A DNA stretch of 64,000 nucleotides from a virus, in IMG/VR virus record IMGVR_UViG_3300025120_000025, positions 38,948 to 102,947 of that record, one strand, 5' to 3'. A program made the translations under genes and the position numbers. The notes under the pieces are model-generated. The model did no database searches and was not told where the DNA came from. It worked only from the letters and a program-made list of their open reading frames with translations. This document shows, piece after piece, positions 1 through 64,000 of the stretch (position 1 is the first letter of the stretch; every line of letters starts with the position of its first letter).

Positions 1-303
1 GGCAATACTCTTGCTGGTACTATCAACGGTGGATTGAAAGTTTACATCGATCCTTATTCAGCAAACGATTCTGATAGCAACCAGTTCTACTGTGTTGGTT
101 ATAAAGGTGCTAACGCATATGACGCTGGTATGTTCTACTGCCCATATGTACCTCTACAGATGGTAAGAGCAGTTGGAGAAAATACTTTCCAACCTAAGAT
201 TGGATTTAAGACAAGATACGGTCTTGTTTCTAACCCATTCACTTCTATCTCTGCAGACAGCAACGCATACTACAGATTGACTAAAGTTACTAACTTAATG
301 TAA
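1..303 (+). CDS. gp23: Major capsid protein, C-terminal part (truncated by window)
   Basis: Frame open from base 1; YDAGMFYCPYVPLQMVRAVGENTFQPKIGFKTRYG is the T4-type gp23 C-terminus. Confidence 0.97.
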   Translation, partial: GNTLAGTINGGLKVYIDPYSANDSDSNQFYCVGYKGANAYDAGMFYCPYVPLQMVRAVGENTFQPKIGFKTRYGLVSNPFTSISADSNAYYRLTKVTNLM

Positions 304-332
304 TCTAAGTTGCTCCAATAAAGGGAGAGATT

Positions 333-364
333 AAAGGGGTGGTCTTCGGATCGCCCCTTTTTTT
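333..364 (+). terminator. Rho-independent terminator after gp23
   Basis: aaaggggtggtc-TTCG-gatcgcccct then T run; cUUCGg tetraloop typical of T4-like phages. Confidence 0.92.
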
Positions 365-368
365 ATGA

Positions 369-376
369 TATAAATA
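369..376 (+). promoter_or_regulatory. T4-type late promoter
   Basis: TATAAATA upstream of gp3. Confidence 0.85.
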
Positions 377-403
377 GTAGTATCAATAAAGATAGGAACT
401 ACT

Positions 404-985
404 ATGGCATATGATAAGAATATAACTATAACGAATTGGACCGATAACCCAGCGGCATCTAATCTCAATTTCTTAGCACCATCTCAGTTTGTATTCACAA
501 TGCAAAGATTAGGTGGAGTGGCATTCACTTGTCAAACTGCTAACATTCCTAATATATCGTTACAACCTAGCATACAATATGCAAGAGTAAAAGACACTCC
601 GATTCCTGGAGATACTATTAGTTATGGTGATTTAATAATTACATTTTTGATTGATGAGAATATGACAAACTTCAAAGCACTAGCAGATTGGATGATACAA
701 ATCACTGCAGACTTAGACACAGAAGATTATAATGCTTATATTAATAGACAACCAGGATATCCAGAAGCAGGCAATCAACAACTTAAACCTATTGCGCCTA
801 CGATGTCAGATGCTACGTTGACTATTACCGATAGCAACAACAACGCAAACGTAGAAATTCGCTATAACGACCTATTCCCAACATCTTTAGAAGCACTACA
901 ATTCGACATTACTGATACAAGTATGCCATATCTTACCGCAACTGCATCATTCACCTTCTCTAAATATGAGATGGTTAAAATTTAG
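404..985 (+). CDS. gp3: Tail completion / tail tube terminator
   Basis: NFLAPSQF..FTCQTANIP..PGD...YGDL..FLIDEN, FPTSL; synteny gp23-gp3-uvsY. Confidence 0.85.
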   Translation: MAYDKNITITNWTDNPAASNLNFLAPSQFVFTMQRLGGVAFTCQTANIPNISLQPSIQYARVKDTPIPGDTISYGDLIITFLIDENMTNFKALADWMIQITADLDTEDYNAYINRQPGYPEAGNQQLKPIAPTMSDATLTITDSNNNANVEIRYNDLFPTSLEALQFDITDTSMPYLTATASFTFSKYEMVKI

Positions 986-988
986 TTC

Positions 989-1017
989 TTGACATTTAAT
1001 TAAACTTCTGTTATAAT
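989..1017 (+). promoter_or_regulatory. Sigma70-like promoter for uvsY/uvsW
   Basis: TTGACA-N17-TATAAT. Confidence 0.85.
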
Positions 1018-1039
1018 GATAGTTTGAAATGAGGTACAT

Positions 1040-1483
1040 ATGGTAGATTTAGATAAATTACAGACAATGTGGCGTGAAGATGCTAAGTTAGATGATATCG
1101 AATTGGGTAAAGAAGCACTGAATGTAGCAAGTCTACACGCTAAATACATTACCATTCTAAGCACTGCTAAACTCAATTTAAGAAAAGAACAAAGCGACTA
1201 CGCTAAGTTAAGAAGATATAAGTGGCGATACTATAGGGGCGAACTAAATCAGTATGAATTAAAAGACCTAGGTTGGGAACAATGGCAAGGTGCTAAACCA
1301 CTAAAGAATGAAATGGATGAACAGTTAGAAGGCGACTTTGATTTAATTAAAAAGAAAGACAAAGTTGCATATTGGGAAACTATTGTGAGTTTTCTAGAAT
1401 ATGTCATGCGAAGTATCAACTCAAGAGGTTGGGATATTAAGAATGCAATCGAATGGCATAAATTTACGAATGGAGTAATGTAA
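1040..1483 (+). CDS. uvsY: Recombination mediator UvsY
   Basis: LHAKY, KWRYYRG, RGWDIKNAIEW motifs; synteny. Confidence 0.93.
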   Translation: MVDLDKLQTMWREDAKLDDIELGKEALNVASLHAKYITILSTAKLNLRKEQSDYAKLRRYKWRYYRGELNQYELKDLGWEQWQGAKPLKNEMDEQLEGDFDLIKKKDKVAYWETIVSFLEYVMRSINSRGWDIKNAIEWHKFTNGVM

Positions 1484-1668
1484 TGGGAATGACAACATCT
1501 GCCCTTTCGGGTACACCTAAAATCTGGCAATGCAGTGTTTGTGGAGAATATTATTTTGAAAGTGAAAAGGGAGAACTACAAGAAGATTACATCTGCGAAA
1601 ATTGCGGTGCGTCTTATACTAGTTTTATCGATATAACAGATGATTACAATAATCGTATCAAAGATTAA
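1483..1668 (+). CDS. Small rubredoxin-like metal-binding protein
   Basis: WQCSVCG...ICENCGA; two CxxC knuckles; start coupled to uvsY stop. Confidence 0.6.
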   Translation: MGMTTSALSGTPKIWQCSVCGEYYFESEKGELQEDYICENCGASYTSFIDITDDYNNRIKD

Positions 1669-3091
1669 TGATGTCTTTATGACAGTTGATTGTGAAGATG
1701 CTGGTGTAAAATACGAGTTATCTGACTTCTTCACGTTCAAAGTTCCAGGCGCAGAATTCATGCCTACTTTTCGTAATAAGATGTGGGATGGAAAAATACG
1801 TCTATTTAATATGTGGACTAGTCAACTGTATATAGGTCTCACAGAGCATCTAGAAGAGTTTTGCAAAACTAGAGGTTACACTCTGGTGGGTCAAGATACA
1901 GTTATACCTAAACAAAACATATCTACAGAAGATGTAGTAAAAGCACTAGTTGATTTGAAATTACCTTTCAACCCTAGAAATTATCAAGTAGATGCAATTC
2001 GTGATGGAATCAATGATAAAAGATTAGTCATGCTATCACCTACTGGTTCAGGTAAATCTCTTATAATCTATAGTCTAACTCAACTAGGAACTACAGGTCG
2101 AGTGCTTATAGTTGTACCTACTACATCTCTCGTAGAGCAAATGTATAAAGACTTTGCTGACTATGGATATGATGTAGAGACTAACTGTCATAAGATATAC
2201 TCTGGACATGATAAAAACACAGATAAAAGAATAGTAATCACTACATGGCAATCTGTATACAAATTACCTAAGAAGTGGTTTGCTGATTACAAGATGGTCA
2301 TAGGTGATGAAGCACACTTATTCAAAGCAACATCACTCAAAACACTAATGGAAAAGACAGAGAATGCAGTAATGCGTTTCGGCACTACTGGTACTCTAGA
2401 TGATACTAAAACACATAAGTTAATGCTAGAAGGATTATTCGGTCCTGTTCGTAGATTTACAACATCAAAACAGTTAATGAAAGATGGTCAACTCGCTAAG
2501 TTGAAGATTACTTGCTTAATGTTAAATTATAGTGATGATGTGCGCCAGGCAAATAAGAAACTTTCTTACCAAGAAGAGATGGACTTTTTAGTATCATACA
2601 CACATAGAAATACCTTTATACGCAATCTTGCGTTAGAGCAAACAGGAAATTCACTTCTACTCTTTCAATATGTAGAAAAGCATGGTAGAATTTTATATGA
2701 TATGATTAAAGAAAAAGCAGGAAACAGAAAAGTATTCTTTGTGCATGGTGGAGTAGGAGCAAATGAGAGGGAGGATATTCGTGCGATTACCGAGCAAGAA
2801 CATGATGCAATCATTGTTGCGAGTTATGGTACTTTTAGTACTGGCATTAATATTAGAAATCTTCATAATATCATTTTTGCAAGTCCTAGTAAGTCCAAAA
2901 TCAGAAATCTTCAGTCTATTGGGCGTGGTCTTCGGTTAGGAGATGATAAAGATGAAGCACAATTATTTGATATATCAGATGATATGTCTTGGAAACAAAG
3001 AACAAATTATACGCTTGAACACGCCGTTGAACGTATAAAGATATATAATGAAGAGAAGTTTAAGTACAAAACAGTAAAGGTTAAAATATGA
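1640..3091 (+). CDS. uvsW: SF2 helicase UvsW
   Basis: PTGSGKS, DEAH, QSIGRGLR. Confidence 0.97.
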   Translation: MITIIVSKINDVFMTVDCEDAGVKYELSDFFTFKVPGAEFMPTFRNKMWDGKIRLFNMWTSQLYIGLTEHLEEFCKTRGYTLVGQDTVIPKQNISTEDVVKALVDLKLPFNPRNYQVDAIRDGINDKRLVMLSPTGSGKSLIIYSLTQLGTTGRVLIVVPTTSLVEQMYKDFADYGYDVETNCHKIYSGHDKNTDKRIVITTWQSVYKLPKKWFADYKMVIGDEAHLFKATSLKTLMEKTENAVMRFGTTGTLDDTKTHKLMLEGLFGPVRRFTTSKQLMKDGQLAKLKITCLMLNYSDDVRQANKKLSYQEEMDFLVSYTHRNTFIRNLALEQTGNSLLLFQYVEKHGRILYDMIKEKAGNRKVFFVHGGVGANEREDIRAITEQEHDAIIVASYGTFSTGINIRNLHNIIFASPSKSKIRNLQSIGRGLRLGDDKDEAQLFDISDDMSWKQRTNYTLEHAVERIKIYNEEKFKYKTVKVKI

Positions 3092-3567
3092 CATTACCTA
3101 TCAAACTACTAAAACTATCAAATGGAGATAGTCTAGTTGCACAGATTGACGTTAAAGAGAACGAAGATTATGTAACACTCAAAGCACCAGTTAAGATTGT
3201 ACGATGGATGTCTCCTGGTAAAGAAGGCGCATATGAAAATGCTACTTTTGGTCCATGGGAATCGTTCTCAGATGAGCAAACTTTTCATATTAGCAAAAAT
3301 AAAATTATTACCTTGACAGAACCTCGAAAAGATGTTAAAGTATACTATACTCAACTTCTAGATAAATTAGCAGAAGAACCTGCAGAGAAATTATCTGCAC
3401 CTACATTAGAAGATGAAATAGAGAATGAAGAAGAAAGAAAGATGAAACACCTGAAGAGATTACATAACATGGTAGAAGACCTGAATGAGACCTTAGGGTT
3501 AAACGATACTGATAAGGAAGATGTTCTAGAGTATCTTTATAACAAGGACAAGATAACAGTTCACTAA
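3088..3567 (+). CDS. Hypothetical protein, possible Sm-like N-terminus
   Basis: IKLLKLSNGDSLVA pattern; position between uvsW and gp55. Confidence 0.6.
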   Translation: MTLPIKLLKLSNGDSLVAQIDVKENEDYVTLKAPVKIVRWMSPGKEGAYENATFGPWESFSDEQTFHISKNKIITLTEPRKDVKVYYTQLLDKLAEEPAEKLSAPTLEDEIENEEERKMKHLKRLHNMVEDLNETLGLNDTDKEDVLEYLYNKDKITVH

Positions 3568-3597
3568 GAAAGGTTATTCTGAAAAGGGAACACCCCT

Positions 3598-3626
3598 ATT
3601 ATACACACGATAACATACGTTGTCAA
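3598..3626 (-). promoter_or_regulatory. Antisense sigma70-like promoter upstream of gp55
   Basis: Reverse complement reads TTGACA-acgtatgttatcgtgtg(17)-TATAAT. Confidence 0.75.
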
Positions 3627-3645
3627 TAGAAAACAAGGAAAGATT

Positions 3646-4203
3646 ATGGCAAAAGCGAAAAGTAAAAAAGAACATTACGTTAACAACAAAGAGTTCTTAG
3701 AAGCACTAATAGACTACAAGAAAGTATGCGATGAGCATAAGGCGAGAGAAGAACTTAAACCACCTGTAACACGATACCTTGGTGAATGTTTCTTGAAGAT
3801 TGCACAACACCTATCATACCGACCTAACTTTATTAATTATACATATAAGCATGATATGATATCAGATGGTATTGAGAACTGCTTAATGTATCTACACAAT
3901 TTCAATCCAGAGAAATCTAAAAACCCATTTGCATATTTTACGCAAATTATTTACTATGCATTCTTGCGTAGAATTCAGAAAGAAAAAAAGCAGACTGAAC
4001 TAAAAAAGAAGTTAATTCAAAACATGGTTGTAGATGATAGTATGGTTACTGCAGACCATGACGATACGCAGTATAGTAATCAATACCTTGAGTTCTTACA
4101 AGATAATATGTACAATGATGACCCTATGGCAGTGCAGGATATGAAAGATGCAGTTAAAGATAAGAAAGAACGCAAAGGTGCTTTAGACGAATTTATGGAG
4201 TAA
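3646..4203 (+). CDS. gp55: Late transcription sigma factor
   Basis: HYVNNKEF, NFINYTY, NPFAYFTQIIYYAFLRRIQKEKKQ. Confidence 0.97.
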   Translation: MAKAKSKKEHYVNNKEFLEALIDYKKVCDEHKAREELKPPVTRYLGECFLKIAQHLSYRPNFINYTYKHDMISDGIENCLMYLHNFNPEKSKNPFAYFTQIIYYAFLRRIQKEKKQTELKKKLIQNMVVDDSMVTADHDDTQYSNQYLEFLQDNMYNDDPMAVQDMKDAVKDKKERKGALDEFME

Positions 4204-4206
4204 TAG

Positions 4207-5679
4207 ATGAAAAGCAAAAGAGTATGTGTACTAGGTGCTGGTAACGCAGGATTAATGGCGGCACTTATATTGAAAATAGAACGACCAGGACTTGATGTTT
4301 ATGTTGTAGGTTCATCAGAAATAGGTATCGTAGGTGTTGGCGAAAGTAGCACAGAACACGTTAATTATTTTAGAGACTTACTTGGCGTATCAGTTCAAGA
4401 TTTTGTCACAGAAAGTGGTTGTACCTTTAAGTATGGTGTAGACTTTCAAGGTTGGACCGATAAGAGATATATTCACTCTCTTACTGCGAATGACGATGGT
4501 ATTCGTACAGACCCTTATCACACCGAACCAGAAGAATTATTCATGTATACAAACATGAGTGCGAATTGCGATCCATTAGATTTAGTTCAACCTACACAAT
4601 TAAACTATGAAGTTTCTGAAACAGATAATTTTCCTAATCAGTTTCACTTTGACACACAGAAGTTTAATAAATTTCTTCATACACAGATAAAAAAACGTGG
4701 TATTAGATATTATGATGATATTATTAGTTCAGTAAAGGTAAGTGAATGGGGCGATTGTGAAGCGATTGAAAGTGAAAGTACAAGATATGAGGCAGACATC
4801 TTTGTTGATGCTAGTGGATTTAAAAGAATTATAGCATCAGAAGTGCCTGGTTTTGAATTTCATTCTAGACAAGATGAGATGTTTGTAGATAGTGCATTTG
4901 CATTTCAGTGTCCGCATGATGAACCAGATAACTATCCAGTATTTACTCAAGCACACAAAATGAACTGTGGTTGGATGTGGAGAATACCTACGTCTGAACG
5001 TATGGGTAATGGTTATGCATATAGTTCAAAGCATATCTCATATGAAGATGCAGTCGAAGAAGTAACAGAGAAACTAGGGTTTAGACCAAATGTTGGTAAG
5101 ACTTTCAAATTTGAAGCAGGTAATTATAAAAGAACATGGGTAGGCAATACAGTACTGATTGGTCTATCATCACACTTTTACGAACCTTTAGAAGCAACTG
5201 CAATCGGTGTTGGCATATCACAAGCAAGAGTATTAGCGAACTATATTAATTCGTCTACCATATCTAAAAATACATACAATACAATAATTCAAGATTTATT
5301 TGAACAAGTATTTGCTTTTGTGAGACTACACTATGTAAACTGTCATGCAGATACACCTTTTTGGCAAGATGTATCTAAGTCAATTATACCGCCAGAAGTG
5401 AAAAAATATCTTGACATTACTAGTGAACGTGTGCTATTATTAGAAGATGTTGGAAATATAAGTGGTGCAGTCACCACAGAAAATAGAATATTTGGGGCAC
5501 ATAACTGGAATCAAGTACTGTATGCATTAGGGTTTTTATCAGAAGAAGTTCTTAAAGACCATGTACAAGCATATGGACATATTCCTAGACGTAGAAAATT
5601 TAAAGATTTTGACGATGTGATCCCACATAAACAATTAATTGATAAATGGAACAATAATGAAAATAGCATTAGTAACTGA
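4207..5679 (+). CDS. Flavin-dependent (tryptophan halogenase-like) enzyme
   Basis: GAGNAG, VGVGES, TFKYG (catalytic Lys position), WMWRIP, FYEPLEATAI. Confidence 0.88.
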   Translation: MKSKRVCVLGAGNAGLMAALILKIERPGLDVYVVGSSEIGIVGVGESSTEHVNYFRDLLGVSVQDFVTESGCTFKYGVDFQGWTDKRYIHSLTANDDGIRTDPYHTEPEELFMYTNMSANCDPLDLVQPTQLNYEVSETDNFPNQFHFDTQKFNKFLHTQIKKRGIRYYDDIISSVKVSEWGDCEAIESESTRYEADIFVDASGFKRIIASEVPGFEFHSRQDEMFVDSAFAFQCPHDEPDNYPVFTQAHKMNCGWMWRIPTSERMGNGYAYSSKHISYEDAVEEVTEKLGFRPNVGKTFKFEAGNYKRTWVGNTVLIGLSSHFYEPLEATAIGVGISQARVLANYINSSTISKNTYNTIIQDLFEQVFAFVRLHYVNCHADTPFWQDVSKSIIPPEVKKYLDITSERVLLLEDVGNISGAVTTENRIFGAHNWNQVLYALGFLSEEVLKDHVQAYGHIPRRRKFKDFDDVIPHKQLIDKWNNNENSISN

Positions 5680-6724
5680 TACACACTTTGGAGCAAGAAA
5701 CGATAGCGAAGTCTTTAATAATTATTTCTTTAAGTTTTATGACAATGTTTTCTTTCCATATCTAGAGAAACATAATATCAAAACGTGCATACATCTAGGC
5801 GATATAACAGATAGACGTAAGTTTATAAACTTCAAGACATTACATAAGTTTAGAAAAGATTTTGTATGGCGTCTAGGTAGTATGGGTATAGACACTCATG
5901 TTATTATAGGCAACCACGATACATACTTTAAGAACACAAACGAAGTAAACAGTATGGAAACATTGTTCACATCATTCGATGGTAAGTTAGAACCTTGGAT
6001 TTATACAGAAGCATCTGAAGTAGAATTTGATGGATGTAAGATATTGTTTGTGCCTTGGATATGTGATGATAATCGTGAAAGAACTATGAACACTATTGAT
6101 GAGACTGATGCACAAGTTCTTATGGGTCATTTAGAAGTCAAAGGTTTTACAATGTATCGTGGGTTCACAAACTTTGACCATGGATTAGACAGAAGTATAT
6201 TCAAGAAGTTTGATTGTGCATTTAGTGGTCACTTTCATCATAAATCAACTCAAGACAATATTACATATCTAGGTAATCCATATCAAATGACATGGTCTGA
6301 CTATGGTGATAAACGTGGGTTTCACATATTCGATACAGAAACTAGAGAGATTGAATTTATTGAGAATCCGTATTCTATATTCAAGAAGTTAGAATATAAT
6401 GATAGAGATAAGTCATATGAAGACTTTGATGCAAGTGATTTCAAAGACCATTTTGTAAAGGTGGTAGTAATAAACAAAATCAATGCGAAAATGTTTGACA
6501 AAGTAATAGATAAACTGTATAATGCAGATGTACATGAAATTAATATTATTGAAGATTTTACAGATTTCAATGCTACTTTTGTTGATGATAAGAATTTACA
6601 GTTAGACGATACTTTATCCTTGCTACATAGTTACGTTGATGAAGTTGACACTACTGCGAACAAAGAACGAATAAAAAATGACATGAAACGATTATATGTT
6701 GAAGCGAGTAATCAAACAGTATGA
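5657..6724 (+). CDS. gp47: Recombination endonuclease subunit (Mre11/SbcD-like)
   Basis: DTHFG, GD, GNHD, GHFH metallophosphoesterase motifs. Confidence 0.96.
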   Translation: MKIALVTDTHFGARNDSEVFNNYFFKFYDNVFFPYLEKHNIKTCIHLGDITDRRKFINFKTLHKFRKDFVWRLGSMGIDTHVIIGNHDTYFKNTNEVNSMETLFTSFDGKLEPWIYTEASEVEFDGCKILFVPWICDDNRERTMNTIDETDAQVLMGHLEVKGFTMYRGFTNFDHGLDRSIFKKFDCAFSGHFHHKSTQDNITYLGNPYQMTWSDYGDKRGFHIFDTETREIEFIENPYSIFKKLEYNDRDKSYEDFDASDFKDHFVKVVVINKINAKMFDKVIDKLYNADVHEINIIEDFTDFNATFVDDKNLQLDDTLSLLHSYVDEVDTTANKERIKNDMKRLYVEASNQTV

Positions 6725-8439
6725 TAAAATTTGAATATGTAAGGTGGCGCAATTTTCTATCTACAGGAAATCAATTCACCGAAATTGAAGTATGTAAATC
6801 ACCAACGACACTTGTAGTTGGTTCAAATGGTTCTGGTAAGTCTACATTCATAGATGCTCTATGTTTTGCATTGTTTAATAAACCTTTTCGTAAGATTAAG
6901 ATTGGTCAGTTAATCAATTCAATTAACATGAAAGATGCACTAGTAGAAGTTGAATTCAGTATTGGTTCTTCTCAGTATAAAGTAAGAAGAGGATTAAAAC
7001 CTAATCTGTTTGAAATTTATCAGAACAATATCTTAATTAATCAAGATGCGGCAACGAAAGACTATCAAGAGTTTTTAGAGAAACAGATACTAAAACTAAA
7101 CTATAAGTCTTTCACTCAAATTGTTGTTCTTGGTTCATCGACTTTTATACCCTTTATGCAACTACCAGCACCTCATCGTAGAGAGATTATTGAAGATTTA
7201 CTTGACATTCAAATATTCACACGAATGAATGATATTCTCAAAGGTGAGTTGTTACAAGTTGGTTCAGAGTATAAAGATGCAGAGAGTAAACTGTCGGTTG
7301 TTCGACAGTCAATCGATTTGCAAGAAGACTACTTGGAGCGAATAGATGAGCAACGTAAGAAATCGACAGAGGAAATTAACGAGCGAATTGTCAAGGCGAA
7401 GAACACAATACATGAATACACAGAAGAAGTCTCCGAAAAACAACGAACTATCGCTGAATTACAACGAAGCATTGAAGACGAGGAATCAATTACACGCAGA
7501 AAAAATAAAATAAACTCATTACAAGACCAGATGAAGCGAACACAAAAGAAAGTTGCGAATGATATTACATTCTATAGAGATAATGATGAGTGTAGTACTT
7601 GTAAGCAAGATATTCCTGTATCATTTAAAGAAGATGTAATCAAAGCAAGAACTGCTAAACTACAAGAGATTGAAGTGGCATCTGTTGATTTAGATAGAAA
7701 ATGGGATGATACAAATACTAGATTGAATGAGATACATGAAGTTCAAAAGAAAGTAACTTGGCAACAACAATCTATTAATGATAGACAAGTTCGTATTCAA
7801 GCAGAGAACAGAAGCATTGCAGAATGGAATACAGACATTGAACGTGCGAATGCTATAGCATTAAATGATGAAGAACATCAAAACAAACTTGTTACTATGA
7901 GAGAAGAAGAACGTCAAGTATCTGACACAAAGAATACATTGAACGACAAAAGATATTACTCAGAGATATCAGCAAACTTACTCAAAGATACTGGTATCAA
8001 AACTAAGATTATAAATCAATATCTACCAGTCATCAATCATTATGTAAATCATTTTCTACAAGCACTTGACTTCTTTGTTCAGTTTAATCTTGATGGTTCA
8101 TTCAAAGAAACAATCAAGTCTAGACATAGAGATGATTTTAGTTACGCATCATTCTCTGAAGGCGAGAAGTTGAGAATTGATTTATCACTATTGTTTACTT
8201 GGCGTACTATTGCAAAGATGAAAAATTCAACTAACACAAATCTATTGATACTAGACGAAGTGTTTGATAGTTCATTAGACGCAAATGGTACAGAAGAGTT
8301 TTTAAAAATCCTAAATACTATGGACAAAGGAATCAATGCATTTGTCATATCGCATAAAGGTGACACATTGTTTGACAAGTTTACAAACACAGTTCGTTTT
8401 GCGAAACCAAATAATTATTCTAGAATTGAGGCACAATGA
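6721..8439 (+). CDS. gp46: Recombination endonuclease ATPase (Rad50/SbcC-like)
   Basis: GSNGSGKS, CSTC zinc hook, FSEGE, ILDE. Confidence 0.97.
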   Translation: MIKFEYVRWRNFLSTGNQFTEIEVCKSPTTLVVGSNGSGKSTFIDALCFALFNKPFRKIKIGQLINSINMKDALVEVEFSIGSSQYKVRRGLKPNLFEIYQNNILINQDAATKDYQEFLEKQILKLNYKSFTQIVVLGSSTFIPFMQLPAPHRREIIEDLLDIQIFTRMNDILKGELLQVGSEYKDAESKLSVVRQSIDLQEDYLERIDEQRKKSTEEINERIVKAKNTIHEYTEEVSEKQRTIAELQRSIEDEESITRRKNKINSLQDQMKRTQKKVANDITFYRDNDECSTCKQDIPVSFKEDVIKARTAKLQEIEVASVDLDRKWDDTNTRLNEIHEVQKKVTWQQQSINDRQVRIQAENRSIAEWNTDIERANAIALNDEEHQNKLVTMREEERQVSDTKNTLNDKRYYSEISANLLKDTGIKTKIINQYLPVINHYVNHFLQALDFFVQFNLDGSFKETIKSRHRDDFSYASFSEGEKLRIDLSLLFTWRTIAKMKNSTNTNLLILDEVFDSSLDANGTEEFLKILNTMDKGINAFVISHKGDTLFDKFTNTVRFAKPNNYSRIEAQ

Positions 8440-8993
8440 TACTACCACTAACAAATCCACATGACGTTAAGAACTTAGGCGCACCGCCTGAATTTGATTT
8501 TCTAAACCCTATTGTTGAACCTGTAGAACTTGCAGATAGACTGTGGGAGAACATGAAACACTATAATGGTGTAGGACTATCTGCTACGCAAGTAGGTATT
8601 CATACTAAAGTGTTTGTGATGGGTAGAGATGATTTTCGTATGAATGTTTTTAATCCTAAAGTTATTCAGATATCACCTGAACTACAAGCATTCAAAGAAG
8701 GTTGTTTAACATGGCCATTCTTAATGTTATCAATTAGAAGACCTGTAGATTGCACTATAACATACTACAATGAACACAACGAAGCAAAGAACATCAAACT
8801 ACAAGATATGTCTGCTAGAGTATTCTTACATGAGTATGACCATATGTTAGGCATTGATTTCACACAGAGAGCATCTAAACTAGCACTAGATATTGGTATG
8901 AAGAAAAGAGATAAGATGTTAAAAAAATTGGAGCGATCCGGAAAGTTAGAGAAAGCAGATGGAGACACTTACTCAATACCACAGACTTCCTAA
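8436..8993 (+). CDS. def: Peptide deformylase
   Basis: GVGLSATQVG, EGCL, HEYDH. Confidence 0.93.
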   Translation: MILPLTNPHDVKNLGAPPEFDFLNPIVEPVELADRLWENMKHYNGVGLSATQVGIHTKVFVMGRDDFRMNVFNPKVIQISPELQAFKEGCLTWPFLMLSIRRPVDCTITYYNEHNEAKNIKLQDMSARVFLHEYDHMLGIDFTQRASKLALDIGMKKRDKMLKKLERSGKLEKADGDTYSIPQTS

Positions 8994-9495
8994 AGAAGAC
9001 GAAATCGTATCACAAGGTTTAGAACTGTTTAGTTGGGATACTGCTATTGAAAATTTTGAAGCATCTGTAGCAGAACGAAAAAAGTATTCTGACTTTGTTC
9101 AACGTGGTGTGAGAGTTGTGGGTATTGAGGATGAAGATGATGAAACAAAGTTTAATATGTTACCTACACTTGTTTCTCATCATGCAGAACTAATACCAGT
9201 CGTTCAAGAAATGAGAAAAGTGTTAGAATTTAAACACAATGTCAAAGACCCACATAGAGTTAATTGTCATATGTTTATATCACTGGTATCACACTCACAA
9301 TGCTTTGACTGGCACAGTGATTATGATAACACATACATCTGGCAGATAAAGGGTAGAACAAAATGGTACACTGGTGAAGATGATGCCATACTTGAACCAA
9401 ATGATATGATATATATTCCACACGGAAAGATGCACAGATTAGAAATTATAGAACCAAGAATATCAGTAAGTTTCAGCATTGAGAGAAAGGTATAA
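8959..9495 (+). CDS. JmjC/cupin-type oxygenase
   Basis: FDWHSD, WQIKGRTKW, LEPNDMIYIPHGKMH. Confidence 0.8.
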   Translation: METLTQYHRLPKEDEIVSQGLELFSWDTAIENFEASVAERKKYSDFVQRGVRVVGIEDEDDETKFNMLPTLVSHHAELIPVVQEMRKVLEFKHNVKDPHRVNCHMFISLVSHSQCFDWHSDYDNTYIWQIKGRTKWYTGEDDAILEPNDMIYIPHGKMHRLEIIEPRISVSFSIERKV

Positions 9496-9496
9496 T

Positions 9497-10630
9497 ATGG
9501 AAGAAGCAATGAAAGATTGGCAGAAAGGATATCAGTTAGATTATCTAAAAGAGATTACTGCCGAGTACGATAATTATAATAAATACACCGATAGTCCTTT
9601 TGCACAGTTCAAGAAGAATAACGTAGCAGACTTTTTAGATAAAGGTACTCTACGCAAAGCAGGCGATGCTTGGATTAATATTAAAGAAGCAAAAGTTCGT
9701 TCTAAGATTACGATGCATGGAACTGGACCTATCATCGGTTATAAAGAACCTGGTGATGTTATAATTGAAAATATTTCTCAGTACACAGAGAATGTAAAAA
9801 ACTATATCGGAGCATATTCTAATAGAAGTTGCTGGTTGTTTGGTTGGGCAGAAGATGAAAAGTTTATTCATTTTGCTGAAGATTGTGGGTTTGAGTATGT
9901 TGGTAGTAAAATAACGACATTTGCAGAGATTTATAGCGTATACTATCGTAATTCTAGTATATCCTTCGAGGATCGTTCACACACGCTCATAGACGGCGCT
10001 GAGGCGGTTAACATCAAGAAGTGTACATTTGATAACATCGAAACATCGTTTATCGTCACTGAACTAGAAAATATCCAACAAGAATACACAAATCACTACT
10101 CAAATTACAATAAGAAAGGATCATGGTCAGCAATATCTCTCAGAGGTTACAGACCAGATGCATCTTTTATTGCAAAACCAGTAGAGATGAATAAGAAATG
10201 GAAAGCAGATAACGATACATGGGAAGAATGGCAATGTGAAGATACCCCATTGCGTGAAAAGTTTCCTTATGTAAATGAACTTATTTCGAAGATACCTACT
10301 GATAGGGTCGAACGGATTAGATTTATGTCTCTCGTACCAGGAGGTGGAGAATTGAGTAGACATACTGACCAAGTCGATCCTGACTTAGGTGTTGCAGACG
10401 GAAGAATTATGAGACTACATATTCCAGTAATTACAAATCCTAAGATGGAGTTTACTTCATGGAATATGCATGGTCAGAAACATAATGTAAATATGAAAGA
10501 AGGTGAACTGTGGTACCTCGATATTCGAAAACCACACATGGCAGTGAATAATGGTGATGATATCAGAATTCATTTAGTAGTGGATGTAGAAGCAAATGAT
10601 AAATGCAGACGATTATTTAGCGTTAGTTGA
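9497..10630 (+). CDS. Fusion: possible GNAT-like N-terminus plus Asp/Asn beta-hydroxylase-like domain
   Basis: C-term RIRFMSL.PGG...HTD, RLHIPVITN, HMAVNNG..RIHLVVD; N-term ends WL..AED....AE..GFEYVG (weak GNAT pattern). Confidence 0.7.
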   Translation: MEEAMKDWQKGYQLDYLKEITAEYDNYNKYTDSPFAQFKKNNVADFLDKGTLRKAGDAWINIKEAKVRSKITMHGTGPIIGYKEPGDVIIENISQYTENVKNYIGAYSNRSCWLFGWAEDEKFIHFAEDCGFEYVGSKITTFAEIYSVYYRNSSISFEDRSHTLIDGAEAVNIKKCTFDNIETSFIVTELENIQQEYTNHYSNYNKKGSWSAISLRGYRPDASFIAKPVEMNKKWKADNDTWEEWQCEDTPLREKFPYVNELISKIPTDRVERIRFMSLVPGGGELSRHTDQVDPDLGVADGRIMRLHIPVITNPKMEFTSWNMHGQKHNVNMKEGELWYLDIRKPHMAVNNGDDIRIHLVVDVEANDKCRRLFSVS

Positions 10631-11363
10631 AGATTGGGTCGACCCTTATGATGCACCCGTTATTGAGATGCATGATGACATTCATGTTGTTCGTGACGAT
10701 TTGCTTCCTGCTGGTAGTAAGATTAGGTTCATCGACAAACTCATTAGAGATACCGAATGCGAAGAATGGGTATTTGGAGGAAGCAACAAAGTTGGTTGGG
10801 GTCCTATTTCTTTAGCGTATGTTTGTAAAAAATATAATAAGAATTCAACTTGCTTTTGGGCGGCACGAAAAGAACCAACATGGCATCAAGAAAAATATCT
10901 TGAATACGGAGGTAATATTGAATGGGTGAAGATGGGAATGTTAAATGTTACTCTGTCAAAAGCAGAGCATTATCGCAGAGAGAGTCCGAAGACCCGAAAG
11001 ACGTTGCCTTTAGGACTAGAACACGATTGGGTGCTAGGAAGTATAGTGAAAGTATCGCAGTCGCTACCTCTAGTGCCAGACGTAATATGGACAGTAGGAT
11101 CAAGCGGAACTCTGAACCGAGGGTTGCAACTTGCATTCCCAGAGTCCGAAGTTCATGTGATACAGACGGGTCATAAACTTAGTGAGAGACAGATTGGTAG
11201 AGCAATCTTACATGAAGTACCTTATAAGTTTGATAAACCAGTAAAAGAGGAAGAAGCACCACCTTTTCCTTCTGCGCCTGAATATGATGCGAAAGCATGG
11301 AAAGTGATAAAAGAAAATATGAACAATAGTAAAACTAATTTATTTTGGAATGTAGCGGCATGA
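10596..11363 (+). CDS. PLP-dependent enzyme, fold type II (ACC deaminase/Cys synthase-like)
   Basis: VVRDDLLPAGSKIR (PLP Lys), VGSSGT phosphate loop, YDAKAW, LFWNV. Confidence 0.82.
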   Translation: MINADDYLALVEDWVDPYDAPVIEMHDDIHVVRDDLLPAGSKIRFIDKLIRDTECEEWVFGGSNKVGWGPISLAYVCKKYNKNSTCFWAARKEPTWHQEKYLEYGGNIEWVKMGMLNVTLSKAEHYRRESPKTRKTLPLGLEHDWVLGSIVKVSQSLPLVPDVIWTVGSSGTLNRGLQLAFPESEVHVIQTGHKLSERQIGRAILHEVPYKFDKPVKEEEAPPFPSAPEYDAKAWKVIKENMNNSKTNLFWNVAA

Positions 11364-11908
11364 GAAAGCAAATCGATTATGTAGATGATTTGTTTACTGA
11401 TGAGTTTATTCAAGAAGTATCAACTAAGTATCATACAAATTTATTTGAATATGGCAACGTATCTAATAATCCTAATGATGCAATCTTTTGGTCATCTAGA
11501 CGTTTGAATGATAATTCACCGATTACAGATTGTTGGCATCAAAAGAAAATACTTGATGTTATATCTGACTATTATAAATTTAAAACTTTCAAAGTAGACA
11601 ATCAAAATATCTATATCAATGGTCAGACATATAAGTTAGATGGTTCAATGCATATCGATAGTGGTCATAGAACTGATCCTGATGCACACATGACAATCTT
11701 GTATATGGTAAACTGGCAAGATGCAGGCATACAAGGTTTTGAAACAAATATGGGTATTGTTCCATTCAAGGCAGGTAGAGTTGTGATTTTCAACTCAATA
11801 ATGTCACATAGAGGACTATCTACTGAAAGCGTGAATAATCTAAGAATGACATTAACTTGGAAAAGTTGCGAAATAGTACTTGACAAAACTAGTCCTTTAG
11901 TGTTATAA
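11360..11908 (+). CDS. 2OG-Fe(II) oxygenase
   Basis: HID...T.LYM...GRVVIFNS..SH...R. Confidence 0.8.
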   Translation: MRKQIDYVDDLFTDEFIQEVSTKYHTNLFEYGNVSNNPNDAIFWSSRRLNDNSPITDCWHQKKILDVISDYYKFKTFKVDNQNIYINGQTYKLDGSMHIDSGHRTDPDAHMTILYMVNWQDAGIQGFETNMGIVPFKAGRVVIFNSIMSHRGLSTESVNNLRMTLTWKSCEIVLDKTSPLVL

Positions 11909-11909
11909 T
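11880..11909 (+). promoter_or_regulatory. Sigma70-like promoter
   Basis: TTGACA-N18-TATAAT with TGn extension. Confidence 0.6.
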
Positions 11910-12135
11910 GAAAACTTATATACACGTTAATCAACATAAGATTAGAGCAAACAAAAAACATGGTACCAATGAACCTGTCATCACTATCAAAAAAGGTAGA
12001 ACGAACACATATTGTCATGCAGTTAAAATACATGGCGACAGTGTAGTGAGATATGGTGGTAGCGAAAAACCTATTCTCTCTTGCGGTGCAAGAGTAGTAA
12101 TAGAAACTGACAATGAAGTAGAGGTTATTGAATGA
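11908..12135 (+). CDS. Hypothetical phage protein
   Basis: IHVNQH.I..N.K, LSCGARV; translationally coupled. Confidence 0.7.
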   Translation: MKTYIHVNQHKIRANKKHGTNEPVITIKKGRTNTYCHAVKIHGDSVVRYGGSEKPILSCGARVVIETDNEVEVIE

Positions 12136-13688
12136 AGCATTTTTACGAGAGAAATAGTTATCTATTAGAACACGAAGTCAATAAGACATTCGAAGAAGTT
12201 CTATGGATGTCCGATGAAGATTTTAGAACATGGTTGCGTGATATGCGTAGAGAAGTCGTTTATTCATGGGATACTCTCGGTCTACCCCCTAGAGTTGGTT
12301 GGTCAGAAGATAAGATTATTGACCAGTTTAATAAGATGTCTAGTTTCAACGTAAAAGACTTTGAATGCTTTAATGAAGAAACTAATGACACAGATGTTAT
12401 TAGAAATACTAGTGTTATAGGTAATGCCGCCAATCAGTTCTTTCCTACAATGATGAAGACTAAGATTGTGTATAATGATATAAGTAAAGCAAAGAGCATC
12501 TACGACCATTTTGTAGACGAAGACTTATTTCAAAAGGTATACACATATGGACATAGACATTTCAAGAGAGATAGTTTTTATCACTATTCTAATCCTGTCA
12601 AGTTGGATGATGTACTAGATTTCGAAAATCAAAAGTACAAAGTAAAATCTGGCGTAGACTTTATTAACTGGTTTGAGAAAGTAGGAAGACAATACGATAC
12701 ACACGACTATTGGTTGAAACCTGATAAAGAAGAAGAGTATACAGGTTATGATGATAAACTTAGAGGTGTTAATTGGGCATCTTTAACTAGAGAAGAAATT
12801 GAGAAATTAGATATTCCTGAGAACTGTAAAGTAAACATGAAAGATGATATGAATGTATATCAAATTATGTTTTTTAAAAAAGGTCAAAAGATTTTTCCTC
12901 TAGGTTTCAAACCATTTCGTATTTCATGGTGTCAATATGCCGTGAACTTTCCACCATTAACTGCAAAGTATCTCTATGAAAAATATACCGAACACTTTAA
13001 AGAACAGTCTACTATTCGTATTTGGGATCCTAGTGCTGGTTGGGGTGGTCGTATTCTCGGTGCTATGTCTGTTCGTGATGACCGCTCTATACATTATATT
13101 GGTACTGATCCCAACACTGACCACACTGTTGTATTGGAAGATGGTACCAAATCAACAAAGTATGAAGAACTAGCGAGATTTTTCAATGAAAAAACATACA
13201 GAGGCAACGGACTCTTCCCACACACAAACACATACGAGATACATCAAGTCGGTTCAGAGACCTTTGAGTGTGAGGAAAACTCTCTCGACATGGTATTCAC
13301 TTCCCCACCATATTTCGCCAAAGAGGCGTACAGTGATGACGAAGAACAATCATACAAGAAGTTCGACCAATACGAAACGTGGGTAGAAGGTTTTCTGAGA
13401 CCTACATTAGAGAATGCTTACAAGTATCTTAAAAGCGACAGATACTTGCTCTGGAACATTGCTGATGCTAAATTTGGTAACACTATGCTTCCACTAGAAT
13501 CCGATAGCATAAATATATGTAAGAACCTAGGGTTTGAATATGTGACTATGTTGAAAATGGCACTTGCTCAAATGCCTGGCGGTAATAGAGTAGATGAGGA
13601 GACAGGTAAACCACGAGCAAAGAATTTTTGTAAAGTGAATGGTATCTGGTTAAAATATGAACCAATCTTTGTTTTTAGAAAGTCGTAA
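12132..13688 (+). CDS. Amino-methyltransferase-fold DNA modification enzyme (SPPY, m4C/m6A type)
   Basis: WDPSAGWGGR motif I, FTSPPY motif IV. Confidence 0.85.
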   Translation: MKHFYERNSYLLEHEVNKTFEEVLWMSDEDFRTWLRDMRREVVYSWDTLGLPPRVGWSEDKIIDQFNKMSSFNVKDFECFNEETNDTDVIRNTSVIGNAANQFFPTMMKTKIVYNDISKAKSIYDHFVDEDLFQKVYTYGHRHFKRDSFYHYSNPVKLDDVLDFENQKYKVKSGVDFINWFEKVGRQYDTHDYWLKPDKEEEYTGYDDKLRGVNWASLTREEIEKLDIPENCKVNMKDDMNVYQIMFFKKGQKIFPLGFKPFRISWCQYAVNFPPLTAKYLYEKYTEHFKEQSTIRIWDPSAGWGGRILGAMSVRDDRSIHYIGTDPNTDHTVVLEDGTKSTKYEELARFFNEKTYRGNGLFPHTNTYEIHQVGSETFECEENSLDMVFTSPPYFAKEAYSDDEEQSYKKFDQYETWVEGFLRPTLENAYKYLKSDRYLLWNIADAKFGNTMLPLESDSINICKNLGFEYVTMLKMALAQMPGGNRVDEETGKPRAKNFCKVNGIWLKYEPIFVFRKS

Positions 13689-14337
13689 TCTTTTTGTAAA
13701 CCCTCCAGTTGATTTTGAAGATTGGGGTAATTTCGATTATGATAAAGCGTTTGGCATTGACAAGTATTGTTACAATGCATACAGGCACTTTATCTTACCT
13801 TATCTAACAGACCCAACTAATCAAACTATTGTTGATATTAACACCGGTAAAGGTTGTGGTATCGCTGGACTCAAGAGAGAGTTTGGTTTTAAAAAGTGTA
13901 TCGGATTTACAGGTTCAACTCAATTACTACATCACTGCAAAGATATATGGAATGAAAAAGGTCTATCATTCTATAAAGACTTCATCTTGTCTAAGCAAGG
14001 TAAAGCAGACTTTCTATTTTCATATGAAGCATTCGAAGATTATGATAATAAGAGTGCATTACTACTTAGACTATCACAAGCACTAAATGAAGACGGAATT
14101 TTAGTTATCATACAATCAACTTTCAATGATTATGAATATCACAGTTATGAGAATATTCTAGAGAATGTACATGGACTTAAAAAATTATCATCTCAAGATA
14201 TATCTGCCCATGTACTACAAGGAATCAAACAATTTGAACACCACAACGATGGTTCGATGTCTATTATGCATTCAAGATTTAGTAAAAACTTAACGAGACA
14301 TGAGTATAAAATTATGGCAAGTGTATTTCAGAGATGA
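13657..14337 (+). CDS. Divergent SAM-dependent methyltransferase-like protein
   Basis: IVDINTGKG motif I variant, ADFLFS, LNEDGILVI. Confidence 0.6.
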   Translation: MNQSLFLESRNLFVNPPVDFEDWGNFDYDKAFGIDKYCYNAYRHFILPYLTDPTNQTIVDINTGKGCGIAGLKREFGFKKCIGFTGSTQLLHHCKDIWNEKGLSFYKDFILSKQGKADFLFSYEAFEDYDNKSALLLRLSQALNEDGILVIIQSTFNDYEYHSYENILENVHGLKKLSSQDISAHVLQGIKQFEHHNDGSMSIMHSRFSKNLTRHEYKIMASVFQR

Positions 14338-14840
14338 CAACAGTTTCAGTATTTGAAAATTTTCTATCATACGATGATTTATTTAATGTGAAAGAACTAT
14401 CGAATGAAATCTATTATAGTCCAGACGCTTGTAAAAGTACTAATGCTGGTTGGACTAAAGCAGTAATAGGTAATAGTTTTCCTGTTGTTTGTTGTAAGAT
14501 AGAAGATGAAAAGTTATTAGAAGTTCTACAGAAAAAGATAGATGAAACTGCAAATGAGTATGAGATAAAATCTGCAAGTTTTTTCTATTGGACAGAATTC
14601 AGTTATATACCTTGGCACGATGATGCAGGTCACGATGCGGCAATGACAATATACTTATCCGACCACGATGAAAATGATGGTGGATATTTCATGTATAAAA
14701 GACAAGAAGAGATTGTAGCAATACCACCAGTAATGAATAGAGCAATACTTCAAGTAGAAGGCGTACCACATTCGACCACTGCATTGAATTCTAGGTCACC
14801 TATACGAAAAACAATTCAAATATTTCTTCAAAAAAAGTAA
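14334..14840 (+). CDS. 2OG-Fe(II) oxygenase (prolyl hydroxylase-like)
   Basis: IPWHDD, TIYL, GGYF, PH.T, RKTIQ. Confidence 0.85.
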   Translation: MTTVSVFENFLSYDDLFNVKELSNEIYYSPDACKSTNAGWTKAVIGNSFPVVCCKIEDEKLLEVLQKKIDETANEYEIKSASFFYWTEFSYIPWHDDAGHDAAMTIYLSDHDENDGGYFMYKRQEEIVAIPPVMNRAILQVEGVPHSTTALNSRSPIRKTIQIFLQKK

Positions 14841-14849
14841 AAATAGTAC

Positions 14850-14878
14850 TTGACATACTAAATAGTTTATGGTATAGT
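14850..14878 (+). promoter_or_regulatory. Sigma70-like promoter
   Basis: TTGACA-N17-TATAGT. Confidence 0.7.
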
Positions 14879-14884
14879 TTACCT

Positions 14885-15028
14885 ATGATGATATTTAAAA
14901 GTATTTGGTTCGGACTAACTCTTCCCTTTAGACTGATTTATTGGTTGATTTGTTGTATTTTTGCAACATATTTTATGATTTTCAGTTTATTTTGCATTAT
15001 TGCCATAATTAGTGTGGTTTTCGCTTGA
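14885..15028 (+). CDS. 47-aa hydrophobic membrane peptide (not in ORF track)
   Basis: Hand translation MMIFKSIWFGLTLPFRLIYWLICCIFATYFMIFSLFCIIAIISVVFA*; ATG 7 nt after -10 box. Confidence 0.5.
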   Translation: MMIFKSIWFGLTLPFRLIYWLICCIFATYFMIFSLFCIIAIISVVFA

Positions 15029-15053
15029 CATATACATTAAAATATGCGATAAT
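15025..15053 (+). promoter_or_regulatory. Early promoter of cobT-like gene
   Basis: TTGACA-N17-GATAAT with TGn extension. Confidence 0.7.
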
Positions 15054-15083
15054 GTTTACATGATGATGAGAAAAGAGGTTGAT

Positions 15084-17396
15084 GTGAAAAACAATGTTAA
15101 AGAAATAAAGTCAGTACTAGCAAAATTACTTGCCACTGAAAATCTATCTGTAGAATTCGCTAATGTCGAGACTGCAAGTTTCGATGTTGAAAAACGTATT
15201 TTGCGTATTCCTACAATGAAAGATATCAGTGATGAAGTATTAGACTTGTTTGTTGGTCACGAAGTTTCTCACGCACTATACACTCCAATAGAGGGTCTAG
15301 AAAAACTCGCTGACAAACCTAAGAATTTTCACTCTTTTGTAAACGTAGTCGAAGATGTTCGTATTGAGCGACTAATTCAAAAGAAGTATCCTGGTCTGAG
15401 AAAACCTTTCTTTAATGCCTATGCTAAGTTGAAAGCAGATAACTTTTTCAAACTTGATGGTATGAATGTTGCTGACCTTCTTCTTATCGACAGAATGAAT
15501 GTTAAAGCAAAACTCGGTACACAAATCGATATTCCTTTCGATAGTGTAGAAGAAGAGTTTATGACCAGAGCAAAAACTACTGAGACTTTCGATGAAGTCT
15601 TTGCTCTTGCTGAAGAACTTTATGAGTATTGTCAAGATGAGTTAGAGAAAAAAAAGCAAGATGATCCTGAGCAAGTCGACCAGTATTTGACTTCAATGCC
15701 AATGTCTGGTGAGAATGAGAACGAAGAAGATTTTCAAGAACAAGACACTGCACAGTCTGATGACAATCAAGAAGAGACTGGTAGTGAGAGTGAGCAATCA
15801 AAACCTGATACTGAAGAAGATGAAAATTCAAAAGAAGGTACAGATGTTCGTTCAAATGCTACTGAAAAGAGTGATGATGAAGGTGATGAAGGTGCAGAGA
15901 CAAAACCTGTTCCAAAATCAAACATGACCGAAGACATTGCGAAAACAGAAGGTCTTACTCCTGGTGCGAAATCACTAACTGACCTTGCTACTCAACAATC
16001 TACTAAAGATATGGTTGAGACTGACACTAACAAGCAAGTTCGTTATTTTGATGTTCCTAAAGTTCTTAAAATCAATGACTACATTGTTCCTTTTCAAGAG
16101 ATTAAAAAGAAACTTTATGACCATTGGAATGTTACTCCTGGTTCAAAAAATGAGACAACTCTTTCTAAGAATGTAAAAGAATTCAAGAAAGAAAATGAAA
16201 AAGTTATCAACTATTTGCATAAAGAATTCGAAATGAAAAAGCAGGCAGATAGATATGCGAGAGCGACTACTGCCAGAACTGGTGTTCTGAATGTAAATAA
16301 GTTACACTCATACAAGTATAATGATGATATCTTCCTAAAGAAAAATATTATTCCTAATGGTAAAGACCACGGTATGGTTTTCTTTCTTGACTGGTCTGGT
16401 TCAATGGCAGATAATATGCATGGTACTATGCAACAGTTGATTAACCTTGCACTCTTTTGTAAGAAGGCGCAAATTCCTTTCGCCGCTTATGGGTTCTCTT
16501 CTGAGTATGCTAAGAACAACCTTTCACAAGAAGCAAAAATGATGCGTCAATCAAGAAATATGCACGAAGCAAACATTGAAAATATTTCTCTTCTTGAATT
16601 GTTCAGTGAGAAAATGACTTCAAAAGAATTCAATGATGCTCTCGGTGTTGCTAATGCAATCGGTTCTATGTACGATAGAAAAAGCAGAGGCGACTATGCA
16701 TGGTGGGGTCTTCCTCGTGATATGTATCTTGGTGGTACACCTCTTAATCATTGTATCGTACTTGCTACTAGATTAATAAAAGAATTCAAGCAAAGAAATA
16801 ATGTGCAGATTGTTAGTACATCATTTTTAACTGATGGTTCAAGTCACTCTATCGATGGCGTTGTTGGTTATCAAAAAGACCGTGACGATGTTTCCCGAAT
16901 GAGACATAATGATGATACTTATCGTCAAGCAGGTACTTTGATCCTGCGAGATGGTCAAAATCAAGTTGCTATCAAAAACAATAGTAAATGGTCAAGTGTC
17001 GATAGTAATGATATTACAAAAGGTTTGTACAAGTTGCTGAAAATATCAACTGGTGCTAATACAACTGGTTTCTTTGTCGCTGGTCGTAATGAAATTCGTT
17101 ATGCTTGGTCACTGTACTTTGCAGATTGGACTAATAGAGATGATGATATGGCAGTCAGTTTTGACCACTGGAAAAAAGTCTTAACAAGAGATAATGCTAC
17201 CACTTCTACAAAGTCTGGTCTTGATGAACTGTACATAATCAAAGGTGGTAAAGCACTTGAGGTTGTAGATGAAGGTCTTGGTGATGATATGAATGGTGCT
17301 TCAAAGCAAAAACTAACTACCGCATTCAAGAGAATGGGTCGTGGTAAACTAAAGAATAGGGTAATCCTACAAAAGTTTATCGAAAATATAGCATAA
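15084..17396 (+). CDS. CobT-like protein: HExxH domain, acidic linker, VWA domain
   Basis: HEVSH..EDVRIE, DWSGS MIDAS, GGTP, LTDG; GTG start after GAGG. Confidence 0.88.
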   Translation: MKNNVKEIKSVLAKLLATENLSVEFANVETASFDVEKRILRIPTMKDISDEVLDLFVGHEVSHALYTPIEGLEKLADKPKNFHSFVNVVEDVRIERLIQKKYPGLRKPFFNAYAKLKADNFFKLDGMNVADLLLIDRMNVKAKLGTQIDIPFDSVEEEFMTRAKTTETFDEVFALAEELYEYCQDELEKKKQDDPEQVDQYLTSMPMSGENENEEDFQEQDTAQSDDNQEETGSESEQSKPDTEEDENSKEGTDVRSNATEKSDDEGDEGAETKPVPKSNMTEDIAKTEGLTPGAKSLTDLATQQSTKDMVETDTNKQVRYFDVPKVLKINDYIVPFQEIKKKLYDHWNVTPGSKNETTLSKNVKEFKKENEKVINYLHKEFEMKKQADRYARATTARTGVLNVNKLHSYKYNDDIFLKKNIIPNGKDHGMVFFLDWSGSMADNMHGTMQQLINLALFCKKAQIPFAAYGFSSEYAKNNLSQEAKMMRQSRNMHEANIENISLLELFSEKMTSKEFNDALGVANAIGSMYDRKSRGDYAWWGLPRDMYLGGTPLNHCIVLATRLIKEFKQRNNVQIVSTSFLTDGSSHSIDGVVGYQKDRDDVSRMRHNDDTYRQAGTLILRDGQNQVAIKNNSKWSSVDSNDITKGLYKLLKISTGANTTGFFVAGRNEIRYAWSLYFADWTNRDDDMAVSFDHWKKVLTRDNATTSTKSGLDELYIIKGGKALEVVDEGLGDDMNGASKQKLTTAFKRMGRGKLKNRVILQKFIENIA

Positions 17397-17442
17397 AAAT
17401 GAAAAAAAATGCATTATTTGCCATAAAAAGTGAAAATAGTGC

Positions 17443-17472
17443 TTGACAAACTACTAAGAATAATGCTATAAT
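17443..17472 (+). promoter_or_regulatory. Early promoter of cobS-like gene
   Basis: TTGACA-N18-TATAAT with TGn extension. Confidence 0.75.
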
Positions 17473-17501
17473 AAATTATAATGATGAGAAAAGGTGATAA
17501 T

Positions 17502-18674
17502 ATGATGAATAAACGTGATGACTATATTGCGAAAGCAAAAGAACTGTTCAATGGTAAGAATGATTTTACCAGAGCAGAATTGGTTACTGTAGCAAATGAG
17601 ATGGGTATGAAATATGCTCCGTCTTGGATTGTTAAAAATGACGAGTACAAAATAGGTAACGGTTTGTATTCACTAATTGGTGGCAGTGTAATGCCTGAAA
17701 CAAAGGTTGATGCAGTAATGCAAAACATTCAAGTTCCAGAACAACCACAAGCGAAAAAAACTATCGCAGTGAGTGATACTACTATTCACAACTTGATTCC
17801 TCAAGTCTATGCGAACTATGTTCCTTTTGGTCAGTTCCAAGATGTTCGAAGCATCATTCGTTCTAAAATGTTCTACCCTATTTTCTGCACTGGTCTATCA
17901 GGTAATGGTAAGACCATGATGTTCGAACAAGTGTGTGCAATGCTCAAAAGAGAATTCTTTAGAGTTAACATTACTATCGAAACCGATGAAGATGATTTAC
18001 TCGGTGGGTATAGACTTGTCGATGGTGAGACTGTCTGGTATGATGGTCCAGTTATCCAAGCAATGAAAGCAGGCGGTGTTCTGCTTCTAGATGAGATTGA
18101 CCTTGCATCAAACAAGATTATGTGTTTGCAACCAATCCTAGAAGGCGGTGGTGTTCTTCTCAAGAAGATTAACCAGTTCGTAGAACCAACACCTGGTTTT
18201 CAGATTGTAGCAACTGCCAATACTAAAGGTAAGGGTTCAGAAGATGGTCGTTTCATCGGCACTAACATTCTGAACGAGGCGTTCCTTGAAAGGTTCCCTA
18301 TTACAATCGAACAAGATTATCCTGCAGTCGCTATTGAGAAAAAGATTGTCTCAAAAGAACTGATTGCAGTCGATAAAGAAGATGAGGACTTTGCTGATAA
18401 ACTTGTCAAGTGGGCAGATATTATCAGAAAGACTTTCCTCGATGGAGGAATCGATGAGTTGATTGCAACTCGTAGACTAGTCCACATCGTTAAAGCATAT
18501 TCCGTCTTTGGTGACAGAATGAAAGCGATACAAATGTGTATCAATCGTTTTGACGATGAAACAAAATCAGCGTTCATCGACCTTTACACAAAGGTAGATG
18601 CTGATGCAGTCAATACTGATTTCGGTGAAAGTGAAGTTGCACCAAAAGAAGATGTTGACAAAACACCGTTTTAA
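17502..18674 (+). CDS. cobS: CobS/MoxR-like AAA+ ATPase
   Basis: GLSGNGKT, LLLDEID, ATANTKG, NEAFLERF. Confidence 0.92.
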   Translation: MMNKRDDYIAKAKELFNGKNDFTRAELVTVANEMGMKYAPSWIVKNDEYKIGNGLYSLIGGSVMPETKVDAVMQNIQVPEQPQAKKTIAVSDTTIHNLIPQVYANYVPFGQFQDVRSIIRSKMFYPIFCTGLSGNGKTMMFEQVCAMLKREFFRVNITIETDEDDLLGGYRLVDGETVWYDGPVIQAMKAGGVLLLDEIDLASNKIMCLQPILEGGGVLLKKINQFVEPTPGFQIVATANTKGKGSEDGRFIGTNILNEAFLERFPITIEQDYPAVAIEKKIVSKELIAVDKEDEDFADKLVKWADIIRKTFLDGGIDELIATRRLVHIVKAYSVFGDRMKAIQMCINRFDDETKSAFIDLYTKVDADAVNTDFGESEVAPKEDVDKTPF

Positions 18675-18683
18675 GAGTATACT
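18655..18683 (+). promoter_or_regulatory. Sigma70-like promoter for small HTH gene
   Basis: TTGACA-N17-TATACT. Confidence 0.75.
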
Positions 18684-18697
18684 TAAAACACTTGATA

Positions 18698-18718
18698 GAG
18701 ACTACATTGTGTAGTCTC
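18698..18718. repeat. Perfect 9-bp inverted repeat (5' stem or operator)
   Basis: gagactaca-ttg-tgtagtctc. Confidence 0.8.
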
Positions 18719-18749
18719 GCAAATACATTATATAAGGAGCGAACTTATA

Positions 18750-19004
18750 ATGACAAAAGCAAAAACGTCTGTAAAGACAAAAATTATGAATGCACTTTCA
18801 ACAGGTGCTTCATTCACCACTAAACAACTTGCAAGAAAAGCAAACACTAATACAGTGAATGTTGCAAGGCGTGTACATGACCTTCGTTTCGAAGGCAACA
18901 TGATTTATGCTAACCCTACCGGTAAAGGTAGCACTGTAGCGTATCGTGTAGGTACACCATCTAAGGCAGTTATCGCCGCTGGTCTTCAAGCACTAGCATC
19001 GTAA
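18750..19004 (+). CDS. Small basic winged-HTH protein
   Basis: FTTKQLA..NVARRVHDLR.EG..I, YRVGTPS; AAGGAG RBS. Confidence 0.7.
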   Translation: MTKAKTSVKTKIMNALSTGASFTTKQLARKANTNTVNVARRVHDLRFEGNMIYANPTGKGSTVAYRVGTPSKAVIAAGLQALAS

Positions 19005-19017
19005 CAGTCTAACGTAT

Positions 19018-19062
19018 GGGCATCGAGGACATCATCTTACATCACCTTTCTCCTCGGTGCCC
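19018..19062 (+). promoter_or_regulatory. 12-bp stem-loop with anti-RBS loop
   Basis: gggcatcgagga / tcctcggtgccc stem; loop catcatcttacatcacctttc. Confidence 0.65.
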
Positions 19063-19103
19063 TTACTATTATTTAATTTATTATGAAACTAAAAGTGAGA
19101 AAT

Positions 19104-19391
19104 ATGAAAAATACTAAGATAGAATACAAGTTCAACGAAAAGAACTTAATAGAAGAATTCCAAACATACATTGATGCGACCTATAACAAGGGTCACTATT
19201 CAAAAGACAAGTTTCAAGCAACCGAGTTCATCATCGATGGTGGACACGGCACAGGTTTTTGTATCGGCAATGTGCTAAAGTATGCACAACGATATGGCAA
19301 AAAGGGTTCTGCTAGTGATGCCCGAAAAGATTTATTAAAAGTCTTACACTATGCAATTATACAACTGCACATACATGATGAGGATTTATAA
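19104..19391 (+). CDS. DUF3310-like phage protein
   Basis: GFCIGNVLKYAQRYGKKG, DLLKVLHY. Confidence 0.75.
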   Translation: MKNTKIEYKFNEKNLIEEFQTYIDATYNKGHYSKDKFQATEFIIDGGHGTGFCIGNVLKYAQRYGKKGSASDARKDLLKVLHYAIIQLHIHDEDL

Positions 19392-20056
19392 TGAAAATCA
19401 GTAAAAACACTTTTGAGGTTTTGAAAAACTTCAGCGAGATTAATGAGAACCTGCTCATCAAACCAGGTAACACTTTAGAGACTATTTCAGTGATGAAAAA
19501 TGTTCTAGCAACTGCGAAAGTCGAAGAGACTTTTGATAAAGAGTTTGCTATCTATGATTTGAATTCCTTTCTAAGTGTTCTATCACTTTACGAAGCACCA
19601 GACGTTAATTTGTTTGATGACTACTTAACTGTGTCACAAGGCAAAGCAGTTTCTAAGTTCTGGTATGCTGATCCTAGTTTAGTAGTATCACCGACTAAAG
19701 GCATCACTATGCCAAGTAGTGAAGTAAAAGTCCGTATCACTCAATCAACATATTCAGATTTATTGAAAGCATCTAATATCATGCAACTATCTGATATCGG
19801 TTTGATTAGTGATGGTGATACTATTAATCTTATTGCAACTGATAAGAAGAACCAAACTTCAAATCAGTTCAATGTTGAAGTAGCAGAAGGCACTGGTAGT
19901 AAGTTCTCTATGTACTTCAAGCGTGATAATCTGAGAATGATTCCAGGTGAGTATGACTTGATTGTATCAAGTAAGAATATTTCACATTGGGTCAATGCTA
20001 ACAAGAACTTGCAGTATTGGATTGCTCTAGAGGTCGATAGCACATTTGAAGGTTAA
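19391..20056 (+). CDS. gp45: Sliding clamp
   Basis: LKNFSEIN, FAIYDL, YWIALE. Confidence 0.95.
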   Translation: MKISKNTFEVLKNFSEINENLLIKPGNTLETISVMKNVLATAKVEETFDKEFAIYDLNSFLSVLSLYEAPDVNLFDDYLTVSQGKAVSKFWYADPSLVVSPTKGITMPSSEVKVRITQSTYSDLLKASNIMQLSDIGLISDGDTINLIATDKKNQTSNQFNVEVAEGTGSKFSMYFKRDNLRMIPGEYDLIVSSKNISHWVNANKNLQYWIALEVDSTFEG

Positions 20057-20070
20057 CACAAAGGATTATT

Positions 20071-21018
20071 ATGGATATTAAAAGTGATGAATTTCTGTGG
20101 GTGGAGAAGTATAGACCACAGACTATACAAGATGCTATCTTACCGAAGCATCTAGAAAATACGTTTCTCCAGTTTGTTGAGAATGGCGAGATTCCTAATC
20201 TATTGCTATGTGGGTCTGCAGGTGTCGGTAAGACAACTGTAGCAAAGGCATTATGTGAGCAAATGGGTTATGATTGGATCATTCTTAACGGTTCAAGTGA
20301 GGGTGATATCGATACCTTACGAACTAAGATTGTCAACTTTGCTAGTACTGTATCCTTCAGTGGCAAGGGAAAGGTAGTCATATATGATGAAGCAGATTAT
20401 TTGACTGCGGTGACGCAACCAGCATTGCGTAACTTCATTGAAGAGTTCAGTAAGAATTGTCGTTTCATCTTCACTTGTAACTATAAAAACAAAATCATTC
20501 CTGCATTGCATAGTAGATGTTCAGTAATTGAGTTTAGTACTCCGAAAGAAGAAAAACAAAAAATTGCTGGTTCATTTTTCAAGCGTGTTCAAGATATTCT
20601 TACTCAAGAGAATGTTCAATTCGAGAATGAGATTGTTGCTAGTATAGTTTCAAAATTCTTTCCTGACTTCCGCCGTACACTCAACGAACTTCAGAAGATT
20701 TCGATTGGTGGTCGCATTGATGCAGAAGCGGCGGGTAATTCAGGCGATGTAGAAGTAAAAACTGTAATTGGTTATTGTAAGACTAAAGACTTCTCTAGTA
20801 TGCGTAAATGGGTCGCTGATACTATTCACACCTCTGGTGCTGATGATATCTATCGCAAAGTATATGACACTATGAGTGAGCATTTACAACCTGCAAGTAT
20901 TCCTGCTTGTGTTCTTAAAATAGCAGATTATCAGTATAAGAATGTTCATGTAGCAGACCAAGAAGTAAATATGGTCGCATTCTTTACGGAAGTGATGGTT
21001 GATTGTGAGTTTGCGTAA
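20071..21018 (+). CDS. gp44: Clamp loader large subunit
   Basis: WVEKYRP, GVGKTT, DEAD, SRC. Confidence 0.97.
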   Translation: MDIKSDEFLWVEKYRPQTIQDAILPKHLENTFLQFVENGEIPNLLLCGSAGVGKTTVAKALCEQMGYDWIILNGSSEGDIDTLRTKIVNFASTVSFSGKGKVVIYDEADYLTAVTQPALRNFIEEFSKNCRFIFTCNYKNKIIPALHSRCSVIEFSTPKEEKQKIAGSFFKRVQDILTQENVQFENEIVASIVSKFFPDFRRTLNELQKISIGGRIDAEAAGNSGDVEVKTVIGYCKTKDFSSMRKWVADTIHTSGADDIYRKVYDTMSEHLQPASIPACVLKIADYQYKNVHVADQEVNMVAFFTEVMVDCEFA

Positions 21019-21710
21019 TGATTATACCTTACTTACATCACGAACTTTTTGCACTTAGCAATCAGATATCAACTAGTGTAGAGAACATTGACGGCATTGG
21101 TCCAGTAGTTATCATTGATAACTTCTATGCATATCCTGATGATATTCAGTCTATGTTACATAGTGCATGGGTACCTAGTTATCACTTGAATGCTAAGTCA
21201 CGCAACTTCAAAGATTACTATGATTGTAGACATAACATTCAAGTGACGCCTACAGAGCATTCTACAGAGCATGAAAGTCAAATGCTCATCAGAGATGTAG
21301 CGAAACACAAGTTAAATGTCGAATGTGTAGATAAAGAATATGATTATGCATTCAACTACTTCAAGTGGATGTCTGAAGATGTTCCTGGTCAAAATATTCA
21401 ATCTTATCCTCATCAAGATAGTCTTAATCATATTGCCTCTGTTATCTATATGAATGACAGTGAGAAGCATGGTACTGCATTTTATTATAATGTACATACA
21501 GACCAAGATGAAGTTATTGATATACGAGTAGATGTTGACCAGAATGCAGACTTAGCAACAGTTATTCCTGCTAGAAAGAATAGATGCATTGTCTATCCTA
21601 GTTGGTATGTGCATGGAGCATATATACAAGACCACAGTGAGTGGGTAGATAACTGGAGAATATCTCAAGTTTATTTTATGAAGTGTCTGAATAGAGGACC
21701 AAAGCGATGA
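21018..21710 (+). CDS. 2OG-Fe(II) oxygenase-like protein between gp44 and gp62
   Basis: IIDNFY, PHQD, GTAFY, NR...Y...H, R. Confidence 0.78.
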   Translation: MIIPYLHHELFALSNQISTSVENIDGIGPVVIIDNFYAYPDDIQSMLHSAWVPSYHLNAKSRNFKDYYDCRHNIQVTPTEHSTEHESQMLIRDVAKHKLNVECVDKEYDYAFNYFKWMSEDVPGQNIQSYPHQDSLNHIASVIYMNDSEKHGTAFYYNVHTDQDEVIDIRVDVDQNADLATVIPARKNRCIVYPSWYVHGAYIQDHSEWVDNWRISQVYFMKCLNRGPKR

Positions 21711-22087
21711 CACCATTTGATTATATTAAAGCAATCAACTACACAAAAGAACAAATGATAGTTGATGACATAACAGAAAAAGACTACAATCCCTTTATCG
21801 TCAATCGTGGTTTAAGTATGGGTATTGATACTGTACTTCAAGCAAACGAGATGAATATGCGACATGGTCTGCCGAAGCGTTTACAATTTGACTTTTTACT
21901 AAATAGTATTAGTAAGCGAAAGCGATTTGATAAATGGCAAAAAGCAGATAAGAGTGAAGACTTAGAATATGTCAAAGCATACTACAACTACTCATATCCC
22001 AAAGCGATTGCCGCTCTTCAAGTTCTTTCACCTACTCAACTAAATCAGATTAAGAAAAAGATTAGTAATAAAGGTGGAGTAAAATGA
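21707..22087 (+). CDS. gp62: Clamp loader small subunit
   Basis: YNPFIVNRGLS, ANEMN, KRKRF.KW. Confidence 0.95.
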   Translation: MTPFDYIKAINYTKEQMIVDDITEKDYNPFIVNRGLSMGIDTVLQANEMNMRHGLPKRLQFDFLLNSISKRKRFDKWQKADKSEDLEYVKAYYNYSYPKAIAALQVLSPTQLNQIKKKISNKGGVK

Positions 22088-22491
22088 ATGAATGGACAGT
22101 TGAAAATATGGTCGAGGTACAACTATCTCAACCTGATGATTTTCTAAAAATTAGAGAAACGCTATCTCGCATAGGGATTGCATCAAAGAAAGATAAGAAA
22201 TTATATCAGTCTTGTCATATTCTACATAAGCAAGGGCGATACTTCATCGTTCACTTTAAAGAATTATTCGGACTAGATGGTAAGCAGACTAACTTTTCAG
22301 AAGAAGACCAAAGTCGTAGAAATACGATTGTGAAGTTGCTCAACGATTGGGGACTTGTAAAAGTTTTATCTGAAGAAAAGATTGTCACACAGGCACCATT
22401 GTCACAAATTAAAGTTATTGCGTTCAAAGAAAAGAGCGAATGGATTTTAGAAACTAAATATAACATCGGTAAGAAAAAGCAAGAAGCATAG
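22084..22491 (+). CDS. regA: Translational repressor RegA
   Basis: DDFLKIRETL.RIG, LYQSCHILHKQG.Y.IVHFKE. Confidence 0.97.
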   Translation: MNEWTVENMVEVQLSQPDDFLKIRETLSRIGIASKKDKKLYQSCHILHKQGRYFIVHFKELFGLDGKQTNFSEEDQSRRNTIVKLLNDWGLVKVLSEEKIVTQAPLSQIKVIAFKEKSEWILETKYNIGKKKQEA

Positions 22492-22508
22492 TATTACCGA
22501 CATTGAGA

Positions 22509-22570
22509 CTTGTATTATGATAAAAATTGACTATATAATATGTAGCACGATGCCTATGGTAGGGTCGTGT
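22509..22570 (+). promoter_or_regulatory. RpoH-like promoter and leader hairpin of hsp20
   Basis: CTTGTA-N15-ACTATAT followed by gcacgatgcc..gggtcgtgt hairpin. Confidence 0.5.
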
Positions 22571-22605
22571 TTTATAAATCAGTCTTGCTTAACAAGGAGG
22601 CAATT

Positions 22606-23061
22606 ATGACTAACCTTACACAATTAAGGTCGGCGCTTAGTGCGTTTGACCATAATCTTCTAACACCATATGCAGTAGGATTCGACCGCACCTTTGATAG
22701 GTTGTGGGACTACGCACAACATCAAGCACAATCTACAGGTTTTCCGCCTTACAATATTGTAAAGGATAAAGAGAACTCTTACAAGTATCATATCAGTATG
22801 GCACTTGCAGGTTTTTCGAAGAAGGACGTTGATGTTCAATTCGAAGATGGATGTCTGACTATCAAATCTGTAAAGCATGATAAAGAAGAAGAGAACGACC
22901 ATCTATGGAAAGGAATTTCTAATAGACAGTTTACTCGTAAATTTACACTTGCTGATGAAGTAGTGGTGAATGGTGCAGAACTTAAAGACGGTATGTTAAA
23001 TATCGAACTTGAACGTATTGTACCAGAAGAGAAGAAACCTAGAACTATTGAAGTTAAATAG
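22606..23061 (+). CDS. hsp20: Small heat shock protein (IbpA-like)
   Basis: FPPYNI, ALAGF, GIS.RQF.RKF.L, DGML.I.L; AAGGAGG RBS. Confidence 0.95.
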   Translation: MTNLTQLRSALSAFDHNLLTPYAVGFDRTFDRLWDYAQHQAQSTGFPPYNIVKDKENSYKYHISMALAGFSKKDVDVQFEDGCLTIKSVKHDKEEENDHLWKGISNRQFTRKFTLADEVVVNGAELKDGMLNIELERIVPEEKKPRTIEVK

Positions 23062-23116
23062 TATCTACTTCCTGAGCATGAAGATAAACTGCTCACTTTA
23101 TAATTAGGAGTATATA

Positions 23117-23341
23117 ATGGCGACAAAAAAAGCGACACCAGTGACAGATAAGTTACAAGCAATGAATGTTCCAATCATTCGTATTAACGACAAAATCACA
23201 CAACTTGAAAATGAATTGCGTGAAAGACAAACAATGTTACAACAGTATCGAAAAGCAATCACACAACTAGAAGCAGAAGCAAATGCTATTCTAGGATCGA
23301 TACAAACTTGTAAAGAATTGACAGAGGTACCAAATGAGTAA
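23117..23341 (+). CDS. Coiled-coil hypothetical protein
   Basis: AGGAG RBS, heptad pattern. Confidence 0.65.
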   Translation: MATKKATPVTDKLQAMNVPIIRINDKITQLENELRERQTMLQQYRKAITQLEAEANAILGSIQTCKELTEVPNE

Positions 23342-23633
23342 TGTAGTAGTGATTAAGATGATGAACGGTGAAGAGATTATCACTAAAGTTCACAAAGAAG
23401 ATGATGAAACAATCCAGTGTGAAAAACCTGCTATCATTATGTTATCCCCAAATCAAAATGGCAAAGGTGTTCAAGTCCAAATGGGTCCGTATTCAGCATT
23501 CACAGATAAACCGATTGCAGTAAACAAAACAAGTATCATGTATGTTGCTGAACCAAACACAGAAATCTTAAATAGTTATAACAAGAACTTTGGAAGTGGA
23601 CTTATAGTTCCAAATCAAACTATTCTTGGTTAA
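23334..23633 (+). CDS. Sm-like hypothetical protein upstream of gp43
   Basis: KMMNGEEII, YNKNFGSGLIVP. Confidence 0.75.
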   Translation: MSNVVVIKMMNGEEIITKVHKEDDETIQCEKPAIIMLSPNQNGKGVQVQMGPYSAFTDKPIAVNKTSIMYVAEPNTEILNSYNKNFGSGLIVPNQTILG

Positions 23634-23654
23634 CACTATTACCGCACATAGGGG

Positions 23655-23683
23655 TTGACTTTATGTGTGTTTTGTTATATAAT
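23655..23683 (+). promoter_or_regulatory. Sigma70-like promoter for gp43
   Basis: TTGACT-N17-TATAAT. Confidence 0.7.
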
Positions 23684-23709
23684 GAGTTTTTATTATTGAG
23701 GTACATCTA

Positions 23710-26244
23710 TTGAAATTTTATACTAATGTTCAACAATGGGGCAACAACTTACTTGTAAGAGGTGTCAACGATGATGGTCAACGTGTCATGCAAAGATACA
23801 AAGACTTCTCGCCTACATTGTTTCTAAAGTCACAGAAACCTACGCAGTTCAAAACTATTGAGGGTGACTATGTAGAAGATTTCAAACCTGGTTCTATTAA
23901 AGAAGCACGACAGTTTCTTGAAGATTACAAAGATGTATCAAACTTCAAAGTATATGGTCAAACTCAATTTCTCTATCAATGGATTTCAGACAACTTCTAT
24001 GAGCAAGAAGAGATTGCTTTCGATACAAAACAAATATCTGTAATCTCTCTAGATATTGAGACTGAAACAGAGTATGGTTTCCCAAACATTCAGACTGCCA
24101 ATGAAGGCATTCTGCTTATCACAATTCAAGACAATCTAACAAAGAAGTTGATTACATGGGGTACGAGAGAGTATCACGGTAAGAACACTGAAGTCGAGTA
24201 TCGATATTTCGATAGCGAAGCAAAGATGCTGAAAGACTTTATTGCCTGGTTGAATGAATTCAAACCTGATGTTATCACTGGTTGGAATACTCGCTTCTTT
24301 GATATTCCGTATGTTGTCAATCGTGTCGAGAGAGTACTAGGCGAAGAACAAGTTCGTTATATCTCGCCTTGGAAGATTGTCAAAAGCGGTAAGATGACTG
24401 TCAGAGGTCAAGAGCAACAGTACTATGATATCTTTGGTATCGCTGGTATTGACTATCTTGAATTGTTTCGTAAGTATCGTGGTATTGGTTATGAAAGTTT
24501 TGCACTTGCACATATTGCAAATGTAGAACTCGGTTCTGAGAAATTAGACCACTCTGAGTATCAGAACTTCAAAGACTTCTATACTCAAGATTGGACTAAG
24601 TTTGTAGACTATAACATTCGTGACGTTGAATTAGTATCTCAACTTGAAGATAAACTTGGTCTGATTGAATTACAAATGACGATGGCGTATGACTTTCGTG
24701 TGAACTATGAAGATGTATTCTCTCAAGTTCGATGTTGGGATATGCTGATTTACAATTATCTAAGACGAAGAGGCGTTGTAATTCCTCCTAAGTCTTTTCA
24801 TAATAAAGACACTGCTTACGCTGGTGCTTATGTAAAAGACCCTATTGTGGGTCAACATGATTGGGTTATGTCATTCGATTTGAATTCACTATATCCACAC
24901 TTGATTATGCAATACAACATATCTCCTGACACTATTACTAATGAAAGACTAGATGTTAATGTTGATGACTTGTTAGATAAGCAGTTTGACAACTCAGTAT
25001 TGAAGCAAAAGAATTTATCAATGGCGGCGAATGGTCAATGTTTTCGTGCAGATGTGCAAGGGTTTCTTCCTAAGATGATGGAAGAGATTTACGAGACTAG
25101 AACATTCTATAAGAAGAAAATGCTTGAAGCAGAACAAGAGTATCAAATTACAAAGAAACCTGAACTGAAAAACTTTATCTCTCGCTACAATAATATTCAG
25201 ATGGCGAAGAAGATTGCACTAAACTCTGCTTATGGTGCTTTAGGTAATCAGTACTTCAGATACTTTGATATTCGACAAGCAGAAGGTATCACACTATCTG
25301 GTCAACTTTCTATTCGTTGGATTGAAAAAGCACTGAACAAATATTTCAGAAAGTTATTGAAAGATGATGAAGAAAGTAACTACATTATTGCAAGTGATAC
25401 GGATTCAGTATACATTAATCTTAGTAAACTTGTACACAAGGTGTTTAACGATGGAGTCCCATTCACGAAAAGTCAACGTAGTGAACTCACTCCCAAGGTG
25501 GTTAAATTTCTTGATAGAGTGGGTTCTGAGAAAATTGAACCGTTTATCGATAGTTGTTATCAAGACCTTGCTACATATATGAATGCTTATGCACAAAAGA
25601 TGTTTATGAAGCGTGAAGTAATCGCTGACCGTGGCATCTGGACTGCAAAGAAAAGATATGTTCTCAACGTACACAACTCTGAAGGTGTACAGTATGCAGA
25701 ACCTAAACTCAAGATTATGGGTTTAGAAGTTGTCAAGTCAAGTACTCCTGCACCAGTTCGTGTATTTCTAAGAGAAGCAATCTCTGTGATTGTGAATGGT
25801 TCTAATGATGACTTGATTGAGTTTGTAGATAAGACTAGAGAAGAATTCTTTACACTACCACCAGAAGAAATTGCATTTCCTCGTTCGGTGAATGGTATTA
25901 AGAAGTATGCGTCTGAACTGAAAGTTTATACAAAAGGCACACCGATGCACGTCCGTGGCGCACTGATGTTTAATCAGACAGTAAAAGACAAAAAGATATC
26001 TAAGAGATATCCTCAAATCAAAGATGGCGAGAAGATAAAATTCGTTCACTTAAAAATGCCTAACCCTATAGGTGAGAACATTGTTTCCTTCTTGTCAGAT
26101 TTACCAACAGAGTTTGATTTGCATAGATACATCGATTACGATATGCAATTCACAAAATCCTTCCTAGACCCTTTGAGTTTTATCTCACAGAGTATAGGTT
26201 GGCAGTTAGAGAAAGTCGCAACATTAGAAGACTTTTTCGGATAG
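23710..26244 (+). CDS. gp43: Family B DNA polymerase
   Basis: DIET, FDLNSLYP, KIALNSAYG, DTDS, C-terminal LEDFF clamp motif; TTG start after GAGG. Confidence 0.98.
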   Translation: MKFYTNVQQWGNNLLVRGVNDDGQRVMQRYKDFSPTLFLKSQKPTQFKTIEGDYVEDFKPGSIKEARQFLEDYKDVSNFKVYGQTQFLYQWISDNFYEQEEIAFDTKQISVISLDIETETEYGFPNIQTANEGILLITIQDNLTKKLITWGTREYHGKNTEVEYRYFDSEAKMLKDFIAWLNEFKPDVITGWNTRFFDIPYVVNRVERVLGEEQVRYISPWKIVKSGKMTVRGQEQQYYDIFGIAGIDYLELFRKYRGIGYESFALAHIANVELGSEKLDHSEYQNFKDFYTQDWTKFVDYNIRDVELVSQLEDKLGLIELQMTMAYDFRVNYEDVFSQVRCWDMLIYNYLRRRGVVIPPKSFHNKDTAYAGAYVKDPIVGQHDWVMSFDLNSLYPHLIMQYNISPDTITNERLDVNVDDLLDKQFDNSVLKQKNLSMAANGQCFRADVQGFLPKMMEEIYETRTFYKKKMLEAEQEYQITKKPELKNFISRYNNIQMAKKIALNSAYGALGNQYFRYFDIRQAEGITLSGQLSIRWIEKALNKYFRKLLKDDEESNYIIASDTDSVYINLSKLVHKVFNDGVPFTKSQRSELTPKVVKFLDRVGSEKIEPFIDSCYQDLATYMNAYAQKMFMKREVIADRGIWTAKKRYVLNVHNSEGVQYAEPKLKIMGLEVVKSSTPAPVRVFLREAISVIVNGSNDDLIEFVDKTREEFFTLPPEEIAFPRSVNGIKKYASELKVYTKGTPMHVRGALMFNQTVKDKKISKRYPQIKDGEKIKFVHLKMPNPIGENIVSFLSDLPTEFDLHRYIDYDMQFTKSFLDPLSFISQSIGWQLEKVATLEDFFG

Positions 26245-26254
26245 GAGAAAAACA

Positions 26255-26518
26255 ATGACTACTTTAGATAGGTCTATAGTCATAGACAACCACTTAGTTG
26301 ATGCACTAAGAAAACACGCAGAAGGTCAAATTGCTAAACATAAAGCAAATGTTTTAGTTTATATGAACCGAACTGTAGGAATCGGTGAGCATTCAGATAT
26401 CATCGAAACACTAGAAAAAGAACTAGAACATATGGCGAAATATCACGACCAACTAGACATGATTTCAAAATATATTGATCCAGTACTTTCACCATATCAA
26501 GACAAACATCTACCTTGA
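26255..26518 (+). CDS. Hypothetical protein
   Basis: GIGEHSDI motif; AGGAG RBS. Confidence 0.75.
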   Translation: MTTLDRSIVIDNHLVDALRKHAEGQIAKHKANVLVYMNRTVGIGEHSDIIETLEKELEHMAKYHDQLDMISKYIDPVLSPYQDKHLP

Positions 26519-26543
26519 CAATTGTAGGTGTTTATGATATATT
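26515..26543 (+). promoter_or_regulatory. Sigma70-like promoter for uvsX
   Basis: TTGACA-N17-TATATT. Confidence 0.6.
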
Positions 26544-26568
26544 ATGTATAACAAATGAGGTATAGTAA

Positions 26569-27591
26569 ATGAATGACTTTTTAAAAGAAATAGTCAAAGA
26601 AAGTAAGAATGAGTATGCAGGCATTGTCGATGATGGTGTCGAAGCAGGTGACGTACAAGGTTACATTGATACTGGTTCGTATGCTTTCAATGCACTATTG
26701 AGTGGTAGTATCTATGGTGGTCTACCATCAAATAAAATTACTGCTATTGCTGGTGAATCCAGCACCGGAAAAACATTCTTTGCTCTCGGTTTGGTAAAGC
26801 ATTTTCTAGATAGCAATCCTGATGCAGGCGTTGTTTATTTTGAAACAGAAAGTGCTTTAACAAAAGATATGATTGATGAACGTGGTATTGATACTAAACG
26901 TATTGTAATGATGCCAGTAACTACTATCCAAGAGTTTCGTACTCAAAGTATCAAAATTCTCGACAAGTATATTGAGCAATCAGATGCAGAGCGTAAACCT
27001 CTGTTGTTTGTTCTTGATAGTCTTGGTATGTTGTCTACAACAAAAGAGATTGAAGATACTGCAGATGGTAAAGAGACTAGAGACATGACTAGGGCGCAAC
27101 TTACTAAGGCGGCATTCAGAGTATTGACGTTGAAGTTAGGTAAAGCAAAAGTTCCTATGATTGTGACTAATCACACTTATGACCAAATGGGTACTATGTT
27201 CCCACAGAAAGTAATGGGTGGTGGTTCTGGTCTTCAGTATGCCGCTTCATCAATCGTATTCTTATCGAAGAGAAAAGATAAAGACGGCACAGAAGTAGTA
27301 GGTAATATTATTCACTGTAAACTAAACAAGTCTCGACTAACTAAAGAGAACTCTATGATTGATGTATCTTTACGTTATAAGGGCGGTCTGAATAGATACT
27401 ATGGTCTTATCGAACTTGCTGAAGAAGCAGGTATCTTTAAGAAAGTAGCAACTCGTATTGAAGTTGCTGATGGTTCTAAGAGATATGGTAAAGAGATTTT
27501 GCACTCTCCTGAAGTATATTTTACTGAAGAAGTAATGCAGAAGATTGATGCATATGCAAAGGAGAAGTTTAGTTATGGCGGTGAAATATAG
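26569..27591 (+). CDS. uvsX: RecA-like recombinase UvsX
   Basis: [24 protein letters not shown]. Confidence 0.97.
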
Positions 27592-27856
27592 TTACGCTAC
27601 TAAAGACAGAGTATTAGCAACTAAACTACTTGAAGGTAAATACGAAGGTATCATCTATCAAGTAGGTCGTATTCAGTTCGGCGAACCAGATGATACTGGT
27701 CAAAGAGCAATGCGTTTCAAGTATGAGATACTAGAAAACAAAGAAGATATCACTATTGAGAATGACTTTTTATCAGTTGTTGGTGATATTATAGTTGAAC
27801 AGATTGAAGAGAAAATAGAGAAAGGCGAAATGATATATGCAAACGGCACGGATTGA
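27575..27856 (+). CDS. Probable head vertex assembly chaperone (gp40-like)
   Basis: Position between uvsX and gp41; [11 protein letters not shown]. Confidence 0.55.
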
Positions 27857-29264
27857 GAGAACAATTTTATCTAACTTACTAACGAATGAAGATTTTGTTC
27901 GTAAAGTTATGCCGTTTCTACGTCCTGAGTATTTTCACGATACTTCTGAGAAACTTTTATATACTAGTATTGCATCTTCAGTAGCAAAGTATAATAAACT
28001 TCCTAGCACTGAACAGATTGTGATTGATATGAATACTCAACATAATATACCTGAACCTGAATTCAAGTCTGCAGTAGATATACTAAACACACTTGATACT
28101 CAAAATACTGATAACGAATGGTTGACAGATGCAACTGAAAAGTTCTGTCAAGATAAAGCAATCTACAATGCCATTGCAGAGGGTATTCAGATAATTGAAG
28201 GTAAAGATAAGAAAAGAACACCTGATGCTTTACCTTCTATATTATCTGATGCTCTTTCAGTGTCATTCGATCCTAATGTTGGTCACGATTATTTTGAACA
28301 ATCAAATGATAGATACGATTTCTATCACACTAAAGAAGATAAGATACCTTTCAATCTAAAGTATCTTGATTTAATTACAAAAGGCGGTCTACCTAGAAAG
28401 ACATTGAATGTAGCACTTGCAGGCACAGGCGTTGGTAAATCATTATTCATGTGCCATCTTGCCGCAAACTATATGATGCATGGTAAGAACGTCTTATACA
28501 TCACTATGGAAATGGCAGAAGAAAGAATTGCTGAACGTATTGATGCTAATCTAATGAACATGGACATACAAACTCTAGAAGAATTACCTAAGTCTATGTT
28601 CGATAAAAAATTATCGCAACTCCAAAGAGAGACCCATGGCAAGTTGATAGTCAAAGAGTATCCGACTGCAACTGCACACAAGGGTCACTTTGATGCACTA
28701 TTGAATGAACTGTTATTGAAGAAGAGTTTCAAACCTGATGCTATCTTTATTGACTATCTAAACATCTGTGCATCACAAAGATTTAAAGCAGGCAGTTCTC
28801 ATAACTCCTACACTATTATTAAATCCATTGCAGAAGAATTGAGAGGTCTTGCCGTTGAGCATAATGTACCTATCATCTCTGCTACTCAAACTACGAGACA
28901 AGGTTTCTCAAGTACTGATATTGGTCTTGAAGATACCTCTGAAAGTTTCGGTCTACCAGCAACGTGTGACTTTATGTTTGCACTTATATCGAATGAAGAA
29001 CTAGAACAACATAATCAAATTCTAGTGAAGCAGTTAAAAAATCGATATAATGATCCTACGAAGTATAAGAGATTTGTACTTGGTATTGATAGAGCAAAGA
29101 TGCAGTTGTACGATGTAGAGGATTCTGCACAAGAAGACTTAGTAGAGAATATGAAACAGAAAGCACCAGAGAAAGTCGAAGTAGTAGAACAACATGGATT
29201 TGATAAACTCAAGGAGAACCGCAATGAGAAAAAGTACAAAGACTTCTCGTCATTCAAGATTTAG
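27837..29264 (+). CDS. gp41: Replicative DnaB-like helicase
   Basis: AGTGVGKS, IDYL, SESFGLP, KNRY. Confidence 0.97.
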   Translation: MQTARIERTILSNLLTNEDFVRKVMPFLRPEYFHDTSEKLLYTSIASSVAKYNKLPSTEQIVIDMNTQHNIPEPEFKSAVDILNTLDTQNTDNEWLTDATEKFCQDKAIYNAIAEGIQIIEGKDKKRTPDALPSILSDALSVSFDPNVGHDYFEQSNDRYDFYHTKEDKIPFNLKYLDLITKGGLPRKTLNVALAGTGVGKSLFMCHLAANYMMHGKNVLYITMEMAEERIAERIDANLMNMDIQTLEELPKSMFDKKLSQLQRETHGKLIVKEYPTATAHKGHFDALLNELLLKKSFKPDAIFIDYLNICASQRFKAGSSHNSYTIIKSIAEELRGLAVEHNVPIISATQTTRQGFSSTDIGLEDTSESFGLPATCDFMFALISNEELEQHNQILVKQLKNRYNDPTKYKRFVLGIDRAKMQLYDVEDSAQEDLVENMKQKAPEKVEVVEQHGFDKLKENRNEKKYKDFSSFKI

Positions 29265-29451
29265 TCTTGTATTTGACGGAACAGTAAATATTTGGACTGC
29301 ATACGATAAGAAGTTCAAAGATACTATCTATTTACAAAGCGACAAACATAAGTCTGCAGAGACCCTAGAACGATTAAATAGTGGGTGTGGGTTTGGAGAC
29401 TGGCAAATACCTAAATTCTTTCTTGGGTACGAAGTTCCTCATTTCGAATAA
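29194..29451 (+). CDS. Hypothetical protein
   Basis: LNSGCGFGDW.IP.F; exact start uncertain. Confidence 0.5.
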   Translation: MDLINSRRTAMRKSTKTSRHSRFSLVFDGTVNIWTAYDKKFKDTIYLQSDKHKSAETLERLNSGCGFGDWQIPKFFLGYEVPHFE

Positions 29452-29496
29452 TTCATAAATACTTCTAAGAAGACTACTTTTTTTATTAAAAAGTGC

Positions 29497-29525
29497 TTGA
29501 CAGGTGTGGTAAACTTTGCTATACT
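29497..29525 (+). promoter_or_regulatory. Early promoter
   Basis: TTGACA-N17-TATACT. Confidence 0.75.
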
Positions 29526-29552
29526 GTAAGCATGATTAGAGAAGAGGTTGAA

Positions 29553-29981
29553 ATGCATATAGTAGAAGTCGTAGGAGGCAACAAAACTCAGCGTAAAATC
29601 GCAGAGAATGTTGTCTTTTATATGATAAAAAAATTGATGCCTCGATTGCGTAATATCGAAATAGAAGTTCAACTGAAAAAGATGAACGAAGATACCGCAG
29701 TGGGTTATTGTATGATGCAAGACAATCGAAGAGAGTATGAGATAGAAGTATCAAAAGATTTATCTATCAAAGATTTTGTAATGACATTGTGCCATGAGAT
29801 GGTACACGTTAAACAGTATGTCCGTAATGAAATGGACGATTGGAATGGTCTAGCAGTTGCACGTTGGAAAAACAAAACTGTTATGCCTGGTACGAATTAT
29901 TACGAACTTCCGTGGGAGAAAGAAGCATATGAATTACAAGCATCTCTTGCGAAAGATTGTTGGAAGAACGATATATTCTAA
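29553..29981 (+). CDS. Zincin (SprT-like) metallopeptidase
   Basis: LCHEMVHVKQY, PWEKEAY. Confidence 0.8.
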   Translation: MHIVEVVGGNKTQRKIAENVVFYMIKKLMPRLRNIEIEVQLKKMNEDTAVGYCMMQDNRREYEIEVSKDLSIKDFVMTLCHEMVHVKQYVRNEMDDWNGLAVARWKNKTVMPGTNYYELPWEKEAYELQASLAKDCWKNDIF

Positions 29982-31180
29982 TGGCAAATCTTAGTATAAA
30001 CGAAATCACTAGAGACAGTAAAGAGTTCCGTTCAGAGTTACTTGTCGATAAGATATTTGAAGTTGGGGGTAACACACCAAACTTTATGACCGACAACGGA
30101 TTAATGAATGCTACTGCTATCGTCTTGAATGGCGTAAAGTATGTTGTAAGCAATCAATACAAAAATAAGAATTATACACAAGACCTTGCAAACAAAATAC
30201 TTGCAATGAAAGGTCAAGGTAGAAACAACTCTGTAGATATCGTTGGCACTTACGCAGGTAATCCTCGTACAGTTACAATTCCTTTAAGTAAAGTAGAAAA
30301 GTCAGAAGAGTTTGGTGGTCAACCAGCAGGTGGTTCAAAAGAAAATAAAGGTCTAAAGTTTGAAAGAGACTTAACTAATCGTATTGCCGAAATGCTTAGA
30401 GGTGAAAAAGTAGATGGTTCTTTTGCTAACGCCGCTAAACATATTATCGAAGTGACATCAAAAAACATGGGGTCTCCTGCAGTCAGTGTAGAACAACTCG
30501 GTGGTCAAAATCAAAGTAGACCATTTGGTTATGCTGGTGGTAAGATTGTAGTGTTACCTGCAAGACATCAAGAGCATGGTGCAAAACTTACAGATGTAGA
30601 TATCACTCATGCGAATGGTCAGAAATCTCACTTATCACTCAAGTTTGGAGGCACACTGACATTTGTTAATACAGGTGTTGCTGGTGCTGGTAAAGCATTT
30701 CCTAAAGCAGAAGTAGAGAGTGGCACAGTAAAAAATGCTATGGGTGTTGCATTACTTAAAGCATTAGGTATTGATAATCCCTCGTTCTGTAATATCTTCA
30801 ATGCTTTTGGTAAAGGTAAACCTGCAGTCACACCAAACATTGTAGATGTATCAAAAAGTGCAGACAGACAACAACTCAAAGCATTGTTAGCAACTGCTAT
30901 GGGTTCTAATTATTATATGGTTCATGGTAAAGAGAATGGGTCGTTAGACTTCTGGTACATGGATCCGGCAATGGTTGATAGAATGTCAACAATCGCAGGC
31001 GCAATCGAATTAACATACGCTGGTCGTAATGGACTAGCAAAACGTCTAGATATGAGATTCGGAAATTCGTTCTTTGAATTTAAACTAAATATAAGAAACA
31101 AACAATCAGGTGTATATCCTTCTCACTTTCTGATGGACTATACCTCTAAATCAGGTCTAAATAAAACGACACTAAGGTAG
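29981..31180 (+). CDS. Hypothetical protein, possible PD-(D/E)XK nuclease
   Basis: NKGLKFE..., TDVDI, HLSLK pattern. Confidence 0.5.
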   Translation: MANLSINEITRDSKEFRSELLVDKIFEVGGNTPNFMTDNGLMNATAIVLNGVKYVVSNQYKNKNYTQDLANKILAMKGQGRNNSVDIVGTYAGNPRTVTIPLSKVEKSEEFGGQPAGGSKENKGLKFERDLTNRIAEMLRGEKVDGSFANAAKHIIEVTSKNMGSPAVSVEQLGGQNQSRPFGYAGGKIVVLPARHQEHGAKLTDVDITHANGQKSHLSLKFGGTLTFVNTGVAGAGKAFPKAEVESGTVKNAMGVALLKALGIDNPSFCNIFNAFGKGKPAVTPNIVDVSKSADRQQLKALLATAMGSNYYMVHGKENGSLDFWYMDPAMVDRMSTIAGAIELTYAGRNGLAKRLDMRFGNSFFEFKLNIRNKQSGVYPSHFLMDYTSKSGLNKTTLR

Positions 31181-31183
31181 AGA

Positions 31184-32425
31184 ATGTTAAATTTTAAACA
31201 ACAAGTAGAACTAGAAGAAAATCGCAATACGCATTTGACGCACATCGAAGAAACTATCATCACAGATGGTTATGCTGGTGCAGTTAATGCTATTGAGTTT
31301 TTGAAATCTGTAGGCGAAATGCTACAAGGTTCTTCTCGTAGTTCAACAAACATCACAACTAAATGGGATGGCGCACCTGCTATATTCTGTGGGATTGATC
31401 CTGAAGATAAGAAATTCTTTGTTGCAACAAAGTCTGTGTTTAATAAGAGTCCAAAGTTAAATAAAACAAATGCAGACATTCGTAAAAATCATAGTGGTGG
31501 TCTTGTAGAAAAGTTAGAAGTTGCACTAAAAGAACTATCAAAGTTAGGAATCAAAGGTGTCATTCAAGGCGACATGATGTATACTAAAAGCGACTTGAAA
31601 TCAATGTCACATGAAGGTGAGAAATATATTACATTTCAACCTAACACAATCGTATATGCAGTACCAGAAGATGGTCCATTTGGTAAGTTTATCAAGAAAA
31701 CTAACATGGGTATTATCTTTCATACGACATACACCGGTAAGAAATTAGAAGATATGAAAGCATCTTTCAATATAAATATTTCTAAGTTAAGAAAGAGCAA
31801 GTCGATTTGGTTTGATGATGCATCATATAAAGATGTATCTGGTTCAGTAACAATGACTTCAAAAGAAACTGATAAACTTAATGGTTATATCAGTCAAATC
31901 GAGAAGTTATCGAAATCAAACAAGTCTTATCTGAATAAGATGAGTGAAAACTTTGATGAAAAGAACCGTTTCTCTGTCTGGACTAATTATAAAACACACC
32001 TGAACACTTACTTTAGAAGTGAAGGTGATTTTCCTGATGCTACTACAGTTGTTAATGAGTTTAGAACTTATTGGCAAACTAAGATGGATAAAGAGATTGA
32101 TAGTAAAAAAACAGAAGCATCTAAAGAAAAGTATCGTGAGATACTTAAAGATGGTATAAATAAGATTGATAGTGCTAAAACTGAATTAGTATCAGTATCA
32201 GAACTATACGTCAATATTATGGAAGCAAAAAATGTGCTAGTGCAGAAGTTGTCTAAAGTTAAATCTATAGGAACTTTCTTGCGAACAGATGATGGATTAA
32301 AGACTACCGAACCTGAGGGGTTTGTAGCAGTTGATAGAATAAAAGGCAACGCAGTGAAACTCGTAAATCGACTAGAATTCAGTCGTGCGAACTTCACCGC
32401 CGCTAAAAATTGGGTGAGCAAATGA
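31184..32425 (+). CDS. DUF6267-like protein with ligase-type nucleotidyltransferase motifs
   Basis: TTKWDG (KxDG), QGD, EGFVA, AVKL. Confidence 0.7.
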   Translation: MLNFKQQVELEENRNTHLTHIEETIITDGYAGAVNAIEFLKSVGEMLQGSSRSSTNITTKWDGAPAIFCGIDPEDKKFFVATKSVFNKSPKLNKTNADIRKNHSGGLVEKLEVALKELSKLGIKGVIQGDMMYTKSDLKSMSHEGEKYITFQPNTIVYAVPEDGPFGKFIKKTNMGIIFHTTYTGKKLEDMKASFNINISKLRKSKSIWFDDASYKDVSGSVTMTSKETDKLNGYISQIEKLSKSNKSYLNKMSENFDEKNRFSVWTNYKTHLNTYFRSEGDFPDATTVVNEFRTYWQTKMDKEIDSKKTEASKEKYREILKDGINKIDSAKTELVSVSELYVNIMEAKNVLVQKLSKVKSIGTFLRTDDGLKTTEPEGFVAVDRIKGNAVKLVNRLEFSRANFTAAKNWVSK

Positions 32426-35289
32426 GTTTAAAATTTACAGACCTTTCTAAAAGGTTACAAGAAGCAAAAGACGATACAGTAGTATTTGCATTTGGTCGAT
32501 TTAATCCACCAACTATAGGTCATGCTAAGTTGTTTAAGAAAGTCGAAGCAGAAGGTAAGAATGCGAAAGACCATTTCGTGTTTGGTAGTCACTCTTTCGA
32601 CAATAAGAAAAACCCCTTAAATCCAAAGTTAAAGCAGAAGGTACTTGCGAAAGCATTTCCTAAGTCTAACGTCAAAATCTCCTCGAAACAGACACCTACT
32701 GCACTACACATTGCTTCAATGCTATATGCACAAGGTAAGTATAAGAACCTTGTTATGGTAGCAGGAAGTGACAGAATTCAAGAGTTTCAAACTCTACTAG
32801 ACAAGTACAATGGTAAATCAGGTAGACACGGAGAATATAATTTCGACACTATCAAAGTTGTATCGTCTGGTGAGAGAGATGCAGATGCTACAGATGATAG
32901 TGGTGCATCAGGTACAAAGATGCGTGAATACGCCGCAAGAAATGACTATGAGAGTTTTGCAAAGTATTCCCCACAGACTTTATCAGATAGAGATGTCAAA
33001 TCAATATTCAACGCAGTTCGCAAAGTTATGCCGAAACTTGATAGAGAAGAGTTTGACCCAATCGACAATGTTCGTGAAGATTATCTATTAGGTAACGTAT
33101 TTCAAATAGGCGACCAAGTATTCGATTTGAACGAGAAGAAACAATATAAGATTATTGAACATGGACCAAATTTTGTATACTGTGAAGGAGAAGATGGCAA
33201 TGTATATACCAAGTGGTTATCCGACATTGGGGACATCAGTGAAGTCAGACAAGACAAAGACGTTAAAGATAAAGAAGGTACTCAACCTGCAAAATACTAC
33301 AAAGGACTCGGAAAAGGAACGAAAGACAAACGTGATGCACACTTTAAAAAGGGCGCAAATAAATCCGACAACGATCCCTCTGCTTACGAACCAGCACCTG
33401 GTGATGCAACTGCAAAGACAAAACCTTCAAAGCACACGAAAAAATTCAAGCAAATGTTCGGAGAAGTACGAACAACAGAAGACAAACACTCTAGGTCTGA
33501 TAGTAAATCAGTTAGCGTAGAAGACCTCAATCATTATCCCGGTATGGTAGATGGTGCAAAGTCTAAGAATCCAGATGACTTTGTTGCTGGTGATCCTGAT
33601 GCTGATTATACTGCTCAAGGTTTCGATGGATCGAATGCAAAAGAGATACTTGACAAACTGAACAAACAAGTTGAAAAAGAACGTGGACTTACACTTAAAA
33701 GTTTTATTGATAGACAAGAAATCTTAGAAGGAACACCAGCACAACAAGCGGCGATTGCAATCGCTAAGAAGAAGTCTGGTAAATACGATGAAGATGGTAA
33801 ACGCAAAGACGAAGGATTGTGGGATAACATCAGAAAGAAAAAAGAAAGAATTAAACAAGGTTCTGGCGAAAAGATGAGAAGTAAAGGTGACAAAGGCGCA
33901 CCGACACCTGACCAAATAGCGAGAGCAAGTGAGAGTTATGAAATAGGTAAAGACTATGCAGACCATACAAAAGAAGTAACACCTGGACAGTCTGTAGATG
34001 AAAGAGACTTCAAGACAGATAGAAAACTGAAGAACTTAAAGACGTTCATTGGTAAGTCTTCAGCAGGAGATAGTGCATCTAGAGCAAAGAAAAGAAAAGC
34101 ACAAAGAAGTGGCACATCACTTGCCGCTGGTGTTAAAACTGCAACAAATGCATTTAATCGTCAAATAAGTAAATCACAAAAAATCGCCTCTGATGCCGCC
34201 AGCGAAGAAGTTGAAGAGTGGAACATTGATTTATTTTTAGAAGAAGTAGATGACGCACCAATCAAGAACAATGATGGTGAAGATGAAGATTACGAAGCAT
34301 CATTAGAAAAGATGATTGATGCATACGATGAGTTAGAAGATGTTGCAGATTTATATCCTGATTTAGATAATGATGGTGACCATGATGATGAAGATATGAA
34401 ACTTCAGATAACTAAAGATGCTGAAGAGATGGGTCAAATCGAAGATAACTACAAATGGGTAGATGAAGTACTAACACCAGCACAAAGATTTAAACGTGCC
34501 CAAGCAATGCGTAGAGTAAAAGGTAAGATTGCAAGAGCAAGAATGATTGCCCTAAAGAGACCATCTAGTCCTGAGAAATTAAATCAGAAAGCACAACGTC
34601 ACGCACGAAATTTAATGCGTAAAAAATTCATCAAAGGTCGTAACTATGCAGATTTAAGTTTTGCTGAAAAAGGTGCGATTGAAAAGAGACTACAAGGTAA
34701 GTCAAGTCTTATTGCTCGTATTGCAATGAGAGTGAAACCTAAACTCAAGAAGTTAGAACAACTAAGATTAAAGAATATGAACAAGACAAAAGCACAAAGC
34801 GAAAGCATTGAGTTAGAGTCCGCATTGATTGAGAGTAATCAGTATCGTGTTGGTTCAGAGATGTACTACGAGACTTTCAATGATTGGAAGAATACTGTAG
34901 ACCGGTCAAACTTAGATTACTTTGATAAAGAACTATTAGATTCCGATATAGGATCACACGCATTATATGAAGGTAATCATGTTCCTTTAGATTGTCCTAT
35001 GATGGAAGAAGAGAAACAACCAGAACTAAACAAACCTAAAGCAGGTGGTACGAAGAAGTATTATGTGTATGTAAAAGACCCTAAGTCCGGTAATGTTAAA
35101 AAAGTATCATGGGGCGATACAACAGGTCTCAAGATTAAATTAAATGATCCAGAAGCAAGAAAGTCTTTCGCCGCACGACATAAGTGTGACACTAAGAAAG
35201 ATAAAACGAAACCTGGATATTGGGCGTGTCGTATGCCATACTTTGCAAAGCAGTTAGGATTATCTGGTGGCGGAAACTACTTCTGGTAA
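32422..35289 (+). CDS. Cytidylyl/NMNAT-like nucleotidyltransferase followed by many short modules
   Basis: FGRFNPPTIGH, VAGSDR, SGTKMR in the first ~210 aa; C-term ARKSFAARHKC..GYWAC module. Confidence 0.8.
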   Translation: MSLKFTDLSKRLQEAKDDTVVFAFGRFNPPTIGHAKLFKKVEAEGKNAKDHFVFGSHSFDNKKNPLNPKLKQKVLAKAFPKSNVKISSKQTPTALHIASMLYAQGKYKNLVMVAGSDRIQEFQTLLDKYNGKSGRHGEYNFDTIKVVSSGERDADATDDSGASGTKMREYAARNDYESFAKYSPQTLSDRDVKSIFNAVRKVMPKLDREEFDPIDNVREDYLLGNVFQIGDQVFDLNEKKQYKIIEHGPNFVYCEGEDGNVYTKWLSDIGDISEVRQDKDVKDKEGTQPAKYYKGLGKGTKDKRDAHFKKGANKSDNDPSAYEPAPGDATAKTKPSKHTKKFKQMFGEVRTTEDKHSRSDSKSVSVEDLNHYPGMVDGAKSKNPDDFVAGDPDADYTAQGFDGSNAKEILDKLNKQVEKERGLTLKSFIDRQEILEGTPAQQAAIAIAKKKSGKYDEDGKRKDEGLWDNIRKKKERIKQGSGEKMRSKGDKGAPTPDQIARASESYEIGKDYADHTKEVTPGQSVDERDFKTDRKLKNLKTFIGKSSAGDSASRAKKRKAQRSGTSLAAGVKTATNAFNRQISKSQKIASDAASEEVEEWNIDLFLEEVDDAPIKNNDGEDEDYEASLEKMIDAYDELEDVADLYPDLDNDGDHDDEDMKLQITKDAEEMGQIEDNYKWVDEVLTPAQRFKRAQAMRRVKGKIARARMIALKRPSSPEKLNQKAQRHARNLMRKKFIKGRNYADLSFAEKGAIEKRLQGKSSLIARIAMRVKPKLKKLEQLRLKNMNKTKAQSESIELESALIESNQYRVGSEMYYETFNDWKNTVDRSNLDYFDKELLDSDIGSHALYEGNHVPLDCPMMEEEKQPELNKPKAGGTKKYYVYVKDPKSGNVKKVSWGDTTGLKIKLNDPEARKSFAARHKCDTKKDKTKPGYWACRMPYFAKQLGLSGGGNYFW

Positions 35290-35539
35290 ACCCTACGAAC
35301 AGACTGATGATGTGCGAACTTTTTATAGTACAGTAGCACATCAAGACTTGGTTTGGCATAGAGATAAATACTATAGAGAGATTACTATATTAGAAGGTAA
35401 TGATTGGCAATTACAATTAGATAATGAATTGCCTGTGACACTAGAAAAAGGTAAGATATATCAGATACCAGCAATGGAGTATCACAGAGTAATAAAAGGT
35501 GAAGGCAACCTTAAAATAAAGATTTGGGAAGAGAAATGA
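35267..35539 (+). CDS. Small cupin protein
   Basis: LVWHRD, WQLQLDNELP, YHRVIKG. Confidence 0.75.
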   Translation: MAETTSGKPYEQTDDVRTFYSTVAHQDLVWHRDKYYREITILEGNDWQLQLDNELPVTLEKGKIYQIPAMEYHRVIKGEGNLKIKIWEEK

Positions 35540-36084
35540 CAGATATTAGAAAAAGCATGAGAACAGTTCTTGAAGAAATAAATGCTTCATCACTTGACGC
35601 ATTATGCGAAAAGTTAATGGGACTTGAAGAGAACGCAAAAGCATTAAAAAACAAAGCAGATAAGTCTGGTATGCCCTTAGGTATTTTGAAACAAGTATTT
35701 AAGAGAGGCGTTGCCGCTTGGAAAGGCGGACACAGACCAGGAACGAATCCTCAACAATGGGGTCTTGCTAGAGTTAATTCATTTGTCACTAAATCTAGTG
35801 GAACATGGGGTAAAGCAGACGCAGACCTTGCCGCTAAAGTCAAAGGTAAGAGCGAAGAGTTTGTAAAAGAAGACGGACACACTGATGTAGCATCTGCAAA
35901 AAATCAAGTACAGATTGCTATGTCTGCACTAGAAAAGATGCAAACTGAATTAGATAAATTAGGTGAGGAAGAAGAACTACCTACTTGGTGGACTAATAAA
36001 GTCGCAGTAGCAGTAGATAAACTAGATGGTTCTGCGGATTATCTAGACACTAAAGTAGAAAAAAAGGAGAATAACAATGAGTAA
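35536..36084 (+). CDS. Modular protein (DUF5824-like module)
   Basis: LKQVFKRGVAAW.GGHRPG..PQQWGLARVNSF; DGHTDV module. Confidence 0.7.
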   Translation: MTDIRKSMRTVLEEINASSLDALCEKLMGLEENAKALKNKADKSGMPLGILKQVFKRGVAAWKGGHRPGTNPQQWGLARVNSFVTKSSGTWGKADADLAAKVKGKSEEFVKEDGHTDVASAKNQVQIAMSALEKMQTELDKLGEEEELPTWWTNKVAVAVDKLDGSADYLDTKVEKKENNNE

Positions 36085-36334
36085 TGCACGATTAGTTTTT
36101 GGTCCAAATCCATTTGATTTGACTGAGAACGGAGATAAAAACATCGGAAGTTTTGTCGATGAAGCAAGAAGTAGAGAAGAAGTTAAGTTTGAAGATAAAG
36201 ATTATCAAGCATTCTTTCAGAAGTCACTAAAGAAGTTCGGTGTTAGTTCACCAGCAGAACTTAAAGGTGGCGACAAGAAAAAATTCTACGACTATATTGA
36301 TGCCAATTGGACTGCAGACAAAGAAACTGACTAG
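36077..36334 (+). CDS. Hypothetical protein
   Basis: YQAFF..LKKFGV.SP.EL module; AGGAG RBS. Confidence 0.7.
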   Translation: MSNARLVFGPNPFDLTENGDKNIGSFVDEARSREEVKFEDKDYQAFFQKSLKKFGVSSPAELKGGDKKKFYDYIDANWTADKETD

Positions 36335-36363
36335 TACAGTCATTTTCTAGTCAGGTACAGACC

Positions 36364-36612
36364 ATGGCGAAGATATTTCAAAAGGACGATGTTCCGAAGA
36401 TAGAAGATTTGTGGTTTAACTTTATTAAAAAAACTAGAGATTTAGGTCTTGACTTTTGTGATAAATCTGTTATAATAGAATTGAAGTTGAAAGATACACC
36501 CGACCATGAGATAACCAATAGGTTACAGTGTTCGTTTGTTGATAGCAACAGAGAAACTACTATGAAAGTAAGTCACAACATTAAAGATAAACCAAAAGAG
36601 GACGTAGAATAA
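36364..36612 (+). CDS. Hypothetical protein
   Basis: ORF filling the gap; AGGT RBS. Confidence 0.55.
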   Translation: MAKIFQKDDVPKIEDLWFNFIKKTRDLGLDFCDKSVIIELKLKDTPDHEITNRLQCSFVDSNRETTMKVSHNIKDKPKEDVE

Positions 36613-36616
36613 TAGA

Positions 36617-37138
36617 ATGACATTATCACTAAAACAATTTGAAGCGAGAGGTCAAGCAAGAATATACTTAGACATGGACGGAGTACTTTGTGACTTCATC
36701 AAAGGTGTCAAGGATACGACTGGTATTGACTTCACATCACCTGACTTGAATAGCAAAGAAAAAGGTAAGATTAAGCAACAAATTGAAGATAAAGGTGATT
36801 TCTGGCATAATCTACAATGGCAACCTGGAGGTCAAGAACTTTTCAGATATGTCAAATCTTCTCAACCTCATATTCTATCTGCATATGCTCAGTGGGATAA
36901 AAATTGTCGAGACGGTAAGAAGTCGTGGATAAAGCGATACTTAATGATACCGAAACAACGTATTAATCTTGTTCTTAGAGAAGACAAGCAGAAATACGCT
37001 ACGATAGATGGTGTTCAAAACATATTGATTGATGACTATCTCAAAAACATTAAACAATGGGAAGCAAAAGGTGGTATAGGAATACACCATATCAACGCAC
37101 GAACTAGTATAAATAGTCTAAAGAAACTAGGTTTCTAA
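36617..37138 (+). CDS. HAD-family 5'(3')-nucleotidase-like phosphatase
   Basis: YLDMDGVL, ILS, K, LIDD, W..KGG.GI. Confidence 0.88.
   Translation: MTLSLKQFEARGQARIYLDMDGVLCDFIKGVKDTTGIDFTSPDLNSKEKGKIKQQIEDKGDFWHNLQWQPGGQELFRYVKSSQPHILSAYAQWDKNCRDGKKSWIKRYLMIPKQRINLVLREDKQKYATIDGVQNILIDDYLKNIKQWEAKGGIGIHHINARTSINSLKKLGF
37108..37115 (+). promoter_or_regulatory. Late promoter
   Basis: TATAAATA. Confidence 0.8.
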
Positions 37139-37164
37139 GATTAAATTTTAAAAGGAGAAATAAT

Positions 37165-38196
37165 ATGTCTTCATGGGGCGCAACTGATGCAGACGAAGCA
37201 AAACCTAAGTGGTTATCTGCATCTGAAAAAACGAATACATACGCAACTGAGAAAGGTTGGGTATTTAAGAATGGACAAGGGCAAGAAGAAATTCTAGTCG
37301 CTATTGGTAACTTGAGTTCTAAACTGAACGTACCAGATGTGACTGCAATGAACTTTGTGACTGGTCCTCTTGTAAATGGTTCAAGAACTATCACTGTAGA
37401 TGTAACATTCAACGAACAAGTTATTGTTACAGGTACACCTCGGATTACAGTTGCTAACGGCAACCAATCAACTGATGGCGATGGTAACTATACACTAGAC
37501 TACGCAAGTGGTACTGGTACTAACAAGTTGAGATTTTCTAAAGCATCTCAAACAGTATCAACAAATGACGTTCATACAATCGGTGGTGGTTCATCTGCCG
37601 CTATTACATTGAACAGTGGTACTATTAAAGATACAAAGAATGACTTAGTAGCATCAATTACTGTTGCAACTGCAACTGCTGGTTCAACTACATTTCCAAC
37701 TGCCGCAGTAGCGACTGTTGGTGAAGCACCTGCAACTGTAGCAACTGTAAATACACTTGTTGCGAAAGTCTTTAGTGCCGCTGTTACCGCAGGTGGTACT
37801 GGTTATTCAGTAGGACAAGAAATTACTATCGCAAGTAGTTTCGGTACTGGTACTGACGCAGTACTAACTATCGCTTCTGTTGCCGGTGGTGCCGTAACTG
37901 GTGTCACAGTGAAACCTGCCGCACCTGGTGTGTACTCTGCAATCGCAGGTGGTGTAGTAAATATCGGTCAACAATCAGTATCCGCTGGTTCTGGTTCTGG
38001 TGCAACATTTAACTTGACACTTGCTGTCGCTTCACTCGCAGTGAACGCCGCTGGTGCTGGTTATAACGTAGCACCTGCAATTAACCTTTCAGGTACAGGA
38101 CTTACTCAATCTGCAACTGCAGTAATGGGTGGACAACCTGTAGCACTCGCAACAACTGGTGCCGCCGCAGTAACACAAACTGTAGTCGCATCTTAA
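37165..38196 (+). CDS. Virion structural protein (A/G/T/V-rich, fibre/decoration-like)
   Basis: Late promoter; YASGTGTNKL.F Ig-like motif, GGTGY repeats. Confidence 0.7.
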   Translation: MSSWGATDADEAKPKWLSASEKTNTYATEKGWVFKNGQGQEEILVAIGNLSSKLNVPDVTAMNFVTGPLVNGSRTITVDVTFNEQVIVTGTPRITVANGNQSTDGDGNYTLDYASGTGTNKLRFSKASQTVSTNDVHTIGGGSSAAITLNSGTIKDTKNDLVASITVATATAGSTTFPTAAVATVGEAPATVATVNTLVAKVFSAAVTAGGTGYSVGQEITIASSFGTGTDAVLTIASVAGGAVTGVTVKPAAPGVYSAIAGGVVNIGQQSVSAGSGSGATFNLTLAVASLAVNAAGAGYNVAPAINLSGTGLTQSATAVMGGQPVALATTGAAAVTQTVVAS

Positions 38197-38200
38197 TAAT

Positions 38201-38228
38201 AGGGGTGCCATTAAGTCGGCGCCCCCCT
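38201..38228 (+). terminator. GC-rich stem-loop (no U tract; terminator or stabiliser)
   Basis: ggggtgcc-attaagtc-ggcgcccc. Confidence 0.5.
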
Positions 38229-38290
38229 AGAAAAGTCTATGTCTTGGAATAAAGCATAGAGTGAAAATAACTGCAAAATAGGAGACTAAC

Positions 38291-38755
38291 ATGGCAGACC
38301 AAAAAATCTCAGAACTAACCGCCGCAACAACTGGCGCAAGTGCTGACTTACTTCATGTCGTACAAGGTGGTACGAACAAAAAACTAACAGTTCAAAACTT
38401 GTTAGAGAACATCGCTGGTAACGTCAAAGTTGACGGATTTCTAGCATTCGATGCAACACCAGAAGCAATTACTGCCGCTGGTTCTGCAATCGCTATTAAC
38501 GTAACTTCAGCAATGAGTAACATTACTTCAACTGGTGCAACTACTGGTGGTAATACACTTACTCTTGCAAACGGAGTACAAGGTCAAATCAAAATCATTA
38601 CTATGATTGTTGATGGTGGTGATGTTGATGTAACACCTGCCGCTTTCACGAATGGCACTAAGTTGACATTTGATGCCGCTGGCGAAGCAACGACATTAAT
38701 TTTTAACAATTCGTCTTGGCAAATTTTGGCAAATAATGGCGCAACTGTAGCATAA
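38291..38755 (+). CDS. Probable structural protein
   Basis: MADQKISEL start, TLANG..GQIKII. Confidence 0.7.
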   Translation: MADQKISELTAATTGASADLLHVVQGGTNKKLTVQNLLENIAGNVKVDGFLAFDATPEAITAAGSAIAINVTSAMSNITSTGATTGGNTLTLANGVQGQIKIITMIVDGGDVDVTPAAFTNGTKLTFDAAGEATTLIFNNSSWQILANNGATVA

Positions 38756-38767
38756 TAGGAGAGTGGT

Positions 38768-39658
38768 ATGAAATCATTTAAACAACACCTAGAAGAAAGC
38801 ACAGTCAATACAGTCATTGAAATGAATGACAAAGATTTTGATAATCTTCTTGATAATCTTTCAGAACAAGAACTGACAGAAGTTGAAGAAGGTATTATCG
38901 GTGCTATCGCTAAAGGTGTCAAAAAGGTGGGTTCTGCCGCTGTATCTGGTGTAAAGAAAGTTGCAAATAGAGTATCAACTTCTGGACGTGCAGATGCCGC
39001 TCAAGCAAAACTTGCTAAAATTCAAAAGAAGAAAGCAGACGTTCAGCGTCTTGCTAAAGCAAAAACAGATATCGCAAAAGCAAAGTCTGAAGCAGTAGAC
39101 ACACCCAAATATCCTCACATGATGTATGATCCAAAGACCGGTAAAGGTTACGAAGCAAAAGATGAAGCAGAGCATGATAAGTATGCGAAGATGGGTTACA
39201 CACACGATAAACCTGAAGTAAAAGAAAGCAAAAATATTGTTGATACAATCACACAAGTTGTATCACCTGTACTTGCTGAAGATGGTTATTCGCAGAATTC
39301 AACTGGTGATGGTACTGACTTAGCACTAAACGATATTAAAAATGCTGAACATCTAAAACAACTGAATGCTCATGTTGGCATGATTGGTTGTAGAGAATAT
39401 GTGAATCCAAAAGGTGCTTTACTTCAACTACAAGGTAAATTAGCAACGATTGGACTATCTTTTGATATTCCTGCAATGACTGAAGATAAAGGCGTTGACA
39501 AGATGCCACTAAAACAATTTGGTGGTATTACAGGTAAGAGTGTAACAACTCCTATCGATGAATTAGATAATGACAATTATGCCGAAGGTCTTTCACTGCA
39601 GATTGAGTATGAAACACTCAAAACTGGAATGACAAAAGTATACTGTAAAATCGTTTAA
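38768..39658 (+). CDS. Probable internal head protein
   Basis: MKSFKQHLEE resembles the T4 internal-protein capsid-targeting sequence. Confidence 0.6.
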   Translation: MKSFKQHLEESTVNTVIEMNDKDFDNLLDNLSEQELTEVEEGIIGAIAKGVKKVGSAAVSGVKKVANRVSTSGRADAAQAKLAKIQKKKADVQRLAKAKTDIAKAKSEAVDTPKYPHMMYDPKTGKGYEAKDEAEHDKYAKMGYTHDKPEVKESKNIVDTITQVVSPVLAEDGYSQNSTGDGTDLALNDIKNAEHLKQLNAHVGMIGCREYVNPKGALLQLQGKLATIGLSFDIPAMTEDKGVDKMPLKQFGGITGKSVTTPIDELDNDNYAEGLSLQIEYETLKTGMTKVYCKIV

Positions 39659-39678
39659 CTTTACATTATAAGTATATT

Positions 39679-40044
39679 ATGATGGATGTTGAATTGACAA
39701 ATAAAAATTTCTTGGTCTATGCAATGAAGGCGTATAATAACCCTAATTGCATGGACCTCGATGAGTTTCAAGAAGACTTGAAACGTATTAAGTATATTAA
39801 AAGATTGTTCAAAAAGTATCTAGATACTGATAGTTTGAGAACAAGATTGATTATAAATCATATAATCGTTCTATATAATGTATTTGGACCTGAAGCAACG
39901 AAGAAGATGCTCTTTTTCAAAGTTGAAGACAATATGCTAATTACATTGAAAACATTTCTTGTATTCTTGAATTATATGCGTGATGATGAATATACTGATA
40001 TACAACTGGACCAAAGAATAGTTCAAGAACTGAGAGATTTGTAA
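39679..40044 (+). CDS. T4-like hypothetical protein
   Basis: Y.NP.C, EDLKRIKYIKRL, RLIINHII.LYNVFG. Confidence 0.8.
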   Translation: MMDVELTNKNFLVYAMKAYNNPNCMDLDEFQEDLKRIKYIKRLFKKYLDTDSLRTRLIINHIIVLYNVFGPEATKKMLFFKVEDNMLITLKTFLVFLNYMRDDEYTDIQLDQRIVQELRDL

Positions 40045-40827
40045 ATGCAAAAGTTACACGAAAGTAAATTAGTAGATAATCTTATTGCACTAAGAATGCT
40101 TAGAATTTTTACTGTCGATTACAAAGAGACACAAGCATTTAAACTTGGTATCATCAATGAAAAAGGTGAACAACTTATCAAGATGCGTGACTTTGTTACT
40201 AACGACCAAGGTAATGCATACACACTTCTACACAGATTAGTATTCAGATTACGTGGACTTTTAGAGAAAGTTCCGTTTGTTAAGTCACGACTTGCAAACT
40301 ATGCCGCCGCTCTATTACTAGTGCGAGAGAAGATTGTTAAAGAAGAAGAATTCTTTGAGACTGATGATGTACTGCTAGAGAAGTTAGAGATGGCAGAGCA
40401 TCGTCCAATGTATGATTTATGTGAACAACAAATACGCAGAGCATGGGAAGACGCCGCCGCTAATGCTACAGGAACATCAGTTTCAGGTACAGGTGACGAT
40501 GCTAGTGTAGGCGTTAGAGTAAACAAGAAAAAACGTAAGACACAGATTTTTAGAGTTACACCTGAAACATTTGCAAGATTTGCAAAGGGTAAGAAGAAAT
40601 TCGAAAGGTGGAACAAATATTTAAATACAGAAGATGAAGTTGAAGCATCACTGTATGCATTCGCAAAACGCAATCCCGATGGAATGATTATTCTGCAATG
40701 TGCAGATACAGGAGACCAAAAAGGTATTCGGTTCAATCCTAACGGTGGAGGTGCGTGGCGCAAAATTTTACGAAAAGGTAAAAAGAATATGTCACTGAAG
40801 GAGTGGTTAGATGATAGCACAGATTAA
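40045..40827 (+). CDS. T4-like hypothetical protein
   Basis: AFKLGII.E.G, YTLLHRLVF, YAAALLL. Confidence 0.75.
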   Translation: MQKLHESKLVDNLIALRMLRIFTVDYKETQAFKLGIINEKGEQLIKMRDFVTNDQGNAYTLLHRLVFRLRGLLEKVPFVKSRLANYAAALLLVREKIVKEEEFFETDDVLLEKLEMAEHRPMYDLCEQQIRRAWEDAAANATGTSVSGTGDDASVGVRVNKKKRKTQIFRVTPETFARFAKGKKKFERWNKYLNTEDEVEASLYAFAKRNPDGMIILQCADTGDQKGIRFNPNGGGAWRKILRKGKKNMSLKEWLDDSTD

Positions 40828-41182
40828 AGTTGGACTCATCATTGTAGCACTAGTAGGCGCCGCTGGAGGCGTCTATTATGTTAAGCAACTAAAACATAAC
40901 AACGAAGTATTGAAACTCAATCAAGCAAAACTAGAAACTGCAGTCACCGAACAAAAAGAAGTACTAGCAGAACAAAAGAAATCTTATGAAGAAATAATGG
41001 TAGCAAATTCAGATTTGCAGAAGTTAAACGTAGAACTGAATACTGCAAAAGCAACTCTACAGAAGAAGTTAGCAGACCATGACATAAACTTTCTAGCAAC
41101 TGAGAAACCCAAGTTGATAGAGAGAGTGATTAACAAGGGTTCACTGAAGGTGATGAATGATATCGAAGATATTACTAAGTAG
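40811..41182 (+). CDS. Probable inner-membrane spanin (Rz-like)
   Basis: N-terminal TM helix plus coiled coil; overlaps a lipoprotein gene. Confidence 0.7.
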   Translation: MIAQIKVGLIIVALVGAAGGVYYVKQLKHNNEVLKLNQAKLETAVTEQKEVLAEQKKSYEEIMVANSDLQKLNVELNTAKATLQKKLADHDINFLATEKPKLIERVINKGSLKVMNDIEDITK

Positions 41183-41534
41183 TTTACTTGTCGTTGCACT
41201 TACTGGATGCTCATTGTTTCCTAAAGTTCAACAGATAGAAACAGTAAAGACTGCTATTGAAAAACCAAAATTGAACTTGTCTGATCCAGATGCTCTAAAC
41301 TTATCAGAGGTTAAGTGGATTGTTGTTACAAGAGATAATGCTGAACAGATTTTTGCAGAGTTAGAAAAGAGCGGTAAACCTATTGCTCTATTCGGTATGA
41401 CTACAGATACTTACGAAGCATTGACACTAAATATGAATGATATAAAAGCATATCTAGTGACACAAAAACAAATACTAATAAAGTACCGTGAGTACTACGA
41501 AGGAGAAACAGATGGCACAGAAGAAGTGGAATGA
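41157..41534 (+). CDS. Probable outer-membrane spanin lipoprotein (Rz1-like)
   Basis: Signal peptide with lipobox LTGC. Confidence 0.72.
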   Translation: MISKILLSSLLVVALTGCSLFPKVQQIETVKTAIEKPKLNLSDPDALNLSEVKWIVVTRDNAEQIFAELEKSGKPIALFGMTTDTYEALTLNMNDIKAYLVTQKQILIKYREYYEGETDGTEEVE

Positions 41535-41985
41535 TTTACTAGTTGGGGCGTTTAAGCGACCAAAGAAATGGCGTTTAGAAAAACCTTTAACATTTTTATC
41601 AGGTCTGACTGAAGAAGAAATTAAGCACTTAGATGATTGTGGTGTTGATATTAAGATTACAAAGACTGGTAAGATTACAGTTCCATTAGGATATGTTACT
41701 GACTTAGCATCTGTTCCTAGAATTTGTTGGATTGCTATAGCACCATTTGATGTAGCAAGACCAGCAGTTGTACACGATATTCTATATGAAAAGATTAACG
41801 CAATGCGACCTCATACAAGTAAGAAAGATTTCGCAGAGTGTAGAAGAATTGCAGACCTAGTATTTCTACAAGGTATGGAAGCAACTGATCCTTTAGTTGC
41901 ATCTTGGAAGAAATGGTCAGCATATTATGCAGTAAGAATGTTTGGTAGATTTGCTATCAAAAGTTCAGCAAAGAGAACTTGGTAG
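41512..41985 (+). CDS. DUF1353-like protein
   Basis: VP.GYVTDLASVPR, AVVHD.LY, AVR.FG. Confidence 0.8.
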   Translation: MAQKKWNDLLVGAFKRPKKWRLEKPLTFLSGLTEEEIKHLDDCGVDIKITKTGKITVPLGYVTDLASVPRICWIAIAPFDVARPAVVHDILYEKINAMRPHTSKKDFAECRRIADLVFLQGMEATDPLVASWKKWSAYYAVRMFGRFAIKSSAKRTW

Positions 41986-41988
41986 TAT

Positions 41989-42255
41989 ATGTACTTCTTC
42001 CTTCTCAAAGCAATCGCAGGTTCTATCGTAGGTGACGCATCTGCAGAGTGGTTCAAGAAAACAAAAATAGGTATTTGGTTCTATGCAAAAGTAGAGCGAT
42101 TATATAATTGGGCGGCAAAGCGATACGATATCAAGATAGCAACAGTCGAAGAGAAGTTGCTAAAAAAATATCCTAATATGATGAATAGAATAAATATGTT
42201 AGAACAACGTATAGCAACTTTAGAGGAAGACGATGGCAGACGAAATCAGAACTGA
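41989..42255 (+). CDS. Hypothetical protein
   Basis: ORF within operon. Confidence 0.6.
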   Translation: MYFFLLKAIAGSIVGDASAEWFKKTKIGIWFYAKVERLYNWAAKRYDIKIATVEEKLLKKYPNMMNRINMLEQRIATLEEDDGRRNQN

Positions 42256-42652
42256 AATTGAACTTGTCAAGAAAGATATCAATCAACTAAACAACGTGAT
42301 TGGTAAACTTGATACGGCAATAGATAAACTTTCTGAAGTTGCAACATCAATAAACAAGATGTTGGCAGTTCAAGAAAATAAAATAGAATATCAAGACCGA
42401 CAGATTGATAAGAATGTCGAGATTATACACGAAAGAATTGAAAAGCATCGTGACGAGGTAACAGTGGAAATTGAAAAATCACATAGAGTGATTATGGATG
42501 AAATTCGTAAGTTAAGAGAAGACCAAGCACTTCACCATCAATTGGTAAGTGACCGTCTCCAGCGTTTAGAACAATGGAGATGGATCGTGGTAGGGGGTGC
42601 CGCCGTTGGAGGTTGGGCACTTGCAAATATACCATGGAATTTGCTTTTTTAA
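42233..42652 (+). CDS. Coiled-coil protein with C-terminal TM helix
   Basis: RLEQWRWIVVGGA; upstream of primase. Confidence 0.7.
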   Translation: MADEIRTEIELVKKDINQLNNVIGKLDTAIDKLSEVATSINKMLAVQENKIEYQDRQIDKNVEIIHERIEKHRDEVTVEIEKSHRVIMDEIRKLREDQALHHQLVSDRLQRLEQWRWIVVGGAAVGGWALANIPWNLLF

Positions 42653-42653
42653 C

Positions 42654-42682
42654 TTGACAAACACCTTCAACTAGAGTATATT
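42654..42682 (+). promoter_or_regulatory. Sigma70-like promoter for primase
   Basis: TTGACA-N17-TATATT. Confidence 0.65.
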
Positions 42683-42689
42683 ATGTATT

Positions 42690-43706
42690 ATGAACCAATT
42701 GACAACAGATTTAGATTATATTCATTCTATATCACACAAACTAAGAAACTTTAAGAAAAAGAAAGATTATCTATATAATTTCTCTTGTCCTGTTTGTGGT
42801 GATAGTTCTAAGAAAAAAACTAAAGCAAGAGGGTACTTCTTTCGTGTCAAAGACATGATGTTGTATCGTTGCCATAACTGTGGTCTATCGACTACGTTTG
42901 GTAAACTCTTAGAACGTATCGATGCAGAATCCTATAAACGCTATATCATGGCACGATACAGTAACGGCGAAACGAAGCACACAATGCACGATACTGTAGA
43001 GTATACATCTGTTAAGATGAAGCAGACAACCCTCCTAGACACCGTTAAAACCGTCTCTAGACTATCTCCTGAGCATCCAGTACGAGACTATCTCAACAAG
43101 CGTATGATACCAGAAGAGCAATGGGATGAACTACGATTAGTGAATAAATTCTGTACATTTGTTAATAGAGTTGTACCTGGCACGTTTCAAAACATCAAAG
43201 AAGACCACCCTAGACTTATTATACCTTTCTATGATAAGACAGGTAAATGCGTAGGGTTTCAAGGTAGAGCATTCGGTAAAGAAACACCTAAGTATCTTAC
43301 AATTATGCTAGATGTTGATGCCCCAAAACTATATGGTCTAGATAAAGTAAATTTTACCGAAAAAGTTTACGTTTTAGAGGGTCCTATCGATTCCATGTTT
43401 ATAGATAATAGTATCGCAATGGCAGGCGCAGATGCATCTGGTCTCGACAAATTATCTTCTACAAATGACTACGTTTTCGTGTATGATAATGAACCACGAA
43501 GTCCCGAGATTGTTAAAAGAATGAAACGTCATATTGACAATAATGATGCTATTGTCATATGGCCAGAAAAGATTGGCGAAAAAGATATTAATGATATGAT
43601 AATGTCTGGAATAAGCAAATCAGAGATTATGAATATTATAAGTAACAACACACATAGAAATCTAAGTGCAAAAATGAGGTTTACAGAATGGAAGAAATGC
43701 GAATAG
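42690..43706 (+). CDS. gp61: DNA primase
   Basis: CPVCGDS, CHNC, EGPIDS, DNEPR, KDIN. Confidence 0.96.
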   Translation: MNQLTTDLDYIHSISHKLRNFKKKKDYLYNFSCPVCGDSSKKKTKARGYFFRVKDMMLYRCHNCGLSTTFGKLLERIDAESYKRYIMARYSNGETKHTMHDTVEYTSVKMKQTTLLDTVKTVSRLSPEHPVRDYLNKRMIPEEQWDELRLVNKFCTFVNRVVPGTFQNIKEDHPRLIIPFYDKTGKCVGFQGRAFGKETPKYLTIMLDVDAPKLYGLDKVNFTEKVYVLEGPIDSMFIDNSIAMAGADASGLDKLSSTNDYVFVYDNEPRSPEIVKRMKRHIDNNDAIVIWPEKIGEKDINDMIMSGISKSEIMNIISNNTHRNLSAKMRFTEWKKCE

Positions 43707-44290
43707 ACGATGCCCGAATATCAGTAGTAGATAACTTCTTACTACCTGATGAAATAATTAAATTAAGACAAGACGTACATTCGTTCCCTTGGAACCCTTT
43801 TGAGACTGACATATACAAAGGTCAAAAAGTTCAGAGCGGAATGATAGCAGACTTGCCTGTGTCATGGAGACAACATTTAGATGAGCGAATTATTGCTCAA
43901 GCAAATGCTATTTCTAAGCAAGACTATAGTATTTTTCGTGGGTATATAAACGCATGGAAATGTGATGAAGTGAGTTTACCTCACTTTGATGGTAATCATA
44001 CTACTTGTGTAATCTACTGCAATAGAGATTACAATGTGAAGTATGGTGGAGAAACACTTTTTTATGATGACAATGAAGATGTAATACAAGCAGTTTCACC
44101 TAAAGCAGGTAGAGCAGTTTTCTTTAATGGATGGATGTTGCATAAAGCAGGTTCATTCAATCGATTGTATCAACATGACTATCGCTACACAGTAGCATAT
44201 AAGTTGACGATACCAGGCGATGAAGAATATGCTCACTCAGGTGAAGATGTTTTCAATAATATAGGAGTTGATAATGAACGAGTTCACTAA
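43697..44290 (+). CDS. 2OG-Fe(II) oxygenase
   Basis: PHFD, GGETLF, GRAVFF...H, R. Confidence 0.85.
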   Translation: MRIDDARISVVDNFLLPDEIIKLRQDVHSFPWNPFETDIYKGQKVQSGMIADLPVSWRQHLDERIIAQANAISKQDYSIFRGYINAWKCDEVSLPHFDGNHTTCVIYCNRDYNVKYGGETLFYDDNEDVIQAVSPKAGRAVFFNGWMLHKAGSFNRLYQHDYRYTVAYKLTIPGDEEYAHSGEDVFNNIGVDNERVH

Positions 44291-44783
44291 AGGCAATAGA
44301 AGAAATCAAGAACCAGGTCACAAGACATTATGGGATGAGACAAGAACAGAACCTTATCTAGAATTTTATGATAATGTTATAACGCAAATGGATTTAGAAG
44401 CATTTGATATTAAGACTATGGAGACTAGAGACCTTGCTGAACTTGCTGAGAATGTATTAGAAAATCTGAAACAAACAGATATCAAGTTTCGCAACTATTC
44501 TAAAGTACATTTTCCTATGGCGATGATTATGAATTATGAGAGTTATCCAGACCCATTTCACGCAGGAGATGGATTAGTAGTATCAGTGATGATGAGTAGG
44601 TATTGGAATAAAACATGGGGTGGTGAGATAATTACTTATCACGATACTGAACCAGAAGATATTGTATCAGCATTTCCTGGTCGTATCTATGTCAGTCATG
44701 GAACACCTTGGGTTAGAATACAACAACCAAATATAAAAGCAGAAATAGAATTAGAAATTTTACAGTTTAGATTAGCAAATTAG
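44268..44783 (+). CDS. Degenerate 2OG-Fe(II) oxygenase-like protein
   Basis: W...WGGE, PGR present; distal His not evident. Confidence 0.55.
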   Translation: MIMNEFTKGNRRNQEPGHKTLWDETRTEPYLEFYDNVITQMDLEAFDIKTMETRDLAELAENVLENLKQTDIKFRNYSKVHFPMAMIMNYESYPDPFHAGDGLVVSVMMSRYWNKTWGGEIITYHDTEPEDIVSAFPGRIYVSHGTPWVRIQQPNIKAEIELEILQFRLAN

Positions 44784-44792
44784 GGAGCAGTT

Positions 44793-47102
44793 ATGGTATC
44801 AGATAAAATTAGTGTCGTAAAGAGTGACGGCAGAACGGAATCACTAGACATTAGAAAGATACAGAAGATTACACAAGAAGCGTGTGAAGGTCTATCTGGT
44901 GTATCTTCATCACAAGTAGAGATGAATTGTGGCATTCAATTCTATGATGGTATTGAAACTTCTGATATTCAGAAAATCCTAGTTAAGTCATCTGCAGATT
45001 TGATTGATTTAGATAATCCTAACTATGAATACGTTGCCGCACGTTTGCTATTGTATGGACTACGAAAAAATGTATTTCAAGAGTTTGACTATCCTGTATT
45101 GATAGACCATGTTAGACATAACATTGACCGTAATGTTTATGACAAAGATTTGCTAACTTATTACGATGATGATGAGTGGGCAAAACTAGATGGTATGATA
45201 AATCATAAGCGTGACTTAGATTTCACATATGCTGGTCTACAACAAGTAGTAGACAAGTATCTAGTTCAAGACAGAAGCAGTGGTGATATATACGAAACAC
45301 CACAGTTTATGTATATTCTTATTGCCGCAACTTTGTTTGCACAGTATCCAAAAGAAACGAGATTACAATATGTTCGAAGATATTATAATGCAATTTCGCA
45401 ATTTAAAATCAATATTCCTACACCTGTTATGGCGGGTGTGCGGACTCCTATTCGCCAGTTTGCTTCTTGTGTACTGGTCGATGTTGATGATACTCTTAAC
45501 TCCATATTTAATTCTGACAGTGCTATTGGTTATTATGTCTCGCAACGAGCAGGAATCGGTATCAACGCAGGTCGAATTAGGGGAATCAATGCAAAAATTA
45601 GGGGTGGAGAAGTTCAACATACTGGTGTTATTCCTTTCCTCAAAAAGTTCGAAGCAACTGTACGATGTTGCACACAGAATGGCGTCAGAGGTGGGTCAGC
45701 GACTACACACTTCCCTATCTGGCATAAAGAAATTAGTGATATCATTGTACTCAAAAATAACAAAGGTTCTGAAGATAACAGAGTAAGAAAGTTAGACTAT
45801 TCTATTCAGTTGTCAGAACTCTTCTATAAGAGATTTTTGAACAGTGAAGATATCACTTTGTTTTCGCCTCACGATGTACCTGGATTATATGAAGCATTCG
45901 GTACGACAGAATTTGATGCGTTGTATGAGAAATATGAGAGAGCATATTCTGTACCTAAGAAAACTGTACCAGCAAGAGAATTGTTTATCAACATTCTCAA
46001 AGAACGTGCAGAGACAGGTCGTATATATCTTATGAATATTGACCATACAAATACACACAGTTCATTTCAAGACAGAGTGTATATGTCAAATTTGTGTCAA
46101 GAGATTACTCTGCCTACTAAACCTATTCAGCATATCGATGATGAAGATGGTGAGATTGCATTGTGCATTCTATCTGCAGTAAATGTGGGTAGTCTAAAAT
46201 CTACTGATGAATTAGAAGACTTATGTGAACTTGCAGTTCGTTCTCTTGATGAGATTATTGACTATCAAAAGTATCCAGTACTTGCCGCAGAGAAGTCTAC
46301 TAAAGCAAGACGTAGTTTAGGAGTTGGATATATAGGTCTAGCACACTACCTAGCAAAGCATCGTGTGAAGTATGATGATGCAAAAGCACATGAGATTGTT
46401 GATGAGTTGTCAGAGAGTTTTCAGTATTTTCTATTGAAAGCATCTAACGAATTAGCACAAGAGAAAGGTGCTTGTGAGTTATACAACAGAACAAAGTATG
46501 CTCTAGGCATATTACCTATCGACACTTATAAGAAAGATGTTGATGACATTGTAAATAGAAAGTTAAGTCGTGATTGGATTACTCTACGCAAGAACATTAA
46601 GTCACACGGTCTCAGGAACTCAACTCTGTCCGCACAGATGCCATCAGAGAGCAGTTCCGTTGTGTCAGGAGAAACTAACGGAATCGAACCTCCTAGAGGA
46701 TATCTGTCCGTTAAAAAGTCAAAAAAAGGGACTCTTAAACAGATTGTTCCGCAGTATTCTACATTAAAGAATGCTTATACTTTGTTATGGGATATGCCTT
46801 CAAACGAGGGGTATATCAAAGTAGTAGCAGTGATGCAAAAATACTTTGACCAAGCAATCAGTGGTAACTGGTCATACAATCCAGAGAACTACGAGAATAA
46901 CGAAGTGCCAATCTCAGTGATGGCACAAGACTTATTGACAACTTACAAGTATGGTTGGAAGACTTCATATTATCAGAATACTTACGATGGTAAGACTGAT
47001 GATGATGTAGAAGTTTTACCAGAAAAAGCATTGACAAATACACAAGAAATGATGTATAATAAAGACAATGAAGAAGAAGCGTGTGACGCTTGTGCAATAT
47101 AG
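44793..47102 (+). CDS. nrdA: Ribonucleotide reductase class Ia alpha
   Basis: ATP cone, FASC, SNLCQE, TSYY, C-terminal CDAC. Confidence 0.98.
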   Translation: MVSDKISVVKSDGRTESLDIRKIQKITQEACEGLSGVSSSQVEMNCGIQFYDGIETSDIQKILVKSSADLIDLDNPNYEYVAARLLLYGLRKNVFQEFDYPVLIDHVRHNIDRNVYDKDLLTYYDDDEWAKLDGMINHKRDLDFTYAGLQQVVDKYLVQDRSSGDIYETPQFMYILIAATLFAQYPKETRLQYVRRYYNAISQFKINIPTPVMAGVRTPIRQFASCVLVDVDDTLNSIFNSDSAIGYYVSQRAGIGINAGRIRGINAKIRGGEVQHTGVIPFLKKFEATVRCCTQNGVRGGSATTHFPIWHKEISDIIVLKNNKGSEDNRVRKLDYSIQLSELFYKRFLNSEDITLFSPHDVPGLYEAFGTTEFDALYEKYERAYSVPKKTVPARELFINILKERAETGRIYLMNIDHTNTHSSFQDRVYMSNLCQEITLPTKPIQHIDDEDGEIALCILSAVNVGSLKSTDELEDLCELAVRSLDEIIDYQKYPVLAAEKSTKARRSLGVGYIGLAHYLAKHRVKYDDAKAHEIVDELSESFQYFLLKASNELAQEKGACELYNRTKYALGILPIDTYKKDVDDIVNRKLSRDWITLRKNIKSHGLRNSTLSAQMPSESSSVVSGETNGIEPPRGYLSVKKSKKGTLKQIVPQYSTLKNAYTLLWDMPSNEGYIKVVAVMQKYFDQAISGNWSYNPENYENNEVPISVMAQDLLTTYKYGWKTSYYQNTYDGKTDDDVEVLPEKALTNTQEMMYNKDNEEEACDACAI

Positions 47103-47117
47103 GAGCAACAAAAAGAA

Positions 47118-48218
47118 ATGGTAAGCGTATTTAATCAGAAGAAAATAGACTACACGAAACAACCAATGTTCTTTGGTGAGGACCAAGGAATGCAGAGATA
47201 TGATGAATTTAAGTATCCTATCTTTGATAAGTTGACACAGAAGCAGTTAGGATTCTTCTGGAGACCAGAAGAGATTTCGTTGCAGAAAGACCGTAATGAC
47301 TATAATGAGTTGCGTCCTGAACAAAAGCATATCTTCACATCTAATCTGAAGTATCAGATTTTACTTGATAGTGTACAAGGTAGAGGTCCTGCATTAGCAT
47401 TCATGCCTTACTGTTCTATACCAGAACTAGAAGGTTGTATTATTGCATGGGACTTCATGGAGACAATTCATAGTCGCAGTTATACATACATGATTAAGAA
47501 CTTGTACAGTCACCCATCAGATGTATTCGATACAGTAATTGATGACGTACATATCATGGAACGTGCAGATAGCATTACAAAGTGTTATGATGACTTCATC
47601 AACTATGCACAGAGATATCAAGTGACTGGTGAAGGTACTACAAAAGAATTAAAACGTCTACTATGGAGAGCATTAGTAACAGTTAACATTCTTGAAGGTA
47701 TACGTTTTTATGTATCATTTGCTTGTACATTTGCATTCGGTGAATTGAAGTTGATGGAAGGCAGTGCAAAGATTATATCTTTTATTGCAAGAGATGAAAG
47801 TCAACATCTTGCGATATCGCAACATATAATTAAAGCATATAAGAATGCTGAACAAGATAAAGAGATGCTTGAAGTTATCAAAGAAGAAGAACAATTCATG
47901 TACGATATGTATCGTCAAGCAGTAGATGAAGAAAAGAAATGGGCACAGTATCTTTTCAAAGATGGATCAATGATTGGTCTTAATGAGAAGTTATTGTCAG
48001 ATTATGTCGAGTGGGTCGCTAATAAAAGAATGAAAGCGATTGGACTTGACCCTATCTATCCGATTAAACCAGGTGACAATCCATTACCTTGGACAATGCA
48101 CTGGTTAAATAGTAGTGGTTTGCAAAATGCACCTCAAGAAACTGAAATCGAATCCTATGTCATTGGAGGAATTAAGCAAGATGTTGAGACGGATACATTT
48201 AAGGACTTCAAGTTATAG
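47118..48218 (+). CDS. nrdB: Ribonucleotide reductase class Ia beta
   Basis: FWRPEE, ETIHSRSY, EGIRFY, DESQH. Confidence 0.98.
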   Translation: MVSVFNQKKIDYTKQPMFFGEDQGMQRYDEFKYPIFDKLTQKQLGFFWRPEEISLQKDRNDYNELRPEQKHIFTSNLKYQILLDSVQGRGPALAFMPYCSIPELEGCIIAWDFMETIHSRSYTYMIKNLYSHPSDVFDTVIDDVHIMERADSITKCYDDFINYAQRYQVTGEGTTKELKRLLWRALVTVNILEGIRFYVSFACTFAFGELKLMEGSAKIISFIARDESQHLAISQHIIKAYKNAEQDKEMLEVIKEEEQFMYDMYRQAVDEEKKWAQYLFKDGSMIGLNEKLLSDYVEWVANKRMKAIGLDPIYPIKPGDNPLPWTMHWLNSSGLQNAPQETEIESYVIGGIKQDVETDTFKDFKL

Positions 48219-48226
48219 GAGAGAAA

Positions 48227-48373
48227 ATGTCGAAACAAAAACAATACCACTGTACAGATTGCGAAGCAGAATTTAAGATATCGCATAACATGGACGAAGA
48301 CTATTATAAGATAGAAATGTGTCCATTCTGTGGTGCAGAGGTAGAACAAGAATTAGATTTTGAAGAGGATTAG
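48227..48373 (+). CDS. 48-aa zinc-ribbon protein (not in ORF track)
   Basis: Hand translation MSKQKQYHCTDCEAEF...CPFCGAEVEQELDFEED*; AGGAG RBS. Confidence 0.75.
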   Translation: MSKQKQYHCTDCEAEFKISHNMDEDYYKIEMCPFCGAEVEQELDFEED

Positions 48374-48376
48374 AAT

Positions 48377-48775
48377 ATGAACTTAAATGATTATGAAGAA
48401 TTTGTCAGTACTGTGACATCAGAAGAGAGTAATGAAACTTTTGCAATGACAAAGCGTATTGAGAAAATGTCAAGTGAGAATGTTAATTTTGCATTGCTAC
48501 TTACGGGTGCAATGGGTATGAGTAGTGAAGGAGGCGAGTTTGCAGAAATTGTTAAGAAGTGCTTGTTCCAAGGTAAACCCCTTGATACAGACACACAATA
48601 TCATCTCAAGCGAGAACTTGGTGATGTTATTTGGTATTGGATTAATTCATGCCGAGCATTGGGTCTCGACCCTAACGAAGTGATTAAAGAGAACGTATTC
48701 AAACTAGAAAGTCGATATCCTGGCGGTAAGTTTGATGCATATTTTAGTGAAAACAGAAAACAAGGAGACTTATAA
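48377..48775 (+). CDS. mazG: MazG-like NTP pyrophosphohydrolase
   Basis: EGGEFAEIVKK, ELGDV.WY, KL..RYP. Confidence 0.9.
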   Translation: MNLNDYEEFVSTVTSEESNETFAMTKRIEKMSSENVNFALLLTGAMGMSSEGGEFAEIVKKCLFQGKPLDTDTQYHLKRELGDVIWYWINSCRALGLDPNEVIKENVFKLESRYPGGKFDAYFSENRKQGDL

Positions 48776-49206
48776 TGATAAAAACTATTTTAGTAATAAC
48801 TGCAGTTATTGCTTTATCTGCTTGTAACTATGCTAATGCAAATGAAATTGGTAGAGTTGCAGTAAGTGACGTTAATAAAACAATCATCAACAAAGAACCA
48901 TATCAAGTAGAAGTGTGTACAAATCAAACAGTGCGTAATGATACTACAGGTGATATGATTGTTGGTGGACTAATTGGTGGACTCATCGGCAATCAAATTG
49001 GTAAAGGTGGGGGTAAGAACGCCGCTACTGGTATCGGTGCATTGACAGGTGCAATTATTGCAAACGATAAGAACGCTGGTTCAAGAAATCAACGAGTGTG
49101 CAATCTAGAAACTAGATACAATGAAAGTCAAGTCACAGTATACAGTCATTCTATTGCGTCATTCGAATATAATGGACGATCCTACTCTCTCAGTTTTAAG
49201 AAGTAG
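48775..49206 (+). CDS. Glycine-zipper 2TM exported protein
   Basis: Signal peptide, GGLIGGLIGNQIGKG.GK.AAT..GA. Confidence 0.82.
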   Translation: MIKTILVITAVIALSACNYANANEIGRVAVSDVNKTIINKEPYQVEVCTNQTVRNDTTGDMIVGGLIGGLIGNQIGKGGGKNAATGIGALTGAIIANDKNAGSRNQRVCNLETRYNESQVTVYSHSIASFEYNGRSYSLSFKK

Positions 49207-49214
49207 TGCGTACA

Positions 49215-49745
49215 ATGTACGCTGGTATTGACTATTCATTAAGCAGTCCAGGTATATGCATATCAACCTCAGAAGAGATGAAGTTTGATGACTGTAAGTT
49301 TTTCTTTCTAACATCGAAGAAGAAGTATGAGGGTACCTGGAAGAATATCTATGGTGACTTGCATAAACCATGGACTACACCTGAAGAGAGATATCACAAT
49401 ATATCTACATGGGCATTGAGTATTCTGCGACACGAATATGAAACTATCACAATCGAAGACTATTCAATGGGGTCAAGAGGTCGTGTATTTCATATAGGTG
49501 AGAACGCAGGTATTCTAAAGTATAGATTATGGAGAAACAAACACGAAATTACTACACTATCACCTAGTTCAGTTAAACAGTTTGCTACAGGCAAAGGTAA
49601 TGCTAATAAAGATAAGATGTATGAAGCATTTTTGAGTGAGCATAAATATGATATAAGAGAGGTCATGGGACAAGACACTTTAGATAGTCCTGTTACTGAT
49701 ATCGTAGACGCTTATTACGTCTGTAAAGCAGGAATTAATATATGA
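49215..49745 (+). CDS. RuvC-like nuclease/resolvase
   Basis: GIDYS, IEDY, K.FATGKGNA.K, DIVDA. Confidence 0.8.
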   Translation: MYAGIDYSLSSPGICISTSEEMKFDDCKFFFLTSKKKYEGTWKNIYGDLHKPWTTPEERYHNISTWALSILRHEYETITIEDYSMGSRGRVFHIGENAGILKYRLWRNKHEITTLSPSSVKQFATGKGNANKDKMYEAFLSEHKYDIREVMGQDTLDSPVTDIVDAYYVCKAGINI

Positions 49746-50782
49746 TACTAATATTCTTAACTTTTCTATCGGCATTGTCAATCTCAGCAATCGCCGCATT
49801 ATATTCACTACTAGGACTTGCCGCTATCTTTAGTGCGGCAAAACTACCTGTGTTACTTATGGGTGGTGTATTAGAAGTAGGTAAACTTGTAACTGCAACG
49901 TGGTTATATCACAACTGGAAAAAGACACCTATACTACTTAAATCGTATTTGTCTATCTCAGTTGTAGTTCTAATATTTATAACCTCAATGGGAATCTTTG
50001 GTTTTTTATCAAAAGCACACATTGACCAGACAATCACAGTAGGTGATAATTCTTTAGAAATAACACAAATAGAAACTCGTATTGATAGACAAGAAAAGCG
50101 TGTAGATGATGCAGAACTTGTCATATCACAGTTAGATAATCAAATACAAACACTCATCGAATATGACAGAATACGAGGTGATGATGGGTCTATTGCTACA
50201 AGAGAAAAGCAGAAAGATGAACGTGCAGAACTAAACAGTATTATTGATAGTTCTATGGAAGAGATAGCAACTCTTAATAAACAGAAACTTGTATTAAGCA
50301 AAGAACAAATAGAACTAGAAGCAGAAGTTGGTCCACTTAAATATATTGCAGAACTTATCTATGGTGATGATGCGAAAGACCATTTTGATGAAGCAGTTCG
50401 TTGGGTTATTCTATTGCTCATATTTGTATTCGACCCTCTTGCAGTCTTACTTTTGATAGCGGCAAATCAGTCGTTAAGAGAGATAAGAAGAGTAAAGATT
50501 GATAATGAGAATATTACAAACTTTACGGAGGTTGATAGCAATGATATTGAAACCGTACAAACGCCGGAGACACAAGAATCCAATACAGAGACCGAGAGTA
50601 AACCTGATGAAATTAAAACAGAGAATACAACAGTCGAAGAAGAAACCTCTGAAGTAAAAATGATAGTCACAGAAGATGAACGTGAGTTGTGGGAGAAGTT
50701 TAAGACAAGAACTGAAACTCCAGTAGAAAACTCAGGTATCAAAAAAGTTGACTATATAGAAGAGCAACAAAGGAAAACATAA
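49742..50782 (+). CDS. Membrane protein with coiled coil
   Basis: 3 N-terminal TMs, TSMGIFGFLS, EVGPLKY, FDPLA. Confidence 0.78.
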   Translation: MILIFLTFLSALSISAIAALYSLLGLAAIFSAAKLPVLLMGGVLEVGKLVTATWLYHNWKKTPILLKSYLSISVVVLIFITSMGIFGFLSKAHIDQTITVGDNSLEITQIETRIDRQEKRVDDAELVISQLDNQIQTLIEYDRIRGDDGSIATREKQKDERAELNSIIDSSMEEIATLNKQKLVLSKEQIELEAEVGPLKYIAELIYGDDAKDHFDEAVRWVILLLIFVFDPLAVLLLIAANQSLREIRRVKIDNENITNFTEVDSNDIETVQTPETQESNTETESKPDEIKTENTTVEEETSEVKMIVTEDERELWEKFKTRTETPVENSGIKKVDYIEEQQRKT

Positions 50783-50973
50783 TGTTAGAAATGATAGCGG
50801 CAGGTGTATTAGCACACGGAATATACCATAAAACTATGGGTATAATGCATGACGAAAATGAAGTAAATCATGTCGAAATGGTTATGCCAGTTCAAACAAA
50901 TAAACCTACTGACCAAGACCAAAGTCAAGTATCATTTGTTTTTGAAGTGTGCAATCCTTCTTGTGATAACTAA
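50782..50973 (+). CDS. Hypothetical protein
   Basis: Coupled start. Confidence 0.5.
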   Translation: MLEMIAAGVLAHGIYHKTMGIMHDENEVNHVEMVMPVQTNKPTDQDQSQVSFVFEVCNPSCDN

Positions 50974-50984
50974 AAGGAGTTAAG

Positions 50985-51419
50985 ATGCACGAATATAAAG
51001 CGACTATGCTTAGAATTGTTGACGGAGACACAGTAGACGTTGACATAGACTTAGGGTTTGGCGTATGGTTACGCAAACAGAGAATTAGACTATATGGTAT
51101 GGATACGCCAGAAAGTCGTACAAGAGATTTAGAAGAAAAACACTACGGCAATCTTGCAAAGAACTTTATCAAAGACAGACTGCCTGTAGGTACAGTATTT
51201 AAGATTAGAACAGAGAAAGATAGTAAAGGTAAGTTTGGTCGTATTCTAGGCATACTATTAGATAGCAATGATGTATCATTAAACGATACTATGATTGCAC
51301 AAGGATATGCAGTACCCTATCACGGACAATCTAAAGAAGAAATTGAAGAGCAACATCTAGAAAATCGCAAAATACTTGCATCAAAAGGTTACGCATACGA
51401 CTTTAACGTGGATAAATAG
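50985..51419 (+). CDS. Thermonuclease (SNase-like)
   Basis: VDGDT, RLYGMDTPE, GKFGRIL. Confidence 0.92.
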   Translation: MHEYKATMLRIVDGDTVDVDIDLGFGVWLRKQRIRLYGMDTPESRTRDLEEKHYGNLAKNFIKDRLPVGTVFKIRTEKDSKGKFGRILGILLDSNDVSLNDTMIAQGYAVPYHGQSKEEIEEQHLENRKILASKGYAYDFNVDK

Positions 51420-51423
51420 TACC

Positions 51424-51774
51424 ATGACACATAGACTTTCAAACCATAACGCTAGAGTTATAGACTTTAAGCGTAGTAGCGATGATAAAGAATTTCCTGC
51501 AGAGATACGCTCGTATCCTAATCGCTTTGTAGAAACTCTAGTGGGTCAGACTATCACAGTTGCATGGAATGATGCAGAAGACGGATTTACTAATAAAACA
51601 GTAGTACTAACATGGGATAAAACTTCAAGCGATCCTTGGGATTGGAAGAATGACACATTTGAATGTACGTTTGTTATACCTGAGGTCACGCAAGAAGTAG
51701 ATATGCAGAGTCCACGAAGTACCAGTCCAATATTGACAAAAGGTACACAGATGGAAGTCACAACAACAAAATAA
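51424..51774 (+). CDS. Hypothetical protein
   Basis: ORF following a GATAAATA late-like element. Confidence 0.5.
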   Translation: MTHRLSNHNARVIDFKRSSDDKEFPAEIRSYPNRFVETLVGQTITVAWNDAEDGFTNKTVVLTWDKTSSDPWDWKNDTFECTFVIPEVTQEVDMQSPRSTSPILTKGTQMEVTTTK

Positions 51775-51797
51775 TCCCATTATTACCGTCTTTTTAC

Positions 51798-51826
51798 TTG
51801 ACAAACATATATTATTGTAGTATAAT
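51798..51826 (+). promoter_or_regulatory. Early promoter
   Basis: TTGACA-N17-TATAAT. Confidence 0.85.
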
Positions 51827-51859
51827 GTATATGTAAGATTGAGAATAAGGAGATATATT

Positions 51860-52060
51860 ATGTTAGCATATTGTGATAAGATAGCAGATACAGTGAGAAA
51901 ATCACTGTTGAAGTACGATCCTGATGGTATTATCGGGTTGATTGAACCAACACAGTGGGATTTACATCCTACAGAAGGTTACTTTCAGTCAACTAAAAAG
52001 ACTATTGAGATGTGTGATATGAATGGTAAGAAATACGTTATAACTATCGCTGAAAAGTAA
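51860..52060 (+). CDS. Small early hypothetical protein
   Basis: AAGGAG RBS after consensus promoter. Confidence 0.7.
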   Translation: MLAYCDKIADTVRKSLLKYDPDGIIGLIEPTQWDLHPTEGYFQSTKKTIEMCDMNGKKYVITIAEK

Positions 52061-52073
52061 TATATATAATATA

Positions 52074-52190
52074 CTGCCCCACTTGCTAGGACTCTTAGAG
52101 ACAAGCAGAAGTGGCGACTAGAGTTTCTGCCATTGCGGCACAGTTCTACTAGTCTTAATGTGAGAAAACTGAACGATGCTGGTGCTTTTT
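52074..52190 (+). ncRNA. Candidate structured non-coding RNA
   Basis: GC-richer intergenic stretch with two multi-stem hairpins, ending in a T run. Confidence 0.4.
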
Positions 52191-52229
52191 TGCATATTTT
52201 TTTCACCTTATAAATTTAAAAAATATGCA
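52191..52229 (+). promoter_or_regulatory. Inverted repeat carrying an anti-RBS sequence
   Basis: tgcatatttttt/aaaaaatatgca; ttttcaccttat complementary to 52289-52300. Confidence 0.6.
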
Positions 52230-52238
52230 CTTTTACCC

Positions 52239-52267
52239 TTGACAAGAGAAAGAACCTGTGCTATAAT
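52239..52267 (+). promoter_or_regulatory. Early promoter
   Basis: TTGACA-N17-TATAAT. Confidence 0.85.
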
Positions 52268-52302
52268 GATAGTATAATTAATAATGAAATAAGGTGAAAA
52301 TT

Positions 52303-52575
52303 ATGAATAATGTGAAAAATAAAATCCCAGAAATATGTGGGTGGGTCGGAATGATCCTAATACACGGAGCAACTGCTCCAACATCTATCTCAGTTCTAAT
52401 GGGTTGGTCGACTAATCTACCTCCATTGAACTTCATACTACTAGTATGGTTAGGACTATTCTTGTTCTTAGTGAGAGCAATCTATGCAAAAGATACGCTA
52501 TACATTGTATCAAATGCAATAGGATTTGCACTAAACTCTTTACTACTAAGTTTGATAGCATTTAACGGAATTTAA
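52303..52575 (+). CDS. SemiSWEET/PQ-loop-like 3-TM protein
   Basis: GWVG.IL....AP, G..LFL..AI..KD..YIVSN pattern; three hydrophobic helices. Confidence 0.6.
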   Translation: MNNVKNKIPEICGWVGMILIHGATAPTSISVLMGWSTNLPPLNFILLVWLGLFLFLVRAIYAKDTLYIVSNAIGFALNSLLLSLIAFNGI

Positions 52576-52578
52576 TGC

Positions 52579-52607
52579 TTGACACAGTTATGATGTTGTG
52601 TTATAAT
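52579..52607 (+). promoter_or_regulatory. Early promoter
   Basis: TTGACA-N17-TATAAT. Confidence 0.85.
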
Positions 52608-52633
52608 GATAATATAATTGAGAGGTAAATGAT

Positions 52634-52840
52634 ATGGATTATGTTGAAGCAAATGATATTCTTGATGAGTTAACACTAATTATGTTGCACGTTCCATCTA
52701 GTTCGCCAGAGTTTACTACTATTGTAAAACGTATGGCGAAATTGCAGATATTTATTCAAGAGTATGATAAATGGGCAGATGAGCAGTCGGCGAAGTGGGA
52801 CTATCTCAATAAATATGAACAAGGTATCGCTAATGTATAA
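52634..52840 (+). CDS. Small early hypothetical protein
   Basis: GAGG RBS. Confidence 0.65.
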   Translation: MDYVEANDILDELTLIMLHVPSSSPEFTTIVKRMAKLQIFIQEYDKWADEQSAKWDYLNKYEQGIANV

Positions 52841-53006
52841 ATGCTCATCATGTGGTAGCGATTGTAAGGCAGATGAATTCAGTTGCTATAAATGTGATAC
52901 TTGTATAGATTGTGGCGATTGTAAATGCGAAGGAGACTATGATGAAAGTGCGGACTATGGCGATAACGATTACGGACAAAACGGATTCGTACCCAGGAAA
53001 CACTGA
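52833..53006 (+). CDS. Cys-rich small protein
   Basis: MYKCSSCGSDCKADEFSCYKCDTCIDCGDCKC; 9 Cys in 32 aa. Confidence 0.55.
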   Translation: MYKCSSCGSDCKADEFSCYKCDTCIDCGDCKCEGDYDESADYGDNDYGQNGFVPRKH

Positions 53007-53661
53007 CTTAGTAACACTACTTGCTAGAGCGATTTGGCAAATAGAAACTGATGGTGGGTTTATAGGTAACGGTAATACTGGTTATCGTGGGGATTCTGCA
53101 CATGGTGTACAGTCTACAAAAGACAAGGTCGCACATTACTATAATAATCCTGTCGAACTAGGTGTTGAAGAAGCAATCTATGATGAAGCACATAAGATTG
53201 TAAAATACTTTCGTGAGATGTCAACGCCAACAAAAGACTTCATATTAGAATGTCACAACATAGCACAAGAACCTCAAGTATCTATGAAGAAGATTGGGTT
53301 CGTAGTCGCTATGGTACCTACATATCGTAAAACAATAGAAATACAAAATTACAATAAAGAATACGAGAACAGTGACTATGTTGGTGTTGCAGGTAAGAGA
53401 CAAAATTTCTTTGTCAAGTTCTTAGAGAAAAGATTTATACCTAACAATGATAGTTATCTATATACGTTCATTGACCGAAGAAAGAACCTCATTAAAACAT
53501 GGGTCACTTCAGACAAGAATGAAGCATGGGAATGGAATGTCAACGACTGTATTGACTTAGATGCATTTGTACGAAAGCACGAAGCAAACAAGTTCAGTGG
53601 TCTAAGAGAGACATACATCAACAGAATTAAATTGATTGAGAATAAAGGTAGCACAACATGA
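52939..53661 (+). CDS. Hypothetical protein, possible C-terminal OB fold
   Basis: SDYVG..GKR, VRKH......ETYINR; AGGAG RBS. Confidence 0.6.
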   Translation: MMKVRTMAITITDKTDSYPGNTDLVTLLARAIWQIETDGGFIGNGNTGYRGDSAHGVQSTKDKVAHYYNNPVELGVEEAIYDEAHKIVKYFREMSTPTKDFILECHNIAQEPQVSMKKIGFVVAMVPTYRKTIEIQNYNKEYENSDYVGVAGKRQNFFVKFLEKRFIPNNDSYLYTFIDRRKNLIKTWVTSDKNEAWEWNVNDCIDLDAFVRKHEANKFSGLRETYINRIKLIENKGSTT

Positions 53662-53900
53662 TTGAAGTATACACTAAAGACGGGTGTGTATTTTGCACTA
53701 GAGCAAAAGCACTCGCAGAAGAAAGTGGTTATGAGTATAAGATTATTCATATGCCAAGAGATATAAGCAGAGAAGACTTGATGGCGAAATTCCCTACAAG
53801 TAGAACTATGCCCATAATAACTATTGACAATGAGAACGTAGGAGGGTATAATGAACTTAAATACATTATTGAAGAGAGGAAAGCAAATGACGAATTATAG
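53658..53900 (+). CDS. nrdC: Glutaredoxin
   Basis: CVFC, TMP, GGYNEL. Confidence 0.92.
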   Translation: MIEVYTKDGCVFCTRAKALAEESGYEYKIIHMPRDISREDLMAKFPTSRTMPIITIDNENVGGYNELKYIIEERKANDEL

Positions 53901-54198
53901 TAAGGAGAATATCATCGTGCGTGAAGAATTGTTAGAAGATTTACATGAGGGTGTTGTCAAGGTGACGTTTACTAAGAAAGATGGTACAGAGCGAGTTATG
54001 AACTGTACACTAGTACCTTCATATCTACCTGAAGCATATCGAACTGATGTGCGTGATGATGAAGATAAAAAGGTCAATGAGAATGTTCTTGCAGTGTGGG
54101 ATACTGATGCTGATGGTTGGCGTTCATTTCGTCTTGATAGCGTCAAGATTGCGTATCTAGTTGATCCCTCTGTAGAAGTAGAAGGTCATCCTGTATGA
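53887..54198 (+). CDS. SH3/WYL-like T4 protein
   Basis: FTKKDGTERVMNCTL, VWD..ADGWRSFR. Confidence 0.8.
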   Translation: MTNYSKENIIVREELLEDLHEGVVKVTFTKKDGTERVMNCTLVPSYLPEAYRTDVRDDEDKKVNENVLAVWDTDADGWRSFRLDSVKIAYLVDPSVEVEGHPV

Positions 54199-54707
54199 GT
54201 GATGAGATGCTAGATGTTCCTGAATTACTCAAGCGTGAGAAAGACAAGGCACTAGGTAATCGCATTCATAGACCTGCAAGGTATGAGCAAAAACTCATCC
54301 GTGTGCGTGATGATGGTACTAAAGTGTATATGTTTCAAATAGTCGAAGAAGCACACTATATCAATGAAGATGGGTCTAAGACTTACGAAGGTGCCAATAA
54401 AAAGACCGAATGGGTTATGTCTAAGTTTGTACCAAAGGTCAAACGTAGAGATATACATACTACTATAGACAAAGAAATCTTCAAAGCGATTGATAATCTA
54501 AAGTATGCTAAGAAAAGACTAGTCATTGCAGAAGTACGAAGAGTGATGTTATTAGACGATAACATTGTAGACAAATTGCCGAAGAACCTCGGCACATCAA
54601 TCTCTAGACGAATTGGTCATCTTGTAGATAAAAGAAATCTTGCTTATGAACAACAAACAAAAGCAAGACGAGTGTTAGTAAAGGGTAAGTATAGGTATGT
54701 CGGATAA
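54195..54707 (+). CDS. Hypothetical protein
   Basis: Coupled ORF. Confidence 0.6.
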   Translation: MSDEMLDVPELLKREKDKALGNRIHRPARYEQKLIRVRDDGTKVYMFQIVEEAHYINEDGSKTYEGANKKTEWVMSKFVPKVKRRDIHTTIDKEIFKAIDNLKYAKKRLVIAEVRRVMLLDDNIVDKLPKNLGTSISRRIGHLVDKRNLAYEQQTKARRVLVKGKYRYVG

Positions 54708-55098
54708 CGTGATTGAATTCCCTAAGGTAAATAAACCTGAAAATGACAATACTGACGATAGTATGGATGCAGTACATAATATTATCGAAGATATGCAACA
54801 ACAAAAAGTTTCAGACATGAGTAACTATCTTGCAGAAAGTATTCTTATGGCAGGTGCTAAAGAGATGGTTGCTAATGGCGTAGATGTAAGTGATCCTGAG
54901 TTTCTAAAAGATTATGCATTTGCTCTTGAAGCAATACGAAGTTGTCTTTATCGTCATGGTAAAGTGCATCACGACTTTCAAGATTTAGTTGATAGATATT
55001 GCAAGTTTACATTGAAGAAGAACCGTGCTGGTGAAATAGCACAAGTTGGTCTTGAACTGCTGATGCAAGAGTTAGAAGAAGATGAGGATAACACTTGA
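54697..55098 (+). CDS. Hypothetical protein
   Basis: MSDNVIEFP start. Confidence 0.65.
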   Translation: MSDNVIEFPKVNKPENDNTDDSMDAVHNIIEDMQQQKVSDMSNYLAESILMAGAKEMVANGVDVSDPEFLKDYAFALEAIRSCLYRHGKVHHDFQDLVDRYCKFTLKKNRAGEIAQVGLELLMQELEEDEDNT

Positions 55099-55123
55099 CA
55101 TTTGCATATACCTGTGATATAAT
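55095..55123 (+). promoter_or_regulatory. Promoter for rnh
   Basis: TTGACA-N17-TATAAT. Confidence 0.8.
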
Positions 55124-55152
55124 ATATACTTAATAATGATAGAGAGAATATT

Positions 55153-55989
55153 ATGATTTTAGTTGACTTAAACCAAGTGATGATTTCAAACCTTATGATG
55201 AACCTTCAAGGTAATCAAGGCGCAGTAGATGAAAATCTAGTGCGTCATATGGTGTTCAACTCACTACGAATGTACAAGCAGAAGTTTAACAAGCAATATG
55301 GCGACTTAGTTATTTGTTGCGATGATATGAACTACTGGCGCAAAGACATATTTCCTTTCTATAAAGCATCACGAAAGACTGACCGTGAGAAGAGTCCATA
55401 CGATTGGAATGAAATCTTTACTGCATTGAATAATATTCGTGAAGAGATAAAAGAGAATGCGCCATATAAAGTCATTCAAGTAGAACGTGCAGAAGCAGAT
55501 GATATCATTGGTACGATATGTCACGAACTTGGTCAGCAACTAGGGGGCGACCCTATTCTTATTCTATCAGGCGATAAAGACTTTCAACAGTTACAAGTGT
55601 ATAGTAATGTCACGCAGTTCTCGCCTATCTTAAAGAAGTTTCTGAAGTGTAATGACCCTACTGGTTATCTATTCGAACACGCTATCAAAGGTGATAGAGG
55701 TGATGGTGTACCAAACATCTTATCTGAACCTGATGTATTCGTAAATGGTGGTAGACAGAAACCTATCACTAAGAAGAAGTTGAAATCATATGAAGAAAAT
55801 CATCCTACTGATAATGAAAGATTTACGACTAATATGCAGTTAGTCAATTTAGAACTCGTACCTGATAATATAAAAGCATCTGCTTTAGAACAACTATATA
55901 GTACTGTACAAGGCAGTAAGCGTAAACTATTAGACTTGTTTATTGCAAAGCGAATGAATTTATTAATAGAAAGTATTGAAGAGTTTTAA
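55153..55989 (+). CDS. rnh: RNase H / 5'-3' exonuclease
   Basis: YWRK...YK..R, EADD, SGDKDF.QL, GD.GDGVPN. Confidence 0.95.
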   Translation: MILVDLNQVMISNLMMNLQGNQGAVDENLVRHMVFNSLRMYKQKFNKQYGDLVICCDDMNYWRKDIFPFYKASRKTDREKSPYDWNEIFTALNNIREEIKENAPYKVIQVERAEADDIIGTICHELGQQLGGDPILILSGDKDFQQLQVYSNVTQFSPILKKFLKCNDPTGYLFEHAIKGDRGDGVPNILSEPDVFVNGGRQKPITKKKLKSYEENHPTDNERFTTNMQLVNLELVPDNIKASALEQLYSTVQGSKRKLLDLFIAKRMNLLIESIEEF

Positions 55990-55990
55990 T

Positions 55991-56203
55991 ATGAAAGAAT
56001 TTATATTAGTCATTAGTATGTGGGGTAACGATGGTGCAACTGACCACTACATAGGACAAATTTCACTACAACAACCATTTTCAGAAGCACAGTGTAATAT
56101 GCTCATAGAAGATAAGATGTGGGCGAGTAGTTACGATAACGACCACTATCATATGAAAGGTCACTGCTTTCCAGCAGAATGTGCAGGAAAAGAGACCTGC
56201 TAA
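55991..56203 (+). CDS. Hypothetical protein
   Basis: ORF within operon. Confidence 0.55.
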   Translation: MKEFILVISMWGNDGATDHYIGQISLQQPFSEAQCNMLIEDKMWASSYDNDHYHMKGHCFPAECAGKETC

Positions 56204-57924
56204 TGAATATATTATCACTTCACTTAATCAATCACGATGCAAATGTGACATACTACTCTGACGAAACAGTTGTCAATGGTAAGAAGTCAACGTATCTCAA
56301 TATAGAACGTGTCAAAGGTATCAAGAAATATCACTATTACAAATGGGACTTTGCTAAGTTAGCAGATGACTTAGAAGGTATGGGTGTGCCATTAGAATTA
56401 GATGCTATTGTTGTAACTGTCGGTGAACAGACTGGTACAGAGCAACAAGAGATACTAATGGACTGGCGATATCCAGATGATGAACAGATACTAGAGATTA
56501 CTGAAAGACAGTTTGAAAACGTATTTGAGAACTTACCTTATCGTGCTAAGAAATACTACAGATGCGAACATCACTATGCACATTATATGAATGGCGTATG
56601 GTTGTATGGTTCAGATAGTGGACTTGTCATCGATGGTTGTGGTGACTATGGTGTGCATATAAGCGTATATAAAGGTCGTGAAAGAGTACTTACATATACT
56701 CAAAAAGATATGTGTTCAATAGGCGACTTGTATTACGATACCTCTGCAGACCTACTTGGTCGAGGTGATAAAAGCGAATGGGGTAATTCATTTGCAGATA
56801 GAAGTGGTAACTTCATGGGTCTTATCTCTTATGGTAAAGTGAATGAGACATATGCAAATCATCTAAGACAATATGAATTCACAGAGTTTGTAGGTGAAGC
56901 ATTCAATAAGAACAAATATTTTCAAAAAGCAGGATTGACTGACAGACAACTATACTTTGGTCATGGTCAGAAAGCAATAACTGATGATGGTCGTGGTAGC
57001 ACATCTGATAGTGAGTATTCGTGGTCTATGGTTCATGTGCATAAAGATGGACATCCATACGTTGTTCAGTGGCATCTCGACTGGTTTCGCACAGTGCAAA
57101 CAGTACTAGCAGAGAAACTAGTACAATTTTGTGCAGAGCATTTCAAACATGATGAAGATTTCGTATATAGTGGCGGCGTTGCACACAATGTTGTCGTTAA
57201 CGAAGTTTTGAGTGCTATGTTCACTAACATGAAAATCCCTCCTAGCATAGGTGATGAAGGTCAAAGCATCGGATCGATGTATGCGTTACTAGACCACTTA
57301 GGTATCGAAGCAGATGATTGTCCTACTACTAATTGGCAACGTGAAGATATACCTATGATGGACGACCAGACAGTAGCAAATGTAGCAGATATGTTAATAC
57401 ATGATAAAATCATTGCAGTATGTCAAGGAGAAAGTCATGTAGGTCCAAGAGCATTAGGAAATCGTTCATTGTTGTATCTGCCTAATCGCAAGTATGCCGC
57501 ACACTATTTGAATGAACGTAAAATCAAACAACGTGAGTGGTGGCGCCCATATGGAGTGATGATACTAGAAGAATATATCTCACAGTACTTTGAGACAGAT
57601 ACATTATCACCACATATGCTTCATACGGCAAAACCTACTGCATTAGGTAGAGAAGCAATGTCTGGCGTTATACATACAGATGATACAGTTAGATATCAGA
57701 CGATAGGACAAGAAGGTCCATATAGAAAACTATTAGAACGATTACAAGATTTAGGATGTCCACCTATAGTGATTAATACATCACTCAACGCACCTGGTAA
57801 ACCCATGTGTCATACAATAGGTGATGTAAAGTCATTCGCAGATGAGTATGGTCCTGATTGCGTAGTGATTGGTGATGAAATGTATATGACTAATCACAGA
57901 GGAGTATTATGGTCAAGCAACTAA
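56203..57924 (+). CDS. NodU/CmcH-family carbamoyltransferase
   Basis: HDA, EHHYAH, DGCG, SGGVAHN, GPRALGNRS, REWWRP, NTSLN. Confidence 0.9.
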   Translation: MNILSLHLINHDANVTYYSDETVVNGKKSTYLNIERVKGIKKYHYYKWDFAKLADDLEGMGVPLELDAIVVTVGEQTGTEQQEILMDWRYPDDEQILEITERQFENVFENLPYRAKKYYRCEHHYAHYMNGVWLYGSDSGLVIDGCGDYGVHISVYKGRERVLTYTQKDMCSIGDLYYDTSADLLGRGDKSEWGNSFADRSGNFMGLISYGKVNETYANHLRQYEFTEFVGEAFNKNKYFQKAGLTDRQLYFGHGQKAITDDGRGSTSDSEYSWSMVHVHKDGHPYVVQWHLDWFRTVQTVLAEKLVQFCAEHFKHDEDFVYSGGVAHNVVVNEVLSAMFTNMKIPPSIGDEGQSIGSMYALLDHLGIEADDCPTTNWQREDIPMMDDQTVANVADMLIHDKIIAVCQGESHVGPRALGNRSLLYLPNRKYAAHYLNERKIKQREWWRPYGVMILEEYISQYFETDTLSPHMLHTAKPTALGREAMSGVIHTDDTVRYQTIGQEGPYRKLLERLQDLGCPPIVINTSLNAPGKPMCHTIGDVKSFADEYGPDCVVIGDEMYMTNHRGVLWSSN

Positions 57925-58553
57925 GAAGATACGAGAGACCTTTAATTAAAGATGGCACTCATAGATATATGGGTCCATCAATCTATAAAGGTGTACTCAC
58001 AGACAAAGTATTCAAGACGATGTGTGATATGGTTAAACAGTCACAAGAAAGCGTTAAAGATATGCTATGTCACACGACAACTGAAAACAATAGACTAGAG
58101 TTTCAAGAGAAACCTGAACACTATGAAGCATTAGAAGAAATATTTGTACACATTTCAAACTTTACACAAGCACATAATCCTATAGACCACAGAGATGTTG
58201 ATGAGTTAGATTTAGATAATGTATGGATGAACGTGCAACATGAAAATCAAACGATTGGACAACATACACACGAAGAGTCCGACTACGCATTCGTAATATA
58301 TGTAAAGAACACACTACTTGATCCATCTGCTGGTCATGTATATGAAGATAGAAGCGTCAATGATCCTCAAGACGGTATGATTGAATGGCGATACGGCGAG
58401 ACACATTTCTTGTCGCCTAATCGTATGTTACACTTTCCTGTTGAAGGTGAAATAGTAATATTTCCTGGTTGGTTAGAGCATATGGTACACCCATTCAAGG
58501 GTAAGAACCATGAGCGTATCAGTGTAGCAGGCAATATAAATAGCAGTAGATAA
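57909..58553 (+). CDS. 2OG-Fe(II) oxygenase-like protein
   Basis: WMN, HTH, IFPGWLEH.V.P, RISVAGN. Confidence 0.82.
   Translation: MVKQLRRYERPLIKDGTHRYMGPSIYKGVLTDKVFKTMCDMVKQSQESVKDMLCHTTTENNRLEFQEKPEHYEALEEIFVHISNFTQAHNPIDHRDVDELDLDNVWMNVQHENQTIGQHTHEESDYAFVIYVKNTLLDPSAGHVYEDRSVNDPQDGMIEWRYGETHFLSPNRMLHFPVEGEIVIFPGWLEHMVHPFKGKNHERISVAGNINSSR
58535..58542 (+). promoter_or_regulatory. Late promoter
   Basis: TATAAATA. Confidence 0.65.
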
Positions 58554-58567
58554 ACAATGGAGTTATA

Positions 58568-59023
58568 ATGCAAAAGTTCGTACCTGAGATACTACAACAA
58601 GTGAATGATGCTAAGACAAAGGCAGAGAGAATTCGACTGCTAGAAGCGAACAACATAAGACCTATTCGCAATATGTTAGCATTGAATTTTGACAAGAACA
58701 TAGAAATAGACTTACCAGAAGGTGCGCCACCATATAGTCGTGACGAAAAAGAACCAATTGGTATGTCTAATGCTTCTCTATTTGTCATTGGTAGAAGACT
58801 AGCAAGATGCTTGAAGTCTGACCCACTACCTAAGACACGCAAAGAAGCAGTGTATATACAGATTTTAGAGGGAGTACATTGGCAAGAAGCAGATTTACTC
58901 AATCTAATTAAAGATAGGAAGATGGAAGAAAAGTTTCCTAACATCACTAGAGAGATAGTGCGTAAAGCATTTCCTACTCTACTTACTGATGTGCAACCTA
59001 ATCAATTTACTAAGGAGAAATAG
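58568..59023 (+). CDS. T4-like hypothetical protein
   Basis: LPEG.PPY, QILEGVH..EA. Confidence 0.78.
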   Translation: MQKFVPEILQQVNDAKTKAERIRLLEANNIRPIRNMLALNFDKNIEIDLPEGAPPYSRDEKEPIGMSNASLFVIGRRLARCLKSDPLPKTRKEAVYIQILEGVHWQEADLLNLIKDRKMEEKFPNITREIVRKAFPTLLTDVQPNQFTKEK

Positions 59024-59026
59024 ACT

Positions 59027-59215
59027 ATGAAAGAAATATTTGAACTAGACGATATGGTTCGTGAATTCAAACTAGAGTTTACGACATTTAAAGAAAAAGG
59101 TAATAAGTCTGCTGGCACAAGAGCAAGAAAGAAGTTGTCAGAGTTAGCAAAGTTCTGTGCTACAGTGCGTAAAGAAATCCAAGAGTCCAAGAACAATCCG
59201 GAACCTACTGTCTAA
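59027..59215 (+). CDS. Histone H1-like (Hc1-type) small protein
   Basis: KGNKSAGTRARK.L.EL......RKEIQ. Confidence 0.75.
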   Translation: MKEIFELDDMVREFKLEFTTFKEKGNKSAGTRARKKLSELAKFCATVRKEIQESKNNPEPTV

Positions 59216-59799
59216 TGATAGAAGTGTTTGATGATTTGTTAGATAAAGACACTTTCGACACTATCAATCGTGTCGTTAGTGACCCTTTATTTACTTGGAT
59301 GTATAACTCAAACACATTAACGGGTTTTGATATACCTGACGATAAAGACGTACCACAGATGGTCAGATGCATTATGTTAAACACAGGTGCAGAAGAACAT
59401 ACAGATACAGAGACACAAATACTCAACGAGTACATTAAGAAGTATCCAGAGTTTTATAGCATAGCAGAGAAAGCAATAGAACGTAGTGAACAGTTGTTCT
59501 CAGGTATAGATAGTTTTTTACGCATCAAGTGTAATATGACTATGCCTTTTTTTAACGCACCAACATTTAATCCTCCTCATTGTGATACAGATGGTGAGGG
59601 ATACAAGTCATTAATATTTTATTTGAATGACAGTGATGGTGATACGTTCTTCTTTGGCGAAGATAATAGAACAGTAACGCCAAAAGCAAATAGAGGTGTA
59701 TTTTTCGATGCATATCATAAGCATTCGTCATCATCACCTAAACAGACAAGACGAAGACTTATAGTAAATTCAGTCTTCAAACCTATATCAGGAGAATAG
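59215..59799 (+). CDS. 2OG-Fe(II) oxygenase
   Basis: PHCD, YLNDSDGDT, H.SS.P, R. Confidence 0.85.
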   Translation: MIEVFDDLLDKDTFDTINRVVSDPLFTWMYNSNTLTGFDIPDDKDVPQMVRCIMLNTGAEEHTDTETQILNEYIKKYPEFYSIAEKAIERSEQLFSGIDSFLRIKCNMTMPFFNAPTFNPPHCDTDGEGYKSLIFYLNDSDGDTFFFGEDNRTVTPKANRGVFFDAYHKHSSSSPKQTRRRLIVNSVFKPISGE

Positions 59800-59800
59800 T

Positions 59801-60001
59801 ATGGATGCAATTACTCACACAATTATCGCTTGTTTAACGATTTACATATCGTTTAGAATAGGCAGGTCAATGTCAACTAAAGGGGCAATACAGAAGTATA
59901 CAAAACACCTTGAAGATGAAGGTTATGTGTATATTGAAAAAATGAGGGATGGCGGATATGAATTCATCAAACACTGGAAAAGACAAGAGGACAACACCTG
60001 A
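59801..60001 (+). CDS. Small membrane protein
   Basis: N-terminal TM; AGGAG RBS. Confidence 0.6.
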   Translation: MDAITHTIIACLTIYISFRIGRSMSTKGAIQKYTKHLEDEGYVYIEKMRDGGYEFIKHWKRQEDNT

Positions 60002-60164
60002 TATTGCACAACTTGCAAAAGATGTAATAACTAAACACTACACTCAACGTCAATGGGACAGAACAGTAGGCATCGGTAAAGTACCGAACGAGTATAAGGA
60101 GACTGGTCAAGATGACAGTACAAATAACAGAGAAAGCGAAGAGTTACCTAAAAGAAGTAGGTAA
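59949..60164 (+). CDS. Hypothetical protein
   Basis: YTQRQWDRTVG.G..P motif; overlaps both neighbours. Confidence 0.45.
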   Translation: MADMNSSNTGKDKRTTPDIAQLAKDVITKHYTQRQWDRTVGIGKVPNEYKETGQDDSTNNRESEELPKRSR

Positions 60165-60396
60165 ACCTAACGTGTTTCTATCAGTAAAAGGTGGAGGTTG
60201 TTCAGGTTTTCAATATGTGTGGGATACAACTGAAGACACACCCACAATAGAGAACCTTGTGGTAGACCCCATAGCAGAGATGTATGTGCTAGGTTGTACA
60301 GTCGATTATGTGACTGAACTAGGTGGGTCGTATCTCAAAGTCTCTAATCCTAATGCTACTGCATCGTGTGGGTGTGGTGAGAGTTTTGCAGTCTAG
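60112..60396 (+). CDS. iscA: A-type Fe-S carrier (HesB/IscA/SufA)
   Basis: GGGCSGFQY, NPNA..SCGCGESF. Confidence 0.95.
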   Translation: MTVQITEKAKSYLKEVGKPNVFLSVKGGGCSGFQYVWDTTEDTPTIENLVVDPIAEMYVLGCTVDYVTELGGSYLKVSNPNATASCGCGESFAV

Positions 60397-60923
60397 TTAG
60401 CAAGAGGGTTATCTAATGCTCTCTGTAACTTCTTATTTAATCTATCTTCTAAATCTTTCAGTTGTCTATCAACATCAGTAGTAACTCTATCACGCTTATT
60501 ATCGAAGCGTTGGTCAGCAATGTCTATCATCTCACGAACATCTGCTTCAACTTCTTTGATATCATCTTCAACCTCATCAACGACCTTCTCTATACGAGTT
60601 AAATCATCTCTTACGCTGTGCTTGATATCTCTTGCATAACCTACGGACTCCGTGATGGACTCTTTGATTATTGCTAATTCTTCTTTGAACAGCGTGACTT
60701 CTTCAGTCACTAGTCTCATGTCATTGTGTACTAAAGCGAGTTTCTTATCGAATTCTGATAAGTCCGGCGCAACGTATTCATCTATCTTTGCTTCCATTGC
60801 GGTATACCTAGAGAATAGTTCAAAACCACCCCATAATCCACCGCCGAGCATAGAGATAAGTGGTATAATCAACATCAGTTTACCGCCTCTTATCTTTGCT
60901 CCTGCTAGTTCTATTTCTGCCAT
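60393..60923 (-). CDS. Membrane-anchored coiled-coil protein
   Basis: TM LGGGLWGGFE, long coiled coil, ALDNPL end; AAGGAG RBS. Confidence 0.75.
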   Translation of the reverse strand: MAEIELAGAKIRGGKLMLIIPLISMLGGGLWGGFELFSRYTAMEAKIDEYVAPDLSEFDKKLALVHNDMRLVTEEVTLFKEELAIIKESITESVGYARDIKHSVRDDLTRIEKVVDEVEDDIKEVEADVREMIDIADQRFDNKRDRVTTDVDRQLKDLEDRLNKKLQRALDNPLAN

Positions 60924-60933
60924 TTTAGTCTCC

Positions 60934-62472
60934 TTATTTGTATTGCATATCTACCATTTTTTCATGTAGAATTTGTTGTGCTAGTCCGTTTAACAGTCCA
61001 CTATTACTATCGCCCATTTGTTCTGTGCTGTAGGGTATCTCAGACGCACCTAAGTCACCACCAGGCATCTTATAACGATATGCACCGAACCCTTGATTGA
61101 AGTTAATCAATGCTAGTGCTAGGTTCTGTGCTTCAATTTGTTGTTCTAAAGACACCGCCAGTGCTAGTCGCTCAGTCATTTCTGCCGATTTCTTTGCAAT
61201 GATATTTTTAACTTTAGATTTCTTGCTAGACTTCTTATCGTTGTCTTTCTTTTTATCTTCTTTTTGTTGTTCGACCTCTGCTTCTTCAGTTTCAGTCTCC
61301 TCTACTACTATGTCTTCAGGTGCTTGTTCCTCTTCAATAGGTTCTTCTACTAGTTCTTCAGTAGTTTCTTCTTCAATCTCTTCTGGCGCCTCATCTATCT
61401 CACGCTCATCAATCTCATCATCGGTGCTTTCGGGTAGTTCTAGCATAGTAATCTCTGTTTCTTCTTCTGGCGCCTCATCTGGTATCTCTACAATCTCTAT
61501 CTCAACAGGCGCTATATCAATTTCTGGTATAGCGAAGTTAAAATCATCAAATTCAAATGAAATGATATCATCAACGATACTATCGCCAGTCACATCAGGT
61601 GTATCAAACGAGAAATCACCTGATATATCATCAGTACTACTATCTATAGCGTTTGCAATATCGTATCCCGGACAACCTGGATCGTATGTAGCGTCTACTG
61701 AGCATTGAAAGTTATACTCTTGATTACCAAGTGCTTCAGCATAACCATCACATAGAGGGTCAGATAGAGGTTGTGCTTCACATATAGATGCATTCTCAGG
61801 TACCCATACAGGTTGACTACCTTCTTCAGATGTCCAATAGTACCCACCATCTACTCTTGCATTGTGCAGAAAGTACTGCTTATACTGATTTTGTTGCAAA
61901 TCACCTACAGTACCTACGAATATCTGATGGTTCTTTATGTCTAATTTTGTGTAATTGTATGCTATATCGCCATCAGGTCTGATAGTCAAGTCGAATGTAT
62001 TCTCTGTATTAGTGTCATAGTACTCCATGACATTTTCCCAAAAGTAACGCTGAAATGTCTCATCACCTTGTATATAAAACTTACCTTGACCATTACGTTG
62101 TATCAAGTCAGTCAGAAAGGGTGATATAGAGAAGTTCAACGCATTCAAATTGCGATTAAGAATATAGTTCTGATTGCCTGTTGCAGTACCATTCAATAGA
62201 CCTTCTACATCAGGTCCACTGCAACATAGACCATATGAAGTATTAGTATTAGGGTGTACAAACATAACTACGCCATTACTGAACATGAATGACGTAGTAA
62301 AATTCTGTCCGTAGAAAGGGAATGCGAAGTCTAAAGGGACTTCAACATAACCGTCATCTGATATAGTGACTTCTTCTTTGACTGGATCAGCAAGACTGCT
62401 ATAAGAGTAGAAGCAGAAGACCCAAGGCACCAGCGCCAAACAGACCGCCTTTAACCATTGCTTTTGTTTCAT
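60934..62472 (-). CDS. Exported protein with NIDO-like domain and acidic stalk
   Basis: Signal peptide; DDG...V.L.F.FPFYG..F......SNG; Cys motifs; E-rich region. Confidence 0.7.
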   Translation of the reverse strand: MKQKQWLKAVCLALVPWVFCFYSYSSLADPVKEEVTISDDGYVEVPLDFAFPFYGQNFTTSFMFSNGVVMFVHPNTNTSYGLCCSGPDVEGLLNGTATGNQNYILNRNLNALNFSISPFLTDLIQRNGQGKFYIQGDETFQRYFWENVMEYYDTNTENTFDLTIRPDGDIAYNYTKLDIKNHQIFVGTVGDLQQNQYKQYFLHNARVDGGYYWTSEEGSQPVWVPENASICEAQPLSDPLCDGYAEALGNQEYNFQCSVDATYDPGCPGYDIANAIDSSTDDISGDFSFDTPDVTGDSIVDDIISFEFDDFNFAIPEIDIAPVEIEIVEIPDEAPEEETEITMLELPESTDDEIDEREIDEAPEEIEEETTEELVEEPIEEEQAPEDIVVEETETEEAEVEQQKEDKKKDNDKKSSKKSKVKNIIAKKSAEMTERLALAVSLEQQIEAQNLALALINFNQGFGAYRYKMPGGDLGASEIPYSTEQMGDSNSGLLNGLAQQILHEKMVDMQYK

Positions 62473-62944
62473 CGTTGTCCTTCATATGTTGAGGTCGTAG
62501 TTCAGGATATGTGTCCCATAGAGTTTTTGCTTCTTCACCGATTTTACCCATAAACGGGCAAGGTGTACCTGCCATTTCCATTGCTGAAAATACTCTCTCA
62601 TCTTGACACATATTTGACACGGCCGCTACCTTCATACCCATATCGTAGAGGACTTTTGATAGTTTCAAACGCTCACAGTTCATATCTCTTACTGCTGAAC
62701 CGCCTGATATGCCAAGAACTTGTGTCTGCACTGCACCACTAAAACCAATGGTACATACATCTGAATTTGAGTTGTTGATACTAGGCGATATCGCACTAGG
62801 TGGTGGAGACTTCACCGTAGTCTCTGTCTCTCCTTTAGAATTCACAGTGCTATTAGTAGTGGACTCAGTGACGATTGGATCGGCAGAGAATGCAGTCGTA
62901 GATAGCAGAAACATAACGAATACAGATAATATAATTCTATACAT
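62399..62944 (-). CDS. Exported Cys-containing protein with C-terminal hydrophobic anchor
   Basis: Signal peptide, SPPPSAISP, NCER.KL, CQD.RV, GTPCP. Confidence 0.78.
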   Translation of the reverse strand: MYRIILSVFVMFLLSTTAFSADPIVTESTTNSTVNSKGETETTVKSPPPSAISPSINNSNSDVCTIGFSGAVQTQVLGISGGSAVRDMNCERLKLSKVLYDMGMKVAAVSNMCQDERVFSAMEMAGTPCPFMGKIGEEAKTLWDTYPELRPQHMKDNDETKAMVKGGLFGAGALGLLLLLL

Positions 62945-62991
62945 CGTTGATTCCTTCTTATTATAGTAATGCTCTAGCGTCATTACAAAGA

Positions 62992-62999
62992 TATTTATA
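62992..62999 (-). promoter_or_regulatory. Late promoter for minus-strand operon
   Basis: tatttata = TATAAATA on minus strand. Confidence 0.7.
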
Positions 63000-63118
63000 T
63001 ACTGCCGTCAACATATTGACAGTAAATAATAACTAATTACCAATTAAATTTGACAAAACATAGTGTCAATTATACGTTTCGATGATAATTTGACTAAATA
63101 CTTGCAAGAAAGGTGCAA

Positions 63119-63346
63119 ATGATGATACACGCATTCATGTTAATGGTAGTGATAGGCACAGGTCCTCATCGTCAACTGCAACCTGATTCCATGTATTTTC
63201 GTGATATCAACGACTGTCTCTACTATGCAAGAAAGATACCACAGAAGTTCAGTAACTTTGAATCCTATGTTGATCCGAAAGACCGTGTCGTTGCATACTG
63301 TAAACCAGTCAAGATACAAGACGGAGTACACATATATGACCATTGA
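63119..63346 (+). CDS. Small hypothetical protein
   Basis: YF.DIN.C..YA, AYCKP. Confidence 0.65.
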   Translation: MMIHAFMLMVVIGTGPHRQLQPDSMYFRDINDCLYYARKIPQKFSNFESYVDPKDRVVAYCKPVKIQDGVHIYDH

Positions 63347-63560
63347 GAGCAAGACAATGGCGATTAAAACAGCAATAGCATCATTCAAGAAAAGACATAT
63401 ATATCTGTATCAGAGTGGTGATACACTGCATCAGCACCAAAAGCAACAGCATAAACCTATCACAGAAGACAATGTTGCTCAAGTAAAGAACGACATAGAC
63501 AAAATGTCAGACGAGGAATATCATGCATACCGTAACCGTGAACCGACTAGAAGAAAATAA
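63336..63560 (+). CDS. Hypothetical protein
   Basis: GGAG upstream; start uncertain. Confidence 0.45.
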   Translation: MTIESKTMAIKTAIASFKKRHIYLYQSGDTLHQHQKQQHKPITEDNVAQVKNDIDKMSDEEYHAYRNREPTRRK

Positions 63561-63804
63561 CATCGAACAAGACATATGGTACGATGAACTCATCAAACTA
63601 GGTGAGTTATGGAGCAAACCGAATGTCACTGCACTCGCAGATGAAGTAGAAGAACTAGAGCAACATCGTATACACGATGCTCTACAGATGAGCAATGGCA
63701 ATAAGACACACGCCGCTAGTTATCTAGGCATAGGTCGAACACTACTACTTCACAAAATCAAGAAGTATCACATAGAGGAGACTAGCAATGCTGATACGAA
63801 TTAA
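63523..63804 (+). CDS. Fis-type HTH protein
   Basis: I.DAL...NGNKTHAA.YLGIGRT.L..KIKKY. Confidence 0.85.
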   Translation: MHTVTVNRLEENNIEQDIWYDELIKLGELWSKPNVTALADEVEELEQHRIHDALQMSNGNKTHAASYLGIGRTLLLHKIKKYHIEETSNADTN

Positions 63805-63949
63805 AGACTATTACTACTTCATACTAGAGCGATACTGTGGTAAGATAAGCAACTATGCATGGTGTAAACGATGGCAAAATAGAGAACGAGGCACAGGATA
63901 TCTCGCATCGAAAGAGAGAGAAGATTCCTTCTCAGGTTGGGGATCGTGA
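63788..63949 (+). CDS. 53-aa hypothetical protein (not in ORF track)
   Basis: GAGGAG RBS; MLIRIKDYYYF...AWCKRW..R..GTG. Confidence 0.5.
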   Translation: MLIRIKDYYYFILERYCGKISNYAWCKRWQNRERGTGYLASKEREDSFSGWGS

Positions 63950-64000
63950 CTTCTCGTTGGCAACTGTTAAAGCAACAGTATAGAAAACTTGATGAGCAGG

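Follow-up and report, generated by a model that had tools for sequence, protein, structure and literature searches.

The segment 8959-14840 of the 64-kb window (the whole stretch of DNA analysed here, part of a 103-kb contig from an uncultured aquatic T4-like phage) carries a dense run of oxygenase, PLP-enzyme and methyltransferase genes, and raises the question of what these enzymes make together and on which substrate. We favour, with moderate confidence, the reading that three of them, AspH383, PLP255 and MT518, constitute a methyltransferase-led module that acts post-replicatively to hypermodify a base of the phage's own DNA.

Gene organisation and variable neighbours

Eight or nine plus-strand ORFs fill the segment without interruption, all neighbours abutting or overlapping (1-35 nt), and the ORF listing bears out the gene run reported in the preliminary description. 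Its fold assignments (cupin, hydroxylase, PLP enzyme, 2OG oxygenases and two methyltransferases) were recovered by Pfam, PHROG and Foldseek comparisons, with the exception of a 'GNAT-like' domain. The features are as follows:

8959-9495, plus strand: JmjC/cupin-type oxygenase, 178 aa (JmjC_2, Cupin_2, phrog_4992); accessory, variable
9479-10630, plus strand: AspH383, unclassified N-terminal domain and PF05118 hydroxylase, 383 aa; core
10596-11363, plus strand: PLP255, fold-type-II PLP enzyme of the M6 gp52/phrog_7093 family, 255 aa; core
11345-11908, plus strand: oxyA187, small 2OG-Fe(II) oxygenase between PLP255 and MT518, 187 aa; accessory, variable
11880-11909, plus strand: sigma-70-type consensus (TTGACA, 18 nt, TG-TATAAT; 12/12 consensus matches), putative promoter
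11908-12135, plus strand: s75, 75-aa ORF (phrog_8676, E 8e-21); accessory, variable
12132-13688, plus strand: MT518, N-terminal domain and SPPY amino-methyltransferase, 518 aa; core
13657-14337, plus strand: MT226, small-molecule-type class I methyltransferase, 226 aa; accessory, variable
14334-14840, plus strand: oxyB168, small 2OG-Fe(II) oxygenase, 168 aa; accessory, variable

Among the accessory products, the 178-aa oxygenase scores 29.4 bits with JmjC_2 (cut-off 22). Both oxyA187 and oxyB168 resemble 2OG-FeII_Oxy_3 below the cut-off of 27 bits (20.9 and 23 bits, respectively) and match phrog_274 (E 9e-18 and 1e-9). MT226 reaches 27.3 bits with Methyltransf_23 (cut-off 27), and in the PDB it comes nearest to a sterol C-methyltransferase (E 1e-3).

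The preliminary description had placed the entire run in a single eight-gene pathway, in which the cupin, the small oxygenases and MT226 would each tailor the same base. The abutment or overlap of all genes on a single strand, the position of oxyA187 and the 75-aa ORF between PLP255 and MT518 in this lineage, and the retention of the full set in close relatives (L005 and L047) are all consistent with it. Their distribution is not: across the 80 viral loci in which a full-length homolog of MT518 is present (53-97% identity), the cupin occurs in 11, oxyA187 in 14, MT226 in 11, s75 in 6 and oxyB168 in 4, always beside an MT518 at least 64% identical to the window copy (most 85% or more). In other phages the slot between gp46 and cobT holds unrelated genes instead, such as those for dCMP deaminase, ClpP, sugar epimerase, PAPS reductase and TET/JBP. 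Furthermore, phrog_274-type oxygenases and MINA-type cupins form arrays in cyanophages and have been interpreted there as modifiers of peptides or metabolites (PMC2938197). One long pathway is therefore improbable, and the five remaining genes are probably changeable neighbours, not obligatory parts of a module. The sole conserved unit within the cluster is the core of AspH383, PLP255 and MT518.

Conserved linkage and gene fusions

The order AspH, PLP, MT is kept between gp46 and cobT across the 80 loci, with PLP present in 60 and AspH in 57. Dereplication at 95% left 35 informative clusters; the trio is complete in 24 of these, so that the linkage in other phages, to which the preliminary description had pointed as a check, does hold for all three genes. 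AspH383 is present in 27 of the 35, three have the hydroxylase and methyltransferase without PLP, and eight have the methyltransferase only. A PLP gene without methyltransferase occurred in none of the 35, the loci having been collected by their MT518 homolog.

In other viruses these enzymes are joined covalently. P0121 (1084 aa) and P0132 (1148 aa) unite the N6_N4_Mtase, Asp_Arg_Hydrox and PALP domains on a single chain, and P0137 is a fusion of Mtase and PALP. In P0145, P0147, P0156 and Erythrobacter phage R6L gp1, all ParB-type DNA methyltransferases, an inserted PALP domain separates the SAM-binding motifs from the (S/C)PPY motif, and P0165 joins a PLP255-like region to a PCIF1-type adenine-N6 methyltransferase domain. 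The fusion partners of the PLP domain hence come from three different lineages of amino-methyltransferase. Synteny among related T4-like phages could explain the shared position in part, but not wholly, since the fusions occur in unrelated phages. Conserved linkage, together with fusion into single proteins, argues for functional coupling of the methyltransferase fold, the PLP enzyme and the beta-hydroxylase, as the preliminary description had supposed. Because other viruses fuse a methyltransferase, a gp52-related PLP enzyme and a hydroxylase, the trio probably decorates DNA bases with a group that is bulkier than methyl and not described so far.

The PLP enzyme

The known reference for PLP255 is gp52 of phage M6, which, like ViI gp226, decarboxylates amino-acid:thymidine conjugates in DNA, as shown in vitro; K36 was proposed as its Schiff-base lysine (Lee et al., NAR 2021, PMC8989533). 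PLP255 is an end-to-end homolog of this enzyme (BLASTP E 6e-12, residues 29-254 versus 18-277; hhalign probability 97.5, E 5e-12), and phrog_7093 matches both proteins (E 1.3e-34 for PLP255 and 2e-159 for M6 gp52). They share a compact fold-II PLP architecture and a C-terminal PFPxxPxYDxKAW...FWN signature. All 20 homologs keep K42 of PLP255, which aligns with M6 K36, and the S169-S170-G171 loop shows no variation in the homolog alignment either. PLP255 itself has no Pfam match, yet PALP is matched by 10 of 20 family members. The AlphaFold model (pLDDT 90.6) finds D-cysteine desulfhydrase, ACC deaminase and threonine deaminase as top Foldseek matches (E to 6e-11; structures including 4d99, 4d8t and 1j0a).

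On this basis PLP255 is predicted to decarboxylate an alpha-amino acid tethered to a base. As the reactions of fold-II PLP enzymes are many, and identity to M6 gp52 is only 24%, decarboxylation is not assured. The homology to gp52 and the presence of the same PLP domain inside ParB-type DNA methyltransferases would make DNA the likeliest substrate of the trio.

The family is almost wholly viral. We found 1795 relatives at E<=1e-5, against only four loci in 185,579 species genomes on the cellular side; these four sit on short contigs or on one long phage-sized contig, and are possibly viral DNA binned into MAGs.

The methyltransferase and its possible substrates

MT518 combines a conserved N-terminal domain of about 258 aa, outside recognised families, with a gamma-order class I amino-methyltransferase domain (motif I DPSAGWGGR at 299-307, motif II YIGTDPN and motif IV TSPPY at 390-394). 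The domain scores 31.8 bits with N6_N4_Mtase (PF01555; cut-off 26.7) and matches phrog_12517, phrog_498 and phrog_67 ('DNA methyltransferase'); DPSxGWGGR and TSPPYF show no variation across 23 homologs. There are 160 full-length relatives in viral contigs. The model (pLDDT 86.6) adopts a class I methyltransferase fold, and the exocyclic-amine methyltransferases Trm11, TrmN and Trm14 top its VIA comparison (Z 15-16). Among the ParB-methyltransferases of phage packaging loci, R6L gp1, the bearer of a PLP255-type domain, shares the PF01555, phrog_498 and phrog_12517 moiety; unlike it, MT518 has no ParB domain, carries its own N-terminal domain and has its PLP partner as a separate gene.

The SAM-binding and catalytic motifs of MT518 all resemble those of ordinary N6/N4 methyltransferases, and as far as its sequence goes there is no sign of transfer of any group but methyl. 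MT518 might accordingly be an ordinary orphan DNA N6-adenine/N4-cytosine methyltransferase protecting phage DNA, with PLP255 and AspH383 never touching DNA and acting as helpers or metabolic genes (for SAM, SAH or a free amino acid), adjacent or fused for the sake of co-expression. Canonical motifs would be expected of such an enzyme. Since eight of the 35 relatives have MT518 alone and a further three have no PLP gene, it evidently works without its partners and may simply methylate; it may also own the consensus promoter at 11880-11909, which lies where oxyA187 ends and immediately precedes the 75-aa ORF and MT518. The nearest solved AspH relatives, moreover, act on free proline. This reading sits poorly with a PLP domain placed inside the methyltransferase domain of ParB-type proteins and fused to three amino-methyltransferase lineages, and with a PLP family essentially absent from cellular genomes, never found without a methyltransferase in the loci examined, whose sole characterised homolog works on DNA-tethered amino acids. 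We regard simple methylation as unlikely.

A module acting on RNA (tRNA or rRNA) or on a protein of the translation apparatus, not on DNA, has also to be weighed. The top structural matches of MT518 are not DNA enzymes: Trm11, TrmN and Trm14 form m2G in tRNA and METTL5 forms m6A in rRNA, TrmM and PrmC are likewise among the matches, and automatic database names for its relatives read 'TrmN6'. The neighbourhood includes a peptide deformylase and the JmjC_2 cupin, of ribosomal-oxygenase type, and the PCIF1-type domain of P0165 points the same way, PCIF1 being an mRNA-cap methyltransferase. The fold match is, however, not discriminating, because Z-scores for RNA and other methyltransferases lie only 2-3 units apart. 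The deformylase and cupin are not conserved alongside the trio and the 64-kb window contains no tRNA gene. DNA is favoured by the ParB DNA-binding domains of relatives, by the matches of the methyltransferase moiety to PF01555 and to 'DNA methyltransferase' PHROGs, and by the action of the PLP enzyme homolog on DNA. An RNA or protein substrate thus seems very unlikely.

The hydroxylase

AspH383 more likely starts at the ATG at 9497. Residues 194-371 form an Asp_Arg_Hydrox domain (PF05118, 56.3 bits; cut-off 22.6), which was matched in 18/18 aligned homologs; H295, D297, H353, R363 and H365 are invariant and the HxD...H metal triad is kept. Among solved structures, the PDB profile search placed L-proline cis-4-hydroxylase (4p7w, E 1.4e-10) closest to the catalytic domain. 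The N-terminal domain (residues ~1-190) is conserved. The preliminary description had labelled it as GNAT-like and allowed for an acylation step. We found only weak Atlas leads (scores 0.88 and 0.79) and, as top PDB profile match, an N-acetyltransferase over 37 residues (E 0.31), with no Pfam GNAT match in 18 homologs even at E 10. The label could not be confirmed, and the acylation step is left with it on uncertain ground.

Comparison with known hypermodification systems

The thymidine hypermodification pathways of M6, ViI, PaMx11, SP10 and PhiW-14 resemble the proposed module in post-replicative tailoring of bases in polymeric DNA, in the use of a PLP enzyme to sculpt an appended amino acid and in a presumed anti-restriction function. 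They differ in the installing enzyme. In M6 and ViI the PLP enzyme is partnered by a 5-hmdU DNA kinase and the aGPT-Pplase2 amino-acid:DNA transferase, whereas PLP255 is paired here, and fused elsewhere, with an amino-methyltransferase and a beta-hydroxylase; the installer would be a SAM-dependent methyltransferase fold, an Fe/2OG hydroxylase takes part, and modification probably falls on an exocyclic amine instead of the C5-hydroxymethyl of uracil.

The genes defining those pathways (dUMP hydroxymethylase, 5-HMUDK and aGPT-Pplase) were not found. Queries with M6 gp51, M6 gp54 and PF00303, covering the 5-hmdU kinase, aGPT-Pplase2 and ThyA-like genes, gave no match in the 103-kb contig. The same held for five related records, one of them the complete, trio-bearing 150-kb genome G001. 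The PF00303 search gave positives in 10 control genomes, while the two single-protein queries are limited in reach. The absence of 5hmU kinase and aGPT genes remarked on earlier for the window hence extends, with the queries used, to the whole contig, and the co-occurrence of 5-hmdU kinase, aGPT-Pplase2 and dUMP hydroxymethylase that marks thymidine hypermodification clusters is not seen here.

A working analogy, and only that, is offered by wybutosine synthesis in tRNA, in which Tyw2, an aminocarboxypropyl transferase of methyltransferase fold, uses SAM, and the JmjC hydroxylase Tyw5 acts on the acp side chain. There, too, a base receives the amino-acid end of SAM from an enzyme of class I fold, and an Fe/2OG oxygenase hydroxylates the side chain. 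The substrate is tRNA and we know of no PLP step in that pathway, whereas the present module is predicted to act on DNA and includes a PLP enzyme.

A possible pathway

The most economical chemistry that we infer for the hypermodification module is the addition of a larger SAM-derived group, which would then be decarboxylated and hydroxylated. MT518 would bind DNA and SAM and accommodate a flipped base in the SPPY pocket through its exocyclic amine (N4 of C, N6 of A or N2 of G), onto which it would install a group bearing an alpha-amino acid, instead of or besides methyl. By analogy with Tyw2 on tRNA, the most economical candidate would be the 3-amino-3-carboxypropyl end of SAM. Since the methyltransferase is the sole catalytic partner of the decarboxylase-type domain in two-domain fusions, the tethered amino acid would have to derive from SAM. 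AspH383 might hydroxylate a methylene of this side chain, its nearest solved relatives being hydroxylases of free amino acids, and PLP255 would form a Schiff base with the alpha-amine and strip off the carboxylate in the manner of its homolog M6 gp52. The product would be a cationic (hydroxy)aminopropyl-type group shielding DNA from host nucleases. We put forward this specific scheme, a DNA methyltransferase fold that has come to attach the 3-amino-3-carboxypropyl of SAM to an exocyclic amine, with hydroxylase and gp52-type decarboxylase completing a cationic hydroxy-aminopropyl base on the polymer, as tentative, and with much less confidence than the existence of a hypermodification module as such.

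Implications

To our knowledge, every worked-out pathway of phage DNA hypermodification with amino-acid-derived side chains starts from 5-hydroxymethyl-pyrimidines. If our reading is true, a methyltransferase fold with SAM would represent a second, independent way to complex bases, its target probably being the amines of adenine, cytosine or guanine, and the chemistry of methyltransferase folds on DNA would be widened. The product would count as a hypermodified purine or cytosine not described so far, borne by a large group of uncultured T4-like phages from marine and fresh waters. The PLP255/MT518 family is abundant and almost confined to uncultured aquatic phages; given the numbers of relatives reported above, such a base could be common in natural viral DNA and, if so, would bear on restriction evasion, on sequencing bias in viromes and on enzyme tools for DNA labelling.

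Gene content and setting of the cluster

The source contig (IMG/VR viral, 102,947 bp, estimated completeness 57%) has a T4-like phage backbone, and G+C content is about 35%. The presence of the cluster at 8959-14840 was confirmed: it comprises eight genes and a 75-aa ORF on the + strand, every one abutting or overlapping according to the ORF listing. It is preceded by gp47 (5639-6724) and gp46 (6721-8439), the latter only ~47% identical to cyanomyovirus gp46. Downstream lies a conserved pair (15012-18674), namely a 794-aa phrog_459 ‘peptidase’/cobT-like gene without Pfam match and a cobS/MoxR-type AAA gene (PF07728; AAA_5, CbbQ_C), which belongs to the backbone in this group of phages. In megablast, region 8400-15000 matched none of 50,697 phage records, so that no cultured relative emerged. 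Domain calls were made from Pfam, PHROG and NCBIfam scans.

Principal genes of the cluster
Cupin gene, + strand: 178 aa, JmjC/cupin, confirmed by profile scans
9479-10630, + strand: AspH383, Asp/Arg beta-hydroxylase with an extra ~190-aa N-terminal domain, confirmed by profile scans
10596-11363, + strand: PLP255, PLP enzyme
oxyA187 and oxyB168, + strand: two small 2OG-Fe(II) oxygenases of phrog_274 type
12132-13688, + strand: MT518, 518 aa, C-terminal half an N6_N4-type amino-methyltransferase (TSPPY, DPSAGWGGR)
MT226, + strand: 226 aa, small-molecule-type methyltransferase

These scans, together with an AlphaFold model of PLP255, bear out the genes and folds named in the preliminary description; the sole part left unproven is its ‘GNAT-like’ label for the N-domain of AspH383. 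The only cultured-phage match of AspH383, Mycobacterium phage LilMcDreamy gp4 (H43; NC_051582 2965-3687), is 30% identical over residues 119-366 and covers part of this N-domain plus the hydroxylase.

A phage peptide deformylase gene (8436-8993; PF01327, 105 bits) shares 35 nt with the cupin gene; it occurs in 35 of the 80 related loci but is not tied to the AspH383-PLP255-MT518 trio. A perfect sigma-70 consensus match (TTGACA, 18 nt, TG-TATAAT; 11880-11909, +) lies within the 3′ end of oxyA187, immediately 5′ of the 75-aa ORF and MT518, and a second, near-consensus site (14850-14878) is located ahead of the cobT-like gene.

A conserved trio in a hypervariable slot

Scanning of IMG/VR yielded 160 full-length MT518 relatives, 80 of whose loci were taken for comparison by tblastn with every gene of the window. 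The hydroxylase fusion accompanied the methyltransferase in 57 loci and the PLP enzyme in 60, the order AspH, PLP, MT being kept throughout, down to ~53% methyltransferase identity. The other genes were confined to close relatives (cupin, 11 loci; oxyA187, 14; MT226, 11; 75-aa ORF, 6; oxyB168, 4). After dereplication at 95%, 24 of 35 informative clusters carried both partners, three the hydroxylase only and eight neither; a PLP gene without the hydroxylase occurred in none of the 35. The slots around the trio in other phages hold genes for dCMP deaminase, ClpP, sugar epimerase, PAPS reductase or a TET/JBP oxygenase. Because the linkage of the trio is kept, the other genes are limited to close relatives and the slot contents elsewhere are unrelated, we conclude that the cluster is a conserved three-gene core occupying, between gp46 and cobT, an insertion slot of hypervariable content. 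The preliminary description had proposed DNA hypermodification for the cluster as a whole; that reading is partly supported, a probable modification core being limited to three genes and the remaining five being variable neighbours.

Several slot genes deserve mention. One relative that lacks a PLP gene encodes, directly 3′ of its MT518 homologue, a TET/JBP-family oxygenase of 454 aa (L051:4854-6218; PF12851, 95 bits); the slot there houses a further enzyme that modifies DNA bases. In locus L020, the PLP gene is separated from the methyltransferase gene by a PAPS-reductase-domain gene (7255-8004), and another (gp7, L095) is a few genes away from a ParB-MTase-PALP fusion in Erythrobacter phage R6L; PAPS reductase may thus be a fourth partner that recurs. 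The position directly upstream of the MT518 homologue is often occupied by a dCMP deaminase gene (PF00383; L050:7537-8001 and ~35 other loci), and in MT518-only phages by a ClpP-like gene (L068:7400-8050).

PLP255 and the thymidine pathway

Neither single-sequence nor profile searches of PDB with PLP255 gave anything significant, and the protein itself has no Pfam match; half of its homologues reach PALP. Its AlphaFold model (pLDDT 90.6) resembles D-cysteine desulfhydrase, ACC deaminase and threonine deaminase, and it was only through this model that the fold was settled. A scan of species-genome contigs found only four loci, all in MAGs.

The profile phrog_7093 matches PLP255 at E 1.3e-34 and Pseudomonas phage M6 gp52 at E 2e-159. 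Direct comparison of the two proteins gave a whole-length BLASTP E of 6e-12 and an hhalign probability of 97.5; they have in common the C-terminal signature PFPxxPxYDxKAW...FWN, and K42 of PLP255, invariant in 20 homologues together with the SSG phosphate loop, aligns with K36 of gp52. At the level of sequence homology, the relatedness of PLP255 to M6 gp52 holds. Purified M6 gp52 and ViI gp226 act as decarboxylases on C-alpha-glycinyl-thymidine and O-seryl-thymidine in DNA; the Schiff-base lysine proposed for gp52 is K36 (Lee et al., PMC8989533).

M6 gp51 (aGPT-Pplase2), M6 gp54 (5-hmdU kinase) and PF00303 (ThyA/hydroxymethylase) had no match in the 102,947-bp contig or in five related records, including the trio-carrying genome G001 (150,107 bp, terminal repeats, 100% complete), which argues against placing the module in the thymidine pathway.

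Fusions of methyltransferase and PLP domains

The longer relatives of PLP255 include 46 fused proteins. Domain maps of P0121 (1084 aa) and P0132 (1148 aa, nr name Nitrosomonas nitrosa) revealed the whole trio as a single chain, in the order methyltransferase, N-domain plus Asp_Arg_Hydrox, PALP, and P0137 joins methyltransferase to PALP. In P0145, P0147 and P0156, a PALP domain interrupts a ParB-type DNA methyltransferase after SAM-binding motifs I-II and before motif IV (CPPY in P0145), a build also found in gp1 of Erythrobacter phage vB_EliS_R6L (ParB PHROGs, phrog_498, phrog_7093). P0147 (1129 aa) is itself interrupted by an intein (Hint_2 and LAGLIDADG_3 homing endonuclease). P0165 and P0166 combine a PLP255-like region, without Pfam PALP match, with a PCIF1-type (PF12237) adenine-N6 methyltransferase domain, and in Microcystis phage Mae-JY30 a PALP gene lies directly 3′ of a methyltransferase gene. 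Since three methyltransferase lineages show this coupling, in phages that are not related to one another, synteny alone cannot explain it.

MT518 and the proposed chemistry

Full-length MT518 was absent from cultured phages, where only its C-terminal half had matches (Bacteroides, Staphylococcus and Vibrio phages). Foldseek searches of the predicted MT518 structure returned generic class I methyltransferases only; in a VIA-wide structure ranking, tRNA m2G methyltransferases led narrowly, and nothing emerged on the N-terminal domain. Less probably, MT518 might be an ordinary DNA methyltransferase, with PLP255 and AspH383 acting off DNA, or the module might target RNA; these rivals draw on the MT518-only phages, the canonical motifs and the tRNA-type structural neighbours. 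SAH- or SAM-scavenging by the PLP domain was considered and kept only within the former. SAxKF versus SYKKF after motif IV was rejected as a marker of MT-only versus partnered MT518, as loci L016 and L077 keep SYKKF. A predicted complex of MT518, PLP255, SAM and PLP, run without controls, scored 0.00, which speaks neither for nor against binding.

An enzyme of the gp52 type requires a base-tethered alpha-amino acid. In the two-domain fusions the methyltransferase is the only other catalytic domain, and the SAM that it uses as cofactor is an alpha-amino acid whose gamma-carbon is activated. Because that domain uses SAM, aminocarboxypropyl transfer is the simplest scheme: MT518 would transfer this group to an amine held in the SPPY pocket, in the manner of Tyw2, and PLP255 would decarboxylate it to an aminopropyl group. 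AspH383 would act on the side chain, probably ahead of decarboxylation; the nearest solved relative of its hydroxylase is L-proline cis-4-hydroxylase, which recognises a free amino acid. This whole scheme is inference, and its specific SAM side-chain chemistry is on balance doubtful.

No account of a DNA module that combines a methyltransferase, a PLP enzyme and a hydroxylase came up in full-text literature searches, and an earlier prediction is possible. Overall, the trio is best explained, with modest confidence, as a three-gene, methyltransferase-led DNA hypermodification module.
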